From Lama guanicoe (lineage: Eukaryota): 64,000 nucleotides of DNA. Shown here in pieces: positions 1 through 64,000 of this stretch; position 1 is the first letter of the stretch; each line of letters begins with the position of its first letter. Both the position numbers and the translations under genes were made by a program. The stretch spans positions 3,240,283 through 3,304,282 of the forward strand of contig MU053561.1 of assembly GCA_013239625.1 (NCBI GenBank). The letters are read 5' to 3'. The notes under the pieces are model-generated. The model made no database searches and was not told where the DNA came from. It saw only the letters and a list, made by a program, of their open reading frames with translations.

Positions 1-14
1 AGCAACACAGTGCA

Positions 15-225
15 GAGCAGAGATTTTAATGTCAGCCTTGTCTGGATTTAAGTTCCAGTTTGACCACTTCTTGCCATGAGACCTTGAGCAAATGATATTG
101 CTTAATGTCTCTGAGCCTCAGTTTCTGCATCTGTAAGATAGAGATTTCCAACCTCCTAGGTTGTTGTTAGGATGAAAAGAGACAATGTCAACACAAGGTC
201 AGGCACATAGTAAGAAGTTAATAAA
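15..225 (+). mobile_element. MIR SINE relic
   Basis: MIR core 'accttgagcaaatga...tctctgagcctcagtttctgcatctgtaagatagag' and 3' tail 'ggcacatagtaagaagttaataaa'. Confidence 0.85.
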
Positions 226-349
226 CCTAGGCATTCTAACTAGGCTCAGACAATGAGTAATCAAGGTCCAATTCTCACCCAAGGGAAGAGGGTAGCAAGG
301 CTGGCCTGGGGCAAACTGAAAGGAAGAGGCTTGGACAGTGATCAGCAGC

Positions 350-548
350 CTCCTCTGTGCCAGGTACTTTTCCATACTCTCTCTCACTTGATCCCCACAA
401 CTCTGAAATACAGGGATTAATTAATATTTACATTTGACAAAACAGAGGCTCAAAGAGATTAAACAGTTGTCTAAGGTCACACAGATTAATAGTTGTCCAT
501 CTGAGAGTGGAATCCAGCTTTGACTGATTCTCAAGTCCAGGGTCTTTC
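350..548 (-). mobile_element. MIR SINE relic
   Basis: Reverse MIR core 'aaacagaggctcaaagagattaaacagttgtctaaggtcacacag'. Confidence 0.8.
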
Positions 549-829
549 TTTTATTCTGTGAGACTGCAGTCCACAGACCCTGGTGGTTACTTCCCTTCCA
601 TCATGTCTTCCTTTGGCTCCATAAACACAGACCAAGTGACTCTGCTGAGTGACTCCCTCTGTCGCATCTCTCTCCTCTTCTTTCCCCTACCTCCAGTTCC
701 AGCCAACCTCCAGATGCCTGCCTCCAGGTTCAAGGGCTTCAGGCAGAGGCTGGATTCCATGAGACGGGATGCTGCAGAGGGACTCAGGGACTGGATGCAG
801 GGTTGGATCAGACGCACAATGGTCTCTTC

Positions 830-975
830 AACCTCATTCATCTTTCAAGAGTCAGCTCAGATGTTACCCGTAGCCCCCTCTGAATCCTCTAGAAAGAATT
901 AGTCCTTCTTTCCTGTGTTCTTTGTATGATATCCAGACTTCTGTTATATATTTACCATTATACTGAAACTGTTTA
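830..975 (+). mobile_element. L2 LINE 3' fragment
   Basis: 'ctcattcatctttcaagagtcagctcagatgttacc' resembles the L2 3' region. Confidence 0.55.
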
Positions 976-1299
976 AAAAGCTAAAGCTCTAAATTTTTCT
1001 TAGAAACCATAAACAGTGCATGCCTGTAAATTTTAAAACAGTTTTCTCTCTCAATGAGTTGCTCTTCCTAGAATAAACTTTGTTGACCCCTAAATAAATT
1101 AATGAATAAATGTTAAAAATCCCAAAACCATGATATAATTGTTATAATTAAGAAATGGAAAAAAAAAAGTTGGCTGTAAGGATGATGAGCTGTGAAAATT
1201 AGTATTATTATTAAAACACAAGTTAAAAATTAATAAACTAAGGATCCTTCAAAAAAATAAATAGCAGAAATATATATATAAAAGAGAAAAATAAAAAAT

Positions 1300-2088
1300 A
1301 AAAAAAAAAAATGGCCAAAGGATCTGAATAGACATTCCTCTTAAGGAGATATATAAATGATCAGCAAAGCACATGAAAAGGTGCTTGGTGTCATTAGTCA
1401 TCAGGGGAATGAAAAGCAAAATCATGATGATGTATTACTTGGCACCCACTAGGTTGGCTATAATGAAAAAGACAGATAATAAGAAGTGTTACAGAGGAAA
1501 TGGAGAAATTGAAGCTTGTCTACTGCTGAGGGGAATGCAAAATGGTGCTGTCACTTTGGAAAACAATCTGGCAGTTCTTCAAAAGGTTAAACATAGTTAC
1601 TGTATGATCCAGCAATTCCACTCCTAGGTATACAACCAAGAGAAATGGAAACATGTGTCCATACAAAAGTCTGTACATGAGTGTTCATAGCAGCTTTATT
1701 CATAATGGTTAAAAAGTGGAAACAATCCAAATGTTGATCAACTGATGAATGAATAAATAAAATGTGGCATATTCATACAATGGGAGTTTAATCAGTAATA
1801 AAAAGGAATGAAGTATTGACAGATGGTGCAACATAGATAAACCTTGAAAATATGATGCTAAGTGAAAGAAGGCAGTCAAAAGGGCCACAAATTGTACGGT
1901 TCTATTTATATGAAATGTCCAGAACAGGTAAATCTATGGAGGCAGAAAGTAGATTGTTAGCTGTCTCAGGCTAAGGGAGTTGAAAAGAAATGGGGAGTGG
2001 CTGCTGATGGATGCTGGGTTTCTTTCTGGAGTGATGAGAATGTTCTACATCTGATTGTGGTGATGGCTGCACAATTTGACGAATATAG
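1300..2088 (+). mobile_element. Old L1 (L1MB-like) ORF2 end plus 3' UTR
   Basis: 'aaaatggccaaaggatctgaatagacatt', 'tgatccagcaattccactcctaggtata', 'aaccttgaaaatatgatgctaagtgaaagaaggcagtc'; ORF 1373-1627 is a degenerate ORF2 C-terminus. Confidence 0.9.
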
Positions 2089-2092
2089 AATT

Positions 2093-2170
2093 CTTTTTTT
2101 ATTGAAGTATAGCTGATTTACAATGTATTAGTTTCAGGTGAACAGCAAAGTGATTCAGTTTATATATAAT
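2093..2170 (-). mobile_element. Very short young L1 3' terminus
   Basis: polyT followed by 'attgaagtatagctgatttacaatg...tttcaggtgaacagcaaagtgattcagtt', the reverse complement of the L1 3' ends at ~15620-15680 and ~41490-41550. Confidence 0.8.
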
Positions 2171-2844
2171 TGAAGGAGTGGGTAGAAGTATTGAGTTTCA
2201 GGTGCAGTCTAGGGAAGCCAACCTGTGTGGTCCACGCAGATCTGATGCTCAGGAGAGACAGGCGTGTCTTGGCAATGAAGTGAAACCCTCTACAAGGAGA
2301 CAGAGGAGGCTCTGGAGGCAGGGCTGAGGAAGGTAAGAAGATAAGAAGGGCTGATCCTGCCTGAAGATGTTCGGACTGCCCTTCTCAGGATGGTTCTTCG
2401 AGGAGTTTGGTGTTGAAAGAATTGTTCTAAAGAAGAGAAGGAAAGAGCTTGGCTGATCATTCCATTTTTGTGATTTACAGATTTCTTTCCAACTGTTGGC
2501 TCTGAGTTCCATGACTTTTCTCTAGAACTTGACTTGCTTTCTTTCCATCCTTCGAATGCTCCCTTCTTTCCTTGCTTTCTTTGATTCTCTCTTTGCCTTT
2601 TCAGCAATCACTGGAGATGGCCTAGAACATCTTGTAGGAAAGGTCTTTGAGAATTTAATCTGGAGAGTCTGAGAAACCAAGCCTGGTGCTCGTCCAGGCA
2701 AGTTCCTGGAGTGACTACTTTAAATGTTGGAAGGTTCTCCGCTGCATGATTCATTTAACCAGAAACATCCATTTCTTGCCTTTTTATAGGAGCCTATTAC
2801 TTTGCTTCATGTTTAGAAGTGACAATGCATTTCTCAGCATGTCT

Positions 2845-3395
2845 TTGAAAAACCACTTTGGAAATCCGTTCAGCAGTATTTAATACAGCTGAACACATGC
2901 ATTCTCCAAGACCCAGCAATTCCACTCCCAGGAACATGCCAACAGAAATGTGTAGGTATAGTCACTATGAGACATAGACTAGAATACTCATAGTTGCAGT
3001 ATTGATAATAACTATAAACTGGAGGCAATGCAAATATCCATTCATAGTTGAATGGATAAATACACTGCAGTCTACTCACACAATGGAATTCTATACAAAA
3101 GTGAGAATGAACCATCTGCAACCACACACAAAAGTGTGGCTGGATCTCATAAACATAATGTTCAATGAAAGAAACGGGACACAAATCATTACTTACTATA
3201 TGAGTCCTATTTATAAAAACGGGCAAAAGGGGGTGGTTACTGGAAGCAAACATGAAGGAGCTTCTGGATACTGACAGTGCTCTGTTAATCTGGATGCTGA
3301 TTACATGAGTGTGCTCTGCTTTTGAAAATTTAGCAAGCTGTATAATAGATGCTTTTCTTTATGTATATTACACTACCATAAGCTCTTTTTTTTTT
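2845..3395 (+). mobile_element. Old L1 (L1ME-like) 3' fragment
   Basis: 'accactttggaaa...gacccagcaattccactcccagg', 'gatctcataaacataatgttcaatgaaagaa'. Confidence 0.8.
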
Positions 3396-3561
3396 TTAAA
3401 GGGGAAAAAACTTTAAATCCTTCATTGGATTAACTAGATGATTGCTGCTAACAAAGCTTACTGATTTCAGACACAGACTCTAGAGGGGGTTACAATAAAT
3501 GTGGTTTATAACAAAGACAGTTAATTTTAATTATCACCTGAATACTTTGGCACAAGTGTAC

Positions 3562-3838
3562 AATTCGTTTGCTTGCCAAAGGCTGGTAATGGGAGCAGTC
3601 CGTCCATGTATGGGCAGTAAGAAATGCATTGTCTGTAGGGAACTTAAAGTAATAAAATGAACTAACAGTCAGTTTGCTTTTATATTATTACCATGTAATC
3701 GGCAATTTTAAACAGTAACAGTGATGAAATATCTCTTCCCTCCCAGTAAATGATATGCTAATCTGTTTGAAACAATTGCTGTGGCTACTGTTAAACTGGG
3801 CTGGACCTCTCCCACTCCCGCCCTTAGTAGACCAATGA
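3562..3838 (+). mobile_element. hAT-Tip100 non-autonomous DNA transposon (MER97-like), internally deleted
   Basis: 'tgggagcagtccgtcc...tgcattgtctgtagggaacttaaagtaataaaa...cagtcagtttgcttttatattattaccatg...ggcaattttaaacag' and terminal 'cccttagtagaccaatg' fit the recalled MER97 ends. Confidence 0.65.
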
Positions 3839-3914
3839 TGGAAATGGTAGCTATGATTTTGTAGATGTGTGCACTGTATCAGAGACTGGAGCTGGTCCTT
3901 TTTTGTCTATAAAT

Positions 3915-4070
3915 CTTATTTAAACCTCCCAGCTGTGTGGGTGAGGTGTTATCATCCCACTTTATAGATGAGAAAACTGGGGGCCAAGCAATTAAGTGTC
4001 TTGCCCGAATTCACTCAGCTGGTAGAAGTAAGAGAAAAGCTGTCAGTCTAAGCCCACTTTCCTACTAGAC
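3915..4070 (-). mobile_element. MIR SINE relic
   Basis: 'ttatcatcccactttatagatgagaaaactgggggcc'. Confidence 0.8.
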
Positions 4071-4444
4071 TTTCCTGTCCTTTGGTACCAACAGGCACAT
4101 GGAGGACCCTTGAGATGTATTTGCTGAATGAGTAAAAGGACAAGTAGGTGAATTGATCACTATTTTAAGTAGTGCAAGGGGGAGGCTCTGTATGAATATA
4201 ACTTCTTACCTAAGTTGGTTTAGAGAGGAAAATTCTCCATGGGCCTCTTTCCTTCACATTTTAAGGGTAAATCCCTTAGAAAGAATAGCTACCATTCCTC
4301 TGCTTGTTGTTTCATATACATCATCCAAATCTCACCATTATTTTAAGTAGGTTTTATCATTTCCATTTTATGGACAAGGAAACTTCAACCAGAGCACTTG
4401 GGTGATTAAGCCCTGGGAATGAAACTAGTCAGAGTGTAAGGATT

Positions 4445-4595
4445 AACTCAGTGGTTAAGAACATGGGTTTCGGGTCTGGAAGAGCCGTGTTGTCACTACT
4501 TCTTCCTGGCAATGTGACCCAGATAACATTTGTAACATTTCTGGGCCTCAGTTTTATCATCCATAAATTGGAATTATAATAGTCCTTACCTTAGA
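4445..4595 (+). mobile_element. MIR SINE relic
   Basis: 'cagtggttaagaacatggg...ctgggcctcagttttatcatccataaattggaattataatagt'. Confidence 0.8.
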
Positions 4596-4749
4596 AGTTG
4601 CAAACTCAAATGCCTGTGTGAGCCAGGGGTAGGAAGTTCTGCATTTTTGGTTAATTAGAGGCTTGGCAACTCCTGGGGTGTCCCTGAGGGGGTGCGAGGG
4701 GGGTTCTGAGGGTGAAGGTGGGGTCGGACTCCACTCTTCAGGCGCCCAC

Positions 4750-4890
4750 TCATTGATTCCCTCAGATTAGCATTTCTAGAGCATCCATGGTGTTCTAGGA
4801 CGGTTCTAAGCTCTGGAAGTGCAATAGTGAATAATGCTCAGGCTCTTTCTGCTCTTGAGGGAGGCAGGCATGCAAACAATAAAAAGCTAG
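4750..4890 (-). mobile_element. L2 3' end relic
   Basis: 'gagcatccatggtgttctaggacggttctaagctctggaagtgcaatagtgaataa' resembles a reverse L2 tail. Confidence 0.55.
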
Positions 4891-6814
4891 TGTCAGATCA
4901 TGGCATCTTTAAATCCTGGGAATCTCATCACAGCAATTCTAAGGCTGAAGAGACTGTTAGTAGCTCACATAAGCACATCTGATTTTCAGTAGGATGGCAA
5001 CAAAACTATTTCCACCAGGTGAAAAGCTCTGTTTCGGTATAGCCCAGAGAAAGTGTATTTTACAGTATTCTTCCACAATCCATCAGGGATGTAAAAACAC
5101 TCAGGTCTGGGAGATAGGTCACTTAGTCAGTCAACAAACCGACGAGTGCCGAGTTGCCCAGCCTCATCACTACCAGCAATGAGTCCTTCGTGCCTTATGG
5201 AGCGCAGGCAGCACTAGATGTGGGCTCAGTCCTGTTCTCTGGAGGTTTACAGCCTAAGATAGACAAAGTAATCTGGACAGACACCTCAAGATCACACTAA
5301 TATCAATCAAGCAGCATACCCCTATGCCTTTCAGGTGACTATGCAGTATATCTCACACCCACTCGCTCCCTCTCACTCCCTTCCCTCCCTGTCTTTCCTG
5401 CTCAGACCTCACCTCTGCGCTCAGTCACCCTTTTCCCTGGAGAGCATAGCTAGGAACCCTCTCACCCAGTGTTCTGAATGGACCTGTGTAGGTCAATACG
5501 CTAATCTCTGGGCTCCCCTAAGTGAACGTTTCAGATGTTTTGTGGACACACACCTCTTTTTACACTTATCTCTGTGTGTTACTCACATGGGTCCCCAGCT
5601 GCTTGTTTGTGTGTGTTCTTAGTTGTCTGAGGGGGACATTTGTGTTGATTTACATGGATGGGCATATAATAAAGAGACTATGGGAGATGTGATTAGGACC
5701 CGTCTGGTTCTAGAAAGGACTCTGGTGGTTTATGTGAGTAATAAAAAAGTAATAAAGTAGTATGAGTTAAAAGTAAGGAGAAGGAAATAAGAAAATGGAG
5801 GTTGGGATTGACTGGAACAGGAATCAGGCAAAAAGAAAGCCTGCCTTCGTAGTGACCTCTCACTTAGCAGCTGAATATGTGGATGTGAGCATAACCATGT
5901 GGATTTCAAGCGAGGGTACCCCAGCTCCTTGAGCATCTGGTTCCTGCCCTCCCACGGTTTGCTAAGTTCTCGGGCCCAGTCCCCCTATAGCTCTGCATGG
6001 GTGGGAGACAAAGGTGGAGAGATGCGCCCTCTCCCCTCCTAGAGATTTGGTTGTGTCCTTCCCTACTCTACCACCTTTTTTTTTTTTTCTTTAATTGGTT
6101 TGGCTTGGTGGAGTCTAAAAGATTAGCCGGAGTGGAGCAGGGTAAACACCACCTCCCCTCTCACCTGCCCAGGAGAGCCTCAGGGAAGAGGAAGGGTTCC
6201 TGGAGGAAAGGGAAGCATGGAAAGTCAGTGCTTCAAGGGGCAGAGAATTGGCCAGGTGACCTGGGAGCGGAGCTGGAGGTGAGCATGGAAGAGAGAAGGC
6301 CAAGCCAAAGAGGGAGAGATGGGCGCTCAGAAGCAGAAGAGCTCCAGGACGCAGTGTGGGTGCCAGGGCAGAGGCTTAGGTGCGACTCCCACCATTTTGG
6401 CTAAAGTGAGGCCGGTGTCTGGACCGAGGCTGGGACAGGGTGGGGTTTAGGTCAAGCTAAGCAGAGCAAACCTTCAGTTTCACGGTGTGGCTATGCCTCA
6501 TAGCAGAGCAACCTGGAGAGACTCCTAGCCCTGCAAGCTGAGGAGGCCAGCCCTGAAGTCCCAGGCCTGGTGGTATGGGCAGAAAGGCTCGGCCCATTTC
6601 CTGAGGCTTTTATACACCGCACTGTATGAGGCCTCGGTGAAACCTTGCAATTCCTTACACTGTCATCAACCAAGCCCTCTAGGGTGGCATAGGGGGCTCC
6701 TGAAGAAAAGCCACCTCCTTGGGGAAGCCTACTTATGCCAGTTCAGTGGGTGACTAACAGCGAATAGCATCAGAGGGAAGGAGCCAGTCCTTGTCAGCCT
6801 TGTTTCTTGTCTTT

Positions 6815-6886
6815 TTTTTGTTCCCTTAATTGAAGTACCATTGATTTACAATGTTGTGTTGGTTTCCAGTGCACAGCATAGTGACC
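6815..6886 (-). mobile_element. Ultra-short (~70 bp) young L1 3' end with TSD
   Basis: 'aattgaagtaccattgatttacaatgttgtgttggtttccagtgcacagcatagtga' flanked by the 11-bp direct repeat ttcttgtcttt (6804-6814, 6887-6897). Confidence 0.85.
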
Positions 6887-9800
6887 TTCTTGTCTTTCTT
6901 CACCTGGAAAAATATTGTCTACTAGGATACTGCATTGCAGGAAAGTGAGGACTTGTTTATTTTTCAATTAATGGAGCCTTGGGGGGCTGTTGTCACCTGT
7001 CTGGGGCTAGGTCACCTGGAGTGCTGAGCATAAGATATCTCAGTGTCTGACTACTTGAGAGAAGAGTGTGGCCCGTGTGGGGCTGGAAAGGGTCACAGAA
7101 GGAAGATGAGGTGGATGATGAGTTTCCGTTCAAGTGTGGACCGGAACTACCCCAGACTTCCTCCCTCACAGCTCCTCCCACTCCTATCATCCCTCGAGCT
7201 CTCCTACTCACTAAGGATTCTCCCTCATATGATTTGGAATTGGTCTATAGATGTTAACGGGAGCATTTGGGGGCATATATTGTGCTTTCTGGAAGGATAC
7301 AGAAGCATGTTCGAGTTACCAGTGGGACACACAAAATTTGTGGCTATTTCAGAATGTGCTTGGTGGCAGGTGGCAGCCTCATTACCAGCTGAGAGTTGAT
7401 ATGCGTGGTTGAAGGTGAGAGGGACATGGCCCAGGAGCAAATGTTACAGAGACAGAAAACTCTTAGTGTTTGTCTCTGCAGAGAGAGGGCAACTGATTCC
7501 CAGGAGAGTGGATTACAGTGTCCTGGATTCTGACATATAAGATAAAAACATGAAGAAATGAAAATATGGATTGTATTCCTTCATTTTCTTTTTTATGAAA
7601 CCTCAATTCTTTGGAACAAACAGCAGATTCTCAGACCCTAGAGATACTGACAATTGAATTCTACGTGGTAGAGATGAGCAGTTTGTAACGAGAGCTGTGA
7701 TTTGAGGGTGATGGCTCAGGGCTTGACTCATGTGAATGAGGGAGTGGGTAAATCTCCAGCTGCCATTCCCACATACACTTGCCCACATGGCCTCAAAGAG
7801 TTTTGGAAGTTGCCATGTTTCTCCCAACACGAGTGAAGAAAACCGATGTACTGATATGTTGCAAGCAGGCATATGGGGTAATTTACAAAATCTCAGAATC
7901 GGGGAAGCTATCGACACGGGCATCTTCAGTCCTGAGTTACAACGTGTTTCTGACTCAGCCTCCTGCTAGTGTGGATTTGCACCTGCCTGTGATTATTCTG
8001 TTTCTGGCTTAACCTGGGGGATTTGGAGGGCCTGGAGACTTCTGCCAAAACACCTAGGACACATTAAGAGATCCTGCCAGAAGTAAATAACAACAATACC
8101 CACAGCACAAAGGGGCCACACTCGCACTGGATGAGAAAACACTTCCCACTTCGGGGACTTGACCAGCAGCTGGCGAACAGGGCCAAGGTTAGTCCCTCTG
8201 CGACCAGGTCTCTCCTGTGAGTCCCCATCACTCTAGGCTGCTCAGCCCTGATCAAGCCAGTTGTGTGCGATTGGTCATCAGGGGGATATGTGAGAAAATA
8301 TGGGTGGATCATAATTTTTCACCCTTGGAGAAACATCTGGAAGTCTATAGCCAATTAAATCTTGTTTATTCACACACAGCCTTAAATATCATCACGTGCA
8401 CCATGACTGACTAGCAGCTTTCTACAAGCTGAAATGCTGAGCTGTCTAACAATCATTGATAAACTTGCCCTTTCTCCTTCTGCAGAGACCTCACGTGTGG
8501 TAGGAAAGCCTTCTGACTGCCGACTCCCTGTTCCACAGTGTTTAAACTGGTCACAGCTGAACCTTTCTCACCAAAGACTCCTCCAAGTTATTAATAACTA
8601 GGTAACATGCATACAGCAGCGACGTGAGCCAGCCTCTGTGCTCTCTGTGCTGTGTGTGACTTGGTCTTAAAGGGCTAGTGTTATTGCTGTTCTACAAATG
8701 GGCCACAGGAAATGAATGGAAGCCCAGTTATCTGCCAACACCATTCCACTTGTAGGCGGTGGGACCAGGATTCAAGACCATGCCCATATCCTCCATACCG
8801 CTAAACTAAGGTCTCTTCACCACTGTGACACCAACAGAGAAAAGAGTTCACTCAGTCATTAAATATTTGTGAGACCCTGGGCAAGTCACCTCCTTTCCCT
8901 AGGTCTCAGCTCCCTCACCCATGACCTGGAAGCTGTCTGAGGTCCTTCGAGCAATGGTAATTCCAGAATTCTTTAACAGGTGGGGAAATCTCAGGAGACA
9001 TCTCCCCCACCTCACTCCTGGGGACGCCCTAGGGGGCCACTTACCCAGACGGCTGTCCTCTCCCAGCAGTCTGCAAGGTCGGCCCCTTACATCTACCTAA
9101 TCTTCAACTCCATGATTTTCTCTTGACGGTTGCTTTGCATTCTGAGTCTGTACTGAAATCTGATGTGCTATCTGTGACTGCCTCAGGCTTACCACAATTA
9201 AGCTCCTTTCCTCTGTTCCACATCTGGGAGCAGAACACTGTTTTGGGGCCTCAGATCAGCACTTTGTGAACCCACAAAGCTAGACCAAACCTACCTCTTT
9301 TGGTCCCTGCTGCTTGGCCCCAGAAGTTACTCTATTGGCTTCCAAGATTTCTGCAGGGACCAGCGGGCCCCCAGAGCCACCCAAAAAGGCCAAAGACTCT
9401 CCTTCCACCCTGAGGTGCAGCCCTCAGCCATAGAGCAGGGGCTCCCTCGTTCCTGGCACCTACAACCTCCAGAAAGTTAAATTGTCATCTACACCTTTGT
9501 CTGGTCAGCTAGTTCAGCAGCCCTTGAGTTTAAATAACCACCACAAACCAAATATCACCAAGGACTTCTAGCAAGGTTTCTTAAGCTCGGTAGGATGTGG
9601 TACCCATATTCTGAGCAGTAATGGTGAAGGGGTTCCATTTCCCTTCCTGTCAAGAGCTGCTCACGACAATTTCCACACAGAAACTGAAACTAGTTTAAGG
9701 AGTTTAGGTAAACAGGCCTGCGAGGTGGGTCCACCATCCATCCATCATCAGGAGGTGGTGTAGCAGGAATCAGGTGAGCAAGCTGAGTTAGGGGTGGCCG

Positions 9801-9949
9801 GTGGGGAAGGCCCAGCTTGGTTGAAGAGAAACTTGGTGAGGGAAGAGAAAGCACTGCTTAGATCAGCAGCAGATTTGTTACAACAGGTCATGAAATAATT
9901 ATTCATTCTTTCGAAGCCACCTATAATTATTTCCAGGTGAGTCTGTAAA

Positions 9950-10165
9950 TCTTAGTAAAGCGTTCAGGTTCTGAAGTCAGACCACCAGGGGTTTTTATCT
10001 TGGCTCAGGCCTTTACATGCTGTGTGCCCTGGGCCAGCTTTCTTAATCTCTCAGAGCCTGCTTTGCCCTCTATAAATGGAGATGATTGTACCTACCCTCC
10101 CAGAGCCAAGACTTAGAAATGGAACATACGTAATAGTGTTCAGCATATCACTCTCGGTATTATTT
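9950..10165 (+). mobile_element. MIR SINE relic
   Basis: 'ttctgaagtcagaccaccagggg...ctgtgtgccctgggccagctttcttaatctctcagagcctg...ctataaatggagatgattgtacctacc'. Confidence 0.8.
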
Positions 10166-10951
10166 ACAGTGGTTGTTCCAAAATATTAATCCAATTGCTT
10201 GACATATAAGCCTTCAATAAACGTCATGCAATTAAGTTAGAAACTGTGGGTGAAATGCTTCAATGATTGCTTATGAAATCCCTGGTGAGAGACAAAAGAT
10301 GTATTTGCTGAATTGCCTCCTTTCAGCAAAACTTCATTTTCTCTGTGTAACCTCAGGTGCTCCTAGAGGTTCAGAGTCTAAGAAAATATGTGAAGCTGAA
10401 AGTTTGATAGAGAACTTTCATGAGGAAGGAATCTCAGGTATGTATACCTGGTTAAACCACAGAGAGCAAGTGGTTACCTGCTCAAGGTCAGGCAGCAGGT
10501 TACTGACAGAGCAGGGATTGGGTACCAGCCCATTTGAATCCCTACAGCGCATGTGTTCACACTGTTATGCGTGTTTCACGCAAGTTCCCGGGCCTTGTTA
10601 TTGAAAACACTCAGGCTGCTGGTGCTGAAGCCACAGTGACCTTTGTCCTTTAGAGGTCAAGGGCAGAGCAGAGGGGAGAGGGCTGGGCTAGGACGGGAAA
10701 TAGCCAGAAAGTGGAGAGGTAGGTCTGCAGCTCATCCCGCCTAGCCCCCCTTGGTCCAGCCGCCTCCTACAGCACCTGCCTCCAAGCACAAATGACCGAG
10801 GGCCTTAACCGACTTGTCTAATCCATATGCTTTCCCTTCGTGGAAGAACTAAGCCCCATGAAGTGGCCAGAAAATCACTTGCAGGGCAGCCAGGAAACTT
10901 TCATTGACGGTATTGTCTTTGAATCGTTGGCCTTAAAACTTTTGACTCTAT

Positions 10952-10970
10952 CTGCTCCCTCTGGTGATCA
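10952..10970 (-). promoter_or_regulatory. Candidate CTCF binding site
   Basis: Reverse strand TGATCACCAGAGGGAGCAG versus the CTCF consensus TGGCCACCAGGGGGCGCTA (core CACCAGAGGGAGC). Confidence 0.4.
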
Positions 10971-11584
10971 TCTTCCCTGGTACCCAGGGATTCTTTGCAG
11001 CAGCATTTTCTAGTTCTTGTGGCATCTTCTGACCCTCGCCAGCTCTCCCTGGGCATTCCCCCCGGACAGGGGTTTTATCACTAGGTACAGCAAGGTCTTG
11101 ATCTGGAGACCAGGAGGCTCTGGGCTCTCTGATGGATGGTCGTTTTTTTCCCCTCCATTTCCATCTGAATTTAGTTTCCTTCCCCAACTCCCTCTTTCCC
11201 TGCCCCTTAAGGGTGAGGACCCAGCCCTGCTGGCTTTGTGAGCCCTGCCGGCTCAGGGCCAGGCACACAGCAAGTGCTCAGTCCACGGGGGAATTAACGT
11301 CTGAGCCCCTCTCTTCTAAGGCTTTGCTACGTCCCTCAGGCTGCCCCGGCTGCAGCTGTGGCCAGAAGCCAAGACCGCATGAGAGCAGCAAGGGAGCCTC
11401 AGAAAGACGCTGCTCATTCTGGTTTTGGTGCTGGAATCAATTATTCCTGACAAGTTGCAGCTCTCCTCAGTTAAATATCCAGCTCTGCCAGTAGCTCTAT
11501 TCTCTTTATGTGAGAATTCTAGTATCAGTCATCAAAGGGCTTAAGAATTTCTTCATAATTTTCCAGACAAGGTATTTTCCCTCA

Positions 11585-11950
11585 GTATCCACCTATCCAA
11601 TGTGTACTGAGAGCTTTTGATGTCAGATGCACAGTGCGGAGAGCTGAGACTGTGAATGAGGGAAGTGTATCCTGTCCTAAGGGTATTTTACACCTGTCCT
11701 CTTCCAAACAAGACCACGGAGAGGTGCAGGGACAGCTGTGTGAGCAGGGTACTGTGGCGCACCAGCCTAGCCTGGGAATGGGGCATGCGGGTGACACCTT
11801 AAAGAACGGAGGGGGGTGAGGAGGGGGAGCGGAGGCCATGGGAAGGGAAGGAGTGAGGCGGCACGTGGCAGGAGCAAAGGCCTGGGAGGACAGTCTGAGG
11901 AGACTGAGAGGCAGGCAGGGCAAATCTTGGAGAGCCTGGGCAGGAACTAA
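11585..11950 (-). mobile_element. L2 relic
   Basis: 'tatccaatgtgtactgagagcttttgatgtcagatgcacagtgc...ctgtgaatgag' resembles a reverse L2 3' end. Confidence 0.55.
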
Positions 11951-12006
11951 AAGACAAAATGTATTATCAGTTATACGTTAAAATAAAATCAGTATATGTG
12001 TATAGC

Positions 12007-12120
12007 AAAAGGAAGGAAGGAAAGGAAAGGAAAGAAAAGGAGAGGAGAGGAGAGGAGAGGAAAGGAAAGGAAAAGAAAGGGAGGGGAGGGGAGGGGAGGG
12101 AGAAAGAGGGAGGGAGGAAA
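12007..12120 (+). repeat. Polypurine compound microsatellite (GGAA/GGAAA/GGAGA/GGGGA)n
   Basis: ~114 bp made only of A and G. Confidence 0.95.
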
Positions 12121-12134
12121 TATTTCAAAAAAAT

Positions 12135-13070
12135 CCTGTAAAATGAATCTAAAATTCTCCCTGTCTGCCTACCTCCCAATCCCTGGTTCTTCCCCACAAA
12201 GCAATTAATTATAAACAGCTTCCAAGGCTTCCTTCCAGGAAAAAAAATTCATATATTTGAATATTTACACATGCATATTCTTTCTTATTTACACTCATGA
12301 TCATGTATAGTGCTTTTTGTCCCAAACTTTGATGTTTTTCAGTGTTTTCTTCATTTTCCACATTAGAAATCTTGAGTCAGAAGGTACAGGTGTATGACAC
12401 TGATTTTAACAGCTGCAGACTTCTCCAGTCATTTATTTAAAGCCTCCCTGTTGCTGGACATTCAGGTTGCCTCCAGTTTCTATTACAAACATCGCTGCAG
12501 TGAACATTTTGTTTTGTGTGTTCATTCAACAAGTATCTGGTGAGCATCTCTGCCTGCCAGGCACTGTGGTGAAACCTAGCATACAGAAGTGACATATATT
12601 ATTGTTCTTTGGGGAGGGTATCAATAGCGCCAGCAGGAGAATTGCCGGACTAAAGGGAATGCCCATTTCTAGTTTGGATAAATATTTCCAAAATGCCCGC
12701 TGAAATGGCTGCAGAGACCTACACTGCCTCCAAGAGCAAGTGCAGATGGTTAGTTCCCCCTCCTTGCCGACATGGGCTGTCACCACACTTTAAACATGGT
12801 GCCAATCTGATAGGCCAAAAATGCCCTCTCACTGCTGCTTAACTTCCATAAGAAGCAGTGAAATTGGGCATCTTTTCCTGCTTATTGATACTTTTTTTTC
12901 CCCGGTGAACAGAATGTTCCTGTCCATTGGGTGTTTACCCATTGAACTGTTGTCTTCCTACAAATTTGGGCTTGTTCCTTGTAAACTGTCACATGTGTTG
13001 CAAATAGCTTTTCTGGGCAATCTTTTGTCTTTTGACTTTGTATGTAGTATTCCTGCAATGCTTCATGGTG
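12135..13070 (-). mobile_element. Old L1 (L1ME-like) fragments, interrupted by a short L2 piece (~12525-12590)
   Basis: 'tccctgttgctggacattcaggttgcctccagtttc', 'gccaatctgataggccaaaaatg', 'tgttgcaaatagcttttc'. Confidence 0.7.
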
Positions 13071-13109
13071 GAGATAATGTTCAAGTTGAGTCCTGCGAGA
13101 TGAGTAAGA

Positions 13110-13320
13110 ACAATCAGCAACTCTAGCCTGGTGCTTCTTCTGCGCTGAGCACGCTTCTAAGGGCTTGATGTGTATTAACTCATTCATTTTTACAACAATC
13201 CTTGGAGGTGAAATTACTATTATCCCCACTTTAAGAGGAAGAAACAGAGGTATACAGCGGTTAAAGAATTTGTCCAGGGCCTCAGAGCTGCAGTGACCCA
13301 CAGACAGGATTCAAAGCCAT
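13110..13320 (-). mobile_element. MIR SINE relic
   Basis: 'tgtattaactcattcatttttacaacaatcctt...attatccccactttaagaggaagaaacagagg'. Confidence 0.85.
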
Positions 13321-14016
13321 GAAGAGCTGTTTGCCAGGGAGCCTAGGAGAGTCAGCAAAGGCACCGAGGAATGAACAACACACATCAGGGGACTTCCAAG
13401 ATGGGCATCAAGATAGGCTGCTTCAGACAGAGGGAAGGGAGACGAAGGTGGGGAGGGATGCGGGCCAACTGTACATGCCTTGGCAAGGGGTGGGTCAGTC
13501 TGGTCTCTCCACCCGGGGCATCGTGCCCTTGAACACAGTGTCCGTGTCTCAGCCCGATGTTATTAGCACTGTGCAGGACATGTCCAGGCAGCTGGAGAAA
13601 ATGGAAATGCCCGTCAGTGTGCCTGTGCAAGGCCTGTGTGATGCAAGGCATTTTACAGCCTTAGCTCGTGACTCAATAAGCCTTTGTGGGTTCACTGAGT
13701 TAACTCCTGGGAGTCCCAGCTAAGGGTGGCCAGACCTTCTCTGCACAGCCCGCGTGCCATCCTGTGCACATGGGCTCTCTGCTTTGTGATGATCGGCAGC
13801 AGGTGCTTCTCCAGTCCCACCATTGCACAGAGCATTTCCGGGATGTTTCTGTGCTCTCAGTGGACCCAGAGGGTAACAGAACCAAGTAAGTCTGTGCCCA
13901 GAGGTCATGTAAGCCATTCAAAGTTAGACATAAATAATTTTGGATTATCTGTCCCCTGTCATTAACATATTTGTGTCCTTCCTACATGCAGGTGATGTAA
14001 GCCCTGTGTGATGGAT

Positions 14017-14041
14017 GGAATATTCTAGAATATTCTAGAAT
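14017..14041. promoter_or_regulatory. Perfect five-unit heat-shock element (HSF motif)
   Basis: gGAAtaTTCtaGAAtaTTCtaGAAt = five alternating nGAAn units. The motif is certain; its function is untested. Confidence 0.55.
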
Positions 14042-14229
14042 TACCAAATGTGCATTCAGCTTCTTTCTCACAGTGCTTGGCCTCCAACCTAGCTGTGCTT
14101 GGCAATCTTCCCATAAGGCTTCTCATTGTTGAATCAGGAACTGTAGAAATACTGACTTCAGAAGCAGTATGTTGGGGAAGAAAGAGTCTTGGATAAGGAG
14201 ACCAATATTATAATTTTGCAATATCACTT

Positions 14230-14420
14230 GGTCCCAGGGACAGCAGAATCCTGCCACCCACTCCCCATCCTATGCCTGTGACAGACATTGCTAATCAATC
14301 ATACACTTTTGTCTAGAACCTAGATGTAGCCTTGGACTCCTCAAAATGGTGCCCCCAGGAAGCCTCCCCAGTTAATTGCATTTGGCTCTTGAAATGAAGT
14401 GTATCTGTCTTCACCAGCCT
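14230..14420. mobile_element. hAT-Charlie MITE relic (MER102-like)
   Basis: 'tgacagacattgctaatcaatcatacactttt...agcctccccagttaattgcatttggctcttgaaatgaa'. Confidence 0.5.
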
Positions 14421-14999
14421 ACTGGTTTAAGGCAGCAGTTCCAGAGTCAGACAAACCTGAGTTTAAATCCTGAGCAACACAGCCTCTCTAAGCCTCAATT
14501 TTCACCAGCAGAACACTCCTCAGAGAGCATGTGGGAAGTCAAATGGGGATGGTATGCCTTGAAAGCCCCATGAAAAACGCCAAGTCCAGTTACAGTGTCA
14601 AATCTAAAGAGTTACTTAGAATCTCTGGACTGCTCCCAGTTCCCTTTCATGAAAAATTAGAGGGAAAGACTAGGCCACTTCCAAAGTCCCTTCTAGCTCG
14701 TTCCATGGGACTGAGCTGTTTTCCTGCCACTCATTGATTCATTCAATGGCTTTTCCCCAAGTGCCACTTTGGGCCAGGCGGGCACTGTTCTAGGCCCTGG
14801 AATGAGGGCTCTGTTCTCTAGAGCTTCCATCCTAGCAGGGGGTAAACAGTAAACAAATTGTGTAATATCAGCAAGTAGAAGGGCATGGAGAAAAACAAAA
14901 GACAGAACAAAAAAACCAAAAACTGGCGAGGGAGTGCCCAGGGGCAGATTCCTGGGCTGCTGATTCTGAGGTGAGAAGTACTCTCAAGAAAGAGCCCAC

Positions 15000-15699
15000 A
15001 AGAATGTAATCTGGTGCAGCCACTATGGAGGACAGTATGGAGGTTCCTTAAAAAATTAAAAATAGAGTTACTGTGTGATCCAGCAATCCCACTCCTGGGC
15101 ATATATCTGGAGAAAACTAATTTGAAAAGACACATGGACCCCAATGTTCATAGCAGCACTATTTACAACAGCCAAGACATGGAAGCAACCTAAATGTCCA
15201 TCAACAGATGATTAGATAAAGAACACACACACACACAGACACACACAGTGGAATACTACTCAGCCATAAAAATGATGCCATTCAACGATGGACCTAGAGA
15301 TGATCATACTAAGTGAAGTAAGTCAGACATAGAAAGACAAATATCATATGATATCACTTATATGTGGAATCTAAGAAAATGATACAAATTTTGTTTACAA
15401 ACCAGAAATAGACTGAAGGACATAGAAAACAAACTCTAGTTACCAAAGAGGAAGTGGGGGGAGGGATAAATTAGGAGTTTGGGATTTGCAAATACACATT
15501 ACTACGTATAAAATAGATAAACAACAAGGACCTACTGTAAAGCACAGGGAACTATATTTAATTTTTTATAATAAGCTGTAATGGAAAAGAATCTGAAAAT
15601 ATACATGTAGGTGTATATATAATTGAATTGCTTTGCTGTACACCTGAAACTAACATTGTAAATCTACTGTACTTCAATAAAAAATAGAATTAAAAAAAG
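15000..15699 (+). mobile_element. Young L1 3' fragment (cetartiodactyl/camelid type)
   Basis: 'tggtgcagccactatggaggacagtatggaggttcc', 'gatccagcaatcccactcctgggcatatatctggag', 3' UTR ending 'tgtacttcaataaaaaa'; internal (CA)n at 15223-15246. Confidence 0.95.
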
Positions 15700-16457
15700 A
15701 GAGACAGAGGCTGGGGGTCAGTACTTTGCCCTCTCAAAGCACATGGGAATTACAAGAAGATGCTGTGACTGCCAGCCCTCCTCCCACACCATCAGGGGGC
15801 TGCGGTCTCTCTTTTTCTGAGACAGACTTGGGTGGACCTGATCATGCAGAATTGGACCACAGACATATGTCCAGCCTTCTCTCCCCTTCTAGACTCTTCT
15901 TTGGGGGTGGGGTGGGGTGGTCTATCTGCATCCCCCAACCCTGTGCAGCTGAGGACTTCTGCTTGGTCACTGCTGCTCAGCATGTGAACAGAGGATGGCC
16001 CCTGGGCTGGGGAGGGGCAGAGGCTCTCTGTCCTCATTCCCATGTCCCTCCTCTCAGCCGGCCAGCATCCCGCTGAGCCCTGGGCACCCAGGGGCTGTCT
16101 TCTTCAGACACTAACCTCTGTGTCAGCAAGACGGGTTTCTCGCCCCTCACAACCCAGCCATAACCAGGATCTCAGTGTGCTCTTCTAAGCTACCGAAGGC
16201 TCAGCTGGCAAGAAAGGAGAGCCCATGGGGAGCTGGGTAGAGCACAGGAGGGCCCCGCTGCAGAGAGCTGGCCACACTGTGCTGCACGCGTCAAGGGTGC
16301 CACCGTTTATAACACATTGTAGATAAATGGTTTCCCTGGAGTTGGTTTCGTGGTGGCCCTGGGGTGCCTTGAAATGTGGAAGAGTAAGAAGATGGGGGAG
16401 GGGAGGAAATGTCTTCCTCTGATAATAAAATTACCCAGATTTCTATGGCTGAAGAAA

Positions 16458-16497
16458 GTGTGCGCGTGTGTGCGCGTGTGTGCGTGCGCGTGTGTGC
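16458..16497. repeat. Alternating purine-pyrimidine (GT/GC) repeat
   Basis: gtgtgcgcgtgtgtgcgcgtgtgtgcgtgcgcgtgtgtgc, 40 bp. Confidence 0.95.
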
Positions 16498-16999
16498 TGA
16501 GTAGGGAGTTTGGGGTGAGGAAATACTCAGACCCTAAATCCATTTATACGAGAAATCTTTGCAGGAAAGAACCCCCTCAGTCCTAATATCAAGGCTCACA
16601 GAAAGGAAGAGAGGATGAGAGCTGTGGTCCCAGGTAGGAGTCTCCAGGAAGTGAGGCCCTCGCCTCAGGACACTGCTGACCACTGGCTGACAAGGGAGAC
16701 GGCAGAGCCTTCCCTGGCAGGCAGCTGTCATGAGCCTTCAGAGGGCCCGCTGCAGGTGCCTGCCAGGAGGGACTTCAGAACCGGACAGGAGGGACGACAA
16801 GAGGGCCTTAAACATGGCTCCAGGATGAAAACCCACAGGTAACCACCAAAGTGAGGGAGAAAAAGGTCCTCATCTGAACGGGCAAGGATGCTGAGAGGCC
16901 CAGAGAAGAACAAGATACAAATGTGGAAGTGGATTTGACTGAGGAACCAAGAAGGGAGGGAAACTAGCATTCCTGGGTTCATGATAGGGCTCTGCACTT

Positions 17000-17200
17000 T
17001 ATATTTACTGAGCATTTATCACATGCCAGGAGCTATTCTAAGCTAATTTGTTTGTTATCTCACTTAATTTCCACATCAGCTCAGTGAGGTTAATATCCCC
17101 ATTTTACAGATTAGAAAATGAAGGCTCAGGTGGGTAAAGCAGCTTGGCCAGGGCCTCTCAGCTGATAAGTAATGAGCTAGCACTCAAGAAATATTAGATA
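17000..17200 (-). mobile_element. MIR SINE relic
   Basis: 'atatccccattttacagattagaaaatgaaggctcagg'. Confidence 0.85.
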
Positions 17201-17229
17201 ATTGAATGGATACATGAATGCAAAACTAA

Positions 17230-18000
17230 TCTCTTTTCCTCTTGAAATATTGTCACAGAGTACTGGATCCTTGGACATGGTTTACCAGTAGTCCATCACA
17301 GTATTTGACAAAATCTCTTGAAAATTCAGGCAGAAAAGGCAGAAAACTGAAGGGTGTGTGATGGTTGGTTGGTGGGATTTGTTAACAGATCAGTAAGCCC
17401 GTAAAAAAGCCTCCAGTGGCATTTTATATTCATGCCTCTGTTTTGTCAAATGTCTTTAATTTCAGACTTGGATAAATGCAGGCTCGTTGAATTTGAAGAG
17501 GACGCAAGCTGGGAGAGAGAATCGAGGTGTAGAATGACAGAATGAGATTCCCCAGTGATGGCTGGGACAATAAATAGACAGGGGGAACTTTAACAAGGAC
17601 AAAGGGAAAGCCCTGCCCCTGTGACTGCAAAGCAGCCGCTAGGCAGACTCCGTGGAGGCTTAGATGAGGAAGATCTGAGGACGGAAGAGGACTCCAAGTT
17701 CAGTCTGAGTTTTGTCAGTGGAACGTGGCCCCTTGAGACCCGCGTGCAGTCTGAGGTTCAGCTGACAGGTATAGTAGCCAGACAAGGGGGTCCCACGGTA
17801 TTTCCCACTAATCAGACCCCATCTGGAGCCAGTTGGTTTTAAGCCTATATTAAGACGGACACTGAGCACGCCCAGAGAAGGGCATTTAGTGAAATCTCTG
17901 CAATCGACTTGACATTCAGGATGTAAAGAGGTGCTAGGGATGTTTCCTGAGAGGACTGAAGTCTTAGGGGGTAACTGTCTACAGTTACCTGAAGCGCTTA
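17230..18000 (+). mobile_element. CR1/L3 LINE relic (RT-to-3' region)
   Basis: CR1 landmarks in order: 'gtatttgacaaaatctct', 'gaggacgcaagctgggag', 'tttaacaaggacaaagggaaagccctgc', 'cagaccccatctggag', 'cccagagaagggc', 'gctagggatgttt'. Confidence 0.75.
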
Positions 18001-18094
18001 GCCAAGGAGCACCAAAAAGCCAAAGTACGATCAGTGAGCAAAAATCCTGGGGTGGAAGCCTTCAGAGTGTAGATGTTTACCACGAAGATTTTGT

Positions 18095-18275
18095 CCTTGA
18101 AATACCTGGGTTACCTAATGTCTTTGTTTTAATTTCCTCCTCTGTAAAGTGGAGCTAACAATAGTAAATCTTTCTGCTGGAATATTATGAAAAGAAATTG
18201 AAGTACGCATGTAAATTGAACAGCCTGGTGACTGACACACAGAAACCACCCAATGTGTTAGTATTTATTTTACTT
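18095..18275 (+). mobile_element. MIR SINE relic
   Basis: 'aatttcctcctctgtaaagtggagctaacaatagta'. Confidence 0.7.
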
Positions 18276-18469
18276 TATAATGACTTACACTTAGAGCTAA
18301 GAGTGAAACAGATTGCTAGCAGAGGCAGTGACTGAGCTTCCGCTCACAATTTCTAAGTGTCTACAGAGGTGGTGTGGAAGGGATTCCATCACTGGGCTGG
18401 GGATGGGCGCGGATGCGTTCCTGTGTCTCTCTTCCACTTTTATTTTAAGGAAACCCCTCACCTCACCCT

Positions 18470-18893
18470 CGATCTCAGTTCATAGGATTTGGGTGAGTCT
18501 TGATTGCACGTTGAGACCCAGAGGTTGGCAGCAGACCCAGCCCTGGCCAGTGTATCCCCTTCCCCGGTTGGGATGATTGGTTCGGGACCTGCCTGTGACC
18601 CATGTCAGTCCAACAATAGTGTCAGAGTGATGCTGAAGCTACTATGACAAAGAGGGTTTCTTTCTCCCGCGGTTGCTAATCTTAATCTCTCAGTGCCACT
18701 ATTGAGAAAGAAGTCAAGAGAGAGAAAAGTGAATTTGAGAGATGGAGAGAAACAAATGCCTCATGACACTCCTTGAACATCTAGATCCGGCTCTTCCTGA
18801 AATACTCCTGGACATTTCAGTCACCCGAGTCAACACATTCTTCCTTTCCTTTAAGTCAGTGTGAGTTGGTAGCTGTCTCTTGTGACCCAGAGA
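18470..18893 (+). mobile_element. MaLR LTR relic (MLT1J/K-like)
   Basis: 'gatgattggttcgggacctgcctgtgaccca', 'ctagatccggctcttcctgaa', 'cctttaagtcagtgtgagttggtagctgtctcttgtgacc'. Confidence 0.7.
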
Positions 18894-19479
18894 TGAATGG
18901 CCAAGCCTCCATCCTATTCTCTTTGGGAAGAGAGTTATCTACAGGAAGCTAGGGAAAAAATTATAAATTCCTTTGGGCATTTCCAGTCAAAACAATATGA
19001 CTTACATGGGAGACCCCGAGTGAGAACCACCCATCTGAGAGCCCAGTCAACCCCCAGAACCATAAGACAGACTAATACTTAGAGGGGCTGCAGTAGGTTC
19101 CTGAAACACACACTGAACAACGGCGCCTCGAAGCCTCCAGCCCAGGGTGAGGCACTTTGTTTCCGGGCTCCTGGGAGGCACTAGCGGAGACACGGTGACT
19201 CTACATATGCAGCCTTTATAACCCCTGTGTCCACCTTCTTCCTGGTCAGTGCTTAGGGTGACAGCCCTTCTCAAATTCCAAAGAGTTTCTTTCATTCTTC
19301 TCCCTCATCCAATTCACCTCCCTCTTATTCATCCAACCTGTGTGCACACACACTCAGTGCTGTGCGTAGTAATGAGGGGATCCTGTTCCAATGTCAGGAC
19401 ACCCCCTTTCACCTTACTTCAGGGGGGGCATTCAATCAGGGAGGCTCTTCTGTTCCTGGAGTAGCTGTTACTTGTAATG

Positions 19480-20220
19480 AAGTTACTGATTAGGTAATAT
19501 CTGTAAAATTAAAATGTATGTTTTTCATGGACTGAGCAATCCTGCAATAAGCATTTATTCTGCGGACACTCATGAAAGTTTGCTAAGATGTCTGCACAAG
19601 GATATGAATTAGAGCACTTTTGTAATGGGCGGGGGTCGGGGGGAGGAACAAATTGTCCCTCCATAGGGACTGGTTGAGTAAATTATGGTACATCCAAATG
19701 ATGGGATCAATGAAGTCAGACTGAAAAAAAGGGGAGAAATCTGTGTTGATCTGGAAAGAGCACTGGGATATCTTATGAAGTGGAAACAACACCCTTAGCA
19801 CATTGCATAACTCTGCTGGGCACCGTCCACACTGTGTGCTCAGGGCTCCACAAAGCACAGCGGGCTTCGTATCCCACAGAGTTGTGTGTCCTCGGGCCAT
19901 TTTGGTGTTAATAACATTTAAGCCCAAATGGATACGTAGGTATAAACATAATCTTTTTTCACCTGGGAAAGAAACAAAGGAAACTCTTCAAAGTGGTGCC
20001 CTTGGGAGAGCACCCAAAAAGTGGTGCCCTTGGGAGAGAAAGGGGGTGGGAGCTTTCACTTTTCATTTTGAACCCTTTGGTACGTATATATTATCTAATC
20101 AAGTACTTGTCTTCATTCACATCTACGGATATTATCTGATGGTAGCTGGGAGGAGATTCTGGGCCAAATTTGTTTTATTGTTTTATCCTTCTCTATTTAT
20201 TTTTTAAACTCTAATGTGTG
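19480..20220 (+). mobile_element. Old L1 (L1ME-like) 3' fragments
   Basis: 'gactgagcaatcctgcaataagcatttattc', 'gggactggttgagtaaattatggtacatcc', 'gatctggaaagagcactgggatatc'. Confidence 0.65.
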
Positions 20221-21589
20221 GTGCTTTTTTTTTTTTTAAGCCACTAACCTTTACCATACACCAAGCATAATTTTTGAAGATTATTCAAGTCATCCATTTT
20301 CCTCATGCAAAGTATCCATTTCTTTGTTGCAACGTTACCTCCTGTGAGATGCTTGTTTCTGCTTGTGAAAGAAGCCTTGAAATCCTTAGGCGAGCACATG
20401 CTTTCATCCGCTGTGCAGTTGGTGGAGGGTGGGACTGGGGTGGCAGGTGGGTGATGGCTCCTGCAGATAGCCGCCGTCCCCTGCCCTCCCCCAGCCTTGG
20501 TCAGCCCCTGCCAGGTGGCCTGAGCCATCAGCCTCCAGGCTCCTCAGTGCCTCTTCCTGCATGCCAGCTCCCAGGGTTTGTTTAGAAGAGGGAGATGAGT
20601 CAGCAGATCTGCCCGAGGCGAGGCTGGCCCCAGGCCAGCACGATGCCCTGCCTGGCTTCAGCCGCCCAACACCAGCAATAACTAGCAAGATGGAGTCCCG
20701 GCCGCCGCTCGGGTTTGGGAAATGAGCTCATCTCCTTTGGCTGCCCTGGGGAGACAGATGCCCCGCCAAGGGGAGCTAGTCTGGAGGAGGGGCTGCCTCC
20801 TCACCAGCACCATGGGGAGTTGGGGTGGGGCCACAGGGTGAAGTCTGAGCACCCCCGACTCTCCCATCTGATACCATCTTCAAGGCAAGGGCAGCTCCTG
20901 ATATGGCCCCTGTGCAACGTGGTGGGCAGGGACTGCTTCCTGCATATGTCTCAGCTATGCCTTCTGTTCCATTTCCTCTGCCTCTTCTTGGCTAGAGTCC
21001 ACAACTTTCAAAAGCCAAGTGACTGGAGGAATTAAACAATAATTCAGGTAAATCAGTGAAGTGGGAGACTTCCTCGCTGCCAGCCCTGCATCACTGTCTC
21101 TTTGTAGCATCTTTTCCCGATGGTCAGTCAGGCTGAAGGACTTCACCTCTCAAACCCTGTACACCTACTCAAGCCCCAATCACCTCTTCTAGCGAACTTC
21201 CTCTGCACCCAGGCTCTTCCATGAATCTTCCAATGAACTGGCTGGAATGGTCACTCTTCATTCCAGCGGTCCTCTAAGCACTGTTTGGCTTTGTGCCCCT
21301 GCTGACAGAAGACAGTGCTCTCTTATCCCAGTTTTCATGGTTTGACCTTCGGAGTAGCTAGAGGGTCCCCAGGACACTTTGTTACTTTCCATGGTTTCAC
21401 TAGCCTGGAATTTGAACTACTCCTTTTCAGAAGCAGAGATGTGTTCTTCTCGTCCTTCAAGGAGAAAGACCCCAAGACTTCAGATACTGGGTGTCCCCTC
21501 GGTATGAACAGCAAAGGTCAACAGCAGCTTCTGCCCGGGACTCTCCACTTCAGAAGGTATGAGTCCCCCTTGTCAAGAGAGCACAAATG

Positions 21590-21810
21590 CTGGTACCATC
21601 GGGTGTTCATGAGGGAGACAATGCTGTTGACTGCTGTCTGTCAGGAACGATGCTAAATACCAAAAGAATTTTGATCTTATATAATCTTCCCAACAATGCT
21701 GAGTGGAAGCGTATTTGCCCTTCATAGTGGAGGGAACTGAAGTTCAGAAAGATCTGGTGATTTCCTCGGGTCACACTGCTTAAATAGAGCCCCCGTTGGT
21801 CTCCTGCTAA
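21590..21810 (-). mobile_element. MIR SINE relic
   Basis: 'ggagggaactgaagttcagaaagatctggtgatttcctcgggtcacactgct'. Confidence 0.75.
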
Positions 21811-23124
21811 CCCCGACTGCCTCTTTCTGGGTAAATGAGGTAACACCACAGACTAAAGAAGTAAACAACTCCTTAATTAGCAGACTGAATGTTCAGATAG
21901 ACCCAACTTGCCGCCCCCATGGATGCAAAGCGAGCAAGACCCAGCTTCCCGGTTCACTCACAATGCGGGCCTTGTGCCAACACGGCAACGAGACGGCGAG
22001 TCTCTACCTGCAGCAAATACCGTCCCTGCCCTGCCCTTGATTCCCATGAAAGTTTACTAAGTTGGATAGAAAGAGAAACCAAAGAAAGCTGCAAAGCCCC
22101 TTTCCAAGGCTCCAAAATTCAGAGCCTTTAAGCCAAAGGCCCGGCTCACTTGGCTCTCAGTGTTGGCAGATGTAACTGGGAGACGACCCCTGTCCTTTGG
22201 GGCCACGTGGGCCCTGGTCCCAGAGCCTCTCTCCACTCTTGATAATATGGCTAAAGGCCTGCACAGGGGCCGCCGATCCCTGAAACGCCTTCCTGTGGGC
22301 AGTGACAGCAGCAGCTTTTAGAAAAGCACCTTGCAGGCCGGGGCTTGGGCCCCATGGTTTTCCATGACGAGGCTAGAATGGAGTCTCCCGGGCCCCAGCT
22401 CTGGCCAAACCGTTATCGAAGTCAATTTCCAAATAGAGTCAGCTCTCAATTATTCATAGACTAATGGTTCCACCTCTCATTCCTCGTCACTCTTTCTCTT
22501 CCTGCTCTCTGCCAGCTGCCTTTCGGCTCTCCTCGTTCCTGCACCCACCAGAGCGGGAACAGGCTGAGGACTGGAGGTCAGTCCGTGTTAGGCCTGTTAG
22601 CGATCACAGCGGAGGGTTTCTTTAAGGAGCAGGCTGGGTGGAATGTGGATTTCGAGCATTCTTGCTACTTTTGTTCCCATTTAGGGACAATATAGGACAG
22701 CCTTGATTTCTTTGAGCCCCTGTGCTAAGTCTTGCCAGGAGAAGAAATAGAAGAACTGAAATCCACACATCCAGAGCCAGGTCCCAGGCTGCAGCCGGGA
22801 AGGCCTGCCCCGTGCTGACCTGTCTTGCAGGCCTTGGGTACATGTGTGTACGCACCCAGAATTTTCAAAGGACTGTCTCTCATGGTGGATGGGAGAAAAA
22901 TGGGTTTTGAGATAAATGAAACACTCAGGGTTTTCCCTTCTTGAGTGGCTCGATTTTTATATTTCCACATCAAATCCATTAGCAAATAAAATATGAAAAC
23001 AAATTGTAAAAATTCTCATTTACGTACTATAGCCGTCACCACCTCTTTCCTAGCAAACAAGACTTCCAAGGCTGAGGGTGGGTTATATTCCCCCAGAACG
23101 ACACCATAACTTCTCCTTATGTTA

Positions 23125-23380
23125 TTATTAATAATAAATCCTCACTTATATTGACGCATAAGTGCCTGCTGCTATGTTACTTGAAACATACAGAAATATC
23201 TTATTTAGTCTTTCCAACTCCATGAGGTGGGAACTACTATTATTCCTGTTCGCAGCAAATGAGACTTAGGGAGGTCAAGTCACCTACTCCAGCTTGCTCA
23301 GCAATGAAGGGGCCAAACAGACCATCTCACTCAGTCCCCGGACCCCACAGCCTTTGACCCACCAAGCGTGCCACCTTTTC
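23125..23380 (-). mobile_element. MIR SINE relic
   Basis: 'ccaactccatgaggtgggaactactattattcc...gaggtcaagtcacctactcc'. Confidence 0.75.
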
Positions 23381-23569
23381 TACACTGTGGTCCACGGTAC
23401 AGGATTTAGCCTCCTTTCTTGACCAAGATCACAACCACCACCACAACCTAAACCCCAGTTGTAACTGGGGGTCCCCAGCCCCTTTCCTGTCCTCTCCATG
23501 TGGCTTCCTGACCCCCAAGTGTCTAGCCTGGGGGCGCCTCTGCTCTGCTAGACCCTCCATCCCATTGCC

Positions 23570-23885
23570 CAGTGCATGTTATGTGGTTCTTATATTTGTT
23601 CTTTCAAAATTGCTAATCTCACACTGTCATTTAGCTTTTCCTGTGCGTATGTCATCTCCCTAGAGTAGGAGTCTCACAGGAAGGGATGGGGTCACGGGTC
23701 ATGCATATTGTAATTTGTCACTGTTCCTGGCATGATACTGAGCACAGAGTAAGCCCATAACACTCATTTTCTGATTACTTAATCGACTGACTCAAAGGTA
23801 GGAACTTCTAGTGTATCTCTCATGGTATTTAACACAGCACAAGGCATATAGCAGATACTCAATACAATTTTTGTTGACTGTTTGA
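23570..23885 (+). mobile_element. L2 3' end relics (two tails)
   Basis: 'ctgagcacagagtaagccc' and 'acacagcacaaggcatatagcagatactcaatacaatttttgttgactg'. Confidence 0.6.
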
Positions 23886-25359
23886 GTGTCAGACTACCCA
23901 GAAAAAAGAAAGAGTGAATCCAATAGTTACTGAGCATCTACCATGTGGTTTACATGTACTATCTCATTTAAACTTCACACTAATTATGTGAAGTAAATAC
24001 TGTCCCTACTTTTCATAAAGCCCCAAATCCACATCTTGTGAAGGGTGATATCAGGGTTCACGAGTGGAGTCTGGGCAGCAGGGCGAGGAGACCTCGGGGA
24101 CCTGAGGAGGTTGGTCTGGGACAATCAAGGATCACTCTTTGGGACACCCAGCAATTAGTCATATGGTGGGCAAAAAGGGCCCGGGGTCAGCCAGGCCAGG
24201 TCCTAGGAACAGCCTGAAGGTCTGGACTGGGTGTCTCAGCCAGCAGCCCCCAGGAGCTGCCCATGGGGAGTTTCTGTCCCCCGACCTTGGACCTAGTTCT
24301 GACGCCAGGCTCTGCTCATGGCCAGCCTTTGTCTTTGAGCAAATGACAGAAACAACTCCAGCCCATTATTTTCCAATTGTTCCTGGACCCGAGCTAGTTC
24401 CAGTTGGATAAATCTGTATCAGAACTGAGAGGAGGCTCCCTAGGAATCTGTGGGAATGTGGGGGAGCAGGCAAGATAAGAGACAGCAGGATTAAAAGATT
24501 TGACAAAGAAAACATTCGCTTCCATGGAACAATGCCCAGCAGGCTGGTTCTGAAGCATTTGTGGAGTGGGGTTTACATAGTCCGAGAGCAAAAGAGTTTG
24601 TGTTACCTCATCTTCTACAATGTTTCAAGTATGCAAGTCTTGCGGGAAATGGGGACCACAAGGGTTCTGGGAACCAGGGTTCCTAGTTCATCCTGCCAGG
24701 TCCCTGCTGGCAGATTCAGTACATGCCCGCTCCCGTCTCAAGTACTGAAATGTCCATTTCAAGTCTTAAGGGGAAGGTTGATTGACAGGTGAGACAGACA
24801 GACAGAGGGGAGGAGAGCCAAAGACAGTGCCTTACCCCTCGCCGCACCCCTGCCTCCGAATCCCCGCAGGGTGCACGCCCTTGCACAAAAGCTGCTCTAT
24901 TCTGCTGAGAGGAGACAGAGCTGTCTTTGCCTGAGCTGCAAGAGGGGCCCCTAGACAGGGCTCTGCAGGTCCCTTCCTGTGCCATTTTCAGGAGTCTGGC
25001 CTTGACATCTTTCCTTGTTCACTGGTGCCTGTATAGAGTAGGTGTTCCCTGAATATTTGTCGAGTAAATTAGTTCACAGCACTTCAGATACGTCCGTTAA
25101 CCCATCCCTCTCTGCAGCGCTGTGGCTGGTCCAGGGAGATCTGGTAGGCAAGGTGGAGGATGGGGGAGAGGGGCAGGCAAGGATCCACTAGACAGGTGTG
25201 ATGCTCCTAGGTTCTCAGAGCGAGGACAGGGATTGGCTCTCGCAGACGTCCTTCCTTATAGATGCAGAAACAAGACCCAGGAGGTGAGGGGACCACACAC
25301 TCAGATCCAGCCTCCACATGCCCCATCCCTCCCCTGCTTAAGCCTCTTTAGCCACTTTA

Positions 25360-25810
25360 ATTACTCCCTGTAGCGTATCAAGTCCTACCTCCTTTGCCTG
25401 GTACCCAAGGTCCCTCCAGACCCTCCCCTGACTTAACTCTCCAATCTCGATTCTCCTCACACCTCACACCCTCCACTTCTTTTAGTACTTCTAGTACTTT
25501 GAGGTTCCTCTACCTCCATGGCCCTTCTCTTTTTCCCCTCTTCATTTGAGAAACTTCTCAATTTGGATTCTACTGTCATCACCTCCTCTGAGAAGTCTTC
25601 CCGGAATGCCTCTAGGCAGGCTTAGAGGTGCCCTGTCCTTGAGTCTCACAGCGCCTTGTGCTTTTCTTTGTACTTAGCACCAGCAACGGTGCCTGCCTGG
25701 CTTCCTCCTTCTTCTTCCTGGGAGATCTTTGAGAGAAAGGGTCTTATCTTTCACCCCCAGTGCTGCTTGCCTGCCACAGAGCAAGGGCTCAGGGAATGTT
25801 GACTGACAAT
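25360..25810 (+). mobile_element. L2 relic
   Basis: 'tcatcacctcctctgagaagtcttccc' ... 'ctgccacagagcaagggctcagggaatgttgactga'. Confidence 0.65.
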
Positions 25811-26378
25811 AGCTACTAGTTATCCAAAATAAGCACTTTTAAAAACCTCTTTTCTTATTTTAAGTCATCAAATCCTTACAACAACAACCCTATAGAAGTA
25901 GATTATTGTGATGTTTATTATTTTAAAAGCATGTTATTACAATAATGATGGCCATCTCATTTGATAGGAGGGGAAAGGAAAGTACAGGCCCCTGCCCGCC
26001 AGAGCCTCTTCCCTCTGCCACTCTTGTGCCAAGCTCATCCTTGCCTTCTCAGGAGTGTTCCCCCTCCTCACAGCCTTTTCCAATTACAACTCTCTCTCCA
26101 GTCTCAGTCACATTTTCCATGACACTTTCTATGCCCTCTGGCCCGACAGCCGCTCCTGACCACCCCCTCCCTCCCCACTACAGCATCAACACCAGTGTCT
26201 GACACATTGTGATTTCTCCCTAATTTGTGTCCTAACTTCGCCATCTTCCCAACATAAAGGATGCTATGTGCTCCCTCAGGCCAGGGTCTGTGTCTTCTGT
26301 TCTTTTTGTCTTCCCTCCCTAGTGCCCAGAAGACTATTACGGGCATGAGAAGTGCTCAGTAAATTCTTACTGATACTT

Positions 26379-26762
26379 CGTAAGTCAGACAGAGAAAGAC
26401 AAATATCATACAATATCACTTTTATGTGGAATCTTAAAAAATGATGCAAATGAACTTATTTGCAAAACAGAAACAGACTCACAGACATAGAAAACAAATT
26501 TGTGGTTACCAAAGGGGGAAGGGGGGAGGGATAAATTAGGAGTTTGGGATTAGCAGATACAAACTACTATGTATAAAATAGATACACAACAAAGACCTAC
26601 TGTATAGCACAGGGAACTATATTCAATAGCTCGTAATAACCTATAATGAAAAAGAATATGAAAAGGAACATATACATATATACATATATATATATATAAA
26701 ACTGAATCACTATGCTGTACACCAGAAACTAACACAACATTGTAAATCAAATATAGTTCAAT
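26379..26762 (+). mobile_element. Young L1 3' fragment inserted at the tail of an L2
   Basis: 'gtaagtcagacagagaaagacaaatatc...aacacaacattgtaaatcaaatatagttcaat'; TSD aaattcttactgatactt (26361-26378) / aaatacttaccgatactt (26763-26780). Confidence 0.95.
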
Positions 26763-27259
26763 AAATACTTACCGATACTTTGAACAAAATGCCCAGAAGT
26801 TCTGTGCATCTCGGCAGATGAATGTTGCTATTTGCCGTCATCCTAATGGTCTGTAGCTCTTTTGCTAGACGTCTGTGTTCTCATCTCGGGGTTTACAGAT
26901 GGCAGACCAGGTCTGGGGACATTTGGATATAACGTGAGGTTCTTTGTCCCATTGCCTGCAGGTCTCTGAGTCATTGAACTCTTCTTTTTCTCACTCTTCC
27001 TTTGATTTCCTTTCCCAACTCCTGGAGGGAGAAGACGAGTTGGTTTAATACAAAACATTATCAAAGTTGAGTTGCACTAGAGAGAGGCACATGAAATAGA
27101 AGAAAGTGCCCAGGAAAGAGGCTTGTGGACCAGCTGGGGAATGGGATCACGTGTGCCACCCCTGCCTTTCTGAGAACCTTCTCATAATGGCCCAGCGACC
27201 CAGCAGACTCTCATCCCAGCCCGTTTGGATGAGCCCATTGGAAGACAAGAGAATCGGAG

Positions 27260-27600
27260 GTGAGAGACCGCTTACTATGCATGTGACTGGAGCCAGTCAA
27301 CCTCTCTCCGGATTTCAGAATTCTTACATGAAAAATGAAGTAATAATGTCTAGCCTACCTACTTCATAGGGGGGCTGTTGTATGGATTAAATGGAAAAAG
27401 TATGTGAGAGTACTCTGTGCACAAAAAGTCATTAAATTCATTCATTTGATGAGTATTAATTGAGCACCTACTATGCACCAGACCCTGAGCTTAGCCAATG
27501 AGGATACTACAGACAGCATCATACCAATGCATGTTCTTCCTGCCCTCCTGCAGCCCACAGTCCCATGGGGAAATGGCTTTCCTCAGGTGATCACACTGTT
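27260..27600. mobile_element. MIR (+) abutting L2 tail (-)
   Basis: 'aacctctctccggatttcagaattcttacatgaaaaatgaagtaataatg' then 'attcattcatttgatgagtattaattgagcacctactatgcaccag'. Confidence 0.7.
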
Positions 27601-27702
27601 GGAGAACGACTCAGTTGGATTTTAGGAAAGGAACGCTGTTCCGCGAGAGCGGAAAAGAAAGAGACCACGTGACACGCCTTGTTGCTGCTGTTGTAACCTA
27701 GG

Positions 27703-27900
27703 CAGTGGCTCTCAAGTTTTGAACTGGGAGAGCCACCAGGGACGCTTGTTTAGCATGTCAATCCCGCCCCGCCCTCATCCCCAGGGAGACTGATTTAATA
27801 GGTCTAGAATCTTCTCCCCATATTTATATTTTTATCTCACTCTTCCATCTCAGTCCTCTAAGTGATTCTCATGCAAACGACCCTTAGTCCAATTTTAAGC
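27703..27900. mobile_element. hAT-Charlie MITE (MER5-like)
   Basis: 'cagtggctctcaagtttt...ccccagggagactgatttaataggtctag...aagtgattctcatgca'. Confidence 0.6.
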
Positions 27901-28404
27901 AGGAGTGATTCTTAGGAGATAATTTAGGAGATCTCCAGGATAATTGTGTGTTCCTAAGCTGATTTCACTCCCAGCTGTTTCTGAAGCTTGTCTGAGGAGA
28001 CAACAGATTTTCCTCTTTGCTTAAGCTAGCTTGAGTTGGGTTTCTGTCACTTAAAAATGCCACCTCCTGACTAACTGACGTCCCTTCTGATCTCTGCTGG
28101 CTGTATGCCAAATACACAATCCACGGGGCCAAGTCATGACTTATGGTTGGAAAGAACATGTAGGGTCACTACCCATTCTCAGTCCCACGCCCACCCCCGC
28201 CTTCACAGCTCCTCTCGTTCACCTACAGGCTCTTTGTGAGCCTCTGGGATACATAAACATGCACAAAACGTGAACATCAGTGACCAATCACAAAATACTC
28301 ATTTCGGACCAAACAAGACTGCTACTCATGCCGAGGACTAAACACAAATGATTTTGGTGGGATGATTACTCCATATCACCAAACCACATGCGACGGGGGT
28401 GGGG

Positions 28405-28650
28405 TGTTTGGATTCTGGAGTCAGACTATCTGGATTTGAATCCTGGCTCTTCTACTCCCTTCTGCTGGCTCCCTGATGGTAGCTGAAGTCACTTCATTTT
28501 CCTGAGGCTTGGTTTTTTTCATCTATAAAATGAGTATAATGAACAAGTCTTACAAGTTTGCTGTGAGGATTCAGTGCACTATTATATGTAAAGAACTTAG
28601 AGCCGTGCCTGGTACACAATTAGGGCTCAATAAGTATTAGCTAATATGAT
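28405..28650 (+). mobile_element. MIR SINE relic
   Basis: 'tctggagtcagactatctggatttgaatcctggctct...ttcatctataaaatgagtataat...gtgcctggtacacaattagggctcaataagtattagcta'. Confidence 0.9.
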
Positions 28651-29345
28651 GTGGATTTAAACAGGCCTGCAGTGACAGCACAACGTAGCGTTTCCCCAGC
28701 CTAATGACCTCTTCCCCACATTAGGAAATCTTGCTTGTAATTGCACTTCCCTTTCCCCTGCTAAAGAATTCTGTTTTCCATCTAGATCTACAATCTACCT
28801 CCTGTCTCCTAGAACTTAGGGCTTCCCAACTCCCCCACTTTCTGCCAATTCAGAGCCCTCTCCTCTTCAAGAACCCCTGAGTCTCTGGGATGCCCCTTCC
28901 TGTAACCTCAAGGCTGTACTCTGAGCCTCTCTCACTGTGTATGTCACCTCCTGGGTCACAGAGAAGCTCCACGTACACCCGTGCCCCTGTGCCGAGCACA
29001 CACCGTGCAGACCCCTGCAGCTGTATGCCAAGCACTAGCTAGCCGATGGCAGAACTCACTGAACTCGTACTTAAGCCCATGAACCTTGGTTCCCTCACTC
29101 GCCCATTGAGGATAATGATATCTACTTAACTGGATTGTTGTAAAAATGGAAGGTAAGGATACGTGCAAACCCCACGTTAATTCTCAGTAGCATTTACTAT
29201 TGTAATTACTTTTATTATCTACATCTGTAGAGAAAATAAACCAAAAAGAATGGTTTGGAAAGATGAAGGCTAGACTTCAGTGCCTGCCCTGGTTCAAAGA
29301 ACCCTTTTACCAGTCGCTACCATCACTGCCATTTTGCTCTGTAAC

Positions 29346-31140
29346 TTTTCTCTCTCTCTCTCTCGTAAAATACACAATAAGATTAAAATGACCATCTTCA
29401 CCACTTTAAAGTGTACAGTTCAGTTCTGTTAAGTGCATTCACATTGTTGTGCAACCAATCTCTAGAACTTGTCATCTTGCAAAACTAAAACTCTGTACCA
29501 TTTAAACAACAACTCTGCATTCACCTCCTCCCCCAGCCCCTGGCAGTCACCATTCTACTCTCTGTCCCTATGAATTTGGTGACTCGGGGGCCCTCATAAA
29601 GGAAAATCACACAATATTTGTCTTTCTGTGGCTAGCTCATTCACTTAGCAAAATGTCCTCGCCTTTCATCTGTGTTGTAGCATGTATCAGAATTTCCTTT
29701 CTTTTTAAGGTTGAATGATATTCCATGGTATGAATAGACCACATTTTGTTATCCATTTATCTGTCAATGGACACTTGGTTTGCTTCCATCTTTTGGCTAT
29801 TGTGACTAATGTTGACTCAAATATGAGTGGACAAATATCTCATCAAGACGCTAATTTCATCTGACATAAATCTTAGCAATGTTCTCCTAGGGCAATCTAC
29901 CCAGGTAATAGAAATAAAAGCAAGAATAAACAAATGGGACCTAATTAAACTTACGAGATTTTGCACAGCAAAGGAAACCGCAAGCAAAACAGACAGCCTA
30001 TGAAATGGGAGAAAATATTTGCAAATGACGAGAATGACAAGGGCTTAATTTCCAGAATATATAAATAGCTCATACAACTTAATAAGAAAAAAACAACCAA
30101 CCCAATCCAAAAATGGGCAGAAGACCTAAACAAGCAATTCTCTGATGAAGACATATAAATGGCCAATAGGCACATGCATAAATGCTCAATATCACTCATT
30201 ATCAAAGAAATGCAAATCAAAACTATAATGAGGTATCACTTCACACCAGTCAGAATGGGCATCATGAAAAGATCCATAAACAATAAATACTAGGGAGGGT
30301 GTGGAGAAAACGGAACCCTGCTACACTGTTGGGAATATAGTTTGGTGCAGCCATTATGGAAAACAGTATGGAGATTCCTCAAAAAGCTAAAAATAGAGTT
30401 ACTCTATGATCCAGCAATCCCACTCCTGAGCATATATCTGGAGGAAACCTTAATTCAAAAAGACACATGCACCCCAGTGTTCACAGCAACACTATTTACA
30501 ACAGCCAAGACATGGAAACAACCTAAATGTCCATCGACAGATGACTGGATTAAGAAGTAGTGGTATATTTATACAATAGAATACTACTTGGCCATAAAAA
30601 AGAATAAAATAATACCATTTGCAGCAACATGGATGGACTTGGAGATCATTATTCTAAGTGAAGTAAGCCAGAAAGAGAAAGAAAAATACCACATGAGATC
30701 ACTTATATGTGGAATCTTAAAAGAAAAGAGACAAACTTACTTACAAACCAGAAACAGACTCACAGACATAGAAAACATCATTACCAGGGGGGAAGGGGGT
30801 GGAAAGGGACAAATTGGGAGTTTGAGATTTGCAAATACTAACTACTACATATAAAACAGATAAACAAGTTTATCCTGTATAGCACAGGGAACTATATGAA
30901 GTATCTTGTAGTAACTTATGGTTAAAAAGAATATGAAAATGAAAAAAGAGACCCTAATTTCAGTTCTTTGGGGGATATACCCAGAAGTGGAATCACTGGA
31001 TCATACGGTAGTTCTATTTTCAGTATTTTGAGGAACTGCCATACTGTTTCCCCCAGTAGCTGGACCATTTTACATTTTCCCCAGCAAGGTACAGGGGTTG
31101 CCACATCCTTGTCAACGCCTGTTGTTTTCTGCTTTCGTAA
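29346..31140 (-). mobile_element. L1MA-like element split by a younger L1 (pieces ~29346-29859 and ~30949-31140)
   Basis: 'aagtgtacagttcag...gcattcacattgttgtgcaacca', 'tttaaggttgaatgatattccat'; resumes 'cagttctttgggggatatacccagaagtggaat'. Confidence 0.9.
29861..30948 (+). mobile_element. Young L1, 5'-truncated and also lacking the usual last ~110 bp
   Basis: ORF2 C-terminal peptides ([30 protein letters not shown]); TSD agac(g/c)ctaatttca at 29846-29859 and 30949-30962. Confidence 0.95.
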
Positions 31141-32667
31141 GTACTAGCCCTGCCAATGGGTGGGAGGCTTCCCATTACGCTCCTTAAACCCTGGCTTTCG
31201 GGGGTGGGGTGGGTGGGTCTTCTCTGACCAAGAACAAGCTTCAGAAGCCGATTTCCAGACACTGATCCAGGAAAGTGGGCAGAGTCTTGACAGAGGGAAC
31301 CCAGGCCCCACTCCTGGGCCCTTAATTCATTTACTCTTCAGAATCACCCTAAACAGTAGTGATTTTATTTCACAGGTGAGAAAACAGATTGGAAAGGTGA
31401 AGCAGCCGGTCCAAGGGCACACAGCTGAAAAACTGGAGCTCGAACTGGGCCCCACAGCAGGTAGGTGCGTAAGAATTGTCAAGTGTCAACATCCGCCCGG
31501 TGCTCCCAGAGTCCAAGGTAGACGGCGCCCTCTCTGACTCTCTAGAAACAATACAATCCCCGGGGCTCTGCCCAGCTGCCCCTCCCCCAGCCGTTCTGGG
31601 GCCTGCCAGGCTGGATAAATGAGAAACAAAGCAGACGGCATTCCCCGCTGCACCTGTTGTGGCACTGGCTGCTCTTTATGACTGCAAGAAAATGTGCAGT
31701 CCGAGGGAGGATTTCCAAGAGTTTCCTTCAATTCTGAAACTCAAAGTGAGGGTGGGGCGGGTGTCAGCCAGCTGCGGTCCCTTGGAGGACATACTTGCAG
31801 AGAGGGCCGTTAAAATAGGAGGCCTTGGGCTTGGCTTTGTCTGTGCAAACAGCAGCAGTTTAAAGACCTTTCCCCCCCGCAGTGGCTAGAGGGGGGTCAC
31901 CCAGTTACAGGGTGCTCGGTACAGAGAGACAAAGTGGGAGGTCAGGCAGGGTAGGCTGCCCCAGATCCCAGCTGGACAGAACTGGTCCCACCTGACCCAG
32001 CCTTGCAGAGTCAGCCAGCCTGCTCTACCTGAAAGTCTTTGTCCCAGACACAGATATCTTAACTGCACCCTGAGGGATTACTGGTCAACCAAAGCGCAGG
32101 CCTAGTAGAAATGGTGGGAACCTTTCAAAGGTGCACACACATGTCCTCCAATGTTTGCCTCACAGCCACAGGTTAGCGATGCCTGACCAGCCCCATGCCC
32201 GTTATAGTCTGAACTAATTTCAGAAGTGACCTGGTCACGAAGTGGCCAGAGGTCAGCCCAGTGAGAGCTGTGCCCTTGAAGAAGACTGGGAGGGAGGCCG
32301 AGAGGTGCTCGCAAGCGCAGCTCTCAGTGGCATCCTGGGGCGGAAAGGAAACAGTAAGGGAGAGGCCTGGGGCTTCGACTGGAAAGAAGCCCACCAGAGG
32401 TCTCGGAGCCAAAGGAACCTTTCTTGGTCTGGTCCACAGCTGATTTGGCTTGGACAAAAAGTATGCAGATACCACAACCCCTGAGCTAGAAAATGAGATG
32501 AGGGAAATGCAGAGCTCTGTGGAGGATGTGGAATCCCTTGTCTTGAGCTTCTGCAGGAGAGAAATGACACAGCAGAATCCATGGCTGGTTACACACGTGT
32601 TAAAGGTGTGAAGACAGGACTGGGCATAGTTTTGATTTATCAATAAAATATCTATTAAAATCTACTT

Positions 32668-32817
32668 GGGGAAGAGCGTAGCGCTCAGTGACAGAGCACG
32701 TGCCTAGCATGCACAAGGTCCTGGGTTCAATCCCCAGGATCTCCATTAAAAAGAAACAAACCTAAGTATCCCCCAACAAAAAAAAGAAAAAAAAACTTTA
32801 ATCCCCACCCCCCCTGC
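32668..32817 (+). mobile_element. tRNA-derived camelid SINE (vic-1-like)
   Basis: tRNA-like head with B box ggttcaatcc and A-rich tail; perfect 11-bp TSD aaaatctactt (32657-32667, 32818-32828). Confidence 0.9.
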
Positions 32818-32904
32818 AAAATCTACTTTGTGTAAGGCTAATGGAATTTTTAACATGAGTGCAACCTTCAAGATGTATGCTTTAAAAAGTTCACATCATC
32901 ACAT

Positions 32905-33400
32905 TCGGAGGCAGTATGTGTCTATTTGTATGGCTGAAAGCTCAGACGCTGGCCTCAGAGAGCCTGGGTTCAAGTCCAACTTCTCACGTACACTGCAGGC
33001 GTGTGCGTGGCTGACCTCCTATAGTTCTCAGTTTTAATCTGTACAAAGGGTAGAGTGGTCCTCACTGTAAAGCACTGGACATGCTGGTACATTGCACACT
33101 GCTTGGCCTGGAGGGAACCCTCAGTGAAAGTTGGCAATTATTACTGAATTTCATATCAAGGCTGATTAAACAAAAGGTACAGTGGCACCTACTGGGCGCA
33201 AGGCACTGAGCCAAATTATATATATGAATTCATAATACTTAATCCTTATGACTATTACCCAGACAGCTATCATCCCCATTTTACGAACGAGGAAGGGAGG
33301 AAGCGGCATCCAGGTGGAGGGACAGCGGGCTGCTGGAAAGTGGTGATGCACACACATCTCTTTGAACTGGCTTCGAGTCTGTCCTTACTCCAGGAAGTAC
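32905..33400. mobile_element. Two MIR relics, tail-to-tail (+ ~32905-33145, - ~33190-33400)
   Basis: 'agagcctgggttcaagtcc...tctcagttttaatctgtacaaaggg' and 'atcatccccattttacgaacgaggaag'. Confidence 0.7.
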
Positions 33401-34769
33401 AGCAAGACCCATCACTGAGAATTCATCATTCCCAGGCTGGTTCAATGGGATGGAGTTGGGTCTCTTTCTTACTTCTAGTGGCTTCCTCCATCTTGTTAAT
33501 GGAAGTGCACTGAAACGCCCAAATCTCCCTAGACACGCTTTTTGCTGCATGGACAGTGGTTCCCGAGAGTGCCCAGCAGCCCTGGGAGTTCTGTGGGCAG
33601 CAGCTGACACCAGGGATGGAGGCGATGGGAAGGAGGCTGAGGCAGGGGTGCGGAGTAAGAACAACCACTTCACTGCAGGATTAGCTTTGGAAAAGGGAAG
33701 CCAGATGGATCAAAGGAAGAAAGAAAAGGGCACCTACATCCAGCTCTCAGGACAACCTCAACAGGCTCAGGTGTCTTCACTTTCAGCTCCTGTTTAGACC
33801 TAGTGACGCAACAGGACCTTAGTCCTATTGACGTAGGGGCCCCTGGTCCAGACACACTCAGGAAAGGCAGGTAATGTGCCCGGAGTGACACAGCTAGCTG
33901 CTGACAAAGTCCAGACTACAACCTTGGTTCCCCCATTCCTAGTGCAAGTGTTGTTTCCATCTCCTCATATGGCTTCCAGATTGCTCATTTTCCAGACCCC
34001 TCCTGGAAGACTCTGTCCCTGGCCCCAGAGCAGCAGGCCATTTGGACGCCAGGCAGCCGGCACTTCAGGGAGCAGCAGGAGAGGGTGCCTCACCTAGGGG
34101 GGCTGGGGAATGGGCCCACCCTGCAGGCTCATTTCCCTCAGTGCAATGGGACCACCGGAATCAGGACATTAACATGTGGAGTGTGCCTCAGTGCTGTCCA
34201 AACCAGCCCTGAATACTAACCAGGGCGCTTAGATGGAGCTAAAAATAACTGGCTAATCACCACCAGGAAGAATTAACAAGGACTCAGAAGAAAGGAAAAT
34301 GTCTTAATATTCCATCTCTCTACAGCTGGGCTCCAGCTGGGGCCAGCCTCCTCCTGGCTGCCACCGGGCAGGTAATTAGGCAGCTCGGAAGCTCCGACAC
34401 TTAGGGGCTCTGGGAGGGGGCCTGCCTCAGACCACAGGAGGGTAAACGGAGCAGGGTTATTCAGGGTGGGCTGAGTCTGACAACAGTGAACACAGAAAAA
34501 ATGCGATGCGACAGGAAGCAGGTTTTGAAGAACAAAACAGTTGATGCATTTTACACCCCTTCTCCTTTGAGAAAGTAAAATCCTTCATAAAAGGAAACAG
34601 CATTTTCTTCTGCTCAGCAAATCCTCTGACAGCCTTCCTTTTCCTAACGCGCAGGTGCCTAGTTCTGAAAGCATCATTGGAGTCCATGCCCTGGGGACCA
34701 TACTGAAATGAGATCTCCCTGGCAATTACCCTCTCTGAATGAGGACCAAAGTGGACCCACGACAAAATG

Positions 34770-35035
34770 AACTCTGGGATGGAGCAGAGTATGTGAATAA
34801 AACCGTGAAAGGCATGACTGGAGTGATTCCTTCATACAACCTGAAGGAGTAGGAATAGGGAACAATTACTGCAACTTGAACTTGGAAGAGGTCAGTTCAA
34901 GAGAAATTAAAAAATGAAATAGCATTTTATAGAGAGCAGAGTAATATTCAAAGAGCTTACTTTCTCCAAAAGGTATAATAGGTTTAAATAAATAAATAGA
35001 AATTCGTTTAAAAGATTCATGAATGACAGGTACAC
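34770..35035 (+). mobile_element. CR1 (CR1_Mam/L3b-like) 3' end relic
   Basis: 'gaacttggaagaggtcagttcaagagaaattaaaaaatgaaatagcattttatagagagcagagtaa...aaagattcatgaatgacagg' follows the CR1 3' consensus layout. Confidence 0.55.
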
Positions 35036-36232
35036 TATTAAAAGCAGCGGCCAGTGGGGAGCTGTTTGGGAGCACATCAGAACTGTCTGATTCAAGGTCA
35101 CGGCCCATGTCCTCACTGATGGTCCCCCAGCCTGTGCACTCTGCAAGGGCAGGTGCTATCCCTGAAGGGTGTAAGAATAAGAGGAAGAGTGATGTAAGGA
35201 AAGAACGTGGACTTTGGATGCAGAAGGTGAGTTCAAATCCCACTTCACCAATTTTTAGCCGATTGTAGCTTAGCTAGACTTAGCAAGGGTTAGTTTGGCT
35301 CTCTGGGTCTCTCTCTTCTCTCCTGCAGAGGATGATGCGAATATCATTTTCTCTGTAGGGAGAATTAAACCACCTAACACAAGTGAAAATATTTCATTCA
35401 TTTTAACAGGTGGTACAAATATTAATGGCTTATGCAATGGAAAGAGACCGACCTGAACCAACCAGCAATCTTTCTGATGCACAGAATTAGATGAAGAAGC
35501 TTTTAACTGCTCAGCACTCGCACCCATTCCTCATCACAGCCCTCCTTGGTTAGGTGGGTCTCGGCATCTGACTTTTTTCTGCTGTTTGTTCTGACCCTGG
35601 GGCCCATCACCGCCGTGGCCCGGGAAGGGTGCTGCTGCTGAGCTGCAAGGCGGCAGAGTTCTAGAAGTCATCTTGCCTCTGTGTTGTTTTCCCACAGCCA
35701 GAGAGGCTCCATCCTGCTGCCTGAGTCACACTGTCATCCCCAGGGAGGAGAGAGTGGCCGTGACTGGGACAGAGTTTTCCGAGGATCCTGCCTGGGGCAC
35801 TGGGAAAGGCAGATGCAGATCTGGAATTTTTTAAATTCCGCTAGTCTGAAATTGCTCCTGCTCCAAACCAATAGATTTTTTTGGAGGAGGTCTTTATCTG
35901 ACATTATTCAAAACTCCTCAACAGCATGATGACATTGAAAGAGTAAAGGGCAGATGTCAGAAAATTAAAAAGGCCACTGAGTCACTTACTAGGGGCATGA
36001 CATTATCAAATGATTGAAGGATTCTGAGCTTCATCTGATGAAGAGCGGTAACCAGCTTGCCCTGCTGCCTCTGCGAGCTGCTGTGGGATTCATTCGAGGA
36101 AATGTATGGGAAACAAAGTTATGGACTATATCATTCTCATTCAAATGGGAACTTAACCCATTATTTGATCTGTTAGGTAGATGGTTATTAGTATAAAAGC
36201 TATGGGTTAGCATAGCATAGCTAACACATAGC

Positions 36233-36770
36233 TTTTTTGGTCAAGGTTATTAAAGTATAAATTAATGCATAAAATGTGCCCATTTTAGTGACAGTATAGA
36301 ACAATTCCACGACCCTCATCATTTCCTTACGCTCCTTGGTGGCCAACTTCTCTTCCCACCCCAAGACCCTGGCAATCACTGATTTGCTTTCTATCCCTTG
36401 AGTTTTACACTTTAAATTGAATAATACAGCATAAAGCCTTTGGAGTCCAGCTCCTTTCACCTAGCATAATGCATTGAGAATCACTGAAGTTATTTCATAT
36501 ATTCAGTAATTCATTCCTTTGTATTGTTGAGCGAGTAGCATTTCATCCTATGGATACACCATGGTTTCTTTATCCATTTGGATGTTTCCATGAATAAACC
36601 ACTGTTAACATTGGCCTGTAGGTTTTTAATGTGAGCGTGAGTTTTTATTTCTCTTGGGTAAATACCTGGGAGTAGGATTGCAGGATCATATGGTTTTTGT
36701 CTAACTTTATAAGAAACTGATAGATTTTTTTTTTAGTGGCAGTAGGATTTTGCATTCTAGCACAACACTT
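36233..36770 (-). mobile_element. Old L1 (L1MB/L1MC-like) 3' fragment
   Basis: 'ccctggcaatcactgatttgctttctatc', 'cctttcacctagcataatgcattgaga', 'tctcttgggtaaatacctgggagtaggattgc'. Confidence 0.85.
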
Positions 36771-36918
36771 AGAAAATCTTTAAAAAATAATCCAAAGCCC
36801 TCATGTGTCCAATTTTATTTTATTCTCCAAATAGCTCTATGAGATAGGGAAGGTAACACATCATGTTACAGGTGGGGATGCGAGGGCTAAAGAAGAGAAA
36901 TGATTGGTCAGAGTTTAC

Positions 36919-37383
36919 TGTGGCAGAGGCTGCTCTGACCTGTATATATCCTCTCCCCTTCTCCCTTTCAGTAGAACCTCCTGCTCCCTGCTGAGTTTTG
37001 GCTGAGCATATGGTACCCATCAAGAAACTACATTTCCCAGCTTCCTTTGCATTAGGAGGGCCATGTGACTAGACTTCAGCCAATGGGATATGAGTGGGAG
37101 TGGCATGTGCAAAGTCCAGTTCACTTCCTAAAAACTGAATTCACTGTCTCTCCATATCCTCTTTTCCCTTGCCTGCTGGCTGGAATGTGGGCATTGCAGC
37201 TTGCTTGGACTTGAAGCTGAAGGCAGTACAAAATAGAAGAAACCTGGGTCCTTGATTGATGTCATGGGACAGAGCTGTTCTGACAGCCAGGGCCGCCCAG
37301 ACTGCTACGTGTTTCTTGCTTATCCCATTGTCATTTTGGGGTCTCTTTGTTACCATAGCTTAACACTTGCCCTGGCTAATGTA
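36919..37383 (+). mobile_element. ERVL solo LTR (LTR16-like)
   Basis: Starts 'tgtggcagaggctgc'; 'actacatttcccagcttcctttgca...ggccatgtgactagacttcagccaatgggat'; ends 'tctctttgttaccatagc...ctaatgta'. Confidence 0.8.
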
Positions 37384-40265
37384 GTCACCTATCAGACAAG
37401 TGGGAGCACATTATAGCCAGTTGACCCCACATTGTCAATCTTGTGCAGATTATTCAGGAAACAACAGCTTTGTGAAATCTAGATGTACCATCTTTATATC
37501 AATCCCCTGACCAACAGTTTGATAACTGCTATCGAAAAAAGCGAGTCTAGGGAACAGTACACGTCCTTCTCCATGAAGTCTCACCTGCTCCTGGCGATCA
37601 TCTCATCCTCCACACCCCCTTCCTGTCAGGCCCACTGGCCTGTGGCAAGAAGCACTGATCTTATTTGTGGAGAACTGCATGTGAAGGAGCAGCAGGACGT
37701 GAAGCTGCTAGAAATGAGGGTGGTTACTACCAGACTTCTGAGGTCATGCTGAGGCATTTGGACCCTGTGGATTAAGCAGGAGGCAGGAGATCCTCACACA
37801 GGAGACAGAGAAGATAGAAAAGCAGTTTAAAGAAGTGGCTTGTGGCAATGGTGCAGTGAGGAGACTGGAGAGGAGGAGCCAATGATGAAGGCAGAGTGGG
37901 TTGGGGTGGACTTAGGTTACAGGGGACTGAGTGCTGGAAACCTGAACACCAACTTGCTCTTGCGAGGGTCATGGGATGGTGGAGGAGACAGGTCATTAGT
38001 AATTTCTGCAGAGTGATGGGTTTCGTGTGAAGGAAATGCAGGATGCTGTGGTACCTGGGAGGAGCACCTGCCCCACTTTCCCATGAGCATCAGCAGAACG
38101 CTGTAGGCCAAAGGGACCCAGCATGGGTGGCAGCCCAGAGAAGTGACACATTGTGTGGCCTCCCGGAATGAGTCACGTGTTGCCCAGGGTGAGATGTAGG
38201 AAGGGGATGGCAGGAGACAGGGCATCCGGGAGGATGGTTATGACTCCTTGGTCACACAGTTTACTTTCTTCTTACCTTCCTTTTCTACTCTTTTTGGTCC
38301 AAGATACAGATTTGAGGGATGGGAGAAGGGGAGGAGGAAAGAGTCCTTCCCTAGGTCTTGCTGACTGAGTCCCAGGTCACCACCCCAAAAGGGTCCCTTT
38401 CACTGAGGATGGTGCCTCCGGGAGCCTGGAGGCATGGGTAGCTGGTGTGCACCAGGCTGTGAGGGCTTCAGTCACAGCAGAGCAGGGGACAGAGGGCTGA
38501 CCGGGGCCCGCAGCTCCACGGAGTGCCGGAAGGCGTGCTTACTTCCTTCTCAACTTCTAGCCAACCAAGGCAATACAAAAGTATTTACTCTCCCTCCCTT
38601 GATTACTGCTTCTCTCAAACATTTTGGTTGTTTTATATCTTCTGGGTGTAGCAGAGTTGGAACGTTCTGTCCTGGCAGGATGTCCCTGCTGGGAAAGCGT
38701 TCAGAAGGAGCTGCCCTTCCTGGTCTAGAGCAGAGGCGACCTCAGGTAGATGCTGCTGCAGTCAGGGGCTTTCTGGCTGCTGCTGCCTTTGGAGGGAGAT
38801 TGGACCACTGAGAATCGGCCAGGAAATCTGCAGTTATTGATTCTAGAGGGGGCAGGCCAAGGGTTTGACAAAACTGGTTATTTCAGCTAGTTGCTACTTG
38901 TAGGTTCTTATTGAAAGACAGTTTCAGCCCATCAGAGTTCTTCAGGCAGGTGTTTAAAGGCACAGATACACTGCCTTCTCAAAATGGGGGGAAAAAATTT
39001 GCACCACTCGGTATGTTGCTTGTCTTTGTTTCTCCTTCTTCTGGGTGTTATGGTAGGACTTCCCAGATCCGGGAGGAAGGGACTAGATTCCAGGGACAGA
39101 GCCTTACAATGTAGCAGTGGTGCCGTCCAACTTGCAGAATAAATTTTGCCCCCACTACCCTACCCATCCCCAATCCCCAGCATTGCTACCATCTGCTTTT
39201 CATTACTAGTAGGAAAAAAATGTTATCCCCAGGCAAGCAGCGGGCAGACTGTATTTTGCATCTTTGTGGCTCGAATGAAACAAATCCTCAGGGATAACCG
39301 TTTGAAATGAGAACTGAAAGTCCCACTTTGACTTTCCCCTCGCACTCTGGTTTCTGCTCAGTCCCCCTGAATAGTCGCCTCTGTTTCCTGCTCACCAGAC
39401 TGCTGGCCACACGAAACGCTACTCCTGGGGATGCAATTTAGCTATTCCCAAGGCCAAGAGGAACAGGCCCTCATCGTTTTGCTTCTTAAACGTGCAGGAT
39501 TGTGGTGTTGTTTGTTTGTTTTTCTCTTGACTGATGGTCAGCACACCTGCATCTTAGATTTTCCAACTGCTGGTTTCGTATAACCAGTATGGACTTGATA
39601 TTCTTGTGACCTTGTGAAATGACCTTCCGATCTTTCTCACTTTCAAAACTGGCTGCTTAATGCAGAATTGTTTCTCCCAACTATATAACCTCTCTCTGAA
39701 CCAGCATACCCTTTGGTCTCCTTGCTGGATTCTTTGCTAACAAGATAACAAGCTTGGACATGTGCTCAAGATCAATTTGTCTGAGATATTTAAGGTCTTG
39801 ACATCACCCTGTCCTCAGGGCAAACCCAGCTACAAAGGTTTTCTTCGCCTCCTCTCGCCTAGGCATTTTCAAGTACACGGAGGACAGGTGAGACTCTAGC
39901 CCCAGCACCATGCCCAGTCCCCCCCCATCACCACTTTTTTTTTTTAAATCTGCTTACTCCTGTCTTTTAAGACTCAGCTCAAGGGCCTCTCTCTGAGAAG
40001 CCTTTCCTGATGGACTCTCCACCCCTCCTCAGCCTTCAGTCCTCTCTCCACACCAGGATAGGGAATCCTTTGTACTCCAGTGCCCACCTTGTTTACATCT
40101 ATCATTCACTATCATGAGAAAAATACAATTTTTAAAAACTTGCCTAGGTTGATAACTTAGTTGGGAAATACACGAGAAATGTAACAGCTAACATTGCTTG
40201 AGTGTTTGCTTCGCACCAGGGACCAGTGTAACATACGATCGTGTTACAGGTCTACAACACAATCC

Positions 40266-40733
40266 TGCAGCAGACACTCCTCTGGCTACCAAACCACCAG
40301 TTCCTCTCTTCACGACTGGCAGGGCCCTAATTTCATTTGAGTGTCTACCACTCTTCCACGTAACTCAAGGAAAGCTATATCGCAATTGGTCTAAACCAAT
40401 TACGGTGATCCCATTTCTCTTAGGGTGATTGGTTTCAGTCTAGACACAGAATAAAATTCTGGCCATGAGACATGAGTGGAGGAAAGAGAGTGCTTCTCGA
40501 TAATTTCTGGATGCCAGAAACTTTAGCAGTCATTTTGTAGTTAGCCTAAGAACAAGGAGGCATAAAGAAAATGTCAGAACCAAAAAATGGAAAGTAATCG
40601 AGTCTTTGACGGTGTCATTGATTCCCGAGGTAACCAACCCAGGAGTCACAGGACTTCTTTTTATGTGAGGAGATATATTTTCCTTCTTGTTTACATTGAA
40701 TTACTTGTAGCCCAAAGCATCTTAATCATTGCA
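40266..40733 (+). mobile_element. ERVL LTR relic (LTR33-like)
   Basis: 'attggtctaaaccaattacggtgatcccatttctct...gtgattggttt', ending 'ttacttgtagcccaaagcatcttaa'. Confidence 0.65.
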
Positions 40734-41126
40734 AAATCGATCAGAATGTTCTATTATTATTTCCATTTTACAAATGAGGTAATTGAAACTCAAAGAGCTT
40801 AAGTAAGTAATTTACCCAAGACCAACTGCTTGTAAAAAGTTAACCTGGCTCTAGGACTTGCAGACACCATACAATGCTTGTTCTCTGAGAAAAGATCCCA
40901 GTCTTACTCAATTTTTTTTTAATCCTTGTTTCTCTCTGGCATATAACAGGTGCTCAAATGCTTTTTGACTACGTGAGTACTTATGTGAGCTGAACTTTTA
41001 TGGCCATTTTTCCCTTAACACCACAGAAACATCTGAGTCTCCTGAAAAGCAACAGAAAAATATATTTCATTTGGGCTCTACACTACTACCACTGAAGAAC
41101 GAGTATTTAAAATAAGGAAGCAATGT

Positions 41127-41582
41127 ATTTGCAGCAACATGGGTGGACCTAGAGATTATCATATTAAGTGAAGGAAGTCAGGCAGAGAAAGATATGATAT
41201 CACTCATATGTAGACTCTAAAAAAAGATACAAATGATCATATTTACAAAACAAATAGATTCAGAGACATAGAAAACCAACATGGTTACCAAAGGGGAAAG
41301 GGGGTGGGAGGGGTAAGTTAGGAGTCAGTGGTTAACATATATACACTGCTATATATAAAACAGATAGACAACAAGGACCTACTGTATAGTACAGGGAACT
41401 GTATTCAATACCTTTTAATAGTGGAAAAGAATCTGAAAAAGAATATGTATCTATATAATATATCAGATATATATATAAATATATATATATCTGAATCACT
41501 TTGCTGTACATCTGAAACTAACACAACCTTGTAAATCAACTATACTTCAAAAAAATCCAAAAATAATAATAATAATAAAAAT
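41127..41582 (+). mobile_element. Young L1 3' fragment
   Basis: 'atttgcagcaacatgggtggacctagagattatc...gtaaatcaactatacttcaaaaaaa'; degenerate TSD aaaataaggaagcaatgt (41109-41126) / aaaataagggaccgatgt (41583-41600). Confidence 0.95.
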
Positions 41583-41700
41583 AAAATAAGGGACCGATGT
41601 GACAGTATTACAAACAAGAAAGTAGATGAGAGTAATCTCTTAGAAAGTCTCCACTCTAACATAATTGCCATTTTGGGGGATTCCCTTGTGGTCCCTTTTT

Positions 41701-41824
41701 GTTGGGGGAGAAGGAGGAGGTAATTAGGCTTATTTCTCTATTTTTAGAGGAGATACTGGGGATTGAACCCAGGACCTCATGCATGCTAAGCATGCACTCT
41801 ACCACTTGAGCTATACCCTCCCCC
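41701..41824 (-). mobile_element. tRNA-derived camelid SINE (vic-1-like)
   Basis: 'ggggattgaacccaggacctcatgcatgctaagcatgcactctaccacttgagctataccctcccc' is the reverse complement of the SINE head. Confidence 0.92.
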
Positions 41825-42113
41825 ACCTCATGGTCCTTTTTATATGCATACTGGGCAGTTTGGTAGATGCATAAAAAGCACTTGATAAAATGTGATAGCC
41901 ATTTATAATTTTAGAAAGATCTTAGCAAACTAGAACATGAAGAACATTTCCTTAACCTTCTAAAGTGTGCTCCATCAAAAAACAAGTACAAATGTCTAAT
42001 ATAACATTGGAGATTTTAATGATCTTTCAGTTCAGGGTCCAGACCATCACTGCTTCACTACACCTACTCAACATCATAATGAAATTCTAGCTGGTGGATT
42101 AACAAGAGGAAGA

Positions 42114-42246
42114 GGTGAGGGAGGGTGTAGCTCAGTGGTAGAGTGCATGCCTAGCATGCACGAGGTCCTGGGTTCAATCCCCAGTGCCCCCATTAAATTA
42201 AATAAGTAAATAAACCTAATTACCACCTCCACAAACAAAACAAATA
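42114..42246 (+). mobile_element. tRNA-derived camelid SINE (vic-1-like)
   Basis: A box tagctcagtgg, B box ggttcaatcc; perfect 13-bp TSD aacaagaggaaga (42101-42113, 42247-42259). Confidence 0.95.
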
Positions 42247-42394
42247 AACAAGAGGAAGATGAATAAAAGTTGGAAAGGTAAGAAAGAAAAAAATAAAGCT
42301 ACTATTATTCACAGGCATTATTGTCTACAAAAAAGAAAAAACAAGAGAATCTTTAGAAACACCATTATCATTAATTTAAAAAAAGCATTCTGCA

Positions 42395-43669
42395 TATACA
42401 AAAATAAACTCAAAAAGGCTTAAAGACTTAAATAAAAGACAAGGCACGATAAATCTCCTAGAAGAAAACATAGGCAAAACATCCTGACATAAATCTTAGC
42501 AATGTTCTCCTAGGGCAGTCTACCCAGGCAACAGAAATAAGAGCAAAAATTAACAAATGGGACCTAATTAAACTCATAAGCTTCTGCACAGCAAAAGAAA
42601 CCATAAGCAAAACAAAACGACAACCATGGAATGGGAGAAAACATTTGCAAATGATGCGACTGGCAAAGGCTTAATTTCCAGAATATATAAACAGCTCATA
42701 CAACTTAATAACAACAAAAAAGCCAACCCAATCCAAAAATAGGCAGAAGATCTAAACAAGCAATTTTCCAAGGAAGACATACAAATGGCCAATAGGCATG
42801 TGAAAAAATGCTCAATATCACTAATTATCAGAGAAATGCAAATCAAAACTACATTGAAGTATCACCTCACACCAGTCAGAATGGCCATCATTCAAAAGTC
42901 CATGAACGATAAATGCGGGAGAGGGTGTGGAGACAAGGGAACCCTCTTACGCTGTTGGTGGGAATGTACTTTGGTGCAATCATTATGGAAAACAGTATGG
43001 AGATTCCTCAAAAAACTAAAAATAGACTTATCCTATGATCCAGCAATTCCAGAGGGAACTCTAATTGGAAAAGATACATGCACCCCAATGTTGACAGCAG
43101 CACTATATACAATAGTCAAGACATGGAAGCAACCTAAATGTACATCAACAGATGACTGGATAAAGAAGTGGTGGTATATTTATACAATGGAATACTACCC
43201 AGCCATTAAAAATAATGAAATAATGCCATTTGCAGCAACATGGATGGACCTGGAAACTGTCATTCTAAGTGAAGTAAGCCAGAAAGAAAAAGAAAAATAC
43301 CATACGATATCACTTATATGTGGTATCTTAAAAAAAAAAGGAAAAAAAGGACACTATAAACTCATCTACAAAACAGAAACAGACTCGCAGACATAGTAAA
43401 TGATCTTATGATTACCAGGGAAAGGAGGGGGGATAAATTTGGGAGACTGAGATTTATAAATGTTAGCCTCTGTATATAAAAATAGATTTTAAAAAAGTTT
43501 CTGCTGTATAGCACAGGGAACTATGTTCAATATCATGTAATAACCTTTAATTAAAAAAATATGAAAATTAATATATGTATGTACATGCATGACTGGGACA
43601 TTGTGCTGCACACCAGAAATTGACACATTGTAACAGATAGTACTTCAATTTAAAAAAATAAATAACTTT
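42395..43669 (+). mobile_element. Young 5'-truncated L1 (~1.27 kb)
   Basis: Contains the ORF2 C-terminus and a complete 3' UTR with A tail; approximate TSD aaaaaaag(ca)ttctgca at ~42378-42394 and ~43671-43685. Confidence 0.95.
42785..43396 (+). pseudogene. L1 ORF2p C-terminal remnant (203-aa ORF), not a host gene
   Basis: [71 protein letters not shown] are hallmark L1 ORF2 motifs. Confidence 0.93.
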
Positions 43670-44049
43670 AAAAAAAAGTTCTGCAAAGTTGTTCAATCGA
43701 TATGCAAATAGATTACATCCCAACATACCTACAACAATTAGAAAAGCTAATAAAAAATAGCATTTTCAGTAACAACAAAGCCTGTAAATTTCTAAGGAAT
43801 AAAACCCACAAAAAGGATGTACAGAATCTCTCTGGAGAAAATTACCAGAGTTTACTCAAAAACATAAAAGAGAACCTAAATAGGAGAAACATGAAGAGCT
43901 AATGAATTGACTTTAATTATTATAAAATTTGTAGTCCTTCCCAAATTAAACCATGAATTCAATGTAAGGAAGAACAAAGAGGGACATGACTCACCAGACA
44001 TCAATACTTGAAATAAAGCTCTAGTAAGATTTCAACAGCACGGGTGAAC

Positions 44050-44216
44050 TACCGCTCCTCAAACTTTCAGATGCCTAGGAGTCCTCCCGGGATCTTGTTA
44101 ATCACAGATACTAATTGAGTAGGTCTGGGATGAGGCTTGAGTATCTGCAGTCCCAACAAGCTACCAGGTGATGCGGATGCTGCTGGTCCATGAACCACTA
44201 CTTTGAAAAGCAAGGG
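44050..44216. mobile_element. hAT-Charlie MITE (MER5A-like)
   Basis: 'ctcctcaaactttcag...gtaggtctgggatgaggcttgagtatctgca...caggtgatgcggatgctgctggtccatgaaccactactttga'. Confidence 0.85.
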
Positions 44217-44347
44217 AGTCAGCGATTGCAAGAACAGAATAAAGAGCCCAGAGACAAGCCCAGGTATCTATGAAAGCTTGCTGTACAACAAAGATGGCAT
44301 AGCAGATTCACAGGGAAAGGGGACTATTTAGTAGATTGGGCTGATCC

Positions 44348-44662
44348 AAGGTCCTTATAAGGAGGACATAGGAGTGTCAAATTGAGGGAGAGATTTGAAT
44401 GTTGCATGTGGCTGGCTGTGAAGATGGAGGAAGGGGTTACAAGCCAAGGGATGTAGGGGATGTAGGTGGGCTCTAGAAGCCGGAAAGGGGAGGACACTGC
44501 TTCTCTCCTAGCGCCTGCAGAAGAAATGCAGCCCCGCTAACCCGTTGCTTTCAGCTCAGTGAAAGCCATTTTGGACTTCCGTCCTCCAGGCTACAGCAAG
44601 TTCGCTGTTTTAAGCCACTAAGTCTGTGGTACGCTGTTACAGAAGCATCACAAAATAAATGC
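44348..44662 (+). mobile_element. MaLR LTR (MLT1D-like) fragment
   Basis: 'gctggctgtgaagatggaggaagggg...ctctagaagccggaaagg...ttttaagccactaagtctgtggtacgctgttacag'. Confidence 0.85.
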
Positions 44663-45439
44663 ACCATATAACCAAAGGCACCATAAACCAAGGTGAAAAG
44701 ATAAGCCACAGATTGGGAGAAGATTTTTGCAAAGCATGCAGCCAACAAAGACTTAGAATGTAAGAATGAACTACAGATCAATAAAAATAAACCAAACAGC
44801 CAGCTAGATGAACAAAGGACACGTACAGAATCCATGGAGGAGGAAACCTCGATGGCCAAAAGAAATGAAAAAAGATTCACAACCTCATTAATAGTCTCTG
44901 AAAAGCACATTAGAAAAACAGTAAGATATCATTTTACACCCATCAAAATTTTGGTAATGCCAAGTGTTGATGAGAATATAGAACAATAGGAACTTTCATA
45001 AAATACCGACAGGAGTGAATATTTTTGCAGTGACTTTGGAGAGAGCAATTGGGCAATATTTGATAAGCTTAAAGGCACTCATACTCTGACTTAACAGTTC
45101 CACCTGCAGGTATTTTGTCAGAGACACAATCACATGTGAGCACTTAGAGAAACTTACAAGGGTATTCATTCAGGCATTGGTGTAATACTAAACTGGAAAC
45201 AACCTAAGTATCTTCCAACAGGCAGTGGAAAAATTAATTCTAGCATATTCCCACAATGAAACACCGCACAGCTATGAAAATCAGTGAATCAGCATTTCCT
45301 CTCTGACCTAACTATTTACATATATATGCCTTAGCTGGTTTCTTCATCTCTAGTGTCTTCCTCATTTCTGTACAATGGGAAGATCTTTGAAAATCTGATC
45401 ATGCCTCTACCTTAGTTAAAAATTCCCCGGTGGTTTTAA

Positions 45440-46045
45440 AAAAAATAATTTCATTGAGGTATAATTGCTATACAATAAACTGCATATATTTAAAGTGTAC
45501 AATTTGTTAAGTTTTGACATACAGATATCAACATCACTGTGATCGAGGGAGTGAACACATCTATTATCCCCAAATGTTTCCTTGTGTCCCTTTATAGTCT
45601 CTCCCTCTGATGCCCCTCCCAGCCCCTGCCATCCTCAAATAATCATTGATTTGCTTTCTGTCACTATAGGTCATTTGCATTTTCTAGAGTTTTATATGAG
45701 CAGGATCATTCAGTATGCATTCTTTTTTGTCTAGCTTCTTTCACTCAGTAGTTACTTTGAGGTTCATCTGTGGTGGCTGGATAGTTTATTTCTTTTTATT
45801 GCTGGGTGTGATTCCATTGCATGGATACACAATTTATTTATCCATCCTCCTGTTGGTGGACATCTGGATTGTTTCCAGTTTTTGACTCTTACAAATAAAG
45901 CTGCTGTGAACATCTGAATGTACATCTTTGTGTGGACATGTGCTTTCTTTTCTCTTAGGTAAATTCACAGAAGTGGAATGGTTGGATTAGCTATTTAAGA
46001 AACTGCCAGAGTGGTTGCACCATTTTACATTCCCATCAGCAGGCT
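45440..46045 (-). mobile_element. Old L1 (L1MB-like) 3' fragment
   Basis: 'ttcattgaggtataattgctatacaataaactgcatatatttaaagtgtacaattt' ... 'gagtggttgcaccattttacattcccatcagcag'. Confidence 0.9.
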
Positions 46046-46089
46046 TCAGAGGGTTTTAAGAATAAGATTTGGGGCACCTGTTAGCCATT

Positions 46090-46592
46090 GGGAAAAGGGC
46101 CTTGGAAGATGTAACTAAGGACCTCCAAGGGAGGGGAGAGTATTAGTGGTAGAGTGGGTGCTTAACATGCACGAGGTCCTGGGTTCGATCCCCAGTACCT
46201 CCATTAAAAAAAAAAAACTTTAAAACAAATGAATAAACCTAATTACCCACTCCCCCCACAAAAAAAATCTTAAAAAAAAAACTCGAGATGAGCTCATTCT
46301 GAGTTTGAGTGGGCCCTAAGTCCAATGACAGACATAGAGAGAGGCAGAGGGAGATAGAGGCAGAGATTGGAGTTACACTGCCCAAGTTAAGGAATGCCTG
46401 GAGTTCTGGAAGCTGGAAGAGGCAAAGAAAGACCCTCACCCCGCCCCGCAACCCTGAACCTTCACAGAGCATGTGGCCCTGCCAACACCTTGATTTTGGA
46501 TTGCTGGCCTCCGAACTGTGAGAATAAAGTTCATTGTTTTAAGTCTCTCAGCTTTCAGTAATTTGTTACAACAGCCTTAAGAAACTAATACA
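46090..46592 (+). mobile_element. MaLR LTR (MLT1B/C-like) interrupted by a camelid SINE
   Basis: 'gagtgggccctaagtccaatgac', 'ggccctgccaacaccttgattttgga', end 'ttgttacaacagccttaagaaactaataca'. Confidence 0.85.
46131..46281 (+). mobile_element. tRNA-derived camelid SINE (vic-1-like)
   Basis: 'agtggtagagtgggtgcttaacatgcacgaggtcctgggttcgatccccagtacctcc' plus tail 'aataaacctaattacc...aaaa'. Confidence 0.9.
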
Positions 46593-46849
46593 CTCAGCAG
46601 AGACTTGACACTGACCGCTGCGGGTCTGAACATTAAAAGGTGTGCATCCCACTCTTGACAAGTGTGAAAGTAGAGAAATGAACTTACAGAGAACAATTAA
46701 TTACATCCAAGTGAAATCATTGCTGGGACTGGGACTGGGTGTATTTAGTAAGGAGAGAGATAGCAAAAGCCTGACCAAAAGAAGCGTTCTGTTTTTTTCT
46801 CACTTCTCACCTGTCTTTTGGCGGTTTCTTTTGGTTTCTTTTCCATTGT

Positions 46850-47640
46850 TCACTATCTCAGTTAACAGCATCACTACGCAAATAGCACAAGCCAAGAATC
46901 TACGAGTCATTCTTACATCTCACTCTCCTATAACGAATCTGTCACCAAAACCTGATTAGCACTATTTATTTTACTTTATGTATATGTCTAAAAATCTCCA
47001 CTTACCTCCACCTTCACAGCCATCACCATAGTCCAAGGTCCCATCGTCTCTGGCCCGAGCCCGGACTCATGGGTCTACCGGCATCCCTCTGCTTCCCTCC
47101 CAGTTGGTCCTCCCCTCCCCGCGGTGGGAGTAGCCTATCACAGTGAAATCTGGTGGCACCGCCCTGCCGATGAAACCCTCGCGTGGATTTGTGTGGCGCT
47201 GGGGATGAAGGGTAAACTCCTCCACCTGGTCTAGAAGGCCCTGCCGGCAGCCCTGCACTTGGCCTCTCTTAGCTCCGCCCACCGGTCTACCATCAGTCCT
47301 TTGACCGCGAGGCTTTTGGGAGCCGTTCTCTTGCACAGAACTGCAACTCTCCTTCGACAGGCTGACTGCTGCTGCTCCAGCATCATCTCCTGTGGAAGCC
47401 CTGCTTTGTCTCCAGAGGAGGTCACCCTCCTGTTCCATCTCTGAGAGTGTTAGGTGCCTCCCAGTGATGGTTACAGTTTTACGCTTACTTGTGTCACTAC
47501 TGCACTGGCGTCTGCTTCCCAACTACCTGCAAGCTCCTTGGTCACTGGGATTGTGAGCTTTTTCACCCATTTTTGTGTCTTTGAAGCACAGCCTGGCACC
47601 TGGTGCCCAGTAATTGCTCAGCCCACATTTATTGAATTAA
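46850..47640 (+). mobile_element. L2 LINE 3' part
   Basis: 'caagccaagaatctacgagtcattctt', 'cagccatcaccatagtccaagg', tail 'gcacagcctggcacctggtgcccagtaattgctcag...tttattgaattaa'. Confidence 0.8.
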
Positions 47641-47663
47641 CAAACTGCACTATTGTTAATGTA

Positions 47664-47764
47664 TTTTTTTACTATCTTTTTTTAAATGGAAGTATACTGG
47701 GAATTGAACCCAGGACCTCATGCATGCCATGCATGCGCTCTACCACTAAGCTATACCCACCCCA
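47664..47764 (-). mobile_element. tRNA-derived camelid SINE (vic-1-like)
   Basis: 'gggaattgaacccaggacctcatgcatgccatgcatgcgctctaccactaagctataccc'. Confidence 0.9.
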
Positions 47765-47769
47765 CCCTA

Positions 47770-48195
47770 CCATTGTTTATAATAGTGAAAAACTGGGGAC
47801 AATTTCTTGGGGAAAAGTTAAATTATGATCTATCTATGCTCTGTAATACCATGTCGGTCTTCAAAATGGCAAGGTAGAGCTGTATTCACTGCCACGGAAA
47901 GTGGGTTATAATAGACTTTGAGTGAAAAACAACAACAGAAAGCAAGTTTCAGAACAATTCTTAGAGTGAACCATTGCTTTAAAATCAAAAGCAGTACATG
48001 TAAAATACGTTCAGCTGGGCCTGGGAGAAGGTATGGAAGGATGTTGCCAGATCGTTGACAGGCTCAGTGCAGCCCTGGGGATAGGGGCACGAGAGAAGCG
48101 GCCCACGGTATTTCGTAAAGAATTTAGAAAATCTTGCATTGCTTGAACTTTTTATTTTTACAAGTATGCATTATTTTTGTAAGTCAAACATGTTT
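47770..48195 (+). mobile_element. Old L1ME-like 3' UTR relic
   Basis: 'cattgtttataatagtgaaaaactgggg', 'gagtgaaaaac...aaagcaagtttcagaacaa', 'ttttacaagtatgcattatttttgtaa'. Confidence 0.6.
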
Positions 48196-50296
48196 TCAAA
48201 GAGTGCAAGGGAGACCAGAAGGCACCCGAGGAGGGGCGGGGTGCTTCCTGCCACCACCCCCTTTGACTGCCCTCAAGTCCCCGTCCATACCTACTTGACC
48301 TTACCCACCTGGTGGCAGACCCGGGCCCCTGTCCTCTCACCTGCACCTGTGTCTTCTACCTGCACCCGTACTTTCCTCCTCAGCACCATGCCCTGTCCCC
48401 TGTGTCCCTGTTCTCACTCCTGTCCGCTCACCTTTGCCCCATCTTCTTACCCCTTCCCCAGAGGGTGTGGCTTTTTTGCAGTTTCAGGAAGGGTGAAGCT
48501 GTTGGAGCCTAGTTAACCTCAAGTCAATTCACCCTAGTGAGTTTACCTCCCCAACTGGAGCGTAAGCTCTCCGAGAAGAAAAGGAACTAACACATTAAAA
48601 AAAAATTGAACTCCCAACCCCTGGCAGGCATGTCTGTGTGCTTTAGCCCATCGAATCCTCAGAAGAACCTTGTAAGCAGATATTTTTATCTCTGTTTCAC
48701 AGAACACTAAGCTCGGAGAGCTTGTCGCTTACCCAGTGTCTCACAGCCAGGACTCAAGCAGAGCTCTGATTGGCCCCCCACTCCAAGCTTTCTGTGCCAT
48801 GGCACTGGGGACCACACCACACCCTTCCTGTACTTCCCAGCTCATTTCCTCCAAGATGCTGGCGCTGGGGAAATGTTTGCATAATGATGGAAGCAGTTTA
48901 CACTTCAGCCAGCATGTTGATTAAATAGTCTTTGTATTACTTTTTCATTAAAGCTTCATCTCCCCAAAGCTTAAAGTAGGACTGGAAATTTGCCATGTTT
49001 GACCTATTTTCATCCATTAGCATAAGTTATCAAATTACAGAACTGAGGAGCCCTTTGATAAAGGAGCAGGGAGCCCAGGCCATCTCAGGGTGGGGAGACG
49101 GGGTACCACTAAGAACATGGGTCCTGGAAGCACTGAGGGAGAGAAAGGAGGAGGGCTGTGAGTGGCACAGAAGAGAAAAGACAAATGTTTTGTGGCAGAG
49201 TGGAGGGATCCCCAGACATAGTGGAGGAAACCTGGACTCTGGTTCCATCTCTGCTGCCCATTGGCTGAGAACATGGGTTTAACACCTGGGCTTCCACTTC
49301 CTCCTCTAAAAACTGAGAGGCTACCAGCGTCACCAGGGTGATACCATTAGGTGGAATGAGATGATGTGTGTGAATGTTGCTGGTGAAGAACCAAAAGAGG
49401 CATTTACAGTGCTCCCCAGGTCACTCTACTGACATAACGTTCCCTTTGTACTTTAGACCGAAAGTTCTCAGTCTAAAAGACAGGATGCTGTGAGCTTGCT
49501 TTAAGTGCTTTAGAGGCAGGGGTCATCTTTACAACTCCCCCCATCCCATCTCCTGGGACCTAGAACGGTGCCTTGCACAGAGCTGTCATTCAGAGAGATC
49601 TGCCTGAGTGAATGATGAATAAGTGAACCTAACTCATGACGGCTCAAGCAGTGGCCCTATGCCATCATCACTGTCATGCTCCTTGACCTTCCTCCCAAGT
49701 GCCCTCAAGTGCTAGCCTATCCAGCAGCAGCCCCTTGGAGGTGGATATGATGGGTGGGAGCAGCAATTAGGAGTGGGGCCATCATGGCGAGGGAAGTCCA
49801 GTTTACAGGTAAGAGGAGGTGCCTGAATCATCTCTTTGCTGGCTTCAAAGGCCTGGGGTTGGTGCAGGAATAGTCAAGGGCAAGAGTGAGACTAGGGAAG
49901 GATGCAGTGATCTGGCGATACATGGAAAGGGGGCTTCAAATTATTACATCAAAACAAAAGCAACAAACAAAAATAATAATGGATCTGATCAAATGACTTG
50001 TTAAAACACACAAACACACACACACACACAGATCATGCTTATAATCACTCTAGTTGATGAAAGAGCTAAGGAGAACAAGATTGGGTTTGGTGTTGGGAAC
50101 TTACAATGAAATATTTCCTTTGTGTGTGTGTGTGTGTTTTCTCTGAATCCCAGTAAACATCATGCTGGGATTCTATCCAGAGGTGGTAATAAACAGACTG
50201 CTCATTTCCAGCTGCAATTCTTGATTGCTTTTGGCAGCAAAAGTACTGCTCAGAGTTAAGATGGGAGAAGATCTGGTGCTAACGAAAGATGGATTC

Positions 50297-50787
50297 TTTT
50301 AGTGGGCTGAATGATGGCTTCCCAAAAGATACAACTACGTTCTAATCTCCAGAATGCATGAATGATACCTGACTGGGGAAAAGGGTCTTTGGAGACATAA
50401 CTAAACTAAGAATCTTGGGATGTGATCATCCTGGATTATCCAGTGGGCCCTAAATATGATGACTGGTATCTTTGTAACAGAAGGGCAGAGGGTGATTGGA
50501 GACAAGGGAAGGAGAGAAGACACCAAGGGGAGAAGGTGATGTCCAGACAGAGGCAGAGATAGGACCGATGTGGCTACAAGCCACGGCACGCCGAGGATTG
50601 TTAACATTCACTGAAAGCTAAAAAAGCGTCACGGAGTGGCTTCTCTCCCAGAGCCTCGGAATGGAGTCTGGCCCTGCTAACACCATGATTTTGGACTGTT
50701 GTCTCCAGAACAGTGAGAAAATAAATTACTGCGTTCAATCATCTAATTTGGGATAAGTCGCTGCAGTAGCCTCATGGAACTGGTGCA
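50297..50787 (+). mobile_element. MaLR solo LTR (MLT1C-like), near full length
   Basis: 'agtgggctgaatgatggcttcccaaaagata', 'gatcatcctggattatccagtgggccctaaat', 'ggccctgctaacaccatgattttggact', 'cagaacagtgagaaaataaatt'. Confidence 0.9.
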
Positions 50788-51439
50788 ATTCTGAAATTCC
50801 CGTTTCTCACAAACGTTCAATGTGAAAGAAATTAACACTCAACCCTCAGTCCAAACCGCAGGGCTGAGAAGCCCCCATGGAAGCCACGGCCGGCTTCTCT
50901 GGGCCCAGTATTGTCTTGGAGCATTTCCCCAGGGCATGACTCCCCCGTCAGAACCCCACCCCTGTCACTGTGCTGTGGGTCTTGTATAACCTTCCCCAGA
51001 AATGTGCTCTGCTGAGCCCCACACCCCAGCCCACAAGAGCGTATAACACTATGTCTCACCTCCCCAGGTCAAGGGCTCGGAGGCTTGAATGTGTTCAGAG
51101 GTACCTGAAACCCTCATAATGAAGGAAGGCTGATTCTGGCTCTGGGAGCATTTTTGTAGCACCTTGCTTGTACCACACAACCTCATCACCATTAAGCACT
51201 AAATAACCACATGCTGGTGCTTAAGTCCAGCCTATGTCCCTACGAGTCCTGCCTGGGTAACTGGCGAATGGGATGGAATGGAGTCCTGATTTCCTCTACA
51301 TCTCCTTCAAAAGCTCCTGGACCCCCAAGTCCTCAGGGCACCTGTGCTGGTCTGATCTTCTCTCTGCAGGGCTCATTGTGCTGCTCCTCTCGCCCCACCC
51401 ACAAAGTGAGCCTGTCCCATGCCTGTTGGTCTAGGCCTT

Positions 51440-52450
51440 TCTCCAATGCTAGGGAGAATGATCATAAATGCATTAATTAGGTCAGCTCAGGAGTTTGACA
51501 AATTTCTCATGATGGACACCAGATGGAGAAAGGTGGTTTGGACAGTGTATCCTTGGGCAGATTCATAGTTGGCCGAAGGCCCTAACCCTGTAAAAAAAAA
51601 AAAATCCCTGGCCTCCCAGTTTCTTGCTCTTGGACCAGTAATAGTCAATATTTTAATCAATTATTTGAATAAAGTCAAAGAGGCAAGCTTCTCTAATTCA
51701 CAAATGACCCAACTTGGAACAATGTGAAAAACATGCTTGCTTCCACACTCAGTGTTTTCTAAAATCTGAAATCATGGACCACAAAGAATAAATCAGAATC
51801 AATGTAACTTCTTTCACTTAGTTTCAAAAAGTGAGCCACACAATCAAAAGACAGGTTAACAACCCTTCATGAGCAAGAACTAGGGGTTTTAGTTTACTTG
51901 AAGCTCAAGATGAATCCACAGTCTGAGAAGAATTAAAAAGACATAAATTGAGGTCGCATTTCTAGGGTGTACAGATCCAGACCAAGGACGGTGATGGTTC
52001 GGATGGGTTCTGCACAGGCCGGCTGCCGCTGTGAATGTGGTTCTGGGTATCACGGTTGAAGAGAGGCATTGGCTCATTGGTGAGTACCCAGAGAGGCAAA
52101 TCAGATTGAGGAAGAGCTTAACCTGAGCACAACTGCTTTTTCAGTCCAGAAAAGAAAAGATTCAGGAAACATGTTATCTACCTTCACATATCAGAAGAGC
52201 CGTCCACTTAGAAGGGCTGAGGTGTAGGTGGGGGCAGGCTGAAGTCTTGTGCATCTTCAGAGAGGGACACAAAGACAAAGAATAGCCTAAAGGGGCCAGA
52301 TTTGATTTTATATCTAAGCAGTAGGGTGGTCTTCCTTGTGAGCAGGTGACAGTCCCATCCTTGGAAATATTCAATCAAAACTATCATCCCAGTGATCACT
52401 GAGCTGGGCTAGACTGGACTCACTGACTGGTTGGGTTCCTCTTCCACCTT
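51440..52450 (+). mobile_element. CR1/L3 LINE relic (~1 kb)
   Basis: 'gagtttgacaaatttctcatga', 'agatggagaaaggtggtttggac', 'aactaggggttttagtttac...aagctcaagatgaatccacag', 'agaaaagaaaagattcagg', 'cccatccttggaaatattcaa'. Confidence 0.8.
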
Positions 52451-52859
52451 CGCCACTATGCCTATGTCCTCCTAGAAGCCACAGGATTGGTCAAAAAGGT
52501 TGCCTTTTCCAGACCAAGAATGGCCATTTCTGGTTAGAGTCTCAAGTGGCATTGTCCCTGGTTCAAATTTCTAAATAAGCTCTCACAGTCCATTTGAACA
52601 AGTCTTTTGGATAATGTTGCATTACTTGTATTTAGTATTTTATTATGATTATTTTGATTCCAGGTGAAAGATACTTATGTCATCTTGTGGAAAAAGGGGA
52701 ATTTTTTTCATATAATGAATATGATGTGTTCAGTTAATTCAGGAGGACAGAGGTGGAGACTGTCTCGGACACCATCAGTCAGTCTCCCTCTCTGAAATCT
52801 GCTTCGTCCATTCAGAACTCAGGACTGGAGAGAGCTCCAGGCTGACTTCATCTGAGCTG

Positions 52860-53105
52860 GTAACCCGAGAGAACAAAGCCATATACGTTCTTCCTAGGGA
52901 AGAACTCTGATTGGCTCAGCCTGGGTCATGTGTTCGCCTCTCAGATGAATCACTGTGCCAGATAATTGGGGACTGTGATTGGCCAGACCTGGGTCACTTT
53001 CTCACTATCCTGGCCCAGGAGAGGGGACAGCAATTAGCAGCCAAACCAGAATCACATGGATAGGTAATGGAAGGAAGTTTCCTGGCAGAGAAAACAACAT
53101 TCATA
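52860..53105 (-). mobile_element. MaLR LTR relic (MLT1K-like)
   Basis: 'tctgattggctcagcctgggtcatgtg...aatcactgtgccag...gattggccagacctgggtcac'. Confidence 0.65.
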
Positions 53106-53679
53106 AAACACTACTGTGCTTAATAGTTTAAGAGCACTTTCGCACACACGTCATCTGATCTGCAGTCTAACCCCGCGAGGAGCATGGAGCACACAAGATT
53201 TTTCTCCACCACATGATGCCGCTTCCCCTTAGAGATGCAACTGGTCACACAGGCAAAATACTTTGAATTTCTTCAAGAACACTGTCACAGGAGGATCGAT
53301 TCATTGAGTGCCTTTTATTGTCATCTGACACAATCCTTGCACACTGCCAGCTCAAGAGTTTTCAACTGAACTCCTGAGTTTTCAGAGAGCAGGTCCCTGG
53401 GGAGTAGAGCCTCACATCACAGTGAATCAGCAGCAAAGCCATCACTTCACTCCCTGGGGACCCACTTCTGAAGCACAGATCCTCCCTCTTTTCCCTCAGA
53501 CTCTTCCCTGGCTCCTTCTCTGCCAGGAAAATCAGAGATGCCATTAGGAGATGTCATTTCAAGCAGAACTGCAATTGGCAACAGGTCATTTACTAATATG
53601 TGCATTCATTTTCTTTATTCTTTTGTTAATCTACGCATCTGTTCTTTGACACACTGAAACTGCATTGAGAACGTGTACA

Positions 53680-54100
53680 CTGATTAGTGATGAGGCAAAG
53701 CAATTTTAATAGAGATCTCAAAATAGAATAGTGTGAGAAAAATAGGATTGTATCTGTCTCTCACATAGATGTGTAGGGTGAGCTGTCCAAGGGGTGGGGA
53801 GCTTTGATAGAGTCCCAAGTCCCTTTCATCTTGTCGCTCTGCCATCCCTGCTATGTCTGCGTCCCAGCCCATGGGAAAGGGGAAACACAAAAGGGACAAG
53901 CTAGTCTATTATTAGGAAGGTGAAGTGGATGTTCCCCTAACTTCTGCTCTTACCCCTTTGTGGAAACCAGGTAGGGCTGTGCCTAGCTGCAAAGGAGTTG
54001 GGAAATGTAGCTCTAGCTCGGCAGCCATGAATTCAGCTAAGACTTATTAAAAGGAAGAAGAAGAGAATGGCTTATGGGAAGAGTAGCAGTGCCTGCCACA
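53680..54100 (-). mobile_element. ERVL solo LTR (LTR16-like)
   Basis: 'cctagctgcaaaggagttgggaaatgtag' (reverse of the LTR16 ctacatttccca motif); ends 'gcctgccaca'. Confidence 0.75.
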
Positions 54101-54960
54101 ATCTGCTCGACATAAAACAGGGTGAGAGGTAAGATGAAAATTGCACAGGGCTGGTCTCAGATTGCTTATAAACTCGTGGGAAGCAAGGCAATGCAGAAGG
54201 AGGAGCAATACAGAGGCAATACAAATTGCTTTAAAAGCTCAGAGGAGAAGGAGGGATGACTTGAACTTGAGATAATTAGACTGACTCCTGAAGGAGGTGG
54301 CATTTGAGCTAGTTAGTGTGGGCTTGAAAGATGGATATAAACCTGAAAATGGAAATGGGGTGAGGCCAGCAAGCAGGGCAAAGAGCAGTGACAACTGCAA
54401 AGCCAAGGGCAGGTTTTCATGCAAATGAGGACCCTTCAGTGGCACCTTCCTGACAGCACTACACACCTGCTCCCCCGTTCACCATTTCTGTACCCCTCTG
54501 TGTTATCGCCTGCCAGCTGCCAGCATCCTCCTGGTCTTGGAAGAGACAGAGGCATGCAGATGTGCGGGATATTTTTCTCACTGTGGCTAGGCAGCTTTCC
54601 CTTGAGTCATCTTCCATCCTATTGGAGCAAGAGAGGCCTCGAGGCCTAAGGAGGTAGGCCAGGCAGTGAGTTAGAGGGAAGAGACCTGGAGTCTAATAAC
54701 TTATTCATGACAAACCTTTTCAGAGCTTCGCAGTTTACAGAGCATGCTGACCTGTAGAATTTCATTTGCTTCTTACCTCAACTCAGACCGGCTGAAGCCA
54801 TACATCATATAAGAAATGCTTTGTCCAATCAGCAGTGCTGCAGAAGGGAATTCATTGTTCTAGCAACACCAAAATCTTATTTCAGATTCCATTGATTCTG
54901 AATGTGCGGTCATTTGCACAAGGCTTTGGGCTGACTGTGATCTTTCCACTTGCGATAACT

Positions 54961-55420
54961 GAAAAGATTTGCTAGGCAAATTAACACTGTGGCCAAGATT
55001 GTAGCCAGACACTCATCGCCGACAGAGAACAACCGTTTTCGGTGAGAACTGTGGCACGACTGTAAGCGTATGGGATTTCGATTAATTTTGAACAATGCTC
55101 TTTTCATTTAAGTAGGTCTGGCGGGACTTCTACAAGGCAATAAAACTTGGTTAATCATTTGTTTGAGCTCCTGAAAATTCGAAAGAGTAAGAGAAATTGC
55201 TAAGCAAATTAGTTTGGGGCCTCATAGAGAGCATGTAAGTGTTTGAGAAAAGACTGGACAACCGTTTGGCCAGGACGTTGAAGAGGAGATCCTGGCACCC
55301 GATGGCAGTTTGGATTAATTTTGGCAGGGAACATACTTCCTTTTCCTTTTCCCCTAAAATCTCCATAAAAGCTCCATCAAACTGACACATACACAGAGCA
55401 ATTCTGGTTAAAGTGAGGAG
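54961..55420. repeat. Highly diverged ~230-bp tandem duplication with conserved motif islands
   Basis: ttgcta(g/a)gcaaatta 54969/55197, acaaccgttt 55029/55258, gattaattttg 55080/55313 (offsets 228, 229, 233). Confidence 0.7.
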
Positions 55421-55549
55421 TGTGTCCCCCTGAGTTCTCACCCCTCCCCCTCACTCCTCTCCAGGCGCCTTCGTCCAGGTGGATGAAGAACTCCAAGCTC
55501 TAGTGATGTTTAAGATGTCTTTGAATCCTGTGTCTATAAGCTTGAGACC

Positions 55550-55735
55550 CGCAATAAATAGCAGCCGACACATATTCGGAGCCTGTTCTGTGGCAAGTCT
55601 AGGCTAAGTGCTTGCTTTTACAGAGGAGGAAAGAGAGGCTTTGAGAATTTAAGAAACTGGTCCGCGACCACACTAACGGGGCATGGTGGAGCTGGGTTTG
55701 GGCCCGGTCTCACAGATACAAAGAACATGCTTTTA
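55550..55735 (-). mobile_element. MIR SINE relic
   Basis: 'ttttacagaggaggaaagagaggctttgagaatttaagaaactggtccgcgaccacac'. Confidence 0.75.
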
Positions 55736-56144
55736 TAATCATTCTCCTTACAGATCACACCTTAGTGCTAACAGCTCCCTCTCTGTTTAATGGGACATGA
55801 ATTCATGGCCTTACTCCCTGCCTTTTTAATACTTTATGTCCTTGCAAAACCCAGAGGATGAAGACCCATCTTCCAACTGTAAGTCTTGAAGCCTGAACAA
55901 GAAAGCTGGGTAACGTGTCCCTGTTCTCAGGAGCCTGGAGCCTGGGGGAGACGTGGCCAACAGCTGAGTAGCTCAAGAAGAGGGTCTCAGGAAGATGACA
56001 CCTAAACTCATACTACATCCTGTGTTTCAAAGTGGATGCATATTTGCTGGGGGTACGGAGGGGGCTCCAGAAATCAGACATGTGGGATGAATATAGAGCC
56101 AAGGGAACAATTTCTGCAGCTTCAGTTTGGTTATTTCGTCTGAA

Positions 56145-56640
56145 GGGCATTTATCCATCAGACGTTTATTGAGCCCCATGCTACGCCAGGCACTGGGCTG
56201 AGTGTTGGGGACATGGAAAAAAAAATGAGGCCCTTGGCTCTCAAGGGAGATGACTTGTTGAAATATAACAATGTTCAGAAAATGAAAACAATGGATGGGC
56301 AGGGAGCTGTCAGAGCTGAAGCAGCTGCGGGAACTAGCTCTCACTGCAGGGCTCGGTCGGGGACATCTGTTAAGTGCTGTACTGCGGTCACAAAGCGGGA
56401 GGTGAGCCCTGTTCCCTGGAGGGTAGGGGTCAAAAAAGACTTCATCACTAACACTTTAATGAATCCTCAGGATGACGCTGCAGTCTTACAGAGAAATCTG
56501 GCCGCTGGAGAGAGGACCCCGCGAGAGGTCGCCAGGCTGCCTCTGCAGCCTTGGGCTCCCGGGGCTGTTGGCTCCCACTGCAGACGTTTAGAGAACAGGC
56601 CAGGATTGATGGGAGGATTCGAGGCTGTTTGTTCACCTCA
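56145..56640 (-). mobile_element. L2 relic
   Basis: 'catttatccatcagacgtttattgagccccatgctacgccaggcactgggctgagtgttggggac' is a reverse L2 tail. Confidence 0.7.
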
Positions 56641-57669
56641 GATACCCTCTCACTTCACAGAAGGGAGGCTGCACTCCCTTTGTGGACAAACTCCTTCTGG
56701 CTGAAACACTTAGGACTCTGTCCACCTGGTGGGTCCCTGCCCACCGGGGGCACTGCGTTCTCATTCCAGGGTTCTCTGTTATCTTGACAGGAGAGAAGCT
56801 GCAGGAGACACAGGAGCTGCTGGCTTCTGGGGGGTTAAGGATGAAGGAATGGAAGATCAGGCTGAGGGGAGATGAGTCCCTGACGAAAGGATTTGTACTC
56901 CCTTGGTTTTGATGCTGATTTCCAGTCTGCACCACTGCACAAGCTCTCTCCAACACTGACAGGTGACAGACTTGCCTTCTCAGGCCTTCTCTTAAACGCT
57001 TTGAGTTTCAAGAAACAGGATCTCACTCAGATTGCTTCAAGTAGGGGCCTTATTTGCATGCCTGTGCTTGGCTGCAAAGACTACTGGACGCTCATCGGAA
57101 CCCAGGGACTGCAGCAGACTTGGCTCCACCATGGCCAGAAGAGGGACCAGAGCCAGAACCACAGGACCCCAGGATAGCAATAATCTCCTCCCTCTCTCTC
57201 TCTCTCCTCATCTTGGCCCCATGGGCTCTTCAATTCCACGTCACTATGGAAACCACCCTCCCCTCCTCCTGGTGTTGCTGCTGGAAATTCTGTAACCTCA
57301 TCCTGCCCCACAACTTCCACTGCATCAGGAGCCCTGCTGCCTCCACAGCCCGCTTGACAGCCTACTCTCTGTGGAGTTTTCGCAGTTTCTCTTTCTGCCC
57401 CCAAGCCCACCAGCCCTCTCTCCACAACCTATAGCTCACATTCCTGCTTGGCTAGAAACTTCTTGCAAAATTGCTTGCCCGCTGCTGGTTCAGGCAGCCA
57501 CAGCCAGACGGCCAGTCACGTGGGATCGCAATGGTTTCTGAGGAAGGAATGTCCCTTAATAGAGGGCTTTGGGCTGATTCCATAACCCCACCTCCCCCGT
57601 TGCCCCTCACCTCCCTGAAAAGGGAGATCTAGGCATTGATGTCTCAGGGCCCCTGCTTTCAGACACAGG

Positions 57670-58150
57670 TTCTGAGTAGGAGGACCTTAAAGGTCATCTA
57701 GTCCAAAGACCCCATGAGGCTGAGATTCCTTGTACCACAGCCTGACCAAGACATTGTCCGGCCTCTTTTTAAATACCCCCTGGGACAAGGAGCCCAGGCC
57801 TTCTAAAGCAATTCAGTCAACCTGCGGTCCATTCTGCCTACAGAAGGAAATTCTCCTTCTCTTGAGTCTGAATCTGCCTTGCCCCATATTCTGCTGAGGA
57901 CAATACCACTGGCCCTATTCTATCCTTACAGGCCTTAATGAGCTGGTTTAATCCCTTTTAAATATTGTGCCCTCTTGGATACCAGATGATAGTTTCCTCG
58001 CATCGCTCTTTCAAGAAACAAATTCCCTCCAGTTTTTACGAGCACTCCTCATGTGACTTATTTTGGACTTTTTTAAATCTTAGGACTCTCTCATTCTCCC
58101 TGGAAAATGCTCTCCCATTTACCCATGTCCCTTTCAAGATGAGGAGTAGC
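57670..58150 (-). mobile_element. CR1/L3 LINE 3' relic
   Basis: 'ggaccttaaaggtcatctagtcca', 'ccggcctctttttaaataccccctgggacaaggagc', 'gaaggaaattctccttctcttgagtctgaatctgcctt', 'cactcctcatgtgac'. Confidence 0.75.
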
Positions 58151-58371
58151 CCTCTAGGGGACAAGCTCCCAGCAGGCATGGCTAGGTCTGCTCCCCATGC
58201 CGGATGTCTGGTTGTTCCTCTTATACTTCGTTCTCTCAAGGGCTTCCACGGCCCCCCACCATCCTGCTGGGTAGCATATTGTCCTCTGCACTACTTCTGA
58301 TCTGAGGATGTGCATATTTGTAAAAACTGAATCAGTCAAAGACCACGAGGGACAACCTGCAGTCTGGGACA

Positions 58372-58396
58372 TACACACACACACACACACACACAT
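58372..58396. repeat. (CA)n microsatellite
   Basis: Direct reading of the sequence. Confidence 0.9.
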
Positions 58397-58999
58397 CACA
58401 GTTAGATTTCCTGGCTTGTTGCGTAAGGAGAACACTTCAGAGAAACAGTGGCCAAGAGGGAGGTGGGAAGCATCCGCCATGAGATGTGTGTTCCTGCAGA
58501 AGGATTCCAGGGGGCGGGGAGTGGGGAGGGGAACAGCGATCTGCCCTGGACTGGATGCTCTGATTCGGGACCAGGGCAAGCGGAGAGATGAAGGACTATC
58601 ATGACACCCATGTAGGCGCCTTACTCATTGAGTGTCCTCAGTCCTGGTCGGACTTAGCAAAGCGGGCTTGGGGTGCCCCCAGGGAGAATGTGGTGGTCAT
58701 TCATTTTATAGCTACTGCATGACCTTGGAAGAAACAAAGTTGCCTGTGAAGTCTGCAGCAGCTTTGATCTGTGTCCTCCTGGCCCGATTCACCAGAGGAC
58801 TCCTTTTTTCTCTTTCAGTCTGAGCTGATTTTCACTCTCGCAATCGCAGCTGGTTGCTTATTCCTTCAGCCTCTTTGTGGATTCAAGGGGCTTCAGGAGG
58901 TAGGAGGGGCGTTGAGCATAATTCCACCATGTGTTTTCAATGAGATCCCCAGGCAAACGACAGGCTCAGTGGTTGTTCTTGCCAGACCCTCTTCTTTTC

Positions 59000-60270
59000 A
59001 CTCCTCCCACTGTCATTCTTATTCAGGTCTTCACTTGGACTGTGGCCATAGTCTCCAAGTGCCCCCAGATCTCTCGTCTGAGCCCCAGCTCCCTTCATCC
59101 AACTGTCTGCCCAATAGCCCCACTGGAAGTCCAACAGGCCTTTCAAATTCAATACCTTCAGTTCAATTCTATTGATCACTTGCACCTGCCTTCGAGTTGC
59201 TATCACGTGCACTGTGCCTCCAACCGCCCAGGCATTCAACCAGGCAGACTCCTCACCCAAGATGCCTCCCTCCCCAGTAGGTCCAAATGGTTTCCATTGC
59301 TTATCAGTTATTCCTCCTAAATATCTTTTAAACCTGCTGCTTCTCTCTCTCTCTGTCTTACGTCCTTTGATCCTTTGCTTGGATTAATATAAAAGCCTCA
59401 TAACCCATATCCCCCCTCCAGTCTCTTCTCCTTCTAATCCACTGAACGCCCTGCTGTCAGAGAGAAAACAGAAGAACGCAAATCTGAGCCTCTCCTTACC
59501 CATGAGATGTCCTCTAACAGCGTCTTATCACCTACCGTGAAACCTGAAATCGCTTCCACAGCCCATGAGGCTTTTCATTGACGGGCTCATTCCCCCAACC
59601 TTGTTTTCTACCACTGCTTCCCTTTTACCATGTGATCCGGTCACAGAGAACCACTGGCTCCCTGGACTGGCTTGCCCTTCGTCCTCTCCCGCCTCAGGAC
59701 AGGCCGTCCCCACTGCCTGGGATGTGAGAAATAATAACGACAAGAATACTGTTACTGTTTATGGGTCACGTACTGTAGGTCAGACACTCTGCTAATGAAA
59801 CCAGGTGCATCAGCATAATAATTCTGTAAAAAGGTGCTCTCGTGATCTCCACTTTACAAATGAAGAAACTAAGGCTTAGGAGAGGTTAAGAGACTTACCT
59901 GAGGTCTCACAGCTGATAAGTGGCAGAGCCAGGATGTGAATTCAGGTTTCAATGAGACAGATCCCGCTGCATCTCCTCCGGTGGATGTGATCAATTTCGG
60001 TCACGTTCTAAAACCCAACGGCCACATCCCTTTGTCCTGAAACCTTCTCTGGCCTCTCCTTCTTAAGCAGTTTGTTAATTCCCTCCTTTCTGCTGCTGCA
60101 CCTTGTTCATAACTGCATTATATCAACCATCTCCCTTCTTTCCTGGACCTGCCGGCGGTGCCTATTCATGTATCACAGCCCTCTCTCTCCAGGCAGCCAT
60201 GCTGTATACCGTGGGTTTTACCTCCAACCCAGGCTGTGGCTGACTGAACATGGAACAGACACCTGACCCC
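59000..60270 (+). mobile_element. L2 relic interrupted by a MIR (- strand, ~59730-59960)
   Basis: 'ccccagatctctcgtctgagccccag...tccaactgtctgccc', 'ccccactgcctgggatg'; MIR 'ctccactttacaaatgaagaaactaaggcttaggagaggttaagagacttacctgaggtctcacagct'. Confidence 0.75.
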
Positions 60271-60559
60271 AAAGGGCTCGTCTGCAGGCTTGGACTAGAG
60301 CCGTGACGTGTACGTGTATCTGTCTAAACGGAGAGCTCCTGGAAGCTGTGTCGGCCGTGGAAGTGCTCCACTCAGATCTACAAAAGCACCTGCTATGGGC
60401 AATGAACTTGACAGCCTCCAGCTGCTGCCTTTTGTATCCATCATGGCGTTCCCACTTCTCCCAGTCTGTCCTCAGCCAGCAAGAACACCGGGGGTCCTGG
60501 AGCTGGTCTGTTCCTGCCCCAGGGGGAGCTCCTCCCTCCAGCAGCCTTGGTTTGGGAAG

Positions 60560-60783
60560 CTCTCCGCTGGCCTGGCTGAGACCTGCTCAGAGCTGCCCTG
60601 GGTCTGACCCTCCTCCTTCCTGCGCTTTTTCACAGGTGTTGTTAGACCTGCATCAAGTCTGAAGACTCTCCTCACCTGCTCCTGCTTCTCTCTCCTTAAT
60701 CTTTCACAGGCATTTCCCCCGTACATTTCTTACACCTCAAATTGTTTTGGTGTCTGCTTCGTGGATGATTCTAAAATGACACA
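60560..60783 (+). mobile_element. ERVL LTR 3' part
   Basis: Ends 'ttttggtgtctgcttcgtggatgattctaaaatgacaca', typical of ERVL LTR termini. Confidence 0.5.
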
Positions 60784-61382
60784 GAAGCAGAAACCATCTT
60801 TATACACCCGACACATAGCAGGTGTCCAATAAATGTTTGCTGACAGAGCATCTCCCTGACCGTTGTTGGTTCTCCCCATCCATCCCTAGACTGCTTCCTG
60901 AGCAGTCCTAGAGCAGGACTGCGTGCAGGTCACTTTCTTTCCTCCCCATGGGCGAAGGAATAGCAGATAAAAGAGGAAATGCTACCATAGCTTAGGTTTT
61001 TTAAATTTCGTAGTTAATATCATTAATAGTTACATTAATGATGTGAATGCAATGTCTCTAATTGCATTATGGGTTTTTAAAAAAGGAGAAATTCAAAACA
61101 GCAGGATGACTTTTGATCACTGAGTAATGAACATGGGTTTGAAATGGTTTTAGAAAACTGGAAATTCACTGGTGTGAAAGTGCCTCTGTTCCTCCCACCC
61201 CAACGTGATTCCTTTGGGAGTTTGATGTGATGGGCTCTGGTGACTGCCTGTCTCCCTCTTTGTGCTCCGCAAGGAGAGCTCAGAATCCTCAGCTATCCTC
61301 GGAAGCGCCTCTCTCCCCCATCACTAATCTTTAATTCAGGATTCAATGTCTTCTATAGTTGCCCACTTCCTATGGGTGGCAT

Positions 61383-61474
61383 CAGGACTGCCAAGTCTTC
61401 ACTCCCAGGGGGTGCCATTCCCATCATAATTCCTGGGGATGGCATCCCCTTGAGTCACGCAAAGCACAGCCCTG
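61383..61474. mobile_element. Palindromic hAT-Tip100 MITE (MER91-like)
   Basis: Termini 'caggactgcc' and 'cacagccctg'; central inverted repeat agggggtgccattccca / tggggatggcatcccct. Confidence 0.55.
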
Positions 61475-62207
61475 TGTGGGTTCCCCTTCCCCAGGGCAGC
61501 CTTCGGGGAAACCTTTTCCTCCCACAGACTCTACAGCTTGAAACTAACCCAAAACAATTTCTCTGTGATCTGATGCATTCTGCCTTCTCTGGCAAATTTC
61601 CTTGAGAAAGACTCTTCATGTGGTGTTTTTGGCATGAGAGTCAAGAAAGGGTTATAATAAGCATCATCTTGAAGCCTTAACTACAGTCTCTGGTTCTGCA
61701 AATACCATAATGACAGACTTGCATTCTCGGGCCTAAGAAATGTTGTGGGCCCTGGAGCTCACAAACGTCCTAGGCATGCAGGCTTTTTTCCTGTTTGTGT
61801 CTGGGATCCAAGGAGAAAATAGGGGGTTCCAAGCTCCAGTTCGCACAACACTCTCATGGAGGCCAAGAGGGGATCTCGAGTGTGCTTCTGTGATGAGAAG
61901 GTGAGCAGGACACATCTGTGTGGGTCTCGTGGTGCCTCTGGGCCATGGGGCTAGGGGAGTGCAGCATCAGGGTGGCATTTTAGCACCTTAGGGGCCAAAA
62001 GCAGAGGCTGGGATGAGGCCTGGACAGATGGGATGAAACCTCTGTTCACACCTGCCTGTGGTCAGGAATGCTCATGGTTACTGCTGGAACTGGAGACAGA
62101 GGGCTCAAATAACATCGAGGGTTACTGAGGGGTTACCTTGCTGGAGTCTTGAACCGGTGAGCACCAGGCTTCCTGGTGTGCCCACCCCCTCCCTCCCTCC
62201 CCCAGCC

Positions 62208-62244
62208 NNNNNNNNNNNNNNNNNNNNNNNNNNNNNNNNNNNNN
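62208..62244. other. Assembly gap (37 N)
   Basis: Run of n flanked by C-rich tracts. Confidence 1.
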
Positions 62245-63246
62245 TTCCTCCCGCAGTCCCACCCCCTCCCTCATTCTCTCTGGGTGGTTCCCCTGGGTCC
62301 TATCTGGCCATTCCCTAAGCCTAAGGCAGATTCAGTCTCATGAAATCGACTCCAGTACTCGTTTCAAATCCACGCGTACCTTTATTTCACAGAAGACAAA
62401 TGTGTTTGAGAAATTCAAGTAAAAATACCAAAATTTTAAAGCCTTGTATTTTTGATAGGAAGGAAGGCCTAGTGAAAAGGACTTCCGTCTAGAGTATTTT
62501 TATAAATCACACCCAGTTTCTAAAGCCAGCTTTTTTTCTATCCATTAAGTTCTTTCAGCCTGGATAAAACTGCATTTTCCTAAGGAAACTGGATTCCTTG
62601 TGAACTGCCGTAACTTTCAGGATTTTTGCAGAGAGGGACACAAAGCTGTGAGCTGGCTGTCTGGGGGACACTGTCAGGGCCCTAGTGCTGGCACAATACT
62701 GACCTGGAAGGGGGGATGCAGTAAGACAGGCCAGAGGATATCCTTCTCTGAGCACATTCTCCCTGAATAGCACCTCGGCAATCATTTTTACAAGGTGATA
62801 TTGTAGCACAATGGTTACTCAGACTGCAATGAAAATTCATGGCCAGAAGCAGAGGGAAACTGAGGGTCAGTCTGCTCAGGTGGCAACTGACACCTTGGGG
62901 GTTGTACTAGTCAGCACCAGCTGCTGTAATAAATACCACGGACTGGGTGGCTTAAACAGCAAAGATTTATTTGTCGCAGTGCTGGAGACTGGAAGTCCAA
63001 GATCAAGGTGCCAGCCAATTGAGATTCTGGTGAGAGCCCTCTTCCTAGCTTGCAGATGGGGCCACCTTCTCACTGTGTCCTCACATGACAGAGAGAGAGC
63101 ACACAATCTGCCTGGTGTCTCTTCATACCAGGGCACTGATCCTAACAGATCAGGGCTCCACCCTACGGCCTCACTGAACCCTAAATACGTACTTATAGGC
63201 ACCATCTCCAAATACAGTCATATTTGAGGTTAGGTTTTCAACATAT

Positions 63247-63913
63247 TGAGACAGGAGGGAAGAGGGCAGGGCACAACCATTAAAAAAGCATGACACAGCC
63301 ATTGAGGATATGACATAAACTGCTGAGAACCAACTGGGCCCAAGATGGTGGAAGATTTGACTTCCAGTAGACCTTGAGCCTCATTATATGATCATTGTAA
63401 TACATTCGCTGCTAAATGACATACCCACAGGTGCCATGACAGATCCCAGGCTGACTATTAAAGGCCAAAAAGTGGGCAGGGGGCCACATTCCCTCCCCTC
63501 CTCCAAACAGTTGGAATAATCCTCCCACTTGTTAACATCCGAAATTACCCAGCCCGGGGGAGGGGGGGGGTGTAGCTCACTTGGAAGAGCGCATGCGTAG
63601 CTTAGCGTGCACGAGGCCCTGGGTTCAGTCCCCAGTACCTCCTCTAAAAATAAATAAACCTGATTACCTCCCCTCCACTGCCAAAATTAAATAATTAAAT
63701 AATACAATAATAAATTAATTAAATATAAAAAAATTTTAAAAAATTACCCAGCCCATAAAAACCACTCTCAACACCTTGGGGACTCTCCCTTCTGAAACAG
63801 ACCACATTCTGTCTATGGAGCCTGTATCTCCCTAAATAAACTTGCCTTCACTTTACTATGGCTCACTCTTGAATTCTTTCCTGCACAAGGCAAGAACCTA
63901 CTCTCATGTAACA
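63247..63913 (+). mobile_element. ERV1 solo LTR, MER41-like
   Basis: TG...CA termini with 4-bp TSD atat (63243-63246, 63914-63917); MER41-like blocks 'ccaagatggtgg', 'ctcattata', 'gccatgacag', 'gaataatcctccc', 'tctgtctatggag', 'aataaacttgccttcactttact', 'tgaattctttcctgc', end 'tgtaaca'. Confidence 0.8.
63556..63740 (+). mobile_element. tRNA-derived camelid SINE (vic-1-like) inside the MER41-like LTR
   Basis: tRNA-like head and AT-rich tail; perfect 14-bp TSD aaattacccagccc (63542-63555, 63741-63754). Confidence 0.95.
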
Positions 63914-64000
63914 ATATGATTTTTTTGGGGGGTGGGGGGGATACAATTTGGTCCCCAGAAGTGGTCAGTGAAACATTCAGGAATGAGGGTACCCTCAGAG

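What the first reader, a model, noticed from the sequence alone, without database searches (positions are those of the whole stretch)
54961..55420. Cryptic ~230-bp tandem duplication in which only motif-sized islands survive: a candidate duplicated enhancer module
Seen: in sequence I cannot assign to any repeat, three words recur in the same order at near-constant offset. They are TTGCTA(G/A)GCAAATTA (54969 and 55197, 14/15 identical, offset 228, near-palindromic), ACAACCGTTT (55029 and 55258, offset 229) and GATTAATTTTG (55080 and 55313, offset 233, extendable upstream as ATGG..TTT.). The sequence between them is essentially unalignable. Established: YAACNG is the MYB core, TTAATC(C) is the K50 homeodomain (OTX/CRX/PITX) core, and AT-flanked TGCTnA resembles a MAF/NRL half-site. 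An HNF1-like GGTTAATCATTTG also lies at 55149-55161. Inference: an old duplication whose spacers drifted while binding sites (or RNA boxes) were retained, so the motif grammar and spacing would be under selection.
Basis: partly seen in the sequence, partly recalled or inferred. Interest (0 to 1): 0.7.

Follow-up and report, generated by a model that had tools for sequence, protein, structure and literature searches.

The report
Faded tandem duplicate in camelid DNA
Three short DNA words recur in the same order about 230 bases apart in a gene-free stretch of a mammalian genome; this is probably an old doubled gene-control element whose protein-binding sites outlasted the DNA between them, but a decayed repeat or a coincidence is not excluded.

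Summary
The three words are at the stated places. As a three-island chain the pair scores 32. Shuffled windows reach that in 0 of 452 runs (offsets 100-500) and 2 of 682 (offsets 30-2000), so p is about 0.003 per window. A gapped-alignment score is only borderline after the same correction (5 of 93). The spacers are indeed unalignable (983 of 5000 shuffles do as well), so the islands are the whole signal; simulated neutral duplicates give such islands in 87 of 2900 cases. Largely independent support: the locus has the highest CpG observed/expected ratio of 139 tiles, confined to copy 1. No Rfam family, RNA fold, Pfam exon, third copy or transposon ends were found. Conservation in other mammals and a Dfam match were not tested, and they decide the case. 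Best reading (about 0.5): a degenerate duplicated cis-regulatory module. Rivals: internal repeat of a transposable element (0.28), coincidence (0.2). Known kind, modest interest.

The parts
54930..55157 (.). Copy 1 of the putative ~228-233 bp unit (ends approximate); CpG-retaining
   Evidence: CpG o/e 0.88 with 9 CpG
55158..55390 (.). Copy 2 of the putative unit (ends approximate); CpG closer to background
   Evidence: CpG o/e 0.39 with 4 CpG
54969..54983 (+). Island 1, copy 1: near-palindrome with AT-flanked TGCT (MAF-half-site-like, recalled) overlapping a TAAT core on the minus strand
55197..55211 (+). Island 1, copy 2 (14/15 identical, offset 228)
55029..55038 (+). Island 2, copy 1: MYB-type AACCGTT core (motif label recalled), CpG kept
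   Evidence: 2 of the window's 4 AACCGTT words lie in this element
55258..55267 (+). Island 2, copy 2 (10/10, offset 229), CpG kept
55080..55090 (+). Island 3, copy 1: AT-rich word with homeodomain TAAT cores on both strands; no exact K50 hexamer
55313..55323 (+). Island 3, copy 2 (11/11, offset 233); exact K50 hexamer on the minus strand from 55312
55140..55145 (+). Possible fourth island ATAAAA (CDX/posterior-HOX-like, recalled; also part of an AATAAA at 55139-55144); weak on its own
   Evidence: partner at offset 225; not tested against a null
55365..55370 (+). Partner of the possible fourth island
55149..55161 (+). HNF1-like word at the junction of the copies, single copy
   Evidence: Only GTTAATNATT match in the window; label recalled
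54825..54918 (+). Unduplicated upstream motif cluster: CCAAT box (54825), RFX-half-site-like CTAGCAAC (54860, only one in the window), octamer-like ATTTGCA (54912)
   Evidence: labels recalled, patterns chosen after reading the sequence
55552..55730 (.). MIR-like fragment bounding the element downstream
   Evidence: Family label recalled; weak matches to 2 other window positions, E 7e-4 and 0.013

Best explanation
An old head-to-tail duplication of a ~230 bp cis-regulatory unit (enhancer or weak non-island promoter) in gene-free DNA of a camelid-type mammalian genome. After duplication the spacers mutated to background while three 10-15 bp sites stayed because proteins bind them: a MYB-type site, a TAAT-core homeodomain site, and a MAF-like/TAAT near-palindrome. 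Doubling would raise occupancy and output of one cell type's enhancer. My preferred input, weakly held, is a MYB-family factor working with RFX and a CCAAT factor (germ-cell or ciliated-cell type), because CpG retention in copy 1 fits low germline methylation. Shown: the words, order, offsets, excess over shuffles, CpG retention. Inferred: common descent, selection, factor identity, tissue, target gene.
For: Chain score 32 reached by 2 of 682 and 0 of 452 shuffled windows. Neutral duplicates decayed to the same identity give such islands in 87 of 2900 simulations. CpG o/e ranks first of 139 non-overlapping tiles and first of 101 loci; it is 0.55 after discounting 3 island-linked CpGs against 0.25 for the window. 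The CpG in island 2 is kept in both copies. No coding, RNA-family or fold signal competes. Local duplication leaving only sites as the trace is described for fly modules (PMC3188502, passages).
Against: Spacers give no independent sign of common descent. The gapped score is borderline after correction (5 of 93). The K50 hexamer is in one copy only. CpG excess is confined to copy 1, and by raw CpG count 127 of 1268 tiles equal or exceed the element. Motif patterns were recalled and chosen after seeing the sequence. No ortholog, chromatin or expression evidence was obtained. Retinal enhancer codes show little conserved motif spacing (10.1101/2024.11.13.623372, passages), so near-constant spacing over saturated spacers is not the expected enhancer behaviour.
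Confidence: 0.5

Rival explanations
1. The two units are an internal repeat of one transposable element (LTR enhancer repeat or DNA-transposon subterminal repeat), or two adjacent copies of an ancient repeat. Islands were kept during the element's own fast evolution or survived by luck; the host may or may not use them.
For: The top real chain in the window (score 37, offset about 1300) is a pair of interspersed-repeat copies: its left member has 8 relatives in the window. Repeats are thus a common source of such chains. CpG retention also fits a young insertion. Many ancient mammalian repeats are unclassified (PMC5753468, passages). Neutral decay gives such islands about 3% of the time.
Against: No third copy or relative in the window and no look-alike among earlier notes (weak, those cover 102 windows of this genome). 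No TG...CA/target-site duplication above background: 2 candidates against a background mean of 2.8. No inverted termini above 11/14. That repeat-derived chain sits in sequence that aligns to other window copies at 66-75% identity over 88-263 columns, unlike this pair.
Confidence: 0.28
2. Coincidence, possibly helped by independent gain of repeated sites in an ordinary AT-rich regulatory stretch. There was no duplication and the spacing means nothing.
For: p of about 0.003 per window gives roughly 0.3 expected cases among the 102 windows noted for this genome. Unalignable spacers are what a scan-selected coincidence shows. The gapped score is borderline. The chain parameters (3 HSPs, band 6, span 250) were set after seeing the pattern.
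Against: The locus is also first in CpG o/e among 139 tiles, which the block shuffles do not link to the repeat. All three words carry recognisable cores. A possible fourth pair lies in register.
Confidence: 0.2
3. The units are transcribed RNA modules (tandem small RNAs or 3' end signals) and the islands are RNA boxes.
For: AATAAA at 55139-55144 with a related hexamer in register; a splice-acceptor-like site at 55465 and a further AATAAA at 55553.
Against: No Rfam match at gathering score over the whole window at this place. At E up to 1: none in 55123-55700 and two weak upstream matches far below cut-off. Fold z-scores -0.33 and -0.21. Offsets 228/229/233 break frame, so a coding repeat is excluded.
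Confidence: 0.02

Closest known systems
Regulatory modules formed by local sequence duplication (PMC3188502; passages read)
   Same: Neighbouring binding sites arise by duplication; the repeat decays and the conserved sites remain as the main trace.
   Different: That work concerns single site pairs up to about 50 bp apart in Drosophila, with distances free to drift. Here a three-site, ~120 bp array recurs at ~230 bp with offsets within 5 bp in a mammal, and function is untested.
[quoted passage not shown]
   Same: Head-to-tail doubling of an enhancer that raises output by dosage is the proposed mechanism.
   Different: Those duplications are recent breed variants shown by reporter assays; this pair has diverged to background between sites and has no functional data.
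K50/MAF photoreceptor enhancer code (PMC6802965 and 10.1101/2024.11.13.623372; passages)
   Same: One TAATCC and AT-flanked TGCT words are present.
   Different: TAATCC is in one copy only, and 289 of 1268 window tiles have at least as many; MYB does not occur in the preprint's text.
Ancient mammalian repeats with possible internal repeats (MER, UCON, Eulor, MamRep; PMC5753468 passages) and LTR enhancer repeats (recalled)
   Same: Old non-coding elements that can keep motif-sized remnants.
   Different: No termini, target-site duplication or second locus found here; no repeat library could be searched.

Membership tests
Duplicated cis-regulatory module | Collinear self-similarity beyond chance | tested here: met
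   2 of 682 and 0 of 452 shuffled windows; borderline by gapped score, 5 of 93
Duplicated cis-regulatory module | Residual homology outside the sites (common descent) | tested here: not met
   Spacers matched by 983 of 5000 shuffles; flanks by 698 of 1500 and 97 of 1500
Duplicated cis-regulatory module | Similarity concentrated in sites more than neutral decay gives | tested here: inconclusive
   87 of 2900 neutral simulations, 896 of 20000 column permutations; the locus was selected for this pattern
Duplicated cis-regulatory module | Sites conserved across species more than spacers | not tested
   No ortholog or read alignment was obtained; no genome held; searches returned no relatives
Duplicated cis-regulatory module | Open chromatin, factor binding, reporter activity | not testable with these tools
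   No chromatin tracks or assays; CpG retention is indirect
K50/MAF photoreceptor enhancer | K50 TAATCC sites retained in both copies or enriched | tested here: not met
   One site, copy 2 only; 289 of 1268 tiles have at least as many
LTR or DNA transposon with internal repeat | Terminal TG...CA or inverted repeats with target-site duplication | tested here: not met
   2 candidates versus background mean 2.8 in 122 placements; best inverted 14-mers 11/14, 7 found, none with a target-site duplication. Old elements lose these marks.
LTR or DNA transposon with internal repeat | Match to a library consensus and many genomic copies | not testable with these tools
   No repeat library and no genome; no second copy in 64 kb
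Structured non-coding RNA | Rfam match or unusual folding | tested here: not met
   z -0.33 and -0.21
CpG island | G+C at least 50% with o/e at least 0.6 over 200 bp or more (definition recalled) | tested here: not met
   Copy 1 has o/e 0.88 but G+C 0.43

The most novel reading that the evidence does not exclude
A mammalian enhancer whose whole three- or four-site module was duplicated in place so long ago that the spacers have turned over completely, while site order, orientation and spacing (60/61 and 51/55 bp between island starts) are held in both copies by selection. It would be a natural footprinting experiment that reads enhancer grammar from one genome, and a pattern that repeat finders miss and that could be mined genome-wide.
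Probability: 0.25. Interest if true: 0.6.

Novelty: new member of a known kind. Interest (0 to 1): 0.3.

Why it matters
If cross-species data confirm it, the pair shows which bases of an enhancer matter without any assay, and it tests whether spacing of 50-60 bp between sites is constrained, where cross-species studies of retinal enhancers saw little spacing conservation. The three-island chain score used here could be run genome-wide to find such faded duplicates, which Tandem Repeats Finder did not report. If it is a repeat remnant or a coincidence it matters little.

Tried and rejected
Whole-genome copy search: no genome held. Viral contigs: 0 matches. Protein search with the 99-aa minus-strand frame over copy 2: 2 candidates, none at E up to 0.01. 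Pfam on 600 stop-to-stop frames (150 of 175 near the element; 450 of 470 elsewhere): five weak hits, all under cut-off, so no gene was identified. A rough splice-site scan listed 17 candidate exon frames, none recognisable. Six RNA or RNA-like runs hold 0.04-0.16 of the words; no reads were laid on the stretch, so they are not evidence. The Markov null and the all-block banded null were judged inflated by low-complexity or biased blocks; both are reported above as results against. My first impression that the spacers align at about 60% was rejected. A full RFX X-box was not found. Literature: the two island-1 words occur in no paper of the library; searches on duplicated or degenerate enhancer modules, motif combinations, MER121 and CpG listed nothing that I could tie to this locus. 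Earlier notes near this place or on look-alike sequence: none.

Full report
Setting. The window is mammalian non-coding DNA. Rfam finds only four tRNA-like matches, none at the element; I read them as tRNA-derived SINE heads (inference). Earlier notes call this genome camelid and put an ADAM30 finding 2,819,318 bases before the window (AI notes, not checked by me). Pfam found no hit above cut-off in 600 stop-to-stop frames (150 of 175; 450 of 470), and a rough splice scan gave nothing recognisable. The window is therefore intergenic or deep intronic, and the target gene is unknown. No genome is held. The stretch 54700-55600 is held almost whole by 14 of 24 listed runs, 11 from 6 studies once 3 possible sources are removed, so it is not an assembly artefact.

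The observation. Tandem Repeats Finder reports only two microrepeats in the finding's span (55337-55352, 55355-55381) and no ~230 bp period. A gapped alignment gives 82 identities in 134 columns, which first suggested alignable spacers. Anchored tests show otherwise: 2791, 683 and 983 of 5000 shuffles match spacer 1, spacer 2 and both; 698 and 97 of 1500 match the flanks. The islands are the whole signal. A profile search found no third copy: the next best scores were shifted versions of the same two copies.

Chance. For the hand-picked pair, 0 of 5000 shuffles reach the score under either of two schemes. Corrected for searching a whole window, the answer depends on the statistic. A gap-permissive banded score of 52 ranks fourth in the real window and is reached by 5 of 93 shuffles of balanced blocks (111 of 128 blocks), 67 of 74 with all blocks and 25 of 280 Markov simulations. 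A chain of three ungapped matches scores 32, best in the window at offsets 100-500, with 0 of 135 and 0 of 317 shuffles reaching it. At offsets 30-2000 it is second, and 2 of 682 shuffles reach it. I take p of about 0.003 per window, noting that the chain parameters were chosen after seeing the pattern. That is real but not overwhelming in a scan of many windows.

Selection. If the pair is a duplicate, its pattern is unusual for neutral decay: of 12000 simulated pairs, 2900 fell at matching identity and 87 of these had runs as long; 896 of 20000 column permutations did. CpG observed/expected is 0.75 over the element against 0.25 for the window, first of 139 non-overlapping tiles, and 0.55 after removing three island-linked CpGs. 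It is confined to copy 1 (0.88 versus 0.39), G+C is 0.43, so this is not a CpG island, and the raw count is not extreme (127 of 1268 tiles as high). CpG loss follows germline methylation (PMC12582260, abstract and opening text), so retention points to low germline methylation, purifying selection, or a young insertion.

Motifs (labels recalled unless cited). Island 2 holds a MYB-type AACCGTT; 2 of the window's 4 such words are here. Island 3 has TAAT cores on both strands, but the K50 hexamer TAATCC (definition in PMC6802965, passages) occurs only in copy 2. Island 1 has AT-flanked TGCT and a TAAT core; its palindrome is one of 196 of that size in the window; no full RFX X-box is present. Single-copy extras are an HNF1-like word (55150), an RFX-half-site-like word (54860), a CCAAT box (54825) and an octamer-like word (54912). 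ATAAAA recurs at offset 225 (55140, 55365), a weak fourth pair. These fit several cell-type codes: germ cell or ciliated cell (MYB with RFX; PMC2797782 seen only as a search listing), gut or kidney (HNF1, CDX, MYB), retina (K50, MAF). The sequence alone cannot choose; I lean to the first because of the CpG pattern.

Rivals. A transposon-internal repeat is the main one, since the best real chain in the window (37) comes from interspersed repeat copies. Against it, no termini or target-site duplications stand above background and there is no other copy in the window; no repeat library was available. Coincidence predicts exactly such unalignable spacers but does not explain the CpG rank. RNA modules have no support, and the offsets exclude a coding repeat.

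Comparison and novelty. Site formation by local duplication with later decay of the repeat is described for flies at distances up to about 50 bp (PMC3188502, passages), and dosage gain by tandem enhancer duplication for chickens (PMC13696352, abstract). This case would be a larger, older, multi-site example. Cross-species retinal work found little conserved motif spacing (10.1101/2024.11.13.623372, passages), which is why held spacing would be of interest and also a reason for caution. My ten searches listed nothing I could tie to this locus; the library lacks most subscription papers, the locus is unnamed, and I read no supplements, where enhancer or conserved-element tables could list its ortholog.

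Verdict. Observation confirmed; interpretation partly supported. Duplicated regulatory module 0.5, transposon-derived repeat 0.28, coincidence 0.2, RNA module 0.02; these odds rest on judged priors, not on a computation. Cross-species conservation was not obtained and is decisive. Interest 0.3.

Noticed in passing
window 55465-55558: A splice-acceptor-like site at 55465 (best of three near the element) followed by AATAAA at 55553; could be a short terminal exon of a non-coding transcript, or chance at the edge of a MIR-like fragment.
   Followed up: no
window 54418-54435 and 57043-57060: An 18-nt inverted pair (89% complementary) carrying an octamer word in each arm, 2.6 kb apart and bracketing the element.
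   Followed up: no
window 53078-53092 and 53516-53530: A perfect 15-nt inverted repeat 423 nt apart.
   Followed up: no
window 46741-47380: Second-highest CpG o/e locus in the window (0.66; 0.56 tile), G+C-rich; not identified.
   Followed up: no
window 33700-34450: A banded self-alignment at offset about 340 ending near 34102 scores 55, above this element's 52, but forms no three-island chain; may be compositional.
   Followed up: no
window 57241-57254: An RFX X-box-like near-palindrome (label recalled) about 2 kb downstream of the element, seen.
   Followed up: no
window 42743-43396: A 217-codon open frame resembling the 3' end of a LINE-1 (recalled; no Pfam hit), with related fragments elsewhere in the window.
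   Followed up: partly
window 62208-62244: A 37-base run of N.
   Followed up: no
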